The notes under the pieces are model-generated. The model did no database searches and was not told the DNA's origin. It saw nothing but the letters and a program-made list of their open reading frames with translations. This document shows, piece after piece, positions 1 through 64,000 of a stretch of 64,000 nucleotides of DNA. A program made the translations under genes and the position numbers. Every line of letters starts with the position of its first letter. The first letter of the stretch is position 1. The stretch is taken from assembly GCF_056746865.1 (NCBI RefSeq), contig NZ_CM163382.1; one strand, given 5' to 3'.

Positions 1-754
1 ATACGCCCGTTTTGATCAGTAAATCAATGACTTTATTACATTCGGTTTGCAGCTTCTGCGCGGTCTGGATATCGCCTTCTTTCAGCGCCTTCACAATCCC
101 CTGATAACGCCAGCCCATGATGTTGTAGGTACTACCGATACCACCATCAGCGCCCGCCAGAAGACCAGAGGCGAAGATTTCGTCGTAACCGTTATAGAGC
201 ACCAGATCAGGATGTTCACGACGGATCTGTTCCATCTGATAGAGATCGCCAGAGGTCTGTTTCAGCGCGCCGACACCAGGCAGCGTAACCAGGGTGTTGA
301 TCTGATCCAGGGTTAGTTTTACCCCGCTCAGGGCAGGAATGTTGTACACCACCATCGGCAAACCATCCGCCGAATCAATAATTGCCCGATAGTGATCGCA
401 GTGTTCTTCAAAGCTGAAAGGATAGTAGAACGGCGTGACGGCGGAGACGGCATCGAAGCCATAACGTTTAGCCGATGCCGCAAGTTGTTGGCTTTCAGCA
501 GTGCTGACGCAACCGACGTGAGCGATGAGTTTAATCTTGCCTTTCGCCTCTTCGGCGACGATTTCCAGTACCTGTTCACGCTCGGAAAGGCTTTGTACAA
601 AGGCTTCGCCGGTAGAACCACCCACGTATAAACCGTCGATGCCCTGCTGAATATTGAACTGAACCAGGCGACGCAGACTCGCTTTATCCAGTGCTTGTTG
701 TTGATCAAAAGGAGTCAGGAGTGCGGCCATTACGCCACGTAAATTCGTTGCCAT
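1..754 (-). CDS. nanA: N-acetylneuraminate lyase NanA, N-terminal about 250 codons; the 3' end lies beyond the window start
   Basis: Reverse complement of 700-754 translates [21 protein letters not shown], the NanA N-terminus; frame stays open to position 1. Not in the ORF track because no stop lies in the window. Confidence 0.92.
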
Positions 755-790
755 AAATACCTCTGAAGTGATGCTTGTCTGATAAAACGA

Positions 791-813
791 TATACCTTTA
801 TACCTGTTATACC
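791..813 (-). promoter_or_regulatory. NanR operator: three direct GGTATA repeats (GGTATAACAGGTATAAAGGTATA on the minus strand) in the nanA promoter
   Basis: Repeats read directly about 40 bp upstream of the nanA start codon; matches the known NanR operator architecture. Confidence 0.75.
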
Positions 814-876
814 AGATCAATTAAGCAACACCCCATACAGAAAGCTTATAATGCGATCTGCTTCACTAAAGTGGCA

Positions 877-1668
877 TTATTTCTTTTTGTTGGTGCTCTG
901 ACCGAAGGCATGCCAGGTAGCAGAGACGCTGTTGAGATGCGATTGCAACGCGCGATCGGCTTCATCGGGATCATGGCGGCGGATCGCGTCAACGATCGCA
1001 ATATGCTGTTGATAGCTAACGTTGTTATGCTCGTGCAGAGCCTGATCAGCCACGGTTGGACGTGCGGCGATCAGCCAGTCGAGCAAGGCAACGTGGATCG
1101 CCATGAAGATTGGGTTACCGGGGATCTCCGCCAGCACGCGGTGGAAATCAACGTCTGAACGAATGAATGCCGCGTTGTTATCCAGCGACTGACTGTTGAT
1201 TTCCAGTGCTTTTGCCAGCAAATCGATTTGCTCATCGGTGGCGTGTTCAGCCGCATAGCGCACCAGGCTGGATTCAAAGAACAGACGTAATTGTTCGAAA
1301 TGGGCAATCCCACCAGGATGAGAAAGGAAATCTTTCGCCATGCCGGAAAGCTCGCCGATGATGGTGTCCGCAGAAGGACGTGAGACGCGAGCGCGTTCGC
1401 CGTTGTTTATTTGCACCAGACCTTTACGTTTTAACGCTGCCAGCGCTTCACGCACCGAAGGACGCCCGACATTAAAGAACGCCATCAGTTCGCGTTCAGA
1501 CGGTAATTGTTCACCTTCGCCAAATTCACGACGGCGGATCATCTGTTCCAGCTCTTCTTCCACCATTTCGGAGAGTTTTTTACGCGCCAGCGGGCGGCTA
1601 CGCAAGTTGCGACCAATTGCAGGTGAAGAATCTTCGGTTTGCGAATCAAATGCGTTCATAAGGCCCAT
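877..1668 (-). CDS. nanR: NanR, GntR/FadR-family repressor of sialic acid catabolism
   Basis: 263-aa [55 protein letters not shown]... recognised as E. coli NanR. Confidence 0.95.
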
Positions 1669-1774
1669 TCTGTAAGGTCAGTGTGATTAACATCATCAGT
1701 GACATCCTATCACAGGATTGAAAGTAGGGGAAAATGGCAGGGTTTTCTCTTTGTGCCTCATCATTACCATAATT

Positions 1775-1783
1775 AACGGAATA
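1775..1783. repeat. Target-site duplication AACGGAATA, left copy, flanking IS1
   Basis: Identical 9-mer directly abuts both IS1 ends (1775-1783 and 2552-2560). Confidence 0.85.
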
Positions 1784-1798
1784 GGTAATGACTCCAAC

Positions 1799-2302
1799 TT
1801 ATTGATAGTGTTTTATGTTCAGATAATGCCCGATGACTTTGTCATGCAGCTCCACCGATTTTGAGAACGACAGCGACTTCCGTCCCAGCCGTGCCAGGTG
1901 CTGCCTCAGATTCAGGTTATGCCGCTCAATTCGCTGCGTATATCGCTTGCTGATTACGTGCAGCTTTCCCTTCAGGCGGGATTCATACAGCGGCCAGCCA
2001 TCCGTCATCCATATCACCACGTCAAAGGGTGACAGCAGGCTCATAAGACGCCCCAGCGTCGCCATAGTGCGTTCACCGAATACGTGCGCAACAACCGTCT
2101 TCCGGAGCCTGTCATACGCGTAAAACAGCCAGCGCTGGCGCGATTTAGCCCCGACGTATCCCCACTGTTCGTCCATTTCCGCGCAGACGATGACGTCACT
2201 GCCCGGCTGTATGCGCGAGGTTACCGACTGCGGCCTGAGTTTTTTAAATGGCGGAAAATCGTGTTGAGGCCAACGCCCATAATGCGGGCGGTTGCCCGGC
2301 AT
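1799..2302 (-). CDS. insB: IS1 InsB (transposase ORF, expressed as InsAB' fusion by -1 frameshift)
   Basis: 167-aa ORF ...[54 protein letters not shown]... recognised as IS1 InsB. Confidence 0.93.
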
Positions 2303-2496
2303 CCAACGCCATTCATGGCCATATCAATGATTTTCTGGTGCGTACCGGGTTGAGAAGCGGTGTAAGTGAACTGCAGTTGCCATGTTTTACGGCAGTGAGA
2401 GCAGAGATAGCGCTGATGTCCGGCAGTGCTTTTGCCGTTACGCACCACCCCGTCAGTAGCTGAACAGGAGGGACAGCTGATAGAAACAGAAGCCAC
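2221..2496 (-). CDS. insA: IS1 InsA (DNA-binding inhibitor of transposition)
   Basis: 91-aa [45 protein letters not shown]...; start codon reads GTG in this copy. Confidence 0.93.
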
Positions 2497-2551
2497 TGGA
2501 GCACCTCAAAAACACCATCATACACTAAATCAGTAAGTTGGCAGCATCACC

Positions 2552-2560
2552 AACGGAATA
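2552..2560. repeat. Target-site duplication AACGGAATA, right copy
   Basis: See left copy. Confidence 0.85.
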
Positions 2561-2824
2561 ATTAACTATTGCGAAAAATTAATGTAACGCAGATAAAAAC
2601 ATCCCGATTGAATTATTTATAAGACTATTCACGAGCATTATGAATATTATGAATGTGTTCTTACAAAATAATCATAAGCGCATATTTTTTAATGAAAAAT
2701 CACCTCACCTACAATTAAAAACACGACATCCGCACCATAAATAACCTTGCAAAAAATATAACATCATTGTTTTCAATCTGCCGTTTATGGGATTGACCGT
2801 TTTCTTTTGACACGGAGTTCAACA

Positions 2825-4192
2825 ATGTTCGGCATAATTATATCTGTCATCGTATTAATTACGATGGGCTATTTGATCCTGAAAAACTACAAACCTCAGG
2901 TGGTGCTGGCTGCCGCAGGTATCTTCCTGATGATGTGCGGTGTCTGGTTAGGGTTCGGTGGTGTGCTCGATCCCGCCAAAAGCAGCGGCTACTTGATCGT
3001 CGATATTTATAATGAAATCCTGCGCATGCTGTCCAACCGCATTGCTGGATTGGGGCTGTCGATTATGGCAGTGGGCGGTTATGCCCGCTATATGGAGCGC
3101 ATAGGGGCAAGTCGCGCGATGGTGAGCTTGTTAAGCCGCCCGTTAAAACTCATTCGCTCGCCGTATATTATTCTGTCGGCAACTTACGTCATCGGCCAAA
3201 TCATGGCGCAGTTTATTACCAGCGCCTCCGGTCTGGGTATGTTGCTGATGGTCACCTTATTTCCGACGCTGGTGAGTCTGGGAGTAAGTCGTCTCTCTGC
3301 GGTGGCGGTTATCGCAACCACCATGTCCATTGAGTGGGGGATTCTGGAAACGAACTCCATTTTTGCTGCCCAGGTCGCAGGAATGAAAATTGCCACTTAC
3401 TTCTTCCACTACCAGCTTCCGGTCGCCTCTTGCGTCATTATCTCGGTGGCGATCTCCCACTTTTTCGTGCAACGCGCTTTCGACAAAAAAGATAAAAATA
3501 TCAATCACGAACAGGCAGAGCAAAAAGCTCTCGATAATGTCCCGCCGCTCTATTACGCCATTTTACCGGTGATGCCGTTAATCCTGATGCTCGGCTCGCT
3601 GTTCCTTGCCCACGTCGGGCTGATGCAGTCAGAACTGCATCTGGTGGTGGTGATGTTACTGAGTTTGACGGTGACGATGTTTGTTGAGTTCTTCCGCAAG
3701 CATAACTTGCGCGAAACAATGGATGATGTGCAGGCGTTTTTTGACGGCATGGGTACGCAGTTTGCCAACGTGGTAACGCTGGTGGTCGCGGGTGAAATAT
3801 TTGCGAAAGGCTTAACGACGATTGGCACTGTCGATGCGGTTATCAGGGGTGCGGAGCATTCTGGTCTGGGCGGTATTGGCGTGATGATTATTATGGCGCT
3901 GGTCATTGCCATTTGTGCCATTGTGATGGGCTCAGGCAATGCGCCGTTTATGTCATTTGCCAGTCTTATTCCGAATATCGCAGCCGGACTACATGTGCCA
4001 GCGGTTGTAATGATTATGCCGATGCATTTTGCCACGACGCTAGCGCGCGCTGTTTCGCCGATTACTGCGGTGGTGGTCGTTACGTCAGGAATTGCAGGCG
4101 TTTCGCCTTTTGCGGTAGTGAAGCGGACAGCGATCCCCATGGCAGTCGGTTTCGTGGTGAATATGATTGCCACAATCACGCTATTTTATTAA
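2825..4192 (+). CDS. dcuD: DcuD, C4-dicarboxylate transporter family (DcuC paralog)
   Basis: Protein begins [34 protein letters not shown]...; the track ORF at 2807 carries a short upstream extension, ATG at 2825 chosen. Confidence 0.92.
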
Positions 4193-4204
4193 GTCATTAA
4201 AAAG

Positions 4205-4233
4205 ACAAAACAGGCCGCCAGGGCCTGTTTTAG
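4205..4233. terminator. Bidirectional intrinsic terminator between convergent dcuD and sspB
   Basis: AAAACAGGCCGCCAGGGCCTGTTTT: GC stem flanked by A-run and T-run. Confidence 0.7.
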
Positions 4234-4235
4234 TA

Positions 4236-4733
4236 TTACTTCACAACGCGTAATGCTGGTCGACCACCACGTGGTGGCTGCGGTGGTTCATCGTCAGGAT
4301 GAGTGTCATCATCGTGATCTGGCTTGTCGCCATCAATAACCGACATAACGGTTTCGTTGTCTGCCGATGCCTCTTCATCATTCATGATGCTGGCATCTTC
4401 ATCGTAGGCAGCTTCAGGTTCAAACATCGTGCCTGCGCCATTTTCACGGGCGTAGATAGCCAGCACGGCAGCCAGCGGCACAGAAACCTGACGCGGAATG
4501 CCACCAAAGCGCGCGTTAAAGCGCACCTCATCATTCGCCAGTTCCAGATTGCCGACAGCACGCGGCGCAATGTTGAGTACGATTTGCCCGTCACGCGCAT
4601 ATTCCATAGGAACCTGCACGCCAGGGAGCGTCACATCCACCACCAGGTGCGGCGTGAGCTGGTTATCCAGCAACCACTCATAGAATGCACGCAGCAGATA
4701 GGGACGACGTGGTGTTAGCTGTGACAAATCCAT
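4236..4733 (-). CDS. sspB: SspB, ClpXP specificity-enhancing adaptor
   Basis: 165-aa ORF MDLSQLTPRRPYLLRAFYEWLLDNQLTPHLVVDVTLPGVQVP... with acidic tail ending ...RPALRVVK. Confidence 0.95.
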   Translation of the reverse strand: MDLSQLTPRRPYLLRAFYEWLLDNQLTPHLVVDVTLPGVQVPMEYARDGQIVLNIAPRAVGNLELANDEVRFNARFGGIPRQVSVPLAAVLAIYARENGAGTMFEPEAAYDEDASIMNDEEASADNETVMSVIDGDKPDHDDDTHPDDEPPQPPRGGRPALRVVK

Positions 4734-4738
4734 ACAGA

Positions 4739-5377
4739 TTAACTCCGGCCCAGACGCATTTCACGTTCAGCTTCAGTTAAAGAAGCAAGGAAAGAGTCAC
4801 GCTCAAAGACGCGGGTCATATAGCCTTTCAGCTCTTTCGCACCCGGGCCGCTGAACTCGATACCCAGTTGCGGCAGACGCCACAGCAGCGGAGCAAGGTA
4901 GCAATCGACCAGGCTGAACTCATCGCTCAGGAAGTACGGCTTCTGACCGAAGACCGGCGCAATCGCCAGCAGTTCTTCGCGCAGTTGCTTACGTGCGGCA
5001 TCTGCTTCAGAAGCTGAACCGTTGATGATGGTGTTCATCAGCGTGTACCAGTCTTTTTCGATGCGATGCATGTACAGACGGCTTTCACCGCGAGCTACCG
5101 GGTAAACAGGCATCAGTGGCGGATGCGGGAAACGCTCATCCAGATATTCCATAATGATGCGAGATTCCCACAGGGTCAGCTCACGATCCACCAGGGTCGG
5201 AACGCTCTGATTCGGGTTGAGGTCAATCAGATCCTGAGGCGGATTGTCCTTTTCCACGTGTTCGATCTCGAAACTTACACCTTTCTCAGCCAGCACAATG
5301 CGGACCTGATGGCTATAGATGTCAGTAGGACCGGAAAACAGCGTCATTACCGAACGTTTGTTGGCAGCGACAGCCAT
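4739..5377 (-). CDS. sspA: SspA, stringent starvation protein A (GST-like)
   Basis: 212-aa ORF MAVAANKRSVMTLFSGPTDIYSHQVRIVLAEKGVSFEIEHV... Confidence 0.95.
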   Translation of the reverse strand: MAVAANKRSVMTLFSGPTDIYSHQVRIVLAEKGVSFEIEHVEKDNPPQDLIDLNPNQSVPTLVDRELTLWESRIIMEYLDERFPHPPLMPVYPVARGESRLYMHRIEKDWYTLMNTIINGSASEADAARKQLREELLAIAPVFGQKPYFLSDEFSLVDCYLAPLLWRLPQLGIEFSGPGAKELKGYMTRVFERDSFLASLTEAEREMRLGRS

Positions 5378-5712
5378 GAAAACCTCCAGGTATAGTCAGA
5401 ATTTTTACTGCTACCAGCCACCAGGTGGCCAGTCAGAAGTTGTGTTACCCAGTAAGGAACGACTCTCTTTGTTCGAAAATCAAACAAAAAATGAGCAATA
5501 CCCGACATTTGGGCAGAAAATTGGATGATAGTTTACCAGATTTTGCGACCTTTGTGGTGAGTCGATGCCGGAAATGGGGAAAAAGAGATGCGCTTTAGTC
5601 TGAAATAGTTGACTTAGTCCCTTATTGGCGATGTGGTTTTTGTTTTGCCTGTCTGTCAGACGGCAGCAAAAAGCAACTTTCCATTTTTTACGCTGATTCA
5701 GAATTTAGCCAT

Positions 5713-5741
5713 AAAAAAACCCGCCGAAGCGGGTTTTTTCG
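5713..5741 (-). terminator. Intrinsic terminator of the rplM-rpsI operon
   Basis: On the minus strand GAAAAAACCCGCTTCGGCGGGTTTTTTTAT, immediately 3' of rpsI. Confidence 0.75.
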
Positions 5742-5771
5742 CAAATTGTTTTCTGCCGGAGCAGAAGCCAA

Positions 5772-6167
<396 letters not shown>

Positions 6168-6179
6168 CTATAATCCCGA

Positions 6180-6695
<516 letters not shown>

Positions 6696-6826
6696 CTACC
6701 CCTTCGAATAGCCTATGCCAGCACACAAAAAGTTTTGGGAAAAAAACTTTCTTGTAACGTGGGGTCGCAGGATTATAGAGAAGTCGGGGTCAAAGATCGA
6801 CCCCTTTTTGTGATTTGTGGCAGGTT

Positions 6827-7954
6827 TTAACCCGCTAAATGCTCGCGCTTCAGATACTCTTCGCTTTGCATCTCTTGCAGACGTGACAGGCAACGCTGGA
6901 ACTCAAATTTCAGCCGCTCGCCCTGATAAATGTCATATAGCGGCACTTCTGCACTCACCACTAATTTGACATGGCGCTCGTAAAACTCATCCACCAGCGC
7001 AATAAAGCGCCGCGCTTCGCTCTCCATCAACCGCGTCATAACTGGCACATCAAACAACATGACCGTGTGAAAGAGGCGTGAGAGCGCAATATAGTCATGC
7101 TGACTGCGGGCGTCGACGCACAGCGTAGTAAAAGAGACCGCCAGCGTCTGGTTCTCGACGCCCATTGTCGCCAATGGCCGATGGTTGATTTCTAACGTCG
7201 GTGAATTTTCTCGTTTCGCCCCCGCCAGCGCCAACCATAGTTTATCCATTTGCGCCCGGGTTTCATCGTTGAGGGGCGAAAGCCACAGATGCGCCTGAGT
7301 GAGTGTACGCAGTCGATAATCAACACCAGCGTCCACGTTCATTACATCACAATGCTGTTTAATGGCATCGATTGCAGGCAAAAAACGCGCACGTTGTAGG
7401 CCATTTCGATAAAGTTCGTCCGGCGGAATATTTGACGTCGCTACCAGGGTAATACCGCGGGCGAACAGGGCTTTCATCAGACCGCCAAGTAGCATGGCAT
7501 CGGTAATATCAGAAACAAAAAATTCGTCAAAACAGAGCACGTCAGTTTCTGCTTTAAAGCGATCGGCAATAATTTCCAGCGGATCGCTTTGGCCTTGTAA
7601 TTCGGTCAGCTCTTCGTGCACCCGCAGCATAAAACGGTGAAAGTGCAGACGCTGTTTCCGCTCTCCCGGCAGGCTTTGATAGAAAAGGTCCATCAGCCAG
7701 GTTTTCCCGCGTCCTACACCGCCCCACATATATAAGCCACGCACTGGCGTATGCTTTGTGTCTTCGCGTTTACCCCACAGCTTACCGACCCGCGCCATTA
7801 GCCCACTCGTCCTGGGGGCTGGAGGCGTGCTATTGATGAGTTCCTGATAAATAATTTCCAGGCGGCTGACGGCCTCTTTTTGAACGTCGTCGGGTTGATG
7901 GCTGCCTTCATTGAGCGCCTTCAGGTATTGCGATGTTGGGGTAACGCTTTGCAT
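6827..7954 (-). CDS. zapE: ZapE (YhcM), AFG1-like cell-division ATPase
   Basis: 375-aa ORF with Walker A GGVGRGKT; recognised as YhcM/ZapE. Confidence 0.92.
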   Translation of the reverse strand: MQSVTPTSQYLKALNEGSHQPDDVQKEAVSRLEIIYQELINSTPPAPRTSGLMARVGKLWGKREDTKHTPVRGLYMWGGVGRGKTWLMDLFYQSLPGERKQRLHFHRFMLRVHEELTELQGQSDPLEIIADRFKAETDVLCFDEFFVSDITDAMLLGGLMKALFARGITLVATSNIPPDELYRNGLQRARFLPAIDAIKQHCDVMNVDAGVDYRLRTLTQAHLWLSPLNDETRAQMDKLWLALAGAKRENSPTLEINHRPLATMGVENQTLAVSFTTLCVDARSQHDYIALSRLFHTVMLFDVPVMTRLMESEARRFIALVDEFYERHVKLVVSAEVPLYDIYQGERLKFEFQRCLSRLQEMQSEEYLKREHLAG

Positions 7955-8147
7955 GATCTTATTGTTATTCCTTGAATAATCGGTGCGCCGTTGTTCACGG
8001 TTGACGAAAAAAAGGCCGTTCTACACTACGCGATATGCAGTCGGGATTCCACTTCTGTGGAATTAACGGTTATAGTGGCATAATCAGCCGCAGGCATGGA
8101 GCCTGAAGCCAACACCCTACGGAAACAAAAGACAACGGGAGATGTTC

Positions 8148-8546
8148 ATGACCTGGGAATATGCGCTAATTGGGTTAGTCGTCGGCATCATTATTGGTGC
8201 TGTGGCCATGCGTTTTGGTAATCGTAAACTACGCCAGCAACAGGCGTTGCAGTACGAACTGGAAAAGAATAAAGCTGAACTGGACGAGTATCGCGAAGAG
8301 CTGGTTAGCCACTTTGCCCGCAGCGCGGAATTACTGGATACCATGGCGCACGACTATCGCCAGCTGTATCAGCACATGGCGAAAAGCTCCAGCAGCCTGC
8401 TGCCGGAACTGTCTGCTGAAGCAAACCCGTTCCGTAATCGTCTGGCAGAGTCTGAAGCCAGCAACGATCAGGCACCGGTGCAGATGCCTCGCGACTATTC
8501 TGAAGGCGCGTCCGGCCTGCTGCGTACTGGCGCGAAGCGCGACTAA
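8148..8546 (+). CDS. yhcB: ZapG (YhcB), inner-membrane protein
   Basis: Product MTWEYALIGLVVGIIIGAVAMRFGNRKLRQQQALQYELEKNKAELDEYREEL... Confidence 0.9.
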   Translation: MTWEYALIGLVVGIIIGAVAMRFGNRKLRQQQALQYELEKNKAELDEYREELVSHFARSAELLDTMAHDYRQLYQHMAKSSSSLLPELSAEANPFRNRLAESEASNDQAPVQMPRDYSEGASGLLRTGAKRD

Positions 8547-8699
8547 TTTATTTTTCGGGCGCAGCCATTGCGCCCTCCTCTTCTCTCCCTCCCCGACTAT
8601 CATTTAATCTGGTGTCTCATTGTTAGCCGTCTGAAAATTCAATAACATCAAACTGTTTTGAATCTCTTTTCTTATCATTCAGGTACGAGAGCAGGAATA

Positions 8700-10067
8700 A
8701 TGAAAAAACAAACCCAGCTGTTGAGTGCATTAGCGTTAAGTGTCGGGTTAACTCTCTCGGCGTCATTTCAGGCCGTTGCGTCGATTCCAGGCCAGGTTGC
8801 CGATCAGGCCCCCCTCCCCAGTCTGGCCCCAATGCTGGAAAAAGTGCTTCCGGCAGTGGTGAGCGTACGGGTGGAAGGAACGGCCAGTCAGGGACAGAAA
8901 ATCCCGGAAGAATTCAAAAAGTTTTTTGGTGATGATTTACCGGATCAACCTGCACAACCCTTCGAAGGTTTAGGCTCCGGTGTCATCATCAACGCCAGTA
9001 AAGGCTATGTGCTGACCAACAACCATGTGATTAATCAGGCACAGAAAATCAGTATTCAGCTCAATGATGGGCGCGAGTTTGATGCAAAACTGATTGGTAG
9101 CGATGACCAGAGCGATATCGCCCTGTTGCAAATTCAAAACCCGAGCAAATTAACGCAAATCGCTATTGCCGACTCCGATAAATTGCGCGTCGGTGATTTT
9201 GCCGTGGCGGTCGGTAACCCATTTGGCCTTGGGCAAACCGCCACCTCTGGCATTGTGTCAGCATTAGGCCGCAGTGGGTTGAATCTTGAAGGTCTGGAAA
9301 ACTTTATCCAGACAGATGCTTCCATTAACCGCGGTAACTCCGGCGGTGCACTGTTAAATCTTAACGGTGAGTTAATTGGCATCAACACGGCAATCCTTGC
9401 GCCTGGTGGCGGGAGCGTCGGGATTGGATTTGCCATCCCCAGTAATATGGCGCGAACACTGGCGCAGCAGCTTATCGACTTTGGTGAAATCAAACGCGGT
9501 CTGTTAGGCATCAAAGGCACAGAGATGAGTGCCGATATCGCCAAAGCCTTCAACCTTGACGTGCAGCGTGGCGCGTTTGTCAGCGAAGTGTTGCCAGGTT
9601 CTGGCTCGGCAAAAGCGGGCGTCAAAGCGGGCGATATTATTACCAGCCTCAACGGCAAACCGCTGAATAGCTTTGCTGAGTTGCGCTCTCGTATCGCAAC
9701 CACCGAGCCGGGCACGAAAGTGAAGCTTGGCCTGCTGCGTAACGGCAAACCACTGGAAGTAGAAGTGACGCTCGATACCAGCACCTCTTCGTCGGCCAGC
9801 GCTGAAATGATCACGCCAGCGCTTGAAGGTGCAACGTTGAGCGATGGTCAGCTAAAAGATGGCGGCAAAGGTATTAAGATCGATGAGGTTGTCAAAGGAA
9901 GCCCAGCTGCTCAGGCTGGCTTGCAAAAAGACGATGTGATCATTGGCGTCAACCGCGATCGGGTGAACTCGATTGCTGAAATGCGTAAAGTGCTGGCGGC
10001 AAAACCGGCCATTATCGCCCTGCAAATTGTACGCGGCAATGAAAGCATCTATCTGCTGATGCGTTAA
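8700..10067 (+). CDS. degQ: DegQ periplasmic serine endoprotease (HtrA family, two PDZ domains)
   Basis: Product MKKQTQLLSALALSVGLTLSASFQAVA... with GNSGGAL catalytic motif; the track ORF is extended 5'. Confidence 0.95.
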   Translation: MKKQTQLLSALALSVGLTLSASFQAVASIPGQVADQAPLPSLAPMLEKVLPAVVSVRVEGTASQGQKIPEEFKKFFGDDLPDQPAQPFEGLGSGVIINASKGYVLTNNHVINQAQKISIQLNDGREFDAKLIGSDDQSDIALLQIQNPSKLTQIAIADSDKLRVGDFAVAVGNPFGLGQTATSGIVSALGRSGLNLEGLENFIQTDASINRGNSGGALLNLNGELIGINTAILAPGGGSVGIGFAIPSNMARTLAQQLIDFGEIKRGLLGIKGTEMSADIAKAFNLDVQRGAFVSEVLPGSGSAKAGVKAGDIITSLNGKPLNSFAELRSRIATTEPGTKVKLGLLRNGKPLEVEVTLDTSTSSSASAEMITPALEGATLSDGQLKDGGKGIKIDEVVKGSPAAQAGLQKDDVIIGVNRDRVNSIAEMRKVLAAKPAIIALQIVRGNESIYLLMR

Positions 10068-10156
10068 TGTCGTAAACCGGGCATCAGGCTGACGTGTGAT
10101 GTCCGGTTAACTCGTGGTATGCTGCTGCCGTTCCCTTTTTTAATGACGCCTCCATC

Positions 10157-11224
10157 ATGTTTGTGAAGCTCTTACGTTCCGTTGCGATTGGATTAATTGT
10201 CGGCGCTATTCTGCTGGTTGCCATGCCTTCGCTGCGCAGCCTTAACCCGCTTTCCACTCCGCAATTTGACAGTACCGATGAGACGCCTGCCAGCTATAAT
10301 CTGGCGGTTCGCCGCGCCGCGCCAGCGGTGGTTAACGTTTACAACCGAGGTTTGAACACCAACTCTCACAACCAGCTTGAGATCCGCACCCTGGGATCCG
10401 GTGTAATCATGGATCAACGCGGTTATATCATCACCAATAAACACGTCATCAACGACGCCGATCAGATCATCGTCGCCTTACAGGATGGACGTGTATTTGA
10501 AGCATTGCTGGTGGGATCTGACTCTCTAACCGATCTGGCGGTACTTAAAATTAATGCCACTGGCGGTTTACCTACTATTCCAATCAATGCACGTCGCGTA
10601 CCGCACATTGGCGACGTGGTACTGGCGATCGGTAACCCGTACAACCTCGGGCAGACCATTACCCAGGGGATTATTAGTGCCACGGGTCGAATTGGTCTGA
10701 ACCCAACCGGGCGGCAAAACTTCCTGCAAACTGATGCTTCCATTAACCACGGTAACTCTGGCGGCGCGCTGGTGAACTCGCTGGGCGAACTGATGGGCAT
10801 TAACACGCTGTCGTTTGATAAGAGTAACGATGGCGAAACGCCGGAAGGTATCGGCTTTGCGATTCCTTTCCAGTTAGCAACCAAAATTATGGATAAACTG
10901 ATCCGCGATGGTCGCGTGATCCGCGGCTACATTGGTATCGGCGGACGTGAGATCGCACCACTGCACGCGCAGGGCGGTGGTATAGATCAACTGCAAGGGA
11001 TCGTGGTTAATGAAGTGTCACCTGACGGCCCGGCGGCGAATGCGGGTATTCAGGTCAATGATTTGATTATTTCGGTGGATAACAAACCGGCCATCTCTGC
11101 TCTGGAGACGATGGATCAGGTGGCGGAAATTCGCCCTGGTTCGGTGATCCCGGTTGTCGTGATGCGTGATGATAAGCAGTTAACGCTGCAGGTCACCATT
11201 CAGGAATATCCGGCAACCAATTAA
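10157..11224 (+). CDS. degS: DegS, inner-membrane serine protease that senses envelope stress (sigma-E pathway)
   Basis: 355-aa ORF MFVKLLRSVAIGLIVGAILLVAMPSLRSLNP... with GNSGGAL motif. Confidence 0.95.
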   Translation: MFVKLLRSVAIGLIVGAILLVAMPSLRSLNPLSTPQFDSTDETPASYNLAVRRAAPAVVNVYNRGLNTNSHNQLEIRTLGSGVIMDQRGYIITNKHVINDADQIIVALQDGRVFEALLVGSDSLTDLAVLKINATGGLPTIPINARRVPHIGDVVLAIGNPYNLGQTITQGIISATGRIGLNPTGRQNFLQTDASINHGNSGGALVNSLGELMGINTLSFDKSNDGETPEGIGFAIPFQLATKIMDKLIRDGRVIRGYIGIGGREIAPLHAQGGGIDQLQGIVVNEVSPDGPAANAGIQVNDLIISVDNKPAISALETMDQVAEIRPGSVIPVVVMRDDKQLTLQVTIQEYPATN

Positions 11225-11240
11225 GTCGTGCGCTCAAAAC

Positions 11241-11274
11241 AAAAAACCGGAGTCTGCGCTCCGGTTTTTTATTA
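11241..11274. terminator. Bidirectional intrinsic terminator between convergent degS and mdh
   Basis: AAAAAACCGGAGTCTGCGCTCCGGTTTTTTATT. Confidence 0.7.
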
Positions 11275-11286
11275 TCCGCTAATCAA

Positions 11287-12300
<1,014 letters not shown>

Positions 12301-12599
12301 TTACAATGACCACATCTCAAGAATGTGTAGTCACGCAAGTTTAGCGTTTATGCATTTAATTGCCGTAATCAGGAACCTAACTTACGTAATTAACAGTCGC
12401 TTATGCATTAGCGCAACATTCCAACAGGTGGTGACAATATACCCTACCGTTCAGCCAAAACAACATCAATTTGATAACAATTAATTTACTTTTAAGCAGA
12501 ATTTGCATGCCGTGACGCAGGCATGTTTCTCAATAACGAAATTTGATAAAATCCCGCTCTTTCATAACATTATTTCAGCCTTCTTCAGGGCTGACTGTT

Positions 12600-12640
12600 T
12601 GCATAAAAATTCATCTGTATGCACAATAATGTTGTATCAA
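12600..12640 (+). promoter_or_regulatory. Probable tandem ARG boxes (ArgR autoregulation) in the argR promoter
   Basis: TGCATAAAAATTCATCTG followed by TATGCACAATAATGTTGTAT, resembling the TGAATwwwwATTCA consensus, 20-60 bp upstream of argR. Confidence 0.55.
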
Positions 12641-12656
12641 CCACCATATCGGGTGA

Positions 12657-13130
<474 letters not shown>

Positions 13131-13494
13131 TCTCTGCCCCGTCGCTTCTGGCGGCGGGGAAAATGTTGCTTATCCCTCTCAACCCCCTGCTTTCCTCTGC
13201 GATTAATTTAACGAATAGTGCGTTTTACTGCGACATGTCATTCACACAATGAATACATACGGTAAAAAAAGCACATTATGCAAAATTCATTATCTAATTG
13301 AAAACAATAGAATTAATAATAAATAACCGTGTTTTTAATTCTTTTTTGTTATTAAAACTCACATTTTTAACACTTAGTATCAACTGAAACAGTTAGCGTG
13401 GTATTAATTAGTTCAATAATTAGTGTATACTTGATTTTGTGATATGGGTCACGAAACAAAGGCCCAGCTAAAAGATTATGTCGAGGTAAAAATC

Positions 13495-13758
13495 ATGAAA
13501 ATCAAAACCACTGTTGCTGCATTAAGCGTACTTTCTGTTCTATCTTTCGGTGCATTCGCTGCCGACTCCATTGATGCTGCACAAGCACAAAATCGTGAAG
13601 CAATCGGGACCGTATCCGTAAGTGGTGTGGCGTCTTCGCCAATGGATATGCGTGAAATGCTGAACAAAAAAGCAGAAGAGAAAGGCGCAACGGCCTACCA
13701 GATTACGGAAGCTCGTAGCGGTGACACCTGGCACGCTACGGCTGAACTGTACAAATAA
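13495..13758 (+). CDS. yhcN: YhcN, DUF1471-family periplasmic stress protein
   Basis: 87-aa product MKIKTTVAALSVLSVLSFGAFAADSID... with signal peptide; the track ORF is extended 5'. Confidence 0.9.
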   Translation: MKIKTTVAALSVLSVLSFGAFAADSIDAAQAQNREAIGTVSVSGVASSPMDMREMLNKKAEEKGATAYQITEARSGDTWHATAELYK

Positions 13759-13784
13759 ACCCTCATCGTCTTGTCCGACGATAT

Positions 13785-13811
13785 TGCCCCCGGTTCGGGG
13801 GCTTTTTTTTG
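13785..13811 (+). terminator. Intrinsic terminator after yhcN
   Basis: GCCCCCGGTTCGGGGGC followed by TTTTTTTT. Confidence 0.75.
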
Positions 13812-13813
13812 CG

Positions 13814-14086
13814 CTAATGACGAACATTAAAACGCAAATGCCCTTCCAACTCTTCCTCTGCCTCATCAAACAGCAATATTAACGCGCCAAAACGGCGACG
13901 CGTTTTCTCTCCCAGATGAACAAATTCAATCTCAAGTGGTAGCGGCAGGACATCGTTCATTAACACATCCCATAATGAGTCGAGATCGCGTACCTTATCT
14001 TTCGCCAGACCAAAGGCTTGGCTGAAGTCGCGATAAAAATCCTCCTGACTCTCAATCTCATCAAAATCAAAGGTATAAATATTCAT
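13814..14086 (-). CDS. yhcO: YhcO, barstar-like small protein
   Basis: 90-aa [49 protein letters not shown]... Confidence 0.88.
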
Positions 14087-14177
14087 CTGTTGCCACCGTC
14101 ACGTTTCGCGGCGAGTTCTGCCGTTCATCGCTAAGTATAGCCATGAAAAAACCGACGCTTTTGGCGTCGGTTTTGAC

Positions 14178-16145
14178 TTAACTATCGGTCAACGCATGTT
14201 GATACTTATGGAGCATCCCCGCCAGCCGATGAACCGGTTCCGTCACCTGTGGTGGCGCTTGCCAGATGCGTAGCTTTTCCTGGTAGATTTCAAGTTCTTC
14301 CAGCAACTGGCCAAAGTACCGACGACGTTTATCATCGCTACGGGCAGATATCACATGGTCTGCTGTGCGGCGCATTTGTCGGTGAAACGCCGATAAATCC
14401 TCGTTAACCGGGATCGGCGCATCACGCAGGCGCTGGTGCGCGATAATCATCGTCAGCGCCAGGCGAAATTTCGGCAAATCCCCTGGGAACTTATTCATCA
14501 GCAAAAACAGCTGCTGATAAAGTGCCGGGAGGTGGTTCTCTTTACGACGTGCCACATTGGTAGTCATCGCGGAAACAGCAGCAGAAACAAACTGATTAAG
14601 CAGTACACGTCCAGTCCTGTCGCGCGATTTATCCCGCACCAGCAAAATAACGGTGAACGCGAGCACACAGCCGACGATTTGCCCTAATGCGCTGTCGAGA
14701 AACTGACTGAAATGGAAAGTCATCGGATTATCCAGCACGATAATATTTATGGTGCTGGCCAGCGCCCCCATCGAGCCCAGTCGCCGTTTCTGTACTTCTA
14801 TACCGAGGAAAAATCCCAGCACTGCCAGGCTAATACACAGCAATAACATGCTTTGTTGGGTATTAGGGATAATCACCAAAAAGTAGAGCAGCCCTAACGG
14901 CAGCGCCGCCAGCGTCCCATAGATAAAGTCGATCGCCACCATGCGTGGATTCGGCAAACGCATTGCCAGTGACGTCACTACCGCAATCATCACCATTGCA
15001 CCACTGCCTGAAGTCCAGCCCGTCCACAGCCAGAAAAGCGTCCCCAGAATGCAGGAAAGTGTGGTTCGCCAGAAGTTAACCATCGCATGATGACGTTCGG
15101 CTGACTCTACTTTGACTTCCGGTTCGCCTTGCAGGATCTCTTCTTCGGTGGCGTTGATTTTTGTGTTACTGATAACGCCGCGCTTGAGAAGCTGATAACG
15201 CGTTGCCGCCGCGACCCAGCTATAAATGGTGACAGGCGTTTCCCGTTCCCCGGTCCAGGCGATAACTCTCCGTAGGCGTTTGAGCTGCTTGTGGACGTCC
15301 TGCGCGGTTTCTACCGGCGTGTCAAAAAATTCGCGGAAAGTATCAGTGATCAATTCCGGGCGCGTATTCTGAATAAGATAAGTTTCGCAGGATTGGGTAA
15401 TCAGCGTCAGCGATAGCGTATTGATTGCTTTTAAACGTCGATTGGCCCGCGCCCAGCGGGAAGATTCCATATTCAGGTTGCTGCGCATACCTTGTAACGC
15501 CGTGGTGCGTCGCACCAGATCGCCCCAGGCTTTATCGACAACTTCACCATCGCCATGCTTGATACAGAGTTGCATTAATTGATATTGCGCGACCAGCAAA
15601 CTTTCCAGCTCTCGATCCACTTCTTGTTTGATCGATCGCGGAGAAAAGAGCAAATCCGCCATAATTGCACACACAATACCGATAACGATCTCGCTACAAC
15701 GTTCGACGGCAAACTGCGGCGTAAGCAATGGTTCCGGCTGAATGGTGATCACAATGATCAGCGCGGTATAACCGGCCAGCCCCCACGCATACGAGTTTTC
15801 TATTCGTACCAGCGAGGATATCCAGGTACAAAAACCGGCCCAGATACAGCACACCAGAATCATCAATAATGGTGCGCGGATCATCGCAATGATGATCACC
15901 AGTCCGGCAATACAGCCAATAAATGTGCCGATGATGCGCAAAAAGCCACGATAGCGAATAGCGCCAGAATACGGTTCACCTCCCGCAGCAAAGGCCGGAC
16001 CGGCGGCAACAATCGCCGCTGTCAGTACTGCCCAGCGTGGCGTTTCCAGCTGGAAGTGAAAGCCAACAAACAGCGCCAGTACAATGGCGGTCGCCAGTTT
16101 TACCGCAAAGCGAATATGTTGGTTAGCAATGGAGAAAATACCCAT
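14178..16145 (-). CDS. aaeB: AaeB, aromatic carboxylic acid efflux pump, inner-membrane subunit
   Basis: 655-aa ORF recognised as AaeB. Confidence 0.94.
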
Positions 16146-16150
16146 CGTGA

Positions 16151-17083
16151 TTAACCAAACTCACGCAGGCGATGGGCCATTTTACGGAAGAACGAATCCT
16201 GGCTTTCGTCGCGATCTTGTTTGCCAGTGACCACCACTGTAGCAGTGGTGCCCGCAGGCCAGATGTTCTCTTGCTGGTTGTCGAGACGAATACGAACCGG
16301 AACACGTTGCGCCAAACGCACCCATTCAAGGTTAGAGTCGATGGTCGCCATCCCTTTGTCGTCACTCGTGCTGCTGGCGTTGGTGACCCCAGCGGCAACA
16401 CTATCAACAGTCCCTTTCAGCACTTTGTTACTGCCAAGCGGCGTGATCTCTGCACGATACCCAGGGCGCACCCCTTCCAGCTTAGTTTCTTCCATATAGG
16501 CCAGTACATAGAAGGAGTTCTGTTTCACCAGCGCAACCGCCGTTGATCCACGGGTAATAAACTCACCGGTATAGACGTTGAGGTTGGTCACCCAGCCATC
16601 TGCTGGCGCGCGGATCACCGTGCGTTCAAGATCCAGTTTTGCCAGATCGCGGGTCGCCTGCGCTTTCGCTAACTGATGCAGAACCGTTTGTAGTACGTTG
16701 TTGGCCTGATCGATCTCTTCGCGAGACATCGCCTGCACACCGAGACGGTTACGACGTCCGGCCTCCTGGCGTTTCTCCTGTGCCAGTACCTGATAATAAG
16801 CAACATCGGCTTGCGCTTCCTCAAGCGCCTTTTGATAGCGCGGCTGGTCGATGGTGAACAGTACCTGTCCTTTTTTCACCAGCTGGTTATCATGAACATT
16901 CACCTGGGTGATAAGTCCAGAAACGTCCGGCGCGATCGCAACGACGTCAGCGCTAAAGCGCGCGTCACGCGTCCACGGGGATTCGGTGTAATAGACCCAG
17001 GCATTAAAAATTGCGATGAAGGCCAGAATGACTAATACGACCGTGATGGCCGTACGGGAGAATTTTCTTATTAGTGTTTTCAC
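16151..17083 (-). CDS. aaeA: AaeA, aromatic carboxylic acid efflux membrane-fusion subunit
   Basis: 310-aa [35 protein letters not shown]... Confidence 0.94.
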
Positions 17084-17090
17084 TTCAACC

Positions 17091-17294
17091 TCAAACGAAC
17101 AGTCGCGATATCAAATAAAACAAGCAGCAATAGAGCGCGGTGTTGAACAACGCCGGATGCCAGACAAAGTCGTAGATACCTGTTGGCACAAGTACCCGGC
17201 GCACCAGCCAGAAAATCGCCAGTGATAAAAGCAATTCAAAAAATATCGGTGGGAAGGACAGCCCAAACACCACGATAACGGGAAACAGACTCAT
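17091..17294 (-). CDS. aaeX: AaeX small membrane protein
   Basis: 67-aa product [35 protein letters not shown]...; the track ORF is extended 5'. Confidence 0.85.
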
Positions 17295-17476
17295 GTTGAC
17301 CTTGGTTGTATAGAGAGAGCAGGCGTTATTATTTTCAGCATCTGTCGCCGCAGAGAAGGGCATGGAAAGCCGGGCGAGAGCAACATTGCTGTAGATTGAT
17401 ATTTAATATATTAGCGTAACTGTTATGCTGTTATCTATATTATGTGATCTAAATCACTTTTAAGTCAGAGTGAATA

Positions 17477-18406
17477 ATGGAACGACTAAAACGCATGTCG
17501 GTGTTTGCCAAAGTAGTTGAATTTGGCTCTTTTACCGCCGCCGCCAGACAGCTACAGATGAGCGTTTCGTCCATCAGTCAGACGGTGTCAAAACTGGAAG
17601 ATGAGTTGCAGGTAAAGCTGTTAAACCGTAGCACACGCAGCATTGGCCTGACCGAAGCCGGCAGAATTTACTACCAGGGCTGCCGTCGGATGCTCCATGA
17701 AGTGCAGGATGTTCATGAGCAACTGTATGCCTTCAATAACACCCCCATCGGGACGCTGCGCATTGGCTGTTCTTCAACTATGGCACAAAATGTTCTCGCC
17801 GGGCTGACAGCAAAAATGCTGAAAGAATACCCAGGTTTGAGCGTCAATCTGGTTACCGGAATTCCTGCCCCCGACCTGATTGCCGACGGTCTGGATGTGG
17901 TGATCCGCGTCGGCGCGTTGCAGGATTCCAGCCTGTTTTCCCGCCGTCTGGGCGCGATGCCAATGGTGGTGTGCGCCGCGAAAAGCTATCTCACACAATA
18001 CGGCATACCGGAAAAACCCGCCGATTTAAGTAGTCATTCATGGCTTGAATACAGCGTGCGACCCGACAATGAATTTGAACTGATCGCACCGGAAGGGATC
18101 TCGACTCGCCTGATCCCGCAAGGGAGATTTGTGACTAATGATCCGATGACGCTGGTGCGCTGGCTGACTGCAGGCGCTGGGATCGCCTATGTGCCGCTGA
18201 TGTGGGTGATCAACGAGATCAATCGCGGGGAGCTGGAGATCCTGCTGCCACGTTACCAGTCAGATCCACGCCCGGTTTATGCGTTATATACCGAAAAAGA
18301 TAAGCTGCCGCTGAAGGTACAAGTCGTGATCAACTCGCTAACGGATTATTTTGTTGAGGTCGGTAAATTGTTTCAGGAGATGCACGGGCGCGGGAAAGAG
18401 AAGTAA
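17477..18406 (+). CDS. aaeR: AaeR, LysR-family activator of aaeXAB
   Basis: 309-aa ORF with N-terminal LysR HTH (MERLKRMSVFAKVVEFGSFTAAARQLQMSVSSISQTVSKLE...), divergent from aaeXAB. Confidence 0.94.
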   Translation: MERLKRMSVFAKVVEFGSFTAAARQLQMSVSSISQTVSKLEDELQVKLLNRSTRSIGLTEAGRIYYQGCRRMLHEVQDVHEQLYAFNNTPIGTLRIGCSSTMAQNVLAGLTAKMLKEYPGLSVNLVTGIPAPDLIADGLDVVIRVGALQDSSLFSRRLGAMPMVVCAAKSYLTQYGIPEKPADLSSHSWLEYSVRPDNEFELIAPEGISTRLIPQGRFVTNDPMTLVRWLTAGAGIAYVPLMWVINEINRGELEILLPRYQSDPRPVYALYTEKDKLPLKVQVVINSLTDYFVEVGKLFQEMHGRGKEK

Positions 18407-18454
18407 TTAATATTATACTGTTACGTTGTACAAACCTGTGCCAACGGGTTCCCC

Positions 18455-18492
18455 TCACCCTAATCCCAGAGGGGCGAGGGGACCGTTCGTGC
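18455..18492. terminator. GC-rich imperfect inverted repeat between convergent aaeR and tldD, probable terminator
   Basis: CCCCTCACCC...GGGGCGAGGGG read directly; function inferred from position only. Confidence 0.4.
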
Positions 18493-18533
18493 ACGTAAAA
18501 GGATTAATTATCCTTCTGAAAATACTGAAATTA

Positions 18534-19994
<1,461 letters not shown>

Positions 19995-20023
19995 TTAGTT
20001 ACTGCAGTAGAGGATTTTTTACG

Positions 20024-20062
20024 GCTGCCGGATGCGGCGTGAACGCCCTATCCGGCCTACGG
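20024..20062. repeat. REP (repetitive extragenic palindrome) element
   Basis: GCCGGATGCGGCGTGAACGCCCTATCCGGCCTACG matches the classic E. coli REP consensus. Confidence 0.7.
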
Positions 20063-20134
20063 TTATGTTCCGGCTCGTTGGCCTTTGGCAACGATTATCA
20101 TATGAGATTGGGGCAATTACGCGCCCTCGTCAAA

Positions 20135-23100
20135 TCATTGCGCTTTTTCTTTACGCGGTTGGCGCAACACTTCGTTGATTTGCGGATCGTCCAGCGGACC
20201 CGAAATGTGATAGCGCAAAATGGAGACTTTGCTCCACAGCGGCCCCAGCACTTTACTGGCTGCAAACACTGCCGCGCCAACAATGGGGTTAACCGCAAAA
20301 GCCGCAGCCACGCCCACCGTCGCAGAAATCTCTGGTGCGACAACCGCTTCCATATTCAGGTCGCGACGCACCAGATTTACCGACCCTTTCATGGCAATGT
20401 CCGCTTCCAGGCCATCCACCAGCGTGTCGTCGGTGTGCATAACGCCGTCTTTAATCCACGCGGTGCTGCGAATGGAGTCAAAATAGAACCCTTCACCAAA
20501 GGTGTCTCTGAAATCAAAACGCAGCTTACGCATCAGGGCATCAACGCTCAATAAGCGCAGCAATTGCCCGGCATGTCCGGTATTGATTTCGGTAATTTCG
20601 CCTTTGCCCAGTTGAGTATGAATGATGCCATTCAACGTCGCCTCATCTGGTTGCCAGGGTGCTTTGCGCCAGTGTAAATCGTAATCCACATTAAATGACG
20701 ACTGGCGTATGGGCGTCGTGACACCAAAAAATTCTGCGGCGGCATCAATTTTCTGCCCACGCAGTTTTCCTTTCAGCGAGGTGCGTTCATTTCCCGGATT
20801 GTTAACCCATTCACCATCGGCAGTAAGCCGCGAGAAACCAGTATCAATCAGTCCATTGGTCAGCGTTAATGTATTGCCAGAAATGGTGATATCACTGTCA
20901 ATGCGCCCGAATTTTTGCCCCCAGAACCAGCACTCTGCGCATCGTATTTGGGCGTCCGGCCAGCCACGGAAGTTAATGCGCTCCGTTGTCGGGAAAGGTG
21001 ATGACTGTGTTGAATCACCACGAGTTTTCGCCACGCTCGGGTTGTAATAAAGATATTTGATATTCGCCAGCCACGGCGCGTTATTACGCATCGCCAGCGT
21101 GGCGTTGATTTCACGCCCTTGCGCCTCAACCAGGGTGCCATTTGCCGTCGGTTGCGAAACAATACTCAGGTTATTCCATTGCTGATTTCCCAGCGACAAC
21201 ATAGGCGTACGTAACGTTATGTGTTGTGGGAAACTCGCTGCACCACCGACACTCTCCGCCGCGCCTTTCTGGAACAGGGCCAGCCACTCGGCACCATTCA
21301 TCGGCGGCATATTGAGTTCAACGCCACTTTGTTCCGGCAACGGCGGGAGCGTTTTACTGTCTGCCGCCCAAATAGCACGGTCGAGCGTCAGCTTTTGACC
21401 AAGCAACCAGCGGCTATTGAAATGGTTATCTGCACCAGCCTGTCCGGTTAACTCAAAGCTGTTGAGATTGCCATCAACCTTAACGTTTACCGGTAGTGGT
21501 TCACCCGCAGGTTTGGCTAACGGTGAAGGTAAGTGACTGCTCACATTCTTCAGATCGCCGTTCAGCTCTACGTTATAGGTCGCGCCAGCATGATAAGGCA
21601 ACTCAATGCCCACTTTACCATCCCACGCCACGCTGCCATTTAATGCTTCGTTCACCGCTTCAGGCAGAACGCCGGTTTTCGCTGGTTGCCAGTTACCGTT
21701 GAGATTCACCGCGACCTGGTAGGCTTTTGCCCCTTCTTTGGTGGAAAAATCCACGTTCAACGGCTGATTAAACCAGCTTGCTGTCAGTGGTTCACTTTGC
21801 AGATCGCCATTAATAAAGCTGAATTTCCCGCTCAAATTTTTCAGGGTGCTGTCGAGTGGTTTGATAAACAGACTGTTATTACGCAGCGTCACTTCACCTT
21901 TCGCGGTTACCAGTTCGCCGTTCAGCGGGATATCAAGATGTAAGCGAGCATTCACATCGCCGTCGAGCTGGAGTTCTTGCAGGGTCGCACCCAGAGAATC
22001 TTTCAGCGGTGTCTCATCAAAGTAAGGGCCAACGGCTTTACCCGGGCCTTTAATGTCAGTGTCAATCAGCAGTTTTTCTTTTGAGTAGTCAGGGATCACT
22101 GCGGTGAGATTACTCGCGCGCACGCCGCCCAGATTAACGCCATCGGTTTTCATCCATAAACCGTCGTTGATAAAGTCCAGTTCAATATCAAGGTTAGTTA
22201 ATGCAGGCCAGTCCGGCTGGAAGGCAAACTTCGCGTTGCGCAGCGGCACCAGCACTTCAAACTGACCTTCGTTGTGTTTATAGGGGAAGAGTTGCGGATT
22301 GCCACCATAAACCAGCGTCGCGTTATCCGCTTCTCCGCCCTGAATCGCGCCACTTAAGTAATCAACCAGGTCTTTACCCATCAAGTTTTCCGGGAAATAG
22401 CGCCAGGCTTGTGAACCATCATCGGTACTGATGCCAGCCAGAATACCCAGCCAGGGTTCATCGTTAGCTGGTTGCAGGTAACGAAAACCGCCGCGCGCAT
22501 GGACGGCTTTGGCTTTAACGTCAATATTACGCCCATCCAGCTGGAAACCTTTGTCATTGTTCAGCCAGCTTATCGTTGCCTGGCCGTCGGCGATTTCCAG
22601 TGGCGCACGGAATACCGTTTCGTAAGGCATCTTTGCCTGTTTCATCGACGCGGTAAGCAAACCATTTTCTACGCTGCCGGAAAGCGTCCCGGAGAAGTGT
22701 TCCGCACCCGGTAATAATTTCCATTGATTCCAGGCCAGATCGCTCCACGATGCCTGAAAACGGGTCTTGTCTGCCGCCTGAAGCGGGATATCCAGCGCCA
22801 GAGTGTTAATCTTGCCGCTCGGTTGTGTGGAGCGCCAAACATCACCCAGTGCAGGTGAAAGTTTCGCGGCCAGCGGGCGTATGCCCTCCAGGCCTGCCAG
22901 CTCCAGATTACTGGCGCGAATCCGGAGTTCGTCACTGCGTTTATTGTCTTTGCCGCCAACGTCCTGTTCCGGTATCCAGGCCAGCGTCAATGCTCCGCTC
23001 GGCCAGGGTTTGCCGTCCATCGTGATCCGTGTGTCGGGAATAGAGAACTGCCAGCCCGGATTTTCACGCGTAATATGCGCGGTCAGATTATCCACCGACA

Positions 23101-23935
23101 GCGTATGCGTTTGCTTCTCGCCCAACCAGCTGGCACCGCCCTGTTTCAGCCAGACGTCACCGCCGGTTACATCGCCTTTGTCGATCGTCATCCAGCCTTC
23201 AAGGGAGAACTGTGCCGTTTCCAGCGCAATATTGTCCTGCATCCATTTACCGAGCCACGGCTTCAGGTCGATGTCATCCGCCTGGAGCCAGACGCGACCA
23301 TTGCTTAACAACCCCTCATCATCGCGCAAATCCATGCGCACCTGCATCACGCCGTGCTGTCCGGTAAGGCTGGAGAGGCTTACCAGGCCTTCTGCACGGT
23401 GTCGACGTGGATCGTTCAGCCAGGTGAGTTGTGGGATCGCCAGCTCGGCGCGCTGACCGGATGGCGTCAGGAAACTGACTTCACTGTCGCGGAGATCAAA
23501 ATGGTCGAACTGACGAAGAAACAGATCGCTGATGTGACTGGCTTCCAGGCTATCATTACCACCGCCGCTGGTGATAGGAGTGTTGGTGCGAAAGCGCAGC
23601 TGCCAGAAAGTGAGGTCGCGAAACTGCCAGCGCATATGTAACAGGCTCTGCCAGACATCTAGCGCAAGAGTAACGCGTTTAACCGAAAATTCGCCGCCAT
23701 CCTTTAGTTCTGCACGGATGTCGTGTGCTTCAAGCGTCGGGCCAAAATTCTGCCAGCTGGCTGAGAGCTGACTGGCTTCTACCGGCATGCCAGTCGCGGA
23801 TTCTATTTTGTTGAGGATTTCCGGACGCCAGGCATCAAGATGCGGTAAAGCAATACGCAGGCCGCTAACCAGCAGGGCAGCGATCACAACGAGCGCGGCT
23901 CCAGTAAGCAGTAATATCCCCGGCAATCGCCTCAC
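20135..23935 (-). CDS. yhdP: YhdP, AsmA-like inner-to-outer-membrane phospholipid transport protein
   Basis: 1266-aa ORF with N-terminal membrane anchor; recognised as YhdP. Confidence 0.94.
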   Translation of the reverse strand: MRRLPGILLLTGAALVVIAALLVSGLRIALPHLDAWRPEILNKIESATGMPVEASQLSASWQNFGPTLEAHDIRAELKDGGEFSVKRVTLALDVWQSLLHMRWQFRDLTFWQLRFRTNTPITSGGGNDSLEASHISDLFLRQFDHFDLRDSEVSFLTPSGQRAELAIPQLTWLNDPRRHRAEGLVSLSSLTGQHGVMQVRMDLRDDEGLLSNGRVWLQADDIDLKPWLGKWMQDNIALETAQFSLEGWMTIDKGDVTGGDVWLKQGGASWLGEKQTHTLSVDNLTAHITRENPGWQFSIPDTRITMDGKPWPSGALTLAWIPEQDVGGKDNKRSDELRIRASNLELAGLEGIRPLAAKLSPALGDVWRSTQPSGKINTLALDIPLQAADKTRFQASWSDLAWNQWKLLPGAEHFSGTLSGSVENGLLTASMKQAKMPYETVFRAPLEIADGQATISWLNNDKGFQLDGRNIDVKAKAVHARGGFRYLQPANDEPWLGILAGISTDDGSQAWRYFPENLMGKDLVDYLSGAIQGGEADNATLVYGGNPQLFPYKHNEGQFEVLVPLRNAKFAFQPDWPALTNLDIELDFINDGLWMKTDGVNLGGVRASNLTAVIPDYSKEKLLIDTDIKGPGKAVGPYFDETPLKDSLGATLQELQLDGDVNARLHLDIPLNGELVTAKGEVTLRNNSLFIKPLDSTLKNLSGKFSFINGDLQSEPLTASWFNQPLNVDFSTKEGAKAYQVAVNLNGNWQPAKTGVLPEAVNEALNGSVAWDGKVGIELPYHAGATYNVELNGDLKNVSSHLPSPLAKPAGEPLPVNVKVDGNLNSFELTGQAGADNHFNSRWLLGQKLTLDRAIWAADSKTLPPLPEQSGVELNMPPMNGAEWLALFQKGAAESVGGAASFPQHITLRTPMLSLGNQQWNNLSIVSQPTANGTLVEAQGREINATLAMRNNAPWLANIKYLYYNPSVAKTRGDSTQSSPFPTTERINFRGWPDAQIRCAECWFWGQKFGRIDSDITISGNTLTLTNGLIDTGFSRLTADGEWVNNPGNERTSLKGKLRGQKIDAAAEFFGVTTPIRQSSFNVDYDLHWRKAPWQPDEATLNGIIHTQLGKGEITEINTGHAGQLLRLLSVDALMRKLRFDFRDTFGEGFYFDSIRSTAWIKDGVMHTDDTLVDGLEADIAMKGSVNLVRRDLNMEAVVAPEISATVGVAAAFAVNPIVGAAVFAASKVLGPLWSKVSILRYHISGPLDDPQINEVLRQPRKEKAQ

Positions 23936-24002
23936 CCGTCACTCCTTGTCTGCTAAAAATGTGACTCAAAAACCCTTTGCCGGATGGCGGCCCAGCATCT
24001 GT

Positions 24003-25472
24003 TTACATCATTACGACGTCAAACTGCTCCTGGTTATAGAGCGGTTCAATTTGTACTTTAACCTGTTTACCAACGAAAATTTCCACTTCCGCCAGCGAGT
24101 GTGACTCTTCGCCTTTCAAGGCTTCAGCTACTGCCGGGGAAGCATAGACCAGGAAACGGTCGGAATCGTAAGCATGGTGTACACGAACAATCTCGCGCAT
24201 GATTTCATAGCATACCGTTTCCACGGTTTTCACCGTTCCGCGACCGTGGCAGGTTGGGCATTCGTTACATAGTACGTGCTCAATGCTTTCGCGGGTGCGT
24301 TTACGCGTCATCTCCACCAGCCCCAGCGCCGAAAAACCATTAACGCTGGTTTTCACCCGGTCTTTGCTCAACGCCTGCTCCAGCGAATGCAACACGCGGC
24401 GACGGTGATCTTCATTATTCATGTCGATGAAATCAATAATGATAATCCCGCCCAGATTGCGCAACCGTAACTGGCGAGCGATAGCCTGCGTCGCTTCAAT
24501 ATTGGTATTGAAAATGGTGTCGTCCAGATTGCGATGACCGACAAACGCTCCGGTATTGATGTCCACGGTGGTCATCGCTTCGGTCTGGTCGATAATCAGA
24601 TAACCACCGGATTTCAGTTCTACTTTGCGTTCCAGCGCTCGCTGGATTTCGTTTTCGACATCAAAGAGATCGAAAATCGGCTGGCGTCCGGTGTAATGCT
24701 CCAGCTTGCTGGTCATCTCGGGAATGTACTCCGAGGTGAACTCAAGTAATGCTTCGTAAGTCAGGCGTGAGTCAACGCGAATGCGATCCAGTTCGGCGTC
24801 GGCGAAATCACGCAGAACACGCTGCGCCAGCGCCAGTTCGCCGTACAGCTGATAACGAGTCTGCGGGCGCTTTTTACGCTCCATCACTTTGGTCCAGACG
24901 CGTTTCAGATAAGCGGCATCGGAGGCCAGTTCAGCCTCGCCAACCCCTTCAGCTGCGGTACGGATGATAAACCCGCCCTGCTCGTCGCAATACTCTGCGA
25001 CCACTTTTTTCAGGCGTTCACGTTCTGATTCGCTTTCAATTCGTTGGGAAACCCCAACGTGAGAAGCCCCTGGCATAAATACCAGATAGCGAGAAGGCAG
25101 CGTGATATCCGTGGTCAGGCGCGCCCCCTTAGTGCCAAGCGGATCTTTCACCACCTGCACCATCAGATCTTGCCCCTGACGAACCAGTTCCGAGATGTCG
25201 CGCACCGTGAATTGCTTTTGTTCTTCACCCGCCACACATTCGGTGTGCGGCATGATGTCAGATGCATGAAGAAACGCGGCTTTATCCAGCCCAATATCTA
25301 CAAAAGCCGCCTGCATACCCGGAAGTACACGACTTACACGACCCTTGTAGATATTGCCTACTATTCCGCGTCGCGCCTCACGTTCAATATGAATTTCCTG
25401 CAGAATACCGCCATCAATATACGCCACTCGCGTTTCCGAAGGCGTTACGTTTACTAACAATTCAGCCGTCAT
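24003..25472 (-). CDS. rng: Ribonuclease G
   Basis: 489-aa product [31 protein letters not shown]...; the track ORF has 6 extra N-terminal codons. Confidence 0.93.
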
Positions 25473-26055
25473 GTTTATCCCTTTTCTCACGCAGTGCGTT
25501 AAAATTACTTAATAATTCATACGTTTCAACCAGCGGTAAGCCGACTACGGCGTGATAGCTGCCATTTATCTTCCTGACAAAACAGCCACCCAGCCCCTGA
25601 ATACCGTATGCACCTGCTTTATCTAACGGTTCACCGCTGGCGACATAGCCCGCGATGTCTTCGTCTGTTAACGTTCTGAAAGTCACATCGGTGACCACCA
25701 GGCAATCGAGAATGTGCTGGCTGTCGGCCAACGCCACTGCCGTCATTACCTGATGGGTCTGACCCGATAATTTGCGCAACATCTGCACCGCATGCTCTGC
25801 GTCGCGCGGTTTCTCCAGCACTTCTCCGTTCAGGATAACGATAGTGTCCGCACCCAGCACCGGGAGATCCTGCGCCGTTTGCGCGACACCCGCCTGTGCT
25901 TTCTCGCGCGCCAGACGCACAACATACTGCTGCGCGCTCTCCTGCGGCTGACGCTGCTCCTCAATGCCCGTAACAATACGTTCAAAGGTCACGCCAAGTT
26001 GCGCAAGTAACTCCTGACGACGCGGAGAACCGGAAGCTAAATACAGAGAAGTCAT
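25462..26055 (-). CDS. yhdE: YhdE, Maf-family nucleotide pyrophosphatase
   Basis: 197-aa [31 protein letters not shown]...; 3' end overlaps the rng start by 11 nt. Confidence 0.93.
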
Positions 26056-26063
26056 AGAAACCT

Positions 26064-27568
<1,505 letters not shown>

Positions 27569-27633
27569 AAGTTATGCGTATTCTCGTATCAGACCAGGCA
27601 GGGTAAACAGACATTTCCCCTGCCTGCATCCGA

Positions 27634-28803
<1,170 letters not shown>

Positions 28804-28981
28804 TTACAAATCTCTGCCTGAGTCCAGAAAGGCTTAATGCATCAGCAGCATTCCTCGCCTGTTTGCAACCGCGTAAGGTCATTCATCTGCATATGTGCTG
28901 CAACAATCTGGCGAGCAGACAAGCACACTCCCATGAGACGCAGCGCGCGTTATTCTACGTGAAAACGGATTAAACGGCAGG

Positions 28982-30922
28982 TTAAACCGAGTATCTTTGT
29001 GAATATTTTTTCACGTTAGTATCAAGTGGCTGTGAGGACGCGAAAAAATCCCCTTGCCCACCTGTAACACCGCGCTGAATCAGGGTCTGCCACTCGCTTC
29101 GCGAACGCACGCCGGTGGCGTAAACCTGGGTGCTGGTCCCGGAGCAGGCTTCCACCAGGCTTTGAACCAGCAGCTGGTTCTCCGTTCGCTTCTCAATGTT
29201 TCTGACCAGCCCCGGATGGAGCTTGAGTAACTCAACATTAAGTTCTTTGATCCAACTGGTGCTTACCAGCGTCAAACCAGCCTGGTTGACGGCTACCCGT
29301 ACCCCTAAAGCATTCACTAAACGAATAACAGGTTGTAAGCGACTGATATGTTGACCTACATCGGCCTCTGCAAGTTCAATAATTATGCGTTTTCGTTGCG
29401 ATCTTTCACATTGCATTAACGTATCTCGCAGCCAACGCTGAAAACGCGGGCGAATCAGCGACTCAACAGTAACCTGAATCGCCAGATTTTCCTCAGGCCA
29501 GTAACGCAATAGTGGAATAAGACGGCTGATTTGCAGGCGGTCATACTCTTCCGATAAGCCAAACTGCAAGACCATCGGCATATACTCCGCCGAGCTAACC
29601 TCTTCATTACCATCGAAGATGCGGCACATGAGTTCGCGATGATGAACCTGACCTTCGCGAGTAACCGCCGGTTTTTGATAAAGGCGCGGGCCGCCGCGAC
29701 TCAGCATTTGCTCGATAAGCGTACGCCAGCGAACATTACCGCGTCCTTTTTCAGGCAACGAGTCATCGTAAATAGCCCAGCTATTGCCGCCCTGCAATCC
29801 CGCATTACGCGTGGCAGACTCTGCATGTTCCATTACCTGCTCGGTATCCTGACCACTACGCCAGGCGCAGATACCAATGTGGATCATATCGTCGCGATCG
29901 AGCATTTTATTGTTCGGCAAGGTATCGACGGCTTTGATTAACTGACCGGCGATGCTCTCTGCCTCTTTTAACGTCCGGTGCGGTAACAGCGCAGCAAAAT
30001 CACTGCGGTGGTAACGCGCCAGCAGTGCGCCAGGGTAGCGCATCATAAATGTCGATAGCAGATTCGTCAGAGAGAAGAACTGTTCTTCAACCTGGCTGTG
30101 CCCCCAGGTATCACTCAACATATTGAAATCCGGCAGACGAATCATCATCACGATCCCGTGGGTACCTACTTTCTCCTGATCTTCCAGTAACGTTGCTAAC
30201 TGATTATCGAAGAAGAGTCGGTTATTGAGGCCGGTTTTCATGTCCTGGGCGGCATAAGAGCGGATCAGCGTATCAAGACGGCTGTGTTGTTCGCGTGCGT
30301 TCTGAATTTCACGAAGCAGCGTATCCAGCGCACTGCTGGTTCTGGGCGGCCATTCATAGATGGTTCCCAAAACATTAGAGCCACGCTCACCGTTTAAGAT
30401 ACGAGTAGCCCGGGTTTCCAGCAATTCTTGCCCGGCAAGTTGCCGTTGTAACCAGCGTACCGCCAGAAAGAGCATAAGAATGATAAAGCCAATCGCCCCC
30501 GTGAGCGGCGCGGTGGTCATCAACGAATGGAAATAGTTGCCCATCGGATCCTGATAAACCAGACGCAGCGACATCCCCGGATGCTTTATCAACGGAACGC
30601 TCAGTTCGCGAAACAGATCGCTGGTGCCAACCGGACGATAACTTCCATTTCTGGCCAGGGTATATACCTGTTTATCACCATGCAGCAGGTCTACACGAAC
30701 GATATCTGCCGACATCATTAATTCGGTAATTTGTGGCCTTAATGCGCTGAAGTCATTCGACACAAGGTGGGTATCAATTGCCGTCGCCACCGCCTGAACG
30801 CGATGACTAAACTTATACTGAATGGCATTGTAGAAACTTAGCGAACAGCCCAGCAAAGTCACAAAAATTGTTAACCCGGTGAGCAGCGTAACAAAGGCCG
30901 AAAATTTCGTCGTTAATCTCAT
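28982..30922 (-). CDS. csrD: CsrD, degenerate GGDEF-EAL protein that targets CsrB/CsrC for RNase E
   Basis: 646-aa ORF MRLTTKFSAFVTLLTGLTIFVTLLGCSLSFYNAIQYKFSHRVQ... Confidence 0.94.
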   Translation of the reverse strand: MRLTTKFSAFVTLLTGLTIFVTLLGCSLSFYNAIQYKFSHRVQAVATAIDTHLVSNDFSALRPQITELMMSADIVRVDLLHGDKQVYTLARNGSYRPVGTSDLFRELSVPLIKHPGMSLRLVYQDPMGNYFHSLMTTAPLTGAIGFIILMLFLAVRWLQRQLAGQELLETRATRILNGERGSNVLGTIYEWPPRTSSALDTLLREIQNAREQHSRLDTLIRSYAAQDMKTGLNNRLFFDNQLATLLEDQEKVGTHGIVMMIRLPDFNMLSDTWGHSQVEEQFFSLTNLLSTFMMRYPGALLARYHRSDFAALLPHRTLKEAESIAGQLIKAVDTLPNNKMLDRDDMIHIGICAWRSGQDTEQVMEHAESATRNAGLQGGNSWAIYDDSLPEKGRGNVRWRTLIEQMLSRGGPRLYQKPAVTREGQVHHRELMCRIFDGNEEVSSAEYMPMVLQFGLSEEYDRLQISRLIPLLRYWPEENLAIQVTVESLIRPRFQRWLRDTLMQCERSQRKRIIIELAEADVGQHISRLQPVIRLVNALGVRVAVNQAGLTLVSTSWIKELNVELLKLHPGLVRNIEKRTENQLLVQSLVEACSGTSTQVYATGVRSRSEWQTLIQRGVTGGQGDFFASSQPLDTNVKKYSQRYSV

Positions 30923-31073
30923 CCTTGTGTTAACTCCGATAGTGAGGAAGCGGGCATACTAGCAAATCAGATTTATCTCGCAATTTATTGCGCTTCATCG
31001 GCTTTGCTTTTCCATTAGCGAGTATAGTCTTCAGAAATTATTTTCCAATCCATCATGCACATGAGGACCACTT

Positions 31074-32048
31074 ATGCAGGCGTTACTTTTAGAACAGCAG
31101 GACGGCAAAACTCTCGCATCGGTACAGACTCTGGACGAAAGTCGCCTGCCGGAGGGCGATGTCACGGTTGATGTTCACTGGTCGAGCCTGAACTACAAAG
31201 ATGCGCTGGCAATTACCGGTAAGGGAAAAATCATCCGTAATTTTCCGATGATTCCTGGGATCGATTTTGCCGGAACTGTACGCACCAGCGAAGATCCGCG
31301 TTTTCATGCCGGTCAGGAGGTATTACTCACTGGCTGGGGCGTTGGTGAAAACCACTGGGGTGGGCTGGCGGAGCAGGCGCGAGTGAAAGGTGACTGGCTG
31401 GTTGCCATGCCGCAAGGGCTGGACGCGCGTAAAGCAATGATTATCGGTACTGCCGGTTTTACCGCCATGCTGTGTGTGATGGCGCTGGAAGATGCCGGTG
31501 TTCGCCCGCAGGACGGCGAGATTGTCGTAACGGGTGCCAGTGGTGGCGTCGGCAGTACCGCCGTGGCGCTGCTGCATAAGTTGGGTTATCAGGTCGTTGC
31601 CGTTTCTGGTCGCGAAAGTACCCATGAATATCTGAAAAGTTTAGGAGCCAGCCGTATTCTCTCTCGCGATGAGTTTGCCGAATCCCGTCCTCTGGAAAAA
31701 CAACTCTGGGCTGGGGCAATTGACACCGTTGGCGACAAAGTGCTGGCGAAAGTGCTAGCGCAAATGAATTACGGCGGCTGCGTGGCGGCCTGTGGTCTGG
31801 CGGGTGGTTTTACTCTGCCAACCACGGTCATGCCATTTATTCTGCGTAATGTCCGTTTACAGGGGGTGGATTCAGTGATGACGCCACCAGCACGCCGCGC
31901 ACAAGCCTGGCAGCGACTGGTCGCCGATTTACCGGAATCATTCTATACCCAGGCGGCAAAAGAGATATCTCTGGCAGAGGCACCGAAGTTTGCCGAGGCC
32001 ATCATTAATAACCAGATCCAGGGTCGCACGCTGGTGAAGGTTAACTAA
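31074..32048 (+). CDS. acuI: AcuI (YhdH), NADPH-dependent acrylyl-CoA reductase, MDR family
   Basis: 324-aa ORF MQALLLEQQDGKTLASVQTLDESRLPEGDVTVDVHWSSLNYKDALAITGKG... Confidence 0.93.
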   Translation: MQALLLEQQDGKTLASVQTLDESRLPEGDVTVDVHWSSLNYKDALAITGKGKIIRNFPMIPGIDFAGTVRTSEDPRFHAGQEVLLTGWGVGENHWGGLAEQARVKGDWLVAMPQGLDARKAMIIGTAGFTAMLCVMALEDAGVRPQDGEIVVTGASGGVGSTAVALLHKLGYQVVAVSGRESTHEYLKSLGASRILSRDEFAESRPLEKQLWAGAIDTVGDKVLAKVLAQMNYGGCVAACGLAGGFTLPTTVMPFILRNVRLQGVDSVMTPPARRAQAWQRLVADLPESFYTQAAKEISLAEAPKFAEAIINNQIQGRTLVKVN

Positions 32049-32084
32049 CCATTTAGCAAGGATTAATAAGAGAGGGAACTCATT

Positions 32085-32915
32085 TTGAAATCATTATTCA
32101 ATCGGTTAACGGGAAAAGCGGTTAGCCGGACAGCTTTCGTCGAACATCTTGGTCATGAAGTTGTACAACATCATCCAAACTGGAAAGTCATGATTTCGAC
32201 TGACCACAAATTGATGCGCATTGATACGGGTCACCAAACTGTGGAAATCACCCTTGATGATGCTTACAAACGTTATCAAGCCGCACCAGACCCGCTGGAA
32301 GAAGTGGCTGCAGATATGCTGAAACAGCTTGCAGAAATGCTGCCGACCGGGCGCTGTATTGTCCCGGTGATTAAAGAAAAAGCCTGGCTGGATACCGTTC
32401 GCCAACAGCTTAGCCAGTATGAGTCTGATCCAGAGGTCCTCAACGCCTCGCTTGATTTTGCCTGGGAAGACTTTAACGATGAGTTAATTATCCTGTTTGC
32501 TGAAGACGGTAGCGAAACCATGCGCTATCTGATGCGCTGCGAAGTGACCATTGACCGCGAACAAGCCATCAGTAATTTGAAGCAAATATTGCCGGAAGTT
32601 ACGGCTGAAATCGTTGATACAGGCGCAAACGATGGAAAAGTTGCCGTTATCTCCGCAGGGGGTACTTATGAGCCCAGTCTGATGCTCATTGACGATCTTT
32701 GGGTGCAATCACCCGATCCTGAATGCGGCGACCTGTTAGTGACCGTTCCCTCCAGAGGAAAACTGTTTTTCACCCACAATGATCAGCCAGCAAATCTCAG
32801 CGCATTACGACAGTTAACAGAACAATGCTTCCGTGAGGATGACCATCCTCTGACAACACAGATATTCATCCGCCGTAACGGTCACTTTTATCCCTGGGTA
32901 GAAACCTTGCATTAA
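32085..32915 (+). CDS. Hypothetical protein, 276 aa, function unknown
   Basis: TTG start with GAGGG 8 nt upstream, 831-nt open frame, own intrinsic terminator downstream, host-like composition. No catalytic or nucleotide-binding motif recognised. Confidence 0.65.
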   Translation: MKSLFNRLTGKAVSRTAFVEHLGHEVVQHHPNWKVMISTDHKLMRIDTGHQTVEITLDDAYKRYQAAPDPLEEVAADMLKQLAEMLPTGRCIVPVIKEKAWLDTVRQQLSQYESDPEVLNASLDFAWEDFNDELIILFAEDGSETMRYLMRCEVTIDREQAISNLKQILPEVTAEIVDTGANDGKVAVISAGGTYEPSLMLIDDLWVQSPDPECGDLLVTVPSRGKLFFTHNDQPANLSALRQLTEQCFREDDHPLTTQIFIRRNGHFYPWVETLH

Positions 32916-32978
32916 CGCAACCTCCGTCATGCTTGAAAAAGCTTGTCGGAGTATGTGATGAATGCTGCAAACTCACCG

Positions 32979-33011
32979 AAGCCGATTTTGCTACTAAATC
33001 GGCTTTTTTAT
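32979..33011 (+). terminator. Intrinsic terminator after the unassigned ORF
   Basis: AAGCCGATTTTGCTACTAAATCGGCTT followed by TTTTTATT. Confidence 0.7.
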
Positions 33012-33475
33012 TGTCACGCGGCAAATTCTGAATGCATCACATAGCCGCACTGCCGCCTGACAAAACAGTTTACCTTCTGCAAAATGGGGGGAATAATCTG
33101 ATTTTATTTGATTACAAATTAACCACTTAAACCTATTTCATGCAGAGCATTGTCAGGCGGTTGATTTTGCGTGCTTTAGCATTCACGTTTATCCAGACGA
33201 TGAAGTGAAAATTGCGTAATCCTCAGCAACCGCTGCGTAATGTCGTCTATCTTGTCGCGATCCTGGCATCCCTACATTATTTGTGGTCTGTGAAGATTAT
33301 CTCATTGCAGCCCCTCATCTTCGCAGGGCTGGCTTTACAGCTTTTAGCCTTACGTTATAAGAAGTTCCGTCGATGATGGCGCTAATTTCGTGAATTGTGC
33401 GGCTTGTTGCAAATTACACGGTGTTGAAGGTTATTTACATGTTAGCTGTTGATTATCTTCCCTGATAAGACCAGT

Positions 33476-33510
33476 ATTTAGCTGCCAATTGCTACGAAAT
33501 CGTTATAATG
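33476..33510 (+). promoter_or_regulatory. Probable accBC promoter (-10 TATAAT at 33504-33509), long 5' leader
   Basis: TTGCTACGAAATCGTTATAATGTGCGACC read about 275 bp upstream of accB; exact -35 uncertain because TTGCTA spacing is too short. Confidence 0.5.
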
Positions 33511-33780
33511 TGCGACCTCGTCCTCCCTGACGCAGTTTTTGCGCTGCGGAAAAGGTGACATTGGCGCAACGAAGGTATATTTTGTTTTTTGCCGGAGGAT
33601 AGCAGCAGATCGCTGCACAATGTCCGTCAAGTCTAACATTGACACTCTGGGGCAAAATAGACCGGCGTCCCGGCCTGCTGGAATTTATCGCTATGCATAC
33701 AGCTGTCGGGGCATACGCTTTACAGACGGCGGTGAAACGCCTGTCACAATCACACTAAACAAAGAGTACGGAACCCACTC

Positions 33781-34251
33781 ATGGATATTCGTAAGATTAA
33801 AAAACTGATCGAGCTGGTTGAAGAATCAGGCATCTCCGAACTGGAAATCTCCGAAGGCGAAGAGTCAGTACGCATCAGCCGTGCAGCTCCTGCCGCAAGT
33901 TTCCCTGTGATGCAACAAGCTTACGCTGCACCAATGATGCAGCAGCCAGCTCAATCTAACGCAGCCGCTCCGGCGACCGTTCCTTCCATGGAAGCGCCAG
34001 CAGCAGCGGAAATCAGTGGTCACATCGTACGTTCCCCGATGGTTGGTACTTTCTACCGCACCCCAAGCCCGGACGCGAAAGCGTTCATCGAAGTGGGTCA
34101 GAAAGTCAACGTGGGCGATACCCTGTGCATCGTTGAAGCCATGAAAATGATGAACCAGATCGAAGCGGACAAATCCGGTACCGTGAAAGCAATTCTGGTC
34201 GAAAGTGGACAACCGGTAGAATTTGACGAGCCGCTGGTCGTCATCGAGTAA
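33781..34251 (+). CDS. accB: Biotin carboxyl carrier protein of acetyl-CoA carboxylase
   Basis: 156-aa [37 protein letters not shown]... with biotinylation motif [10 protein letters not shown]. Confidence 0.97.
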
Positions 34252-34261
34252 CGAGGCGAAC

Positions 34262-35611
34262 ATGCTGGATAAAATTGTTATTGCCAACCGCGGCGAGATT
34301 GCATTGCGTATTCTTCGTGCCTGTAAAGAACTGGGCATCAAGACTGTCGCTGTACACTCCAGCGCGGATCGCGATCTAAAACACGTATTACTGGCAGATG
34401 AAACGGTCTGTATCGGCCCTGCTCCGTCAGTAAAAAGTTATCTGAACATCCCGGCAATCATCAGCGCCGCTGAAATCACCGGCGCAGTAGCAATCCATCC
34501 GGGTTACGGCTTCCTCTCCGAGAACGCCAACTTTGCCGAGCAGGTTGAGCGCTCCGGCTTTATCTTCATTGGCCCGAAAGCAGAAACCATTCGCCTGATG
34601 GGCGACAAAGTATCCGCAATCGCGGCGATGAAAAAAGCGGGCGTTCCTTGCGTACCGGGTTCTGACGGCCCGCTGGGCGACGATATGGATAAAAACCGCG
34701 CCATTGCTAAACGCATTGGTTATCCGGTGATTATCAAAGCCTCCGGCGGCGGCGGCGGTCGCGGTATGCGCGTAGTGCGCGGCGACGCTGAACTGGCACA
34801 ATCCATCTCCATGACCCGTGCGGAAGCGAAAGCTGCTTTCAGCAACGATATGGTTTACATGGAGAAATACCTGGAAAATCCTCGCCACGTCGAGATTCAG
34901 GTACTGGCTGACGGTCAGGGCAACGCTATCTATCTGGCGGAACGTGACTGCTCCATGCAGCGCCGCCACCAGAAAGTGGTCGAAGAAGCACCAGCACCGG
35001 GCATTACCCCGGAACTGCGTCGCTACATCGGCGAACGTTGCGCTAAAGCGTGTGTTGATATCGGCTATCGCGGTGCAGGTACTTTCGAGTTCCTGTTCGA
35101 AAACGGCGAGTTCTATTTCATCGAAATGAACACCCGTATTCAGGTAGAACATCCGGTTACCGAAATGATCACCGGCGTTGACCTGATCAAAGAACAGCTG
35201 CGTATCGCTGCCGGTCAACCGCTGTCGATCAAGCAAGAAGAAGTTCACGTTCGCGGCCATGCGGTGGAATGTCGTATCAACGCCGAAGATCCGAACACCT
35301 TCCTGCCAAGTCCGGGCAAAATCACCCGTTTCCACGCACCTGGCGGTTTTGGCGTACGTTGGGAGTCTCATATCTACGCGGGCTACACCGTACCGCCGTA
35401 CTATGACTCAATGATCGGTAAGCTGATTTGCTACGGTGAAAACCGTGACGTGGCGATTGCCCGCATGAAGAATGCGCTGCAGGAGCTGATCATCGACGGT
35501 ATCAAAACCAACGTTGATCTGCAGATCCGCATCATGAATGACGAGAACTTCCAGCATGGTGGTACTAATATCCACTATCTGGAGAAAAAACTCGGTCTTC
35601 AGGAAAAATAA
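34262..35611 (+). CDS. accC: Biotin carboxylase
   Basis: 449-aa product [42 protein letters not shown]...; the track ORF is extended 5'. Confidence 0.97.
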
Positions 35612-35626
35612 GACTGCAAAAGCGTC

Positions 35627-35655
35627 AAAAGGCCGGATTTTCCGGCCTTTTTTAT
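35627..35655 (+). terminator. Intrinsic terminator after accC
   Basis: AAAAGGCCGGATTTTCCGGCCTTTTTTATT. Confidence 0.75.
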
Positions 35656-35719
35656 TACTGGGGATCGACAACCCCCATAAGGTACAATCCCCGCTTTCTT
35701 CACCCATCAGGGACAAAAA

Positions 35720-35962
35720 ATGGACACTCGTTTTGTTCAGGCCCATAAAGAGGCGCGCTGGGCGCTGGGGCTGACCCTTTTGTATCTGGCGGTATGGTTA
35801 GTAGCCGCTTACTTACCTGGCGTTGCCCCCGGTTTTACCGGCTTTCCGCGCTGGTTTGAGATGGCCTGCATCCTGACGCCGCTGCTGTTTATTGGACTGT
35901 GCTGGGCGATGGTGAAATTTATCTATCGCGATATCCCACTGGAGGATGACGATGCAGCTTGA
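35720..35962 (+). CDS. yhdT: YhdT small membrane protein (DUF997)
   Basis: 80-aa ORF MDTRFVQAHKEARWALGLTLLYLAVWLVAAYLPG...; overlaps the panF start. Confidence 0.88.
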   Translation: MDTRFVQAHKEARWALGLTLLYLAVWLVAAYLPGVAPGFTGFPRWFEMACILTPLLFIGLCWAMVKFIYRDIPLEDDDAA

Positions 35963-37403
35963 AGTGATTCTACCGCTGGTCGCCTATCTGGTGGTGGTGT
36001 TCGGTATCTCTGTTTATGCGATGCGTAAACGGAGCACCGGCACCTTCCTTAATGAGTATTTCCTCGGCAGCCGCTCTATGGGCGGTATTGTGCTGGCGAT
36101 GACGCTCACCGCGACCTATATCAGTGCCAGTTCGTTTATCGGCGGGCCTGGCGCTGCTTATAAATACGGCCTGGGTTGGGTATTGCTGGCGATGATTCAG
36201 CTTCCTGCGGTCTGGCTTTCGCTCGGTATTCTCGGCAAGAAGTTCGCGATTCTTGCGCGCCGCTACAATGCGGTGACGCTGAACGATATGCTATTTGCCC
36301 GCTACCAGAGTCGTCTGCTGGTGTGGCTGGCGAGTTTAAGTTTGCTGGTTGCGTTCGTTGGTGCGATGACCGTGCAGTTTATCGGCGGTGCGCGTCTGCT
36401 GGAAACCGCGGCGGGTATCCCTTATGAAACAGGTTTGCTGATTTTTGGCATCAGCATTGCGCTCTACACCGCCTTCGGCGGCTTTCGCGCCAGCGTGCTG
36501 AACGACACCATGCAAGGGCTGGTGATGCTGATTGGCACCATTGTGCTGCTTATTGGCGTGGTACATGCCGCAGGTGGCTTAAGCAACGCAGTAGAGACGT
36601 TGCAAACCATCGATCCGCAACTGGTTACGCCACAAGGCGCTGACGATATTCTGTCGCCTGCCTTTATGACGTCGTTCTGGGTGCTGGTGTGTTTTGGCGT
36701 GATTGGCCTGCCGCATACTGCGGTGCGCTGTATCTCTTATAAAGACAGCAAAGCCGTACATCGGGGGATCATCATCGGTACGATTGTGGTCGCAATCCTG
36801 ATGTTCGGTATGCACCTGGCCGGAGCGTTAGGTCGGGCGGTGATCCCCGATCTCACCGTACCGGACCTGGTGATCCCGACGTTAATGGTAAAAGTGTTGC
36901 CACCGTTTGCTGCCGGGATCTTCCTGGCTGCACCTATGGCTGCGATCATGTCGACGATCAATGCCCAGTTGCTGCAAAGTTCCGCTACGATCATTAAAGA
37001 TCTCTATTTGAATATCCGTCCGGATCAAATGCAAAACGAGACGCGTCTGAAGCGGATGTCGGCGGTAATTACGTTAGTTCTCGGTGCGTTGCTGCTGCTT
37101 GCCGCCTGGAAGCCGCCAGAAATGATCATCTGGCTGAATTTGCTGGCCTTCGGTGGGCTGGAAGCCGTTTTCCTGTGGCCGCTGGTACTGGGTCTTTACT
37201 GGGAACGCGCCAACGCCAAAGGCGCGCTAAGTGCGATGATTGTTGGCGGCGTACTGTATGCCGTACTCGCGACGCTGAATATTCAGTACCTGGGCTTCCA
37301 CCCTATCGTGCCCTCGTTACTACTAAGTTTGCTGGCTTTCCTGGTCGGAAACCGTTTCGGTACATCCGTCCCGCAAGCTACCGTTTTGACTACTGATAAA
37401 TAA
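35952..37403 (+). CDS. panF: PanF sodium/pantothenate symporter
   Basis: 483-aa product [45 protein letters not shown]... Confidence 0.95.
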
Positions 37404-37414
37404 AGAGTTTTGCC

Positions 37415-38296
37415 ATGCCTTGGATCCAACTGAAACTGAACACTACCGGCGCGAACGCGGAAGATCTTAGCGATGCGCTGATGGAAGCGGGTGCCGTTTC
37501 TATCACTTTTCAGGATACCCACGATACGCCTGTATTTGAGCCGCTGCCGGGCGAAACGCGCCTGTGGGGCGATACCGATGTGATTGGTCTGTTCGACGCT
37601 GAAACCGATATGAACGACGTGGTGGCGATTCTGGAAAACCATCCGCTGCTCGGCGCGGGCTTCGCGCATAAAATCGAACAACTGGAAGATAAAGACTGGG
37701 AGCGCGAATGGATGGATAATTTCCACCCGATGCGCTTTGGTGAACGACTGTGGATCTGCCCAAGCTGGCGTGATGTGCCGGACGAAAACGCCGTCAACGT
37801 GATGTTAGATCCAGGGCTGGCGTTTGGTACGGGTACCCATCCAACTACCTCTCTGTGCCTGCAATGGCTCGACAGCCTCGATTTAACCGGTAAAACAGTC
37901 ATCGACTTTGGCTGCGGTTCCGGCATTCTGGCTATCGCGGCGCTGAAACTGGGTGCAGCAAAAGCCATTGGTATTGATATTGATCCGCAGGCGATTCAGG
38001 CCAGCCGCGACAACGCGGAACGTAATGGCGTCTCTGACCGTCTGGAACTCTACTTACCGAAAGATCAGCCAGAAGAAATGAAAGCCGACGTGGTGGTCGC
38101 TAACATCCTTGCAGGCCCATTACGTGAACTGGCACCGTTAATCAGCGTCCTGCCAGTTTCAGGCGGTTTGCTGGGCCTTTCCGGTATTCTGGCAAGCCAG
38201 GCAGAGAGCGTTTGCGAAGCTTATGCCGACAGCTTCGCTCTGGACCCGGTCGTGGAAAAAGAAGAGTGGTGCCGCATTACCGGTCGTAAGAATTAA
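37415..38296 (+). CDS. prmA: PrmA, ribosomal protein L11 methyltransferase
   Basis: 293-aa [37 protein letters not shown]... with SAM-binding DFGCGSGIL. Confidence 0.95.
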
Positions 38297-38554
38297 CCTT
38301 CGCATCGCCGTAGGGTGACGCAGAGCGAAGTGCGAGCGATGTCACAAAAGGCACGTTAATTTGCCGATTATTTACGCAAATTTGCGTGCCAAAATTTTCA
38401 TTCATAAAGAAAAATTGAGAACTTACTCAAATTTCTTTGAGTGTAAATTTTAGTCACTATTTTCTAATATGATGATTTTTATGAGTAATTATCGCGCTAC
38501 GCTCATTTTAAATGCAATTCTTTGATCCATCTCAGAGGATTGGTCAAAGTTTGG

Positions 38555-38592
38555 CCTTTCATCTCGTGCAAAAAATGCGTAATATACGCCGC
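38555..38592 (+). promoter_or_regulatory. dusB-fis operon promoter (-10 TAATAT, GC-rich discriminator)
   Basis: TTCATCTCGTGCAAAAAATGCGTAATATACGCCGCC read directly; matches the known fis promoter. Confidence 0.6.
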
Positions 38593-38624
38593 CTTGCAGT
38601 CACAGTATGGTCATTTCTTAACTC

Positions 38625-39590
38625 ATGCGCATCGGACAATATCAGCTCAGAAATCGCCTGATCGCAGCGCCCATGGCTGGCATTACAGACAGACCTTTTC
38701 GGACGTTGTGCTACGAGATGGGAGCCGGATTGACAGTATCCGAGATGATGTCTTCTAACCCTCAGGTTTGGGAAAGCGACAAATCTCGTTTACGGATGGT
38801 GCACATTGATGAACCCGGTATTCGCACCGTGCAAATTGCTGGTAGCGATCCGAAAGAAATGGCAGATGCAGCACGTATTAACGTGGAAAGCGGTGCCCAG
38901 ATTATTGATATCAATATGGGTTGCCCGGCTAAAAAAGTGAATCGCAAGCTCGCAGGTTCAGCCCTCTTGCAGTACCCGGATGTCGTTAAATCGATCCTTA
39001 CCGAGGTCGTCAATGCAGTGGACGTTCCTGTTACCCTGAAAATTCGCACTGGCTGGGCACCGGAACACCGTAACTGCGAAGAGATTGCCCAACTGGCTGA
39101 AGACTGTGGCATTCAGGCTCTGACCATTCATGGCCGTACACGCGCCTGTTTGTTCAATGGAGAAGCTGAGTACGACAGTATTCGGGCAGTTAAGCAGAAA
39201 GTTTCCATTCCGGTTATCGCGAATGGCGACATTACTGACCCGCTTAAAGCCAGAGCTGTGCTCGACTATACAGGGGCGGATGCCTTGATGATAGGCCGCG
39301 CAGCTCAGGGAAGACCCTGGATCTTTCGGGAAATCCAGCATTATCTGGACACTGGGGAGTTGCTGCCCCCGCTGCCTTTGGCAGAGGTTAAGCGCTTGCT
39401 TTGCGCGCACGTTCGGGAACTGCATGACTTTTATGGTCCGGCAAAAGGGTACCGAATTGCACGTAAACACGTTTCCTGGTATCTCCAGGAACACGCTCCA
39501 AATGACCAGTTTCGGCGCACATTCAACGCCATTGAGGATGCCAGCGAACAGCTGGAGGCGTTGGAGGCATACTTCGAAAATTTTGCGTAA
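38625..39590 (+). CDS. dusB: tRNA-dihydrouridine synthase B
   Basis: 321-aa [45 protein letters not shown]... Confidence 0.95.
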
Positions 39591-39615
39591 ACAGAAATAA
39601 AGAGCTGACAGAACT

Positions 39616-39912
39616 ATGTTCGAACAACGCGTAAATTCTGACGTACTGACCGTTTCTACCGTTAACTCTCAGGATCAGGTAACCCAAAAACCCCTGCGTG
39701 ACTCGGTTAAACAGGCACTGAAGAACTATTTTGCTCAACTGAACGGTCAGGATGTGAATGACCTCTATGAGCTGGTACTGGCTGAAGTAGAACAGCCCCT
39801 GTTGGACATGGTGATGCAATACACCCGTGGTAACCAGACCCGTGCTGCGCTGATGATGGGCATCAACCGTGGTACGCTGCGTAAAAAATTGAAAAAATAC
39901 GGCATGAACTAA
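39616..39912 (+). CDS. fis: Fis nucleoid-associated protein
   Basis: 98-aa [48 protein letters not shown]...[13 protein letters not shown]. Confidence 0.97.
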
Positions 39913-39935
39913 TTCAGGTTAGCTAAATGCTTGAT

Positions 39936-39975
39936 TAAAAAGGCGCTACTCGGCATGGGGAAGCGCCTTTTTTAT
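39936..39975 (+). terminator. Intrinsic terminator after fis
   Basis: AAAAAGGCGCTACTCGGCATGGGGAAGCGCCTTTTTTAT. Confidence 0.75.
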
Positions 39976-39997
39976 AGGTGTCACAAAGGGAGTGACC

Positions 39998-40882
39998 ATG
40001 AGAACAGGATGTGAACCGACCCGATTTGGTAATGAAGCAAAGACCATCATCCAGGGTGATGCATTAACCGAACTTAAAAAGCTCCCCGCCGAAAGTGTCG
40101 ATCTGATCTTTGCCGACCCACCGTATAACATCGGTAAAAATTTTGATGGTCTGATCGAAGCCTGGAAAGAAGATCTGTTTATCGACTGGCTGTTTGAAGT
40201 GATTGCAGAGTGCCATCGCGTTCTGAAAAAGCAGGGCAGCATGTACATCATGAATAGCACGGAAAACATGCCCTTTATCGATCTCCAGTGCCGCAAGCTT
40301 TTTACCATCAAAAGTCGCATCGTCTGGTCATATGACAGTTCTGGAGTGCAGGCGAAAAAACACTACGGCTCCATGTACGAACCCATCCTGATGATGGTGA
40401 AAGACGCAAAGAACTACACATTCAACGGTGATGCTATTCTGGTAGAAGCCAAAACCGGATCGCAGCGCGCGTTGATCGATTATCGCAAAAACCCTCCACA
40501 GCCTTACAATCATCAAAAAGTACCGGGTAACGTCTGGGATTTTCCGCGCGTGCGTTATTTGATGGATGAATATGAAAACCACCCGACGCAAAAACCGGAA
40601 GCCTTACTGAAACGCATTATTCTCGGCTCTTCCAACCCAGGCGATATCGTTCTCGACCCGTTTGCTGGTAGCTTTACTACCGGTGCCGTAGCCGTCGCCA
40701 GTGGGCGAAAATTCATTGGTATTGAGATCAACAGCGAGTACATCAAAATGGGGCTTCGACGGCTGGATGTCGCGTCGCATTACTCTGCGGAAGAACTGGC
40801 GAAAGTGAAAAAAAGAAAGACCGGCAACCTGTCAAAACGAAGCAGGTTAAGCGAAGTTGACCCCGATCTCATTGCAAAGTAA
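39998..40882 (+). CDS. yhdJ: YhdJ, DNA adenine (N6) methyltransferase
   Basis: 294-aa product MRTGCEPTRFGNEAKTIIQGDALTELKKLPAESVDLIFADPPYNIGKNFDG... with DPPY motif; the track ORF has 2 extra codons. Confidence 0.9.
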   Translation: MRTGCEPTRFGNEAKTIIQGDALTELKKLPAESVDLIFADPPYNIGKNFDGLIEAWKEDLFIDWLFEVIAECHRVLKKQGSMYIMNSTENMPFIDLQCRKLFTIKSRIVWSYDSSGVQAKKHYGSMYEPILMMVKDAKNYTFNGDAILVEAKTGSQRALIDYRKNPPQPYNHQKVPGNVWDFPRVRYLMDEYENHPTQKPEALLKRIILGSSNPGDIVLDPFAGSFTTGAVAVASGRKFIGIEINSEYIKMGLRRLDVASHYSAEELAKVKKRKTGNLSKRSRLSEVDPDLIAK

Positions 40883-40965
40883 AGGAAGTGTAAGCCTGGT
40901 TTTCAGATTATTCATTTCGTGTATATTTCCTGCCAGACTTGGTTAAACATGCACAGGCTCAGGTA

Positions 40966-41145
40966 ATGATTCGCAAGTATTGGTGGCTCGTCGTTTTCGC
41001 TGTCTTCGTTTTTCTGTTTGATACTTTACTGATGCAGTGGATTGAACTGCTCGCAACAGAAACAGACAAATGCCGCAATATGAACTCAGTTAATCCACTA
41101 AAACTGGTTAACTGTGACGAACTGAATTTTCAGGACAGAATGTGA
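40966..41145 (+). CDS. yhdU: YhdU small membrane protein
   Basis: 59-aa product MIRKYWWLVVFAVFVFLFDTLLMQWIELLATE... Confidence 0.8.
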   Translation: MIRKYWWLVVFAVFVFLFDTLLMQWIELLATETDKCRNMNSVNPLKLVNCDELNFQDRM

Positions 41146-41147
41146 AT

Positions 41148-41810
41148 TTATATGACACTTAATTCATTCGTTTTATGAATTAATTTCGTTATGTTTTCAT
41201 CTGGCATGAACATTCTTAATACGTTATCGACCAGTGCGGGTGCTTGTTTATAAAGATCATAACCCGCCATATTCATTAACCAGTTTTGAACAATTCCGCT
41301 GAAGGCACCATCAATAATAATCATCACAACATCTAAATCGAGATTATTTGCTATACAACCTTGTTGCAGACATGCCTGCAATACTTCGCGGAGAGTCTGC
41401 GGATTAAAACCCATCTTTTCGCGTATCACTCCCTCTGCCAGCATCTCATCATTAAATTCACATTTGTGATATAAGATTTTCAGCAACGCCTGCTGGCGGG
41501 GAATTTTGGCAATATATTGCAAGCCAACAATCAATTTTTCACGCAATTGCTGAAACGGGTCATGCTCTAACCCAGCAGTCAAGTGATCCTGGATTAACTC
41601 CCGCAATGAAGGCTGTTGCAACCACATCTCATTAAACAGTTGGGTCTTGTTCTCGAAGTGCCAGTAGATAGCGCCACGCGTAACGTTAGCGGCGTCGGCA
41701 ATGTCGTTGAGCGTCGTCTTGCTTACGCCACGCTGCGCAAACTGGGCGATGGCAGTTTCAATCAGTTCTTGCCGGGTCTTCAGGGCTTCAGCTTTGGTTC
41801 TTTTTGCCAT
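41148..41810 (-). CDS. envR: EnvR (AcrS), TetR-family repressor
   Basis: 220-aa ORF MAKRTKAEALKTRQELIETAIAQFAQRGVSKTTLNDIADAANVTRGAIYWHF...; divergent from acrEF. Confidence 0.93.
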   Translation of the reverse strand: MAKRTKAEALKTRQELIETAIAQFAQRGVSKTTLNDIADAANVTRGAIYWHFENKTQLFNEMWLQQPSLRELIQDHLTAGLEHDPFQQLREKLIVGLQYIAKIPRQQALLKILYHKCEFNDEMLAEGVIREKMGFNPQTLREVLQACLQQGCIANNLDLDVVMIIIDGAFSGIVQNWLMNMAGYDLYKQAPALVDNVLRMFMPDENITKLIHKTNELSVI

Positions 41811-42208
41811 GATTAATTATTCAGGAAATAAATATATTCGACACAGGATGAGAAAATAGCGAAGGTTAATCTATCACCTAATGTATATTTATACGAGAGG
41901 CTAATATTGAGTTGCTATAAATCGTCAAATAAATAACGTTTATTATTTACCTAAAATACATTCACTCTATCAATATATATTTCAATTTACGAGGATTTGA
42001 TTCTACCTCTTTCAACCCGCGTCAAAATAAAACAGTAGAATATTAATCTTTTTTTGTGTTTATGTGCCTTGAGACGCCAGTATTCATAACTATTCCTTAC
42101 ATCGACGAATGATAATTTGTAGGATAGCGAACTGTATTTTTCTTTCTGCGAGTTAACGCGTTGCCTTTTTGGGTAAATAACGCGCTTTTGGTTTTTTGAG
42201 GAATAGTA

Positions 42209-43366
42209 ATGACGAAACATGCCAGGTTTTTCCTCCTGCCCTCCTTTATTCTGATCTCCGCGGCTTTAATCGCCGGTTGTAACGATAAGGGAGAAGAGAA
42301 AGCTCACGTCGGTGAACCGCAGGTTACCGTTCATATTGTGAAAACGGCCCCGTTAGAAGTTAAGACTGAATTACCAGGCCGCACCAATGCTTACCGTATA
42401 GCCGAAGTTCGCCCACAGGTTAGCGGGATCGTACTGAATCGCAATTTCACTGAAGGCAGCGATGTGCAAGCAGGCCAGTCCCTGTACCAGATCGATCCCG
42501 CGACCTATCAGGCAAGTTATGACAGCGCGAAAGGCGAACTGGCGAAAAGTGAAGCCGCCGCCGCCATCGCGCATTTGACGGTAAAACGTTACGTTCCGCT
42601 CGTGGGTACGAAATACATCAGTCAGCAGGAGTACGACCAGGCCATTGCTGATGCTCGCCAGGCCGATGCCGCCGTGATTGCCGCAAAAGCCACGGTCGAA
42701 AGCGCTCGCATCAATCTCGCTTATACCAAAGTGACTGCGCCAATTAGCGGACGTATCGGCAAATCGACCGTGACCGAAGGCGCTCTTGTCACTAATGGGC
42801 AAACGACTGAACTGGCGACTGTCCAGCAGCTCGATCCTATCTACGTTGATGTGACCCAATCCAGCAACGATTTTATGAGGCTGAAGCAATCCGTAGAGCA
42901 AGGAAATTTGCATAAGGAAAACGCCACCAGCAACGTAGAGTTGGTCATGGAAAACGGTCAAACCTATCCCCTGAAAGGTACGCTGCAATTCTCTGATGTG
43001 ACCGTTGATGAAAGCACCGGCTCCATAACCCTACGTGCTGTCTTCCCTAACCCGCAACATACGCTTTTGCCGGGTATGTTTGTGCGTGCACGGATTGATG
43101 AAGGCGTCCAACCTGACGCCATTCTTATCCCGCAACAAGGCGTTAGCCGCACACCGCGTGGTGATGCAACCGTGCTGATTGTTAACGATAAAAGCCAGGT
43201 TGAAGCGCGCCCTGTCGTTGCCAGTCAGGCGATTGGCGATAAATGGTTGATTAGCGAAGGTCTGAAATCTGGCGATCAAGTCATTGTCAGCGGCCTGCAA
43301 AAAGCGCGTCCGGGAGAGCAGGTTAAAGCCACTACCGATACCCCCGCAGATTCTGCATCGAAGTAA
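42209..43366 (+). CDS. acrE: AcrE, RND efflux membrane-fusion lipoprotein
   Basis: 385-aa ORF with lipobox LIAGC. Confidence 0.95.
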
Positions 43367-43377
43367 GGCAATCTGAC

Positions 43378-46300
43378 ATGGCAAACTTTTTTATTCGACG
43401 ACCGATATTTGCATGGGTGCTGGCCATTATTCTGATGATGGCGGGCGCACTGGCGATCCTACAATTGCCCGTCGCCCAATACCCAACCATTGCACCGCCT
43501 GCGGTTTCTGTTTCAGCAAACTATCCGGGCGCTGATGCGCAGACCGTGCAGGATACGGTGACGCAGGTTATCGAACAGAATATGAACGGTATCGATAACC
43601 TGATGTATATGTCCTCCACCAGCGATTCCGCCGGTAGCGTGACAATTACCCTTACCTTCCAGTCCGGGACCGATCCTGATATCGCGCAAGTGCAGGTGCA
43701 GAACAAACTCCAGCTCGCCACGCCGTTGCTGCCGCAGGAAGTACAGCAGCAGGGGATCAGTGTTGAAAAGTCCAGTAGCAGCTATTTGATGGTGGCGGGC
43801 TTTGTCTCTGATAACCCAGACACCACACAGGACGATATCTCGGACTATGTGGCCTCTAACGTTAAAGATACGCTTAGCCGTCTGAATGGCGTCGGTGACG
43901 TACAGCTTTTCGGCGCACAGTATGCGATGCGTATCTGGTTGGACGCCGATCTGCTAAACAAATATAAACTGACGCCTGTTGATGTGATTAACCAGTTGAA
44001 GGTACAGAACGATCAGATCGCTGCCGGACAGTTGGGCGGAACGCCAGCGTTACCAGGGCAACAGTTGAACGCCTCGATTATTGCTCAGACGCGGTTAAAA
44101 AATCCGGAAGAATTCGGCAAAGTGACCTTGCGCGTAAACAGTGACGGCTCGGTGGTACGCCTGAAAGATGTCGCACGGGTTGAACTTGGCGGTGAAAACT
44201 ATAACGTTATCGCTCGCATCAACGGTAAACCGGCGGCGGGCCTGGGGATTAAGCTGGCAACCGGCGCGAATGCTCTCGATACCGCGAAAGCCATTAAGGC
44301 AAAACTGGCGGAATTACAGCCATTCTTCCCGCAGGGAATGAAGGTTCTCTACCCTTATGACACCACGCCATTCGTCCAGCTTTCTATTCACGAAGTGGTA
44401 AAAACGCTGTTCGAAGCTATTATGCTGGTGTTCCTGGTGATGTATCTGTTCTTGCAGAATATGCGAGCAACGCTGATCCCCACCATTGCGGTACCCGTGG
44501 TGTTGTTAGGGACGTTTGCCATCCTCGCCGCTTTTGGTTACTCCATCAACACACTAACGATGTTCGGGATGGTGCTTGCCATCGGGCTGCTCGTCGATGA
44601 TGCGATAGTGGTGGTGGAGAACGTCGAGCGCGTGATGATGGAGGATAAGCTCCCGCCAAAAGAAGCGACGGAAAAATCAATGTCGCAAATCCAGGGCGCA
44701 CTGGTGGGTATCGCAATGGTGCTGTCAGCGGTATTTATTCCGATGGCATTCTTCGGCGGTTCTACTGGGGCAATTTATCGCCAGTTCTCTATCACCATCG
44801 TTTCGGCAATGGCGCTTTCTGTTCTGGTGGCATTGATTCTTACCCCAGCGTTATGTGCAACACTGCTCAAACCCGTCTCTGCTGAGCATCACGAAAATAA
44901 GGGCGGTTTCTTCGGCTGGTTTAATACCACCTTCGATCATAGCGTTAACCACTACACCAACAGCGTCGGCAAAATACTCGGTTCCACAGGACGATATTTA
45001 CTGATCTATGCACTAATTGTTGCTGGAATGGTGGTGTTGTTTTTACGTCTTCCGTCTTCCTTCTTACCTGAAGAGGATCAGGGTGTCTTTCTGACTATGA
45101 TTCAGTTACCCGCTGGCGCGACGCAAGAGCGAACGCAAAAAGTGTTGGATCAAGTGACGGATTACTATCTGAAGAACGAGAAAGCGAACGTAGAAAGTGT
45201 CTTTACGGTTAACGGCTTTAGCTTCAGCGGCCAGGCACAAAACGCCGGTATGGCTTTCGTCAGTCTGAAACCGTGGGAAGAGCGTAGTGGTGACGAAAAC
45301 AGTGCGGAAGCGGTAATCCATCGTGCCAAAATGGAATTGGGCAAGATCCGCGACGGTTTTGTCATTCCATTCAATATGCCAGCCATTGTTGAACTGGGCA
45401 CGGCAACGGGTTTCGACTTTGAGTTAATTGATCAGGCTGGGCTGGGTCATGATGCCCTGACCCAGGCCCGTAACCAGTTGCTTGGCATGGCGGCGCAACA
45501 TCCTGCCAGCTTAGTCAGCGTGCGTCCTAATGGTCTGGAAGACACCGCGCAGTTTAAACTGGAAGTTGACCAGGAAAAGGCGCAGGCATTAGGTGTTTCA
45601 CTTTCTGACATCAATCAGACCATTTCAACGGCGTTAGGTGGGACTTACGTTAACGACTTCATTGACCGTGGTCGCGTGAAAAAGGTGTATGTTCAGGCGG
45701 ATGCCAAATTCCGTATGCTGCCAGAAGATGTCGATAAACTTTATGTCCGCAGCGCCAACGGCGAAATGGTGCCATTCTCGGCCTTTACCACTGCACATTG
45801 GGTGTATGGCTCTCCGCGACTGGAGCGCTACAACGGTCTGCCGTCAATGGAGATTCAGGGGGAAGCCGCGCCAGGAACCAGTTCCGGCGATGCCATGGCG
45901 TTGATGGAAAACCTTGCATCACAATTACCAGCTGGCATTGGTTATGACTGGACGGGTATGTCATATCAGGAACGCTTATCGGGAAACCAGGCTCCCGCTC
46001 TGGTAGCAATTTCCTTTGTGGTTGTTTTCCTGTGCCTTGCTGCACTCTATGAAAGCTGGTCAATTCCTGTCTCGGTTATGTTGGTCGTGCCGTTAGGGAT
46101 TGTCGGCGTGCTACTGGCGGCGACACTCTTTAATCAAAAAAATGACGTCTACTTTATGGTGGGCTTGCTAACGACAATTGGCTTGTCGGCTAAAAACGCT
46201 ATTTTGATTGTTGAGTTCGCTAAAGATCTCATGGAGAAAGAGGGTAAAGGTGTTGTTGAAGCGACACTAATGGCAGTACGTATGCGTCTGCGTCCTATCC

Positions 46301-46482
46301 TGATGACCTCTCTCGCCTTTATTCTCGGCGTATTACCGCTAGCTATCAGTAACGGTGCCGGCAGTGGCGCGCAGAACGCAGTGGGTATCGGAGTAATGGG
46401 CGGGATGGTTTCTGCAACGTTGCTGGCAATCTTCTTCGTGCCGGTGTTCTTTGTGGTGATCCGCCGTTGCTTTAAAGGATAA
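43378..46482 (+). CDS. acrF: AcrF, RND multidrug efflux transporter
   Basis: 1034-aa [44 protein letters not shown]... Confidence 0.95.
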
Positions 46483-46492
46483 ATCAGAAACA

Positions 46493-46525
46493 TAAAGGCA
46501 CTTTCGGGTGCCTTTATTATTTTCA
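46493..46525 (+). terminator. Intrinsic terminator after acrF
   Basis: AAAGGCACTTTCGGGTGCCTTTATTATTTT. Confidence 0.7.
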
Positions 46526-46734
46526 GTGAAACCCATAAAAATTAATAAGATATTCTTCTTCTCACTCTTTAAAAACTTTCTATAGTTCCCGCTCCCTTCA
46601 CTATTTTTACAATTCACATAATTTGTCATTATTCATTCCGCAAGATTTATAACCTCCGGTGATAAAATGGCATTCAGCTCGTTAATAAGAGAGTTAACTT
46701 ATTAAGCGTTAGCGTTTATTACTGAGGTAACACC

Positions 46735-46956
46735 ATGAAAAGATTAATTCCTGTGGCATTGCTCACCGCATTGCTGGCGGGCTGTGCTCACGATTCGCCC
46801 TGCGTTCCGGTTTATGACGATCAGGGTCGACTGGTTCACACTAATACCTGTATGAAAGGCACGACTCAGGATAACTGGGAAACGGCTGGGGCTATTGCTG
46901 GCGGGGCAGCAGCTGTTGCTGGCCTGACGATGGGGATCATCGCTCTGTCGAAATAA
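46735..46956 (+). CDS. yhdV: YhdV, small lipoprotein
   Basis: 73-aa ORF MKRLIPVALLTALLAGCAHDSP... with lipobox and glycine-zipper tail. Confidence 0.85.
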   Translation: MKRLIPVALLTALLAGCAHDSPCVPVYDDQGRLVHTNTCMKGTTQDNWETAGAIAGGAAAVAGLTMGIIALSK

Positions 46957-47386
46957 CTGCACAGGGCGCGGAGTACCGCACTCTGTTTAACGATACAGTA
47001 TCTCACCATAAGATAAAATATTGCTATATTCTGCTGGCTAATTCCCTGCTGATTTAGCATGTTATATCGCGTTATTTCGCTGCTTTCGAAATAACGCATC
47101 AATTTAATTTTCACACTTCCCACCAGAATTATACTCACGCTAACAATCATTATTCTGCTTAGTAAAAAACGCGTAAATATTTTGCGCCAAAATGTGGCGC
47201 ATGTTTCATTTTCGCACCATTGCGGGGCGCTGTTTTTATTATTTCCTGTCTACACTCAGCTTATTGCGACGCGAAATCGTGCGCAAAAGCTGGCACTACT
47301 TTTGCTTATAAGAGGATGGCCACAGACAGGTAAAAGACGTTTCCCAAACGTCCTATAACGATAATTTTCGCCTCACAGGAAGCATT

Positions 47387-48412
47387 ATGAAAAAGATGAT
47401 GATAGCCACACTGGCTGCCGCCAGCGTGCTGCTTGCCGTTGCAAATCAGGCGCATGCTGGCGCGACGCTTGATGCCGTTCAGAAAAAAGGTTTTGTGCAA
47501 TGCGGGATCAGTGATGGATTACCTGGGTTCTCTTATGCCGATGCTGACGGTAAGTTTTCAGGTATTGATGTAGATGTTTGTCGTGGTGTTGCGGCAGCTG
47601 TATTTGGTGACGACACGAAAGTGAAATATACCCCGCTCACTGCAAAAGAACGCTTCACGGCTTTACAGTCAGGGGAGGTGGATTTGCTCTCCCGTAATAC
47701 GACCTGGACTTCATCTCGCGATGCCGGGATGGGAATGGCATTTACTGGCGTCACTTATTACGACGGCATTGGCTTCCTGACGCACGATAAAGCGGGGCTA
47801 AAAAGCGCGAAAGAACTGGATGGCGCTACTGTCTGTATTCAGGCGGGTACTGATACCGAACTCAATGTTGCCGATTACTTCAAGGCAAACAATATGAAGT
47901 ACACACCAGTGACTTTCGATCGCTCTGACGAATCAGCGAAGGCACTGGAATCTGGTCGCTGTGATACGCTGGCCTCGGATCAATCACAACTGTATGCCCT
48001 GCGCATCAAATTAAGCAACCCGGCTGAATGGATTGTCTTACCGGAAGTTATCTCCAAAGAACCGCTTGGGCCGGTAGTTCGTCGTGGCGATGATGAATGG
48101 TTCTCGATTGTACGCTGGACGCTTTTCGCCATGCTGAATGCTGAAGAGATGGGCATCAATTCCCAGAACGTCGATGAAAAAGCGGCTAATCCAGCAACGC
48201 CTGATATGGCACATTTGCTGGGTAAAGAAGGCGATTACGGCAAGGATCTGAAGTTGGATAATAAATGGGCCTATAACATCATCAAACAGGTGGGTAACTA
48301 CTCGGAAATTTTTGAGCGTAACGTAGGTTCAGAAAGCCCGCTGAAAATTAAACGTGGGCAAAATAATCTCTGGAATAACGGCGGTATTCAGTACGCGCCG
48401 CCCGTGCGTTAA
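47387..48412 (+). CDS. yhdW: YhdW, polar amino-acid ABC transporter periplasmic binding protein
   Basis: 341-aa ORF with signal peptide MKKMMIATLAAASVLLAVANQAHA. Confidence 0.9.
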   Translation: MKKMMIATLAAASVLLAVANQAHAGATLDAVQKKGFVQCGISDGLPGFSYADADGKFSGIDVDVCRGVAAAVFGDDTKVKYTPLTAKERFTALQSGEVDLLSRNTTWTSSRDAGMGMAFTGVTYYDGIGFLTHDKAGLKSAKELDGATVCIQAGTDTELNVADYFKANNMKYTPVTFDRSDESAKALESGRCDTLASDQSQLYALRIKLSNPAEWIVLPEVISKEPLGPVVRRGDDEWFSIVRWTLFAMLNAEEMGINSQNVDEKAANPATPDMAHLLGKEGDYGKDLKLDNKWAYNIIKQVGNYSEIFERNVGSESPLKIKRGQNNLWNNGGIQYAPPVR

Positions 48413-48479
48413 GTCGGTGTGAGGTAACGAGCGTCGCTACGGCGGCGCTCTCTTCAGCGTTATGCTTTCCGAGGTTTCT

Positions 48480-49661
48480 ATGTCTCATCGCCGCTCAACC
48501 GTTAAAGGCTCACTCTCCTTTGCCAACCCTACGGTTCGTGCCTGGTTATTCCAGATCCTTGCCGTTGTTGCTGTTATCGGCATTGTTGGTTGGTTATTTC
48601 ACAACACTGTAACGAATCTCAGTAATCGTGGCATTACTTCAGGTTTTGCCTTTCTGGATCGCGGCGCTGGCTTCGGTATTGTCCAGCATTTGATCGATTA
48701 CCAGCAGGGTGATACCTACGGACGCGTTTTCATTGTTGGCTTACTCAATACGCTACTGGTTTCTGCATTGTGTATTGTATTCGCTTCTGTTCTGGGCTTC
48801 TTTATCGGTCTGGCTCGACTTTCGGATAACTGGCTGCTACGAAAGCTTTCCACAATTTATATTGAGATCTTCCGTAATATTCCGCCGCTGCTGCAAATCT
48901 TCTTCTGGTACTTTGCCGTGTTGCGCAATTTGCCCGGACCACGCCAGGCTGTGAGCGCGTTTGATCTGGCCTTTTTGAGCAATCGTGGGCTTTATATTCC
49001 GTCACCGCAGCTGGGAGACGGATTTATTGCGTTTATCCTGGCTGTTGTTATGGCTATAGTCCTTTCTGTTGGGCTATTCCGCTTTAATAAAACATACCAG
49101 ATAAAGACCGGACAACTGCGCCGCACCTGGCCGATCGCCGCTGTGTTGATCATTGGTTTGCCTTTACTGGCGCAATGGCTTTTTGGCGCAGCACTACACT
49201 GGGATGTCCCAGCCCTACGAGGCTTTAACTTCCGTGGCGGGATGGTTTTAATTCCTGAACTGGCAGCCTTAACGCTGGCGCTTTCGGTTTATACCTCTGC
49301 ATTTATCGCCGAGATTATCCGCGCTGGGATCCAGGCAGTGCCTTATGGTCAACATGAAGCGGCTCGGTCACTGGGATTACCCAATCCGGTTACGCTACGC
49401 CAGGTCATTATTCCCCAGGCACTGCGAGTGATTATTCCGCCGTTAACCAGCCAGTATCTCAACATCGTCAAAAACTCCTCTCTTGCCGCCGCGATTGGCT
49501 ATCCGGATATGGTTTCGCTGTTTGCTGGCACCGTGCTGAACCAGACGGGGCAAGCCATCGAGACGATAGCCATGACCATGTCGGTCTATCTGATTATCAG
49601 CCTGACTATCTCGCTGCTGATGAATATCTATAACCGCCGCATCGCGATCGTTGAACGCTAA
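48480..49661 (+). CDS. yhdX: YhdX, amino-acid ABC transporter permease
   Basis: 393-aa product starting MSHRRSTVKGSLSF...; the track ORF is extended 5'. Confidence 0.9.
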   Translation: MSHRRSTVKGSLSFANPTVRAWLFQILAVVAVIGIVGWLFHNTVTNLSNRGITSGFAFLDRGAGFGIVQHLIDYQQGDTYGRVFIVGLLNTLLVSALCIVFASVLGFFIGLARLSDNWLLRKLSTIYIEIFRNIPPLLQIFFWYFAVLRNLPGPRQAVSAFDLAFLSNRGLYIPSPQLGDGFIAFILAVVMAIVLSVGLFRFNKTYQIKTGQLRRTWPIAAVLIIGLPLLAQWLFGAALHWDVPALRGFNFRGGMVLIPELAALTLALSVYTSAFIAEIIRAGIQAVPYGQHEAARSLGLPNPVTLRQVIIPQALRVIIPPLTSQYLNIVKNSSLAAAIGYPDMVSLFAGTVLNQTGQAIETIAMTMSVYLIISLTISLLMNIYNRRIAIVER

Positions 49662-49670
49662 GGAGTCATG

Positions 49671-50774
49671 ATGACAAAAGTATTGCTGTCTCATCCCCCG
49701 CGCCCGGCGAGCCATAACTCAAGCCGCGCGATGGTGTGGGTGCGAAAAAATCTGTTCTCCAGCTGGAGCAATAGCCTGCTGACTATTGGCTGCATATGGT
49801 TGATGTGGGAACTGATTCCACCGTTGCTGAACTGGGCATTTTTGCAGGCTAACTGGGTTGGCTCAACGCGTACCGACTGCACAAAAGCCGGTGCCTGTTG
49901 GGTCTTCATCCACGAACGATTTGGTCAGTTTATGTATGGGCTTTACCCACACGACCAACGCTGGCGAATTAACCTCGCATTACTGATTGGGCTTGTGTCG
50001 ATCGCACCAATGTTCTGGAAAATACTCCCGAATCGCGGTCGCTATATTGCGGTATGGGCGGTGATTTACCCACTGATTGTCTGGTGGCTGATGTATGGCG
50101 GGTTTCTTGGTCTTGAGCGGGTTGAAACCCGGCAATGGGGCGGGCTGACGCTAACTTTAATTATTGCATCAGTTGGGATTGCGGGGGCGCTGCCGTGGGG
50201 GATCTTACTGGCGTTAGGTCGCCGCTCCCATATGCCGATTGTGCGTATCTTATCGGTCATTTTTATCGAGTTCTGGCGCGGTGTACCGCTGATTACCGTT
50301 CTGTTTATGTCTTCGGTCATGCTGCCGTTGTTTATGGCAGAAGGCACCAGTATCGACAAATTGATCCGCGCGCTGGTTGGCGTGATCCTGTTTCAGTCAG
50401 CATATGTTGCGGAAGTCGTGCGAGGCGGATTACAGGCGCTGCCTAAAGGGCAATATGAAGCGGCAGAGTCGCTGGCGTTGGGTTACTGGAAAACCCAGGG
50501 GCTGGTTATTCTGCCACAGGCGTTGAAGCTGGTGATTCCTGGGCTGGTAAATACCATCATCGCACTCTTCAAAGATACCAGCCTGGTGATCATCATCGGG
50601 TTGTTCGATCTTTTCAGTAGCGTTCAGCAGGCAACCGTTGATCCCGCCTGGTTGGGTATGTCGACGGAAGGGTATGTTTTCGCCGCACTGATCTACTGGA
50701 TCTTCTGTTTCAGCATGTCACGTTATAGCCAACATCTGGAAAAACGTTTTAACACCGGGCGTACACCGCATTGA
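49671..50774 (+). CDS. yhdY: YhdY, amino-acid ABC transporter permease
   Basis: 367-aa product starting [18 protein letters not shown]... Confidence 0.9.
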
Positions 50775-50781
50775 GGACACT

Positions 50782-51540
50782 ATGAGCCAAATTTTACTGC
50801 AACCTGCTAACGCGATGATTACGCTGGAAAACGTCAATAAATGGTATGGGCAATTCCATGTTTTGAAAAATATAAATTTAACCGTGCAACCGGGAGAACG
50901 GATCGTTCTGTGTGGCCCTTCTGGTTCCGGTAAATCGACAACCATTCGTTGTATTAATCATCTGGAAGAACATCAACAGGGACGGATCGTGGTGGATGGC
51001 ATCGAACTTAATGAAGATATCCGCAATATTGAGCGCGTCAGGCAGGAAGTGGGAATGGTCTTTCAGCATTTCAATCTCTTCCCTCATCTGACCGTTCTAC
51101 AGAACTGTACCCTGGCACCGATTTGGGTACGCAAGATGCCTAAGAAAGAGGCTGAAGATCTGGCGTTGCATTACCTTGAGCGGGTGAGAATTGCCGAACA
51201 TGCCCAGAAGTTTCCCGGACAGATTTCTGGTGGTCAGCAGCAACGCGTTGCCATAGCACGTTCACTTTGTATGAAACCAAAGATCATGCTATTTGATGAA
51301 CCTACGTCAGCGCTCGATCCGGAGATGGTGAAAGAAGTGCTGGATACGATGATTGGGCTGGCGCAGTCGGGTATGACAATGTTGTGTGTAACACATGAGA
51401 TGGGGTTTGCACGAACCGTCGCTGACAGGGTGATTTTTATGGATCGTGGGGAAATAGTGGAGCAAGCTGCACCTGATGAATTTTTTGCGCATCCTAAATC
51501 AGAGCGTACGAGGGCATTTTTATCGCAGGTAATCCATTAA
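50782..51540 (+). CDS. yhdZ: YhdZ, amino-acid ABC transporter ATP-binding protein
   Basis: 252-aa ORF with Walker [10 protein letters not shown] and ABC signature ISGGQQQR. Confidence 0.93.
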
Positions 51541-51561
51541 TTGAATGTTAGTTCGAAAAGC

Positions 51562-51589
51562 AAAAAGGCCATCCTTTCGGATGGCCTTT
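51562..51589. terminator. Bidirectional intrinsic terminator between yhdZ and the 3' end of the rrnD operon
   Basis: AAAAAGGCCATCCTTTCGGATGGCCTTT. Confidence 0.75.
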
Positions 51590-51600
51590 CGCTTGATTTG

Positions 51601-51720
51601 ATGTCTGGCAGTTCCCTACTCTCGCATGGGGAGACCCCACACTACCATCGGCGCTACGGCGTTTCACTTCTGAGTTCGGCATGGGGTCAGGTGGGACCAC
51701 CGCGCTACTGCCGCCAGACA
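51601..51720 (-). rRNA. rrfF: 5S rRNA, distal copy of rrnD
   Basis: 120-nt match to E. coli 5S rRNA on the minus strand; 5' end reads UGUCUGGCGGCAGUAGCGCGG. Confidence 0.95.
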
Positions 51721-51757
51721 AATTCTTTTCTAATCTGCCGAACTTTAACCTAAAAAG

Positions 51758-51833
51758 TGGTGCTGATACCCAGAGTCGAACTGGGGACCTCACCCTTACC
51801 AAGGGTGCGCTCTACCAACTGAGCCATATCAGC
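51758..51833 (-). tRNA. thrV: tRNA-Thr
   Basis: Reverse complement reads GCTGATATGGCTCAGTTGGTAGAGCGCACCCTTGGTAAGGGTGAGGTCCCCAGTTCGACTCTGGGTATCAGCACCA. Confidence 0.95.
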
Positions 51834-51845
51834 ACGCTAAATTTG

Positions 51846-51965
51846 ATGCCTGGCAGTTCCCTACTCTCGCATGGGGAGACCCCACACTACCATCGGCGCT
51901 ACGGCGTTTCACTTCTGAGTTCGGCATGGGGTCAGGTGGGACCACCGCGCTAAGGCCGCCAGGCA
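51846..51965 (-). rRNA. rrfD: 5S rRNA, proximal copy of rrnD
   Basis: 120-nt match to E. coli 5S rRNA; 5' end reads UGCCUGGCGGCCUUAGCGCGG. Confidence 0.95.
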
Positions 51966-52056
51966 AATTCTGTTTATCAGACCGCTTCTGCGTTCTGATT
52001 TAATCTGTATCAGGCTGAAAATCTTCTCTCATCCGCCAAAACATCTTCGGCGTTGT

Positions 52057-54961
<2,905 letters not shown>

Positions 54962-55144
54962 TCACAACCCGAAGATGTTTCTTTCGATTCATCATCGTGT
55001 TGCGAAAATTTGAGAGACTCACGAACAACTTTCGTTGTTCAGTGTTTCAATTTTCAGCTTGATCCAGATTTTTAAAGAGCAAAACTTCGCAGTGAACCTT
55101 TGCAGGTACACTCTGAAGTATTTTTTATTTAATCACTACAGAGA

Positions 55145-55220
55145 TGGTGGAGCTATGCGGGATCGAACCGCAGACCTCCTGCGTGCAAAGCAGGCGCTCT
55201 CCCAGCTGAGCTATAGCCCC
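55145..55220 (-). tRNA. alaU: tRNA-Ala (spacer tRNA)
   Basis: Reverse complement reads GGGGCTATAGCTCAGCTGGGAGAGCGCCTGCTTTGCACGCAGGAGGTCTGCGGTTCGATCCCGCATAGCTCCACCA. Confidence 0.95.
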
Positions 55221-55262
55221 ATAACATGTAGTTAAAACCTCTTCAAATTTGCCGTGCAAATT

Positions 55263-55339
<77 letters not shown>

Positions 55340-55407
55340 GTAGAGGTTTTACTGCTCATTTTCATCAGACAATCTGTGTGAGCACTGCAAAGTACGCTTC
55401 TTTAAGG

Positions 55408-56949
<1,542 letters not shown>

Positions 56950-57074
56950 AAAAGTTTGATGCTCAAAGAATTAAACTTCGTAATGAATTACGTGTTCACT
57001 CTTGAGACTTGGTATTCATTTTCGTCTTGCGACGTTAAGAATCCGTATCTTCGAGTACCCACACAGATTGTCTG

Positions 57075-57095
57075 ATAAATTGTTAAAGAGCAGTT
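57075..57095 (-). promoter_or_regulatory. rrn leader boxA antitermination element (GCTCTTTAACAA)
   Basis: Reverse complement of TTGTTAAAGAGC in the rrsD leader. Confidence 0.6.
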
Positions 57096-57130
57096 GCGAC
57101 GCGGCTTTCAGCTCACTGTCGCGAGGTGGC

Positions 57131-57160
57131 GTATATTACGCTTTCCTCTTTCAGAGTCAA
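57131..57160 (-). promoter_or_regulatory. rrnD P2 promoter (-35 TTGACT, 16-bp spacer, -10 TAATAT, GC discriminator)
   Basis: Minus strand reads TTGACTCTGAAAGAGGAAAGCGTAATATACGCCACC. Confidence 0.7.
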
Positions 57161-57240
57161 CCCTGAATTTCAGGATTTTTTCTCTTTGTTGTTACGACCA
57201 TCTTGTGAAGTGTTTCACGTTGTCGTCTCAACGGAGGCGC

Positions 57241-57268
57241 ATTATAGGGATCCCAATTTTTTGCACAA
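57241..57268 (-). promoter_or_regulatory. rrnD P1 promoter (-35 TTGTGC, 16-bp spacer, -10 TATAAT, GCGCC discriminator)
   Basis: Minus strand reads CTTGTGCAAAAAATTGGGATCCCTATAATGCGCCTCC. Confidence 0.7.
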
Positions 57269-57400
57269 GTACTTTTTTGATCTTTTTTTCTGTTTGTTGT
57301 TTTTTCACCCTTTTTGCTGCATTCGCACACAAAACGGTGCTTTTTTGCATACTAAAAGACTTGCACAAGGCCAATAATGCACCCAAAGTCATTAGGAAAT
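57269..57400 (-). promoter_or_regulatory. A/T-rich UP element and probable Fis-site region upstream of rrnD P1
   Basis: Phased A/T tracts upstream of P1; inferred by analogy with rrnB P1. Confidence 0.45.
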
Positions 57401-57420
57401 CATTTATTGTTGAGGTGAGT

Positions 57421-57975
57421 ATGTCTGATGTTTTACGCCCATACCGCGATCTTTTTCCACAAATCGGTCAGCGCGTAATGATCGACGATAGCAGCGTCGT
57501 GATTGGTGACGTTCGTCTGGCTGATGATGTGGGGATCTGGCCGCTCGTTGTGATTCGTGGAGATGTACATTATGTACAGATCGGAGCACGCACCAATATC
57601 CAGGATGGCAGTATGTTGCATGTCACTCATAAATCCTCGTACAACCCAGATGGCAACCCATTAACCATTGGCGAAGATGTCACTGTTGGTCACAAGGTGA
57701 TGCTCCACGGCTGCACCATTGGCAATCGAGTTTTGGTTGGGATGGGCTCAATTTTACTTGATGGCGCAATAGTAGAAGATGATGTGATGATTGGTGCGGG
57801 TAGTCTGGTCCCACAAAATAAACGGCTGGAGAGCGGATATCTGTATCTCGGTAGCCCCGTCAAACAGATCCGCCCGTTAAGTGATGAAGAGAAGGCTGGG
57901 TTACGCTATTCCGCGAATAATTACGTGAAATGGAAGGACGAATATCTGGATCAGAGTAACCAGACCCAGCCTTGA
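57421..57975 (+). CDS. yrdA: YrdA, gamma-carbonic-anhydrase-like hexapeptide-repeat protein
   Basis: 184-aa product MSDVLRPYRDLFPQIGQRVMIDDSSVVIGDVRLADDVGIWPLVVIRGDVHYVQIG... with GAGGTGAGT Shine-Dalgarno. Confidence 0.9.
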   Translation: MSDVLRPYRDLFPQIGQRVMIDDSSVVIGDVRLADDVGIWPLVVIRGDVHYVQIGARTNIQDGSMLHVTHKSSYNPDGNPLTIGEDVTVGHKVMLHGCTIGNRVLVGMGSILLDGAIVEDDVMIGAGSLVPQNKRLESGYLYLGSPVKQIRPLSDEEKAGLRYSANNYVKWKDEYLDQSNQTQP

Positions 57976-58208
57976 TCATCTTCACTTTGTTCCTGAATTA
58001 AGTTTTCCGCTTCTTCTTCCAGGTCCCAGCGATGCTGACGAAAACTCGCTAACCACTGTTCTGGCGTATCTCCAGTAAAGCGATACGCCAGACTCTCGCC
58101 AGAGATCGCGCATGTCAGTTGCATACCATTCACGAGAGCGGGAAAACATACACATTTTTTATTCTCGTCCCACTCTTCCCTATCCGGAAACTGGATGGCC
58201 TGATTCAC
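57951..58208 (-). CDS. yrdB: YrdB, small DUF1488 protein
   Basis: 85-aa [47 protein letters not shown]... Confidence 0.85.
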
Positions 58209-59023
58209 GCTGACAACTCCTGTTGCAATAGTTTGATGACCGGTTCTACATCAGGCAGAACGCCATGCCAAAGAAGGAAGGCATGAGCCGCCTGTGCCAC
58301 CAGCATTCCTAAACCATCAGCATTACGCTTTGAGCCTCGCTGCTCACACCATGCCAGAAAAGGAGTTTTTCCTTTCTGATAGAACATGTCATAGCAATAA
58401 ATGCCAGGATGAATGAGCGATGACGGGATCGCCGGAATATCACCACTGATGCCACTGGATGTTGCATTAATAATGAGATCAAACTCATGACCTTCCAGTT
58501 CGTCCATACCCAACGCCTGAATACTGCCAGTGTGCGCAAACAATTTAGTCAACTCTTCTGCGCGAGATACCGTCCGATTAGTGATTGTCACCGCACAGTC
58601 CAGGGAAAGGAGTGGCAGTAGTACGCCGCGAGATGCTCCACCAGCGCCAATGAGCAGAATACGTAAACCAGGACGGATAAAAGACAGACGTTCCAGATCG
58701 CTTAACAAACCTATACCATCGGTATTGTCACCCAGCAGGCGTCCATCTTCTAACCGCTTGAGGGTATTAACAGCACCAGCCAACGCTGCCCGTTCAGTAA
58801 GCTCATCCGCTCTGGCAAAAGCCTCTTCTTTAAAAGGTACCGTCACATTCGCACCTTTACCACCAGCACTAAAGAAAGCGTTCAGTGTGTTGATGAAATC
58901 ATTGATGGGTGCCAACACGCGCCCATAGGGATGTTCAATATTCAGTTGCTGAGCAAATTGCTGATGAATGAATGGCGATTTGCTGTGGGCTATCGGATTA
59001 CCAAAAACAGCATAGGTTTCCAT
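58205..59023 (-). CDS. aroE: Shikimate dehydrogenase
   Basis: 272-aa product [39 protein letters not shown]...; the track ORF is extended 5'. Confidence 0.95.
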
Positions 59024-59027
59024 TATG

Positions 59028-59600
59028 TTACCCCTGTCGAAACAGTTCACCCGTCAGGGCATCGCGGATTTCTGAAGGATTTAAACGCCCCCCCGTTTCA
59101 CCAGGCACAACCGGGAACGCCGCGCCAAATTGTGCGCGAACTTCGTCTACTGTTCGACAAGGTGGCAATCCACTCAAGTTGGCACTGGTAGAAACCAGCG
59201 GTTTACCATAAGCCTGGCACAAAGCAACCACCAACGGATGGTCGGTGACTCGTACAGCAAGCGAATCAAAGCGGCCCGTCAACCAGCGCGGTGTTGTCGC
59301 AGGCGCGGGAAAGACAAAGGTGACAGGACCTGGCCAGCGGGAAAAAATGGTTTCACGCTGCGCATCAGTCAGCATGGTGTCATCAATATAGGGTTTAAGC
59401 TGCTCGTAATTTGCTGCGATTAAAATCAGCCCCTTATCAACCGGACGCTGTTTTAACTCCAACAGTCTCATCACTGCTATTTCGCTATCAGGATCACACC
59501 CAACACCGAAAACGGCTTCCGTTGGATAGGCGATGACACGTTCTTCATTGAGAACATCTATCGCAGCTGCGATAGCGTCTCCTTGCAGGTTATTATTCAC
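59028..59600 (-). CDS. tsaC: TsaC (YrdC), threonylcarbamoyl-AMP synthase
   Basis: 190-aa product from a GTG start ([40 protein letters not shown]...); the longer track ORF is an upstream extension. Confidence 0.88.
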
Positions 59601-59604
59601 GTTA

Positions 59605-60147
59605 TTATTCCGCCGAAACCGGCTTTCCACATTGTTTACTGGCACAAAAGTGTTTTACACCCTGCGCGGTTTTCTTTTCGATGAGTAGCGGATAATGACA
59701 CTCAGGGCATTCTCCAGCTATGGGTTTGAAGTTAATGGCAAATTGACACTCCGGGTAGCGATCACAGGAGTGAAACGTTTTGCCATAACGGGAGCGGCGC
59801 TGGACCAGATGGCCCGTCCGGCATTGGGGGCATGTAATTGCTGTTTCGTCCGGTTTATCGATAAGTTCGGTATGTTCGCATTCAGGGTAGTTACTGCAAC
59901 CAATAAACATACCAAAGCGTCCCTGGCGTAATACCAGATTTGCGCCACATGCAGGGCAAACCTGCCCCTCCAGAACTTTGACGATATGTCCATCCGCTGA
60001 AGATTTCAGAGGACGGACGTAGTCACACGCCGGATACTGTGAGCATCCAAGAAACGGACCGTGTTTCCCGGATCGAATAACCAGTTCAGCCCCGCACTTT
60101 GGGCAGGACTCATTATTACGCACCGTGAACAGTGCTGATTTTGCCAT
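59605..60147 (-). CDS. yrdD: YrdD, topoisomerase-type C4 zinc-ribbon DNA-binding protein
   Basis: 180-aa ORF with repeated CPxCG...C zinc-ribbon motifs. Confidence 0.9.
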
Positions 60148-60175
60148 AACAACTTATGCTGAATTAAAGAAATGA

Positions 60176-60649
60176 TTAATGCAGCATACCTTCATTCACT
60201 TCAAAGAGTAATTCTTCCATTTGCTGGTACGCATTTTCGCAGCCCGGAATATTGAACAACACCATCAGGATTACCCATTTCAGGTCTTCCAGGTCGAACT
60301 CTGCGGTATCCAGCGCGAGCACTCGCTCTATCACCATTTCACGGGTTTCAAGGTTAAGCACCTGAATTTGCTCAAGGAAAAGCAGAAAACCACGACAGCT
60401 GGCATCCAGCCTTTCACACTCTTCAGGGGTATAAATACGCATGGAGAGTGGATCAGAGGCCAGTTGCATCGGTTCTGCCAGTCCTTCCTGATAATCCGCA
60501 AGCTTTTCCAGCCAAAGCAGGGCATTGTAGATATCTTCTCGATCAAATCCTGCGTCGGTAAGATCCTGTTCAAGTTTGTCTTGATCCACACGCAACTCAG
60601 CTTCTGTGTGAATATAGGTTTCAAACAAATACATTAGTACGTCGAACAT
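60176..60649 (-). CDS. smg: Smg protein (DUF494)
   Basis: 157-aa [53 protein letters not shown]... Confidence 0.9.
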
Positions 60650-61745
60650 GGCATGCCCTCCTCAATCGGACATAGCCGCCGGGTACAGCTGCGATCCATC
60701 CTGCTAACTCCAGTTCGAGTAGTTGAGTTACTACCTCTGGCACAGGTTGGCCGGCACGTTCAGCGACGACGTCAACAGGTGTTACCTCATCTCCTACGTT
60801 AGCCAGGAGCTCAGGAAATGGCAATGCCACGTCTTCCTGATCTGGTGAATAAAATGAATTTTCAGGGGCGTCTGGCAACCAGTGCAATCCAAATTGCAAG
60901 TTTTCCAGAATTTCTTCCGGTTCCGTCACAAGAATCGCACCTTGTTTTATTAACCAGTGAGGCCCTTCGCTTCCCGGATTCCCTAATGGACCCGGCAAGG
61001 CAAAAACTTCACGTCCCTGCTCAAGCGCACAACGTGCTGTCACCAGCGAACCACTGCGCAAAGCCGCTTCCACCACCAGTACACCTTTACTTAGACCACT
61101 GATAATGCGATTTCTTCGTGGGAAATTGTAAGCAAGGGGAGGAACATCGAGGGGAAATTCCGAGACAAGAGCCCCACCATGTTCAAGCAAACTGGTAGCC
61201 AGTCGGGCATGGCGACGCGGATGAATGGTATTAAGTCCATTCCCTAATACAGCAATGCTGACGCCATTTACCTGTAAGGCCGCTTTATGCGCCACACCAT
61301 CGATTCCACGCGCCAGTCCACTCGTAATTGTCACTCCACGCGTCGCCAGAGTTTCGCAAAATAATCGTCCCCATCGCTCGCCATACCATGAATGCGCCCG
61401 ACTCCCCACTACGGCAAGCTGAAATGAATGCAGCGCGTGCAGTTCTCCTTCAACAAACAGTGCGCCGGGGTAATCTGTCGTCGCAAGAAGTTGAGGAGGA
61501 TAAAATTCGCTGTCCGCAGGGATTAAATGATGGTTGGGTTGCTCCAACCAACAAAGTGAGCTTTCGATACTCTTTCGCGGAAATGAAAGAAAGCGTTGTG
61601 CCTGCCGCAATGTAAGCCCTGTTTGCTGCAATACAACCGCATCAATATACGACTGTTTTGCCAGCCAGTGAGCTATACGGACCATATCATCGCCGTACAA
61701 GCTGCTGATGCTCATTAAACGCAGCCAAATTTCTGTATCGACCAT
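60621..61745 (-). CDS. dprA: DprA (Smf), DNA-processing protein A
   Basis: 374-aa [36 protein letters not shown]...; 3' end overlaps the smg start by 29 nt. Confidence 0.93.
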
Positions 61746-61874
61746 CCTTATCTCCCTGCCATAAGCAGCCTTAGCAATCTTTGCGATTGGTCAGTGATGC
61801 TGTCAATCAGAGGGGGATTTGTCTAGAATAGAAGAAATAATCTTTCTAACTCCTGAACACATCTCTGGAGATTT

Positions 61875-62384
61875 ATGTCAGTTTTGCAAGTGTTACATAT
61901 TCCGGACGAGCGGCTTCGCAAAGTTGCTAAACCGGTAGAAGAAGTGAATGCAGAAATTCAGCGTATCGTCGATGATATGTTCGAGACGATGTACGCAGAA
62001 GAAGGTATTGGCCTGGCGGCAACCCAGGTTGATATCCATCAACGTATCATTGTTATTGATGTTTCGGAAAACCGTGACGAACGGCTGGTGTTAATCAATC
62101 CGGAGCTTTTAGAAAAAAGCGGCGAAACAGGCATTGAAGAAGGTTGCCTGTCGATCCCTGAACAACGTGCTTTAGTGCCACGCGCAGAGAAAGTTAAAAT
62201 TCGCGCCCTGGACCGCGACGGTAAACCATTTGAACTGGAAGCAGACGGTCTGTTAGCCATCTGTATTCAGCATGAGATGGATCACCTGGTCGGCAAACTG
62301 TTTATGGATTATCTGTCACCGCTGAAACAACAACGTATTCGTCAGAAAGTTGAAAAACTGGATCGTCTGAAAGCCCGGGCTTAA
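61875..62384 (+). CDS. def: Peptide deformylase
   Basis: 169-aa [27 protein letters not shown]... with [14 protein letters not shown] and HEMDH motifs. Confidence 0.97.
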
Positions 62385-62398
62385 GGATAAGAACTAAC

Positions 62399-63346
62399 GT
62401 GTCAGAATCACTACGTATTATTTTTGCGGGTACACCTGACTTTGCAGCGCGTCATCTCGACGCGCTGTTGTCTTCTGGTCATAACGTCGTTGGCGTGTTC
62501 ACCCAGCCAGACCGACCGGCAGGACGCGGTAAAAAACTGATGCCCAGCCCGGTTAAAGTTCTGGCTGAGGAAAAAGCTCTGCCCGTTTTTCAACCGGTTT
62601 CCCTGCGTCCACAAGAAAACCAGCAACTGGTCGCCGATCTACAGGCTGATGTTATGGTTGTCGTCGCCTATGGCTTAATTCTGCCTAAAGCAGTGCTGGA
62701 GATGCCGCGTCTTGGCTGTATCAACGTTCATGGTTCACTGCTGCCACGCTGGCGCGGTGCTGCACCAATCCAACGCTCACTATGGGCAGGTGATGCAGAA
62801 ACTGGTGTGACCATTATGCAAATGGATGTTGGTTTAGACACCGGTGACATGCTCTATAAGCTCTCCTGCCCGATTACTGCAGAAGATACCAGTGGTACGC
62901 TGTACGACAAGCTGGCAGAGCTTGGCCCACAAGGGCTTATCACCACATTGAAACAACTGGCAGACGGCACGGCGAAACCAGAAGTTCAGGACGAAACTCT
63001 TGTCACTTACGCCGAAAAGTTGAGTAAAGAAGAAGCGCGTATTGACTGGTCGCTTTCGGCAGCGCAGCTTGAACGCTGCATTCGCGCTTTCAATCCATGG
63101 CCAATGAGCTGGCTGGAAATTGAAGGACAGCCGGTTAAAGTCTGGAAAGCGTCGGTCATTGATACGGCAACCAACGCTGCACCAGGAACGATCCTTGAAG
63201 CCAATAAACAAGGCATTCAGGTTGCGACTGGTGATGGCATCCTGAACCTGCTCTCGTTACAACCTGCGGGTAAGAAAGCGATGAGCGCGCAAGACCTCCT
63301 GAATTCTCGTCGGGAATGGTTTGTTCCGGGCAACCGTCTGGTCTGA
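62399..63346 (+). CDS. fmt: Methionyl-tRNA formyltransferase
   Basis: 315-aa ORF (GTG start) [46 protein letters not shown]... Confidence 0.97.
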
Positions 63347-63391
63347 TAGTCCACTCTTCTAAGCCCGGTCTTGCCGGGCATTTTTATACTT

Positions 63392-64000
63392 ATGAAAAAA
63401 CAACGTAATTTACGTAGCATGGCGGCCCAGGCCGTTGAACAAGTCGTCGAGCAAGGGCAATCATTAAGCAACATTCTGCCACCGCTCCAGCAAAAAGTTT
63501 CCGATAAAGACAAAGCACTTCTTCAAGAGTTGTGCTTTGGCGTACTGCGTACGCTTTCGCAGTTAGACTGGCTGATTAATAAGTTAATGGCCCGTCCGAT
63601 GACCGGCAAACAGCGGACCGTGCATTACCTGATTATGGTTGGTTTGTATCAACTGCTTTATACCCGCATTCCACCTCATGCTGCGCTGGCTGAAACGGTT
63701 GAAGGTGCTGTCGCAATTAAGCGCCCGCAACTTAAGGGGCTGATTAACGGCGTGTTACGCCAGTTCCAACGTCAGCAAGAAGAGTTATTAGCCGAGTTTA
63801 ATGCCAGTGATGCATGTTATCTGCATCCTTCCTGGTTACTGAAACGTCTGCAAAAAGCGTATCCAGAGCAATGGCAATCCATCGTTGAAGCCAATAACCA
63901 GCGTCCGCCAATGTGGCTGCGCGTTAATCGTACGCATCATTCCCGCGACAGCTGGCTTGCATTGCTGGATGAAGCAGGAATGAAAGGTTTCCCGCATGCG
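63392..64000 (+). CDS. rsmB: RsmB (Sun), 16S rRNA m5C967 methyltransferase, N-terminal 203 codons; continues beyond window end
   Basis: Translation from ATG 63392 gives [66 protein letters not shown]..., open to the window edge. Confidence 0.9.

What the first reader, a model, noticed from the sequence alone, without database searches (positions are those of the whole stretch)
51601..51965. The two tandem 5S rRNA genes of rrnD differ at four positions, including a compensatory helix-I base pair
Direct comparison of the two 120-nt 5S copies shows the distal copy (rrfF) starting UGUCUGGCGGCAGUAGC... and ending ...GCCAGACAU, versus the proximal copy (rrfD) starting UGCCUGGCGGCCUUAGC... and ending ...GCCAGGCAU. 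The U3/A118 versus C3/G118 change preserves pairing in helix I, and two adjacent bases in the 5' strand also differ. Intragenomic 5S heterogeneity in E. coli is known, so this is expected biology rather than novelty, but it is useful for distinguishing rrn operons and read mapping.
Basis: seen in the sequence. Interest (0 to 1): 0.2.

Follow-up and report, generated by a model that had tools for sequence, protein, structure and literature searches.

The report
Two slightly different 5S genes, rrnD
The two 5S ribosomal RNA genes at the end of the E. coli rrnD operon really do differ at four bases, including a matched pair of changes that keeps a helix intact, but this is long-known, ordinary variation between ribosomal RNA gene copies.

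Summary
Confirmed, with one correction. The window carries E. coli rrnD on the minus strand: 16S, tRNA-Ile, tRNA-Ala, 23S, 5S, tRNA-Thr, 5S. The two 120-nt 5S genes differ at positions 3, 12, 13 and 117, not 118; C3 pairs with G117.

The four differences are three unrelated things.
- **U3·A117** is a compensatory pair specific to the distal copy rrfF. That copy is identical to K-12 rrfF. The pair is nearly fixed in about 5,400 complete E. coli genomes; I verified three exceptions and the ceiling is about 20 records. It is also present in the distal copy of many other Enterobacterales genera.
- **A12 versus C12** is a polymorphism shared among operons, split 4:4 in K-12.
- **U13** in the proximal copy is a common strain allele that K-12 lacks. 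Here it sits in a gene-conversion-like mosaic.

Across 122 distal copies from other species, the pair is C·G in 68, U·A in 51, U·G in 2 and C·A in none, with one copy unscorable. All 41 proximal copies are C·G.

The differences are not assembly errors. This is already-known biology of low interest.

In passing: this strain's rrnD lacks the T1 terminator and rrF small-RNA segment that K-12 has.

The parts
55408..56949 (-). 16S rRNA gene of rrnD
   Evidence: Rfam RF00177, 1576 bits; annotated as 16S in CE10 and EC31.
55263..55339 (-). tRNA-Ile(GAU), ileU equivalent
   Evidence: ARAGORN; K-12 annotation.
55145..55220 (-). tRNA-Ala(UGC), alaU equivalent
   Evidence: ARAGORN; K-12 annotation.
52057..54961 (-). 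23S rRNA gene of rrnD
   Evidence: Rfam RF02541, 2867 bits.
51966..52056 (-). 23S-5S spacer. Its allele differs from that of the otherwise identical strain EC31 at 51975-51997.
51846..51965 (-). Proximal 5S rRNA gene (rrfD): C3 (51963), C12 (51954), U13 (51953), G117 (51849).
   Evidence: Rfam 93.2 bits. Sequence. It differs from K-12 rrfD only at position 13.
51758..51833 (-). tRNA-Thr(GGU), thrV
   Evidence: ARAGORN; Rfam tRNA 70.7 bits; identical to K-12 thrV.
51721..51757 (-). thrV-rrfF spacer, unique to the distal copy. Its last bases, GAAUUUG, match the sequence in front of the proximal 5S.
51601..51720 (-). Distal 5S rRNA gene (rrfF): U3 (51718), A12 (51709), G13 (51708), A117 (51604).
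   Evidence: Rfam 90.2 bits. 120/120 identical to K-12 rrfF.
51596..51613 (-). Single copy of the 18-nt repeat AACTGCCAGACATCAAAT. K-12 has two copies, which bracket terminator T1 and the rrF small-RNA segment; that segment is absent here.
   Evidence: Alignment to K-12; PMC8144298.
51563..51590 (-). T2-type intrinsic terminator of rrnD. It is bidirectional and also ends yhdZ on the + strand.
   Evidence: Terminator scan; fold -24.9 kcal/mol, z = -5.1.

Best explanation
These are the two functional paralogous 5S rRNA genes of E. coli rrnD, rrfD and rrfF. They are co-transcribed with 16S, 23S and three tRNAs and cut out of one precursor. Their four differences have three separate origins.

1. 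**U3·A117 in rrfF.** This is an old compensatory double substitution, specific to the distal copy, of the C3·G117 pair near the open end of helix I. It most likely arose through the cheap U·G wobble intermediate. Two forces keep it. Selection for pairing removes C·A. And both sites lie only about 12-14 nt inside the roughly 140-nt block of homology that the distal copy shares with other 5S genes, so gene conversion rarely reaches them.

2. **A12 versus C12.** This is a loop-A polymorphism shared among the seven operons and shuffled by gene conversion.

3. **U13 in rrfD.** This is a common strain-level loop-A allele. In this genome it lies in a conversion-like patch together with the adjacent 23S-5S spacer.

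All four changes are expected to be neutral or nearly neutral for ribosome function.

Shown here: sequence identity, pairing, population frequencies, cross-species covariation, and the mosaic pattern. Inferred: the neutrality, the wobble route, and the homology-edge explanation for persistence.
For: **Identity of the locus.** Gene order and flanks match rrnD.

**K-12 paralogues.** A12 is in rrfA, B, E and F; C12 is in rrfC, D, G and H. U3/A117 occurs only in rrfF, and U13 in none.

**E. coli population.**
- The rrfF 5' haplotype is exact in 4,977 of 5,463 records.
- A117 is exact in 4,942 of 5,462.
- Four genomes deliberately chosen as non-exact matches still carry U3/A117, with private changes elsewhere.
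- A synthetic rrfF with C3 matches exactly in one real record, and that record has A117, a C·A mismatch.
- G117 in the rrfF context occurs in at most 17 records, all with the long terminator form. Two were checked and both are U3·G117.
- Of the 4 records in the exact band for the short form, the two I could examine are not rrfF with G117: one is rrnG and one is a two-piece join. The other two were not examined.

**Cross-species.** Among 122 distal copies: C·G 68, U·A 51, U·G 2, C·A 0, and one unscorable. All 41 proximal copies are C·G. U·A is found in Escherichia, Salmonella, Citrobacter, Enterobacter, Leclercia, Lelliottia, Pluralibacter, Trabulsiella and others.

**Pair counts.** Pair 3-117 accounts for 14 of the 17 double-sided changes in the molecule, with no unpaired cell.

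**Energies.** C·G -50.7, U·A -48.6, U·G -48.0, C·A -43.5 kcal/mol.

**Loop A.** Columns 12-14 are the least conserved in the alignment. Positions 12-13 are the same in both copies in 30 of 41 species.

**U13.**
- A C12/U13 5S exists in 4,109 of 5,463 records.
- It sits at rrfD in about half of an evenly spaced sample.
- The window equals strain EC31 for 51,952 nt, and all 21 differences lie in the rrn operon, starting at 5S position 13 and the adjacent spacer.

**Literature.** Gene conversion between E. coli rrn operons, including the rrnD 23S-5S spacer, and the roughly 50-bp homology requirement are documented in PMC8022953.
Against: - No expression or ribosome-incorporation data were available, so function of both copies is inferred from conservation only.
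- The homology-edge explanation is an inference. The near-fixation of U·A in E. coli and its presence in many genera could also reflect selection for U·A itself.
No phylogeny was built, so single versus multiple origins of U·A (for example in Hafnia, Dickeya and Limnobaculum) is unresolved.
- The EC31 comparison could partly reflect mis-assignment of rrn variants during assembly of either genome.
- The estimate for U13 at rrfD rests on 26 interpretable rows of a split query.
Confidence: 0.85

Rival explanations
1. The differences are sequencing or assembly errors from a collapsed or mis-polished repeat.
For: rrn operons are classic problem regions for assembly. The only differences between the window and its nearest complete genome, EC31, lie inside the rrn operon, which could partly be an assembly effect in one of the two records.
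Against: - U3, A12 and A117 of rrfF are exact in about 4,950 independent complete genomes, including K-12 MG1655.
- The whole 521-nt distal segment is 100% identical in at least 14 independent assemblies.
- C12/U13 at rrfD is seen in CE10, muskdeer13-4 and, judged from the calibrated split-query score, BL21-Gold, and in about half of the sample.
- The same U·A pair recurs in other genera.
Confidence: 0.02
2. rrfF encodes a functionally specialised 5S rRNA, and U3·A117 is selected for its own sake. The weaker helix-I end might tune RNase E processing of the distal precursor, or mark a distinct ribosome subpopulation or an extra-ribosomal role.
For: - U·A is restricted to the distal copy: 51 of 122 distal copies against 0 of 41 proximal copies.
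- It is shared by many Enterobacteriaceae genera.
- It is over 99% fixed in E. coli, even though interior positions are homogenised between copies.
- PMC7283268 notes that the extra 5S gene has prompted ideas of extra-ribosomal roles, and that 5S gene deletions are unexpectedly costly.
Against: - C·G to U·A is an isosteric Watson-Crick swap costing only about 2 kcal/mol.
- Sixty-eight of 122 species keep C·G in the distal copy.
- Viable E. coli strains carry U·G there.
- The same paper (PMC7283268) shows that cells without free 5S rRNA are viable, which argues against essential extra-ribosomal functions.
- No functional data exist.
Confidence: 0.08
3. rrfF is a redundant, decaying extra copy (an incipient pseudogene), and its differences reflect relaxed constraint.
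For: - It is the only 5S gene without its own 16S and 23S partners.
- Some strains carry private rrfF substitutions: C35U, U87C and C97U.
- Rare U·G and C·A states exist.
Against: - 116 of 120 positions are identical to the proximal copy.
- The gene scores 90.2 bits against the Rfam model.
- The one helix change is compensated.
- The tRNA-Thr/distal-5S arrangement occurs in many Enterobacterales genera, with C·A never seen among 122 species.
- The private changes came from a sample deliberately chosen for non-exact matches, and they are loop or G·U-compatible changes.
Confidence: 0.04

Closest known systems
E. coli K-12 MG1655 rrfF (b3272), the distal 5S gene of rrnD
   Same: 120/120 identical, including U3, A12, G13 and A117. 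The upstream thrV and spacer are the same.
   Different: K-12 follows rrfF with terminator T1, the rrF small-RNA/TLR segment, a second copy of the 18-nt repeat, and then T2. The window goes straight to T2.
E. coli K-12 MG1655 rrfD (b3274), the proximal 5S gene of rrnD
   Same: 119/120 identical, in the same position between 23S and thrV.
   Different: Position 13 is U here and G in K-12. There is also a 1-nt length difference in the 23S-5S spacer. Of the strains whose rrfD I read directly, CE10 and muskdeer13-4 share C12/U13; O145 RM12522-C8, PapRG-04-4 and K-12 have C12/G13; and PD4 has A12/G13. BL21-Gold scored as an exact C12/U13 match in the split query.
Classical 5S RNA sequence heterogeneity of E. 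coli. From my own knowledge: Brownlee, Sanger and Barrell 1967-68; Jarry and Rosset 1971; Duester and Holmes 1980 on the rrnD distal end. None of these could be retrieved here.
   Same: Micro-heterogeneity at positions 12 and 13, and the existence of two 5S genes flanking tRNA-Thr in rrnD.
   Different: Nothing substantive. The present window is simply another strain's allele combination.
Distal 5S genes after tRNA-Thr in other Enterobacterales (for example Salmonella enterica, Citrobacter, Enterobacter and Leclercia)
   Same: Same tRNA-Thr-then-5S arrangement. Same U3·A117 pair in the distal copy, with C3·G117 in the proximal copy.
   Different: Loop-A bases 12-14 differ by genus. Erwiniaceae, Yersiniaceae, Kosakonia, Buttiauxella and others keep C·G in the distal copy.

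Membership tests
5S rRNA (Rfam RF00001) | Scores above the curated gathering threshold of the covariance model over its full length | tested here: met
   93.2 bits (proximal) and 90.2 bits (distal) against a threshold of 38; model positions 1-120 matched, not truncated.
5S rRNA (Rfam RF00001) | Three-way-junction secondary structure with helix I closing the molecule | tested here: met
   Helix I (1-10 paired with 110-119) is intact in the MFE folds of both copies. 99.1% of cells are paired over 30 canonical pairs in 63 sequences.
5S rRNA (Rfam RF00001) | Located downstream of 23S in an rrn operon and co-transcribed | tested here: met
   Gene order by Rfam and ARAGORN. No promoter-like site was found in 51400-52100, and there is a single terminator after the distal copy. 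Co-transcription itself is inferred.
5S rRNA (Rfam RF00001) | Incorporated into the 50S subunit with proteins L5, L18 and L25 | not testable with these tools
   Needs RNA or ribosome data.
E. coli rrnD operon (rrsD-ileU-alaU-rrlD-rrfD-thrV-rrfF) | Gene order with tRNA-Thr between two 5S genes | tested here: met
   The same arrangement covers at least 80% of the query in 5,382 of 5,426 complete genomes.
E. coli rrnD operon (rrsD-ileU-alaU-rrlD-rrfD-thrV-rrfF) | Chromosomal context between yhdZ and yrdA | tested here: met
   Annotations of CE10, K-12 and EC31. The window is identical to EC31 in the flanks.
Compensatory base-pair substitution | The two sites are partners in the accepted structure, and both states are standard pairs | tested here: met
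   C3·G117 and U3·A117. The Infernal alignment pairs them, and the folds agree.
Compensatory base-pair substitution | Covariation across homologues, with unpaired combinations rare or absent | tested here: met
   CG 46, UA 14, UG 3 and unpaired 0 among 63 distinct sequences. Among 122 distal copies: 68, 51, 2 and 0, plus one unscorable. In E. coli, one C·A in about 5,400 genomes.
Dual-terminator rrn end with rrF/TLR small-RNA gene (rrnA, rrnB and rrnD of K-12; PMC8144298) | T1 terminator, about 100-nt TLR segment and a second copy of the 18-nt repeat between the 5S gene and T2 | tested here: not met
   The roughly 168-nt segment present in K-12 is absent. The window has one repeat copy and only T2. 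The short junction is exact in 1,175 records and the long K-12-type junction in 2,525.

The most novel reading that the evidence does not exclude
The U3·A117 pair is a selected, copy-specific signature. It is confined to the 5S gene that follows tRNA-Thr, it has been kept across many Enterobacteriaceae genera, and it is over 99% fixed in E. coli, even though gene conversion homogenises the rest of the gene. On this reading it marks a 5S variant with a distinct maturation pathway or role. The alternative is that it merely survives at the edge of the homology block.
Probability: 0.07. Interest if true: 0.45.

Novelty: already known. Interest (0 to 1): 0.1.

Why it matters
There is little to learn about mechanism. 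It is a textbook example of intragenomic rRNA micro-heterogeneity, with one compensatory pair in a 5S helix.

Practical value:
- U3/A117 is a reliable marker of the distal rrnD 5S copy in E. coli and relatives.
- Positions 12 and 13 are not operon-specific markers, because they vary between strains and move by gene conversion. They should not be used to tell operons apart across strains.

The small extra insight from this work is evolutionary. The distal-copy signature is shared with other genera (Salmonella, Citrobacter, Enterobacter and others). Only the U·G intermediate occurs at appreciable frequency, as thermodynamics predicts.

Tried and rejected
- **Assembly or sequencing error.** Rejected on population counts.
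- **Reading all four differences as one event.** Rejected after comparison with all eight K-12 rrf genes.
- **Split query tying U13 to rrnD.** It worked only partly. Junction trimming makes exact matches score 98.0%, which I calibrated with muskdeer13-4. Records hit on the minus strand were joined to the wrong 5S piece and were discarded, leaving 26 usable rows.
- **Short-junction query.** It is confounded by the rrnG terminator, which is similar, so only the exact-match band and the chromosomal positions of hits were used.
- **The apparent 'G117 short-form rrfF' hit.** It turned out to be rrnG carrying an rrnD-like T2.
- **CE10 as the source genome.** It is not: identity is about 98.6%, with indels. 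EC31 is the closest genome found.
- **Older literature.** Searches for the original 5S heterogeneity papers and for Duester and Holmes 1980 found nothing in the held library. Those citations rest on my own knowledge.
- **Not attempted.** Protein, structure and RNA-model tools were not used, because the feature is a well-modelled RNA gene.

Full report
**What is at the coordinates**

Rfam and ARAGORN place a complete rrn operon on the minus strand:
- 16S at 55408-56949
- tRNA-Ile at 55263-55339
- tRNA-Ala at 55145-55220
- 23S at 52057-54961
- a 5S gene at 51846-51965
- tRNA-Thr(GGU) at 51758-51833
- a second 5S gene at 51601-51720

A T2-type intrinsic terminator follows at 51563-51590. After it comes the convergent gene yhdZ.

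This order and these flanks (yhdZ and yrdA) are those of E. coli rrnD, annotated in K-12 as rrsD-ileU-alaU-rrlD-rrfD-thrV-rrfF. The same distal segment covers at least 80% of the query in 5,382 of 5,426 complete E. coli genomes. At least 14 independent assemblies match it at 100%.

**The observation**

Read on the transcribed strand, the two 120-nt genes differ at exactly four positions:
- position 3: C proximal, U distal
- position 12: C proximal, A distal
- position 13: U proximal, G distal
- position 117: G proximal, A distal

The finding's quoted strings are right. Its '118' should be 117: helix I is 1-10 paired with 110-119, so position 3 pairs with 117. Positions 12 and 13 lie in loop A, not in the helix.

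Both copies fold with an intact helix I, at -50.7 and -48.6 kcal/mol. Infernal aligns U3:A117 as a pair. In a simulation, four random substitutions hit partner positions and kept a standard pair with P about 0.01.

**The four differences are three different things**

Comparison with all eight K-12 5S genes shows:
- The distal copy is 120/120 identical to K-12 rrfF.
- U3/A117 occurs only in rrfF.
- Position 12 splits 4:4 among operons: A in rrfA, B, E and F; C in rrfC, D, G and H.
- U13 is in no K-12 gene, so the window's proximal copy differs from K-12 rrfD at that one base.

K-12 rrfD and rrfF therefore differ at three positions. The fourth difference is a strain allele.

**Population data from 5,426 complete E. 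coli genomes**

I used queries shorter than 100 nt, so that the '>=99%' identity band means an exact match.

- The rrfF-specific 5' haplotype (spacer plus U3/A12/G13) is exact in 4,977 of 5,463 records.
- The A117 3' end is exact in 4,942 of 5,462 records.
- Four genomes chosen because they were not exact still carry U3 and A117. Their mismatches are private changes: a spacer base, C35U, U87C and C97U.
- A synthetic rrfF with C3 has one genuine exact match. It is a K-12-lineage mouse-gut isolate that keeps A117, so it carries a C·A mismatch.
- G117 in the rrfF context occurs in at most 17 records, all of the long terminator form. The two examined, strain C and PG20180170, are U3·G117 wobble pairs.
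- Four records fell in the exact band for G117 in the short form. One is rrnG and one is a two-piece join; the other two were not examined.

So U·A is more than 99% fixed at rrfF. U·G is rare, and C·A is nearly absent.

U13 behaves differently. A C12/U13 5S exists somewhere in 4,109 of 5,463 records. In an evenly spaced sample it sits at rrfD in about half of the interpretable genomes: 13 of 26. Among strains whose rrfD I read directly, positions 12/13 are CU, CG or AG.

**Other species**

I ran one scan of species-representative genomes for the tRNA-Thr 3' end followed by a 5S start.

| Copy | C·G | U·A | U·G | C·A | unscorable |
|---|---|---|---|---|---|
| Distal (122) | 68 | 51 | 2 | 0 | 1 |
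| Proximal, same loci (41) | 41 | 0 | 0 | 0 | 0 |

(Counts.)

- The two U·G cases are Citrobacter sp. FP75 and Enterobacter mori.
- U·A is found in Escherichia, Salmonella, Citrobacter, Enterobacter, Klebsiella indica, Leclercia, Lelliottia, Pluralibacter, Trabulsiella, Phytobacter, Pseudocitrobacter, Superficieibacter and Silvania. It also occurs in Hafnia, Dickeya undicola and Limnobaculum.
- Pantoea, Erwinia, Tatumella, Rahnella, Kosakonia, Buttiauxella and others have C·G.

On a gap-free alignment of 63 distinct sequences, pair 3-117 is CG 46, UA 14, UG 3 and unpaired 0. It supplies 14 of the 17 double-sided changes in the whole molecule.

Columns 12-14 are the least conserved in the alignment. 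Positions 12-13 are identical between the two copies in 30 of 41 species, consistent with homogenisation of the gene interior.

**Mechanism**

Shown:
- The pair is compensated and covaries.
- Only the wobble intermediate is seen at appreciable frequency.
- This matches the energies: C·G -50.7, U·A -48.6, U·G -48.0, C·A -43.5 kcal/mol.

Inferred: why the signature persists in one copy while the interior is shuffled.
- The distal copy shares only about 140 nt of homology with other 5S genes (self-match 51590-51729 against 51835-51975).
- Positions 3 and 117 therefore lie about 12-14 nt from the edges of that block.
- Efficient RecA-mediated conversion needs about 50 bp of homology, and conversions among E. 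coli rrn operons are well documented (PMC8022953).
- The examined G117 (U·G) cases are in genomes where rrfF is followed by the long T1-rrF-T2 segment. That segment is more than 98% identical among rrnA, B and D (PMC8144298), so it extends homology past position 117.

U13 looks conversion-borne. The window is base-for-base identical to strain EC31 over 1-51952. All 21 differences from EC31 lie inside the rrn operon:
- 5S position 13
- the adjacent 23S-5S spacer, 51975-51997
- two 23S sites
- a cluster in 16S at about nt 1002-1038, plus one more 16S site

**Comparison with what is known**

- The existence of an extra 5S gene in rrnD is standard knowledge (PMC4696680; PMC7283268).
- The K-12 reference carries the same rrfF sequence.
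- Micro-heterogeneity at positions 12 and 13 of E. coli 5S RNA, and the sequence of the rrnD distal end, were described decades ago. This rests on my own knowledge of Brownlee, Sanger and Barrell; Jarry and Rosset; and Duester and Holmes 1980. None of these is held in the library.

The finding is therefore already known. Its practical use for telling copies apart holds for U3/A117 but not for positions 12 and 13.

**Verdict**

- The feature is ordinary. Interest is 0.1.
- The only mildly novel residue is that the distal-copy U·A signature is shared across many genera. I give about a 7% chance that this reflects specific selection rather than limited conversion.

Noticed in passing
window 51560-51615 (minus strand): This strain's rrnD ends directly in the T2-type terminator. 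It lacks the roughly 168-nt segment present in K-12: terminator T1, the rrF small-RNA/TLR gene reported to bind Hfq and CsrA (PMC8144298), and the second copy of the 18-nt repeat AACTGCCAGACATCAAAT. The pattern looks like a deletion between the direct repeats. The short junction is exact in 1,175 records and the K-12-type long junction in 2,525, of about 5,460.
   Followed up: partly
window 51953-56476: The window is identical to E. coli EC31 (NZ_CP056036.1) over 1-51952. All 21 differences from EC31 fall inside the rrn operon: 5S position 13, the 23S-5S spacer at 51975-51997, 23S at 52750 and 54698, and 16S at 55912-55948 and 56476. This is a gene-conversion mosaic, or an rrn variant mis-assignment in one of the assemblies.
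   Followed up: partly
other E. coli genomes: L133 (NZ_CP043199.1), L139 (NZ_CP043187.1), L140 (NZ_CP029371.1): Rare rrfF states exist. PG20180060, a K-12-lineage mouse-gut isolate, has a C3·A117 mismatch. PG20180170 (same lineage) and strain C have U3·G117 wobble pairs. All three are in genomes with the long T1/rrF downstream segment.
   Followed up: yes
window 51563-51590: The rrnD terminator hairpin is symmetric and scores as a terminator on both strands. It probably also terminates the convergent yhdZ gene.
   Followed up: partly
window 54969-55077 (minus strand): An Rfam StyR-44 hit (124.9 bits) lies immediately upstream of 23S in the 16S-23S spacer.
   Followed up: no
window about 1799-2496 and about 32085-33376: By transfer of the EC31 annotation, an IS1B copy lies between dcuC and nanR. 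A hypothetical gene plus a yedZ-like pseudogene fragment lie between accB and acuI. CE10 instead carries an IS4 next to degS and a sugar-utilisation gene cluster between accC and yhdT.
   Followed up: no
L138 (NZ_CP172134.1, strain GF131): In this strain the rrnG 5S (next to kgtP) carries C12/U13, and its downstream terminator is identical over the 40 nt compared to the rrnD T2 sequence. This is another sign of sequence exchange between the ends of different rrn operons.
   Followed up: partly

Follow-up and report, generated by a model that had tools for sequence, protein, structure and literature searches.

The six minus-strand genes dprA, smg, yrdD, tsaC, aroE and yrdB follow closely on one another and run towards yrdA, an arrangement that very probably represents a standard enterobacterial locus whose overlaps arise from coding constraint. 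The genes occupy positions 57421–61745 of the window, the 64-kb stretch of DNA that was analysed, and several of them share nucleotides with their neighbors.

Gene content and boundaries of the cluster

The stretch is E. coli chromosome carrying the standard yrdA / yrdB-aroE-tsaC-yrdD-smg-dprA locus, a region found in 5,425 of 5,426 complete E. coli genomes. The RefSeq annotation of the 100%-identical strain 118UI, the annotation of K-12 MG1655 and the open reading frame listing agree on all coordinates, with PGAP and the curated K-12 annotation concurring on the gene boundaries. All seven gene identities are backed by Pfam matches that lie far above the gathering cut-offs. On the plus strand, yrdA (57421–57975, ATG start) encodes a gamma-carbonic-anhydrase-like hexapeptide protein of 184 aa that is assigned by RefSeq and Pfam Hexapep and is near-identical to the solved E. 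coli YrdA structures 3TIO and 3TIS. The six minus-strand genes, each identified by annotation together with Pfam, begin with dprA (smf; 60621–61745, 374 aa, ATG; SAM_SMF, DNA_processg_A and DprA_WH), followed by smg (60176–60649, 157 aa, ATG; DUF494 over residues 1–157) and by yrdD (59605–60147, 180 aa, ATG), which encodes three topoisomerase-I-type C4 zinc ribbons and matches only Zn_ribbon_Top1, three times. Beyond these lie tsaC (59028–59600, 190 aa, GTG; threonylcarbamoyl-AMP synthase, Sua5_yciO_yrdC), aroE (58205–59023, 272 aa, ATG; shikimate dehydrogenase, Shikimate_dh_N, Shikimate_DH and SDH_C) and yrdB (57951–58208, 85 aa, GTG; DUF1488 over residues 5–84).

Junction distances recomputed from the sequence are −29 for dprA/smg, +28 for smg/yrdD, +4 for yrdD/tsaC, +4 for tsaC/aroE and −4 for aroE/yrdB. 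The six-gene order, the 29-nt dprA/smg overlap and the two 4-nt spacers had been claimed in the original prediction from the sequence, and the RefSeq annotations of 118UI and K-12 give the same boundaries; the starts and stops of these references retain the overlaps rather than removing them. The aroE/yrdB overlap (58205–58208) is 4 nt long as claimed, but it is of the GTGA form in both the window and K-12 and not ATGA-type as had been proposed. The window has the genes of K-12 MG1655 (b3279–b3284 and b4473) in the same order and orientation, with CDSs of equal length, equal junction distances and the same start codons. Identity between the two clusters is 97.9% across 4,325 nt; there are no indels, and the only differences are point changes, for example a SNP at 57955. 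The gene-packing features of the cluster are statistically not unusual.

Probable coding constraint in the convergent yrdA/yrdB overlap

The 3′ ends of yrdA and yrdB overlap on opposite strands by 25 nt at 57951–57975, as the sequence and the annotation both confirm. Within this overlap the two genes face each other third codon position to third codon position, and each gene ends in TGA. To see how the junctions of the cluster vary, we compared 80 Enterobacteriaceae species, with 77–80 species available per junction. The arrangement is kept throughout, as the original prediction had anticipated, and 74 of the 79 species compared at this junction share a yrdA/yrdB overlap of 25 nt. Where yrdB supplies the yrdA stop, its codon specifies varying amino acids (D, N, A, S, Y, V, E) while holding a third-position T in 76 of 79 species, and the three species without this wobble T are exactly those in which yrdA has lost its stop. 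On the other side, the yrdA codon opposite the yrdB stop also varies in amino acid (D, A, S, N, G, R, T) and carries T in 79/79 species. At the yrdB Asp codon adjoining the yrdA-stop codon, GAC (50) and GAT (28) are both in use. We propose that purifying selection, acting on the TGA stops of both genes, would keep the length at 25 nt; each stop pins a wobble T in the gene opposite.

The tails encoded by the overlap pair V/I/F/Y/L in YrdB with T/I/N/Y/S in YrdA, and distant gamma-carbonic-anhydrase structures align with YrdA only up to about residue 170–176. The YrdA C-terminal tail probably runs into the constrained GW[VI]WL motif at the C-terminus of YrdB, with tail residues that would follow the codons of the neighbor. 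The SNP at 57955 relative to K-12 alters two proteins together, YrdA (G178S) and YrdB (P85L).

Same-strand junctions and start codons

The dprA/smg overlap (60621–60649) is 29 nt in 77/77 species. A Shine-Dalgarno (SD) sequence for smg, GAGGAGGG, sits inside dprA and forms a very strong duplex of −12.7 kcal/mol. In 75 of 77 species Smg keeps the same N-terminus, and residues of the DprA tail differ (N/D/H, F/L, V/I) at sites that are synonymous in smg. Much as at the convergent junction, the DprA tail appears to run into the strongly constrained Smg N-terminus, its residues following smg codons, and smg would start translation independently from its own SD within dprA. Compared with termination-reinitiation coupling, a 29-nt overlap is outside the typical range, and the strong internal SD points instead to independent or facilitated initiation.

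The junctions further along the cluster are of a different kind. Those of yrdD/tsaC (+4), tsaC/aroE (+4) and aroE/yrdB (−4) share the classic geometry of termination-reinitiation coupling known from ATGA, GTGA and TAANNNNATG junctions. In the window tsaC pairs its GTG start with a weak SD (−5.0 kcal/mol), and the duplex upstream of yrdD, at −1.0 kcal/mol, amounts to no SD. These short junctions, the weak or absent SDs and the tsaC GTG would favor coupling from yrdD through tsaC and aroE to yrdB. Judged from the gene anatomy, both translational coupling and transcriptional interference are plausible.

The aroE/yrdB overlap is −4 in 78 of 79 species, about half of which carry the ATGA form. The position of the yrdB start is kept in 79/79 (ATG in 39, GTG in 39 and TTG in one), and in the window and K-12 this start is GTG, set by the GTGA overlap. 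The tsaC start is GTG in all 80 species. That tsaC starts at GTG had been read from the sequence with ribosome profiling suggested as a check, and in K-12 an N-terminal peptide (MNNNLQR), Ribo-RET and INRI-seq all agree on this start (PMC13245402 supplement). The same supplement holds K-12 N-terminal peptides for the ATG starts of yrdD (a peptide of 10 residues) and yrdA (MSDVLRPYR).

The yrdD/tsaC junction is loose, ranging from −11 to +4 among species. The yrdD stop, which in the window is a tandem TAATAA, drifts in position between species and gives proteins of 180–185 aa. We had considered a 12-nt tandem duplication at this junction, as AATAATAAC flanks the tsaC GTG on both sides and the +4 and −8 states are 12 nt apart. 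This was ruled out because the junctions aligned from the 80 species are equal in length; a CAA-to-TAA point change accounts for the difference as stop-codon drift.

Transcript ends at the convergent junction

There is no intergenic space between yrdA and yrdB, and so each convergent transcript must end within the other gene. Data on transcript ends, like those on N-termini, come from K-12, a strain other than that of the window. K-12 Term-seq places the yrdA mRNA 3′ end at 3429912(+), which corresponds to window position 58097, inside yrdB and 122 nt past the yrdA stop (PMC7815308 supplement), and the 61-mer around this end matches the window with 0 mismatches. The yrdA 3′ UTR (57976–58097, plus strand) is thus wholly antisense to yrdB, and the yrdA mRNA covers at least 147 nt of the yrdB CDS. 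The original prediction that the two mRNAs are antisense to each other at their ends, for which Term-seq had been proposed as a check, is borne out by this mapped end and by the presence of the pair in a published excludon list discussed below.

Five nucleotides upstream of the mapped yrdA end lies a G+C-rich hairpin (58060–58092) within yrdB codons 39–50. It has a perfect 11-bp stem and an 11-nt loop, a predicted dG of −17.9 kcal/mol and a z of −4.5; the window holds 23 inverted repeats of 10 nt or longer, its stem among them. In the 80-species comparison paired cells make up 71%, against 28–45% in slid controls; the Enterobacter clade has lost the hairpin via a 9-nt deletion. There is no U-tract 3′ of the stem, where the sequence reads CUCUCGCC, and the consensus terminator scan made no call at this site. 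The scan likewise found no classic intrinsic terminator between yrdA and yrdB near 57951–57975, and its total count did not exceed the shuffled expectation. Because the hairpin lacks a U-tract and is absent from the Enterobacter clade, it may act simply as a block to 3′ trimming of the yrdA mRNA. K-12 data obtained with the Rho inhibitor bicyclomycin show Rho-dependent termination regions on both strands, at 3430172(+) and 3429916(−). Taken together, the yrdA transcript would end in a hairpin-associated and Rho-dependent manner and the yrdB operon transcript in a Rho-dependent or diffuse one. The probable result is an excludon-type antisense overlap with a putative regulatory effect, if any.

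Another candidate terminator stem, likewise rejected, was a long-range inverted repeat of 10 bp that spans the overlap and is composed of AAGGCTGGGT at about 57892–57901 and ACCCAGCCTT at about 57964–57973. Its loop is 62 nt, the z of its fold is only −1.7, and by a rough estimate about six such repeats are expected per window by chance.

Putative operon structure

A search of SMRT-Cappable-seq tables by gene name and by coordinate recorded only def-fmt here and returned no single mRNA for the six genes. In K-12 Term-seq, internal 3′ ends on the minus strand fall within smg, yrdD (a Rho-dependent end) and tsaC (PMC7815308 supplement), for which reason the six-gene unit may be attenuated or may hold internal promoters. 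No terminators at gene boundaries are present in the K-12 Term-seq data, and the sequence scan found no terminator-like sites at the junctions.

In Neisseria meningitidis dprA, smg and topA are co-transcribed, and beta- and gammaproteobacteria widely share this synteny (Hovland et al. 2017, PMC5817196). In the window, too, smg comes directly after dprA, and a gene related to topoisomerase I comes next. This third gene, yrdD, differs from topA in having only the Topo-I-type zinc ribbons without the Toprim or Topo IA core, and the cluster is a topA-zinc-ribbon-only variant of the dprA-smg-topA arrangement. The likeness is one of gene order, and the window cluster extends onward into tsaC-aroE-yrdB.

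Two further searches around the cluster were negative. The dprA-def intergenic region has no match within 2 mismatches to the CRP-S (Sxy-dependent) site TGCGA-N6-TCGCA, and Rfam recognizes no RNA family in 57000–64000, its only matches being the rRNA operon and its tRNAs, which lie upstream.

Alternative explanations of the overlaps

Could the overlaps be artefacts of miscalled starts or stops? The GTG starts of tsaC and yrdB and the missing SD of yrdD are features sometimes seen with miscalled starts, and mechanical open reading frame calling does yield spurious longer versions of yrdA (293 aa), tsaC (205 aa) and aroE (281 aa). Against this, the stops are unambiguous, the starts of tsaC, yrdA and yrdD are those confirmed by the N-terminal peptides, and PGAP equals the curated K-12 annotation at this locus. 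For yrdB and smg no species has a shifted start position, the first residues of the proteins do not vary and the Pfam models extend to the N-termini. An artefact is therefore hardly credible and has already been largely refuted. A more serious contender is that the yrdA/yrdB overlap is a functional excludon, in which antisense pairing, RNA polymerase collision or RNase III cleavage makes expression of yrdA and of tsaC-aroE-yrdB mutually exclusive, or alternatively that it insulates the rrnD promoters beyond yrdA from read-through. The pair does have the overlapping convergent transcripts that define an excludon, with the CDS overlap seen in the window and the transcripts in K-12. ExcludonFinder (NAR 2025, PMC12288877) names yrdA-yrdB among 165 convergent excludons of MG1655 and places it in the core E. 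coli list, seen in at least 50% of 58 transcriptomes, a listing derived from RNA-seq coverage alone. Very short intergenic distances are typical of that class, and the distance here is negative. The sharing of at least 147 nt of yrdB CDS by the two transcripts, the limitation of read-through by Rho on both strands, the overlap length kept in 74/79 species, the partly conserved hairpin within yrdB and the rrn operon promoter region directly downstream of the antisense yrdA would all fit such a role. However, convergent overlaps number 165 at the transcript level and 75 at the CDS level in E. coli, and such an arrangement alone is thus no sign of regulation; that the overlap is conserved is fully explained by its fixed stops together with the conserved C-terminal end of YrdB. 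We found no reciprocal-expression data for yrdA/yrdB, and mutation of an antisense promoter internal to yrdA left yrdA::lacZ unchanged (PMC2912661), an experiment that concerned a different, internal antisense RNA. We thus regard a functional excludon as unlikely.

A stronger form of the same idea holds that the fixed 25-nt overlap, the partly conserved yrdB hairpin and Rho together form a selected bidirectional termination or insulation module, which would set TsaC, AroE and YrdB against YrdA and/or shield rrnD P1/P2 from read-through from the upstream operon, making the overlap itself regulatory. We consider this quite improbable, and return to coding constraint as the preferred explanation.

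Significance

As the original prediction had judged, novelty is low: the genes, their boundaries and start codons, the yrdA 3′ end, the transcript overlap and the excludon status of yrdA-yrdB are already in public annotation, datasets or the literature. The locus carries little weight for discovery, its overlaps being real, conserved and ordinary. It does offer a clean teaching case of fixed overlaps, with opposing TGA stops, passive C-terminal tails and one SNP that changes two proteins. In E. coli tsaC, which lies downstream in the cluster, is described as essential. Deleting or recoding the 3′ end of yrdA, yrdB, dprA or aroE, or inserting a reporter there, unavoidably changes the neighboring gene as well.

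Layout and conservation of the dprA-yrdB cluster

The 4.7 kb surrounding the cluster match several complete E. coli chromosomes at 100% identity, and the region is found at ≥95% identity in 5,425 of 5,426 complete E. coli genomes. RefSeq annotation of the identical strain 118UI and of K-12 MG1655 (b3279-b3284, b4473), converted to window positions, places yrdA (57421-57975) on the plus strand, followed on the minus strand by yrdB (57951-58208), aroE (58205-59023), tsaC (59028-59600), yrdD (59605-60147), smg (60176-60649) and dprA (60621-61745), with def (61875-62384) and fmt (62399-63346) again on the plus strand. Pfam upheld all gene identities and detected in YrdD three topoisomerase-I-type zinc ribbons and nothing else. 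The dprA-smg-topA genes form a known cluster with wide synteny and are co-transcribed in Neisseria (PMC5817196); in the window the third gene, yrdD, is a zinc-ribbon-only relative of topA. Longest-ORF versions of yrdA (57094-57975, plus strand, 293 aa from TTG), tsaC (59028-59645, minus strand, 205 aa) and aroE (58205-59050, minus strand, 281 aa) were rejected as over-extended, the annotated starts being backed by conservation and, for yrdA and tsaC, also by proteomics.

Recomputation from the sequence recovered the spacing in the original prediction: dprA/smg overlap by 29 nt, yrdD/tsaC and tsaC/aroE are each separated by 4 nt, and yrdA and yrdB overlap convergently by 25 nt (57951-57975); the smg/yrdD gap is 28 nt. 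The GTG start assigned to tsaC is present. The one small correction to an otherwise confirmed observation concerns the aroE/yrdB overlap, which is 4 nt long as predicted but reads GTGA rather than ATGA. yrdB is a second GTG-initiated gene of the cluster, in the window and in K-12. Overlaps and starts of this kind are common features. At 59596-59611 (minus strand) yrdD ends in an in-frame tandem double stop, TAA TAA, and the 9-mer AATAATAAC flanks the tsaC GTG on both sides; duplication was rejected as the origin of this repeat, as comparison with other genera shows an origin by point mutation.

A TsaC scan taking one genome per species yielded 80 Enterobacteriaceae loci, from genera including Escherichia, Citrobacter, Salmonella, Enterobacter, Klebsiella/Raoultella, Kosakonia, Cedecea and Atlantibacter. 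Genes were placed by tblastn, with the start codon closest to the aligned N-terminus taken as the start. The arrangement proved conserved, as had been claimed. The 29-nt dprA/smg overlap occurs in 77/77 species, the 4-nt aroE/yrdB overlap in 78/79 and the 25-nt convergent overlap in 74/79. Spacing ranges from +1 to +8 nt at tsaC/aroE and from +22 to +28 nt at smg/yrdD, and takes values of -11, -8, -4, +1, +3 or +4 nt at yrdD/tsaC because the yrdD stop drifts by point mutation, not by indels. One locus (L046, CACSKA010000021.1) is labelled 'Chryseobacterium sp. 18061', yet its yrdA...dprA locus is typical of Enterobacteriaceae and close to that of 'Citrobacter sp. 18056' (L035) from the same project; the assembly is probably mislabelled or contaminated.

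The minus strand upstream of yrdA carries a complete rRNA operon of the rrnD type (51603-56949; 16S, tRNA, tRNA, 23S, 5S, tRNA, second 5S), in which an Rfam StyR-44 match (54969-55077) directly precedes the 23S rRNA. One highly abundant 'orphan' 3' end in Term-seq (K-12 3428984, minus strand) maps to ~57162-57174, a position that is approximate since window and K-12 differ there (by eye, one A fewer in an A-run). It falls at hairpin CCTGAAATTCAGG, just upstream of the promoter-like site TTGACT-16-TAATAT. We infer that this site is rrn P2 and that the orphan end may belong to a short transcript from the upstream rrn P1 promoter. On the other side of the cluster, the def-fmt promoter-like site CTGTCA-18-TAGAAT (61800-61834) fits a SMRT-Cappable-seq TSS (K-12 3433649, window 61834); no CRP-S-like site was found in the dprA-def intergenic region. 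A perfect TTGACA on the minus strand (61806-61801) lies back to back with, and overlaps, the -35 hexamer of the def-fmt site; it might serve as the dprA -35, but the -10 downstream of it is poor.

Translation starts and possible coupling

In K-12 N-terminomics (TRAINSPOTTER, PMC13245402) the predicted tsaC GTG start is borne out by the N-terminal peptide MNNNLQR together with Ribo-RET and INRI-seq. The yrdA ATG is likewise supported by peptide MSDVLRPYR, Ribo-RET and INRI-seq, and the yrdD ATG by an N-terminal peptide and INRI-seq. Against a background of anti-SD duplex energies with a mean of -2.2 and a 5th percentile of -6.3 kcal/mol, we obtained -12.7 for smg, -8.2 for dprA, -6.9 for yrdB, -6.6 for aroE, -5.0 for tsaC and -1.0 kcal/mol for yrdD. 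Judging from junction geometry, smg would start from a strong SD of its own within dprA, and the yrdD start is probably served by the A/U-rich 28-nt spacer. tsaC combines a weak SD with a GTG start 4 nt past the yrdD TAATAA stop, and the aroE and yrdB junctions resemble it; all three have the classic geometry of termination-reinitiation coupling, which may operate here. The tsaC start is GTG in 80/80 species, whereas yrdB freely exchanges ATG (39 species) and GTG (39; TTG in one), which suggests selection for a weak tsaC start.

Transcript ends at the convergent overlap

Published 61-mers from K-12 Term-seq (Adams et al. 2021, PMC7815308, supplements) were placed on the window at a constant offset of 3,371,815. 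The yrdA mRNA ends at 58097, 122 nt beyond its stop and inside yrdB, so that this stretch is wholly antisense to yrdB, in line with the prediction that the two mRNAs are antisense at their ends. The pair is an excludon in the descriptive sense and is one of the 165 convergent excludons of MG1655 (PMC12288877). The 3' end lies 5 nt beyond a perfect 11-bp hairpin inside yrdB (58060-58092; dG -17.9 kcal/mol, z -4.5), formed by the yrdB codons for L-A-Y-R and D-T-P-E. Unlike an intrinsic terminator, this hairpin is followed by no U-tract, and a consensus scan found no intrinsic terminator at any cluster junction. The hairpin is partly conserved in Enterobacteriaceae (71% of cells pair versus 28-45% in slid controls) and is lost in the Enterobacter clade.

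Two Rho termination regions defined with bicyclomycin (BCM) lie nearby, one at K-12 3430172(+) (window 58357, antisense to aroE; Rho score 5.0, p 2e-11) and one at K-12 3429916(-) (window 58101, inside yrdB; Rho score 2.5, p 2e-7). At the latter, coverage without BCM is 98 upstream and 79 downstream; therefore minus-strand RNA extends over antisense yrdA. Within yrdA, K-12 Term-seq reports no discrete minus-strand 3' end past the yrdB stop. Dornenburg et al. 2010 (PMC2912661) described an antisense promoter inside yrdA with -10 CATAAT, whose mutation left yrdA::lacZ unchanged in K-12; the hexamer is present in the window (57574-57569, minus strand).

Other minus-strand 3' ends published for K-12 fall within the cluster. 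A Term-seq end at 60648 (K-12 3432463) hits the smg ATG at its second base, in the dprA/smg overlap and just past the strong SD GAGGAGGG; the source scored it as not Rho-dependent, and it could mark a pause or a decay end protected by a ribosome. ORF-internal ends in yrdD (59983, K-12 3431798, scored Rho-dependent), tsaC (59109, K-12 3430924, 86 nt upstream of aroE) and smg (60441, K-12 3432256) suggest attenuation or processing inside the cluster.

Probable coding constraints on the longer overlaps

The essentials of the locus were all annotated or published before and are already known, and the interpretation given in the original prediction is supported as far as it is checkable. The one remaining new reading, in which the fixed overlap and the hairpin form a regulatory or insulating module selected beside rrnD, is improbable. 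The only positive evidence for such a module is its conservation, which coding constraints already explain.

In the yrdA/yrdB overlap the third codon positions of both genes lie opposite each other. The YrdB C-terminus (Q/H-G-W-[V/I/F/Y/L]-W-L-S) falls inside the DUF1488 model and shows conservative substitutions; those in the YrdA tail facing it (N-Q-[T/I/N/Y/S]-Q-P) are radical and track the YrdB changes. An SNP between window and K-12 at 57955 (A versus G) alters both proteins together (YrdA G178S, YrdB P85L). In alignments with distant gamma-carbonic-anhydrase structures YrdA is covered only as far as about residue 170-176, and the tail therefore looks lineage-specific.

The TGA stops of both genes are fixed. 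The yrdA stop is formed by the third base of a yrdB codon that specifies D, N, A, S, Y, V or E but ends in T in 76/79 species; the adjoining Asp codon is unconstrained (GAC 50, GAT 28). In the three exceptions (L033, L040 and L050, from Phytobacter / Kosakonia sp. S29) the third base is changed (GAG), and the yrdA ORF is extended by 244-286 nt (257-271 aa), running antisense through all of yrdB. Two further loci (L044, L047) lose the yrdA stop via the neighbouring yrdB codon and gain 15 nt (189 aa); all five losses are changes in yrdB Asp-Gln codons. Conversely, the yrdA codon opposite the yrdB stop can specify D, A, S, N, G, R or T, but its third base is T in 79/79 species. The dprA/smg overlap follows the same pattern, with the Smg N-terminus invariant in 75/77 species and the last DprA residues varying solely at smg synonymous changes. 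Fixed stops, passive YrdA and DprA tails and constrained YrdB and Smg ends thus suggest that constraints on protein length and coding account for both longer overlaps.
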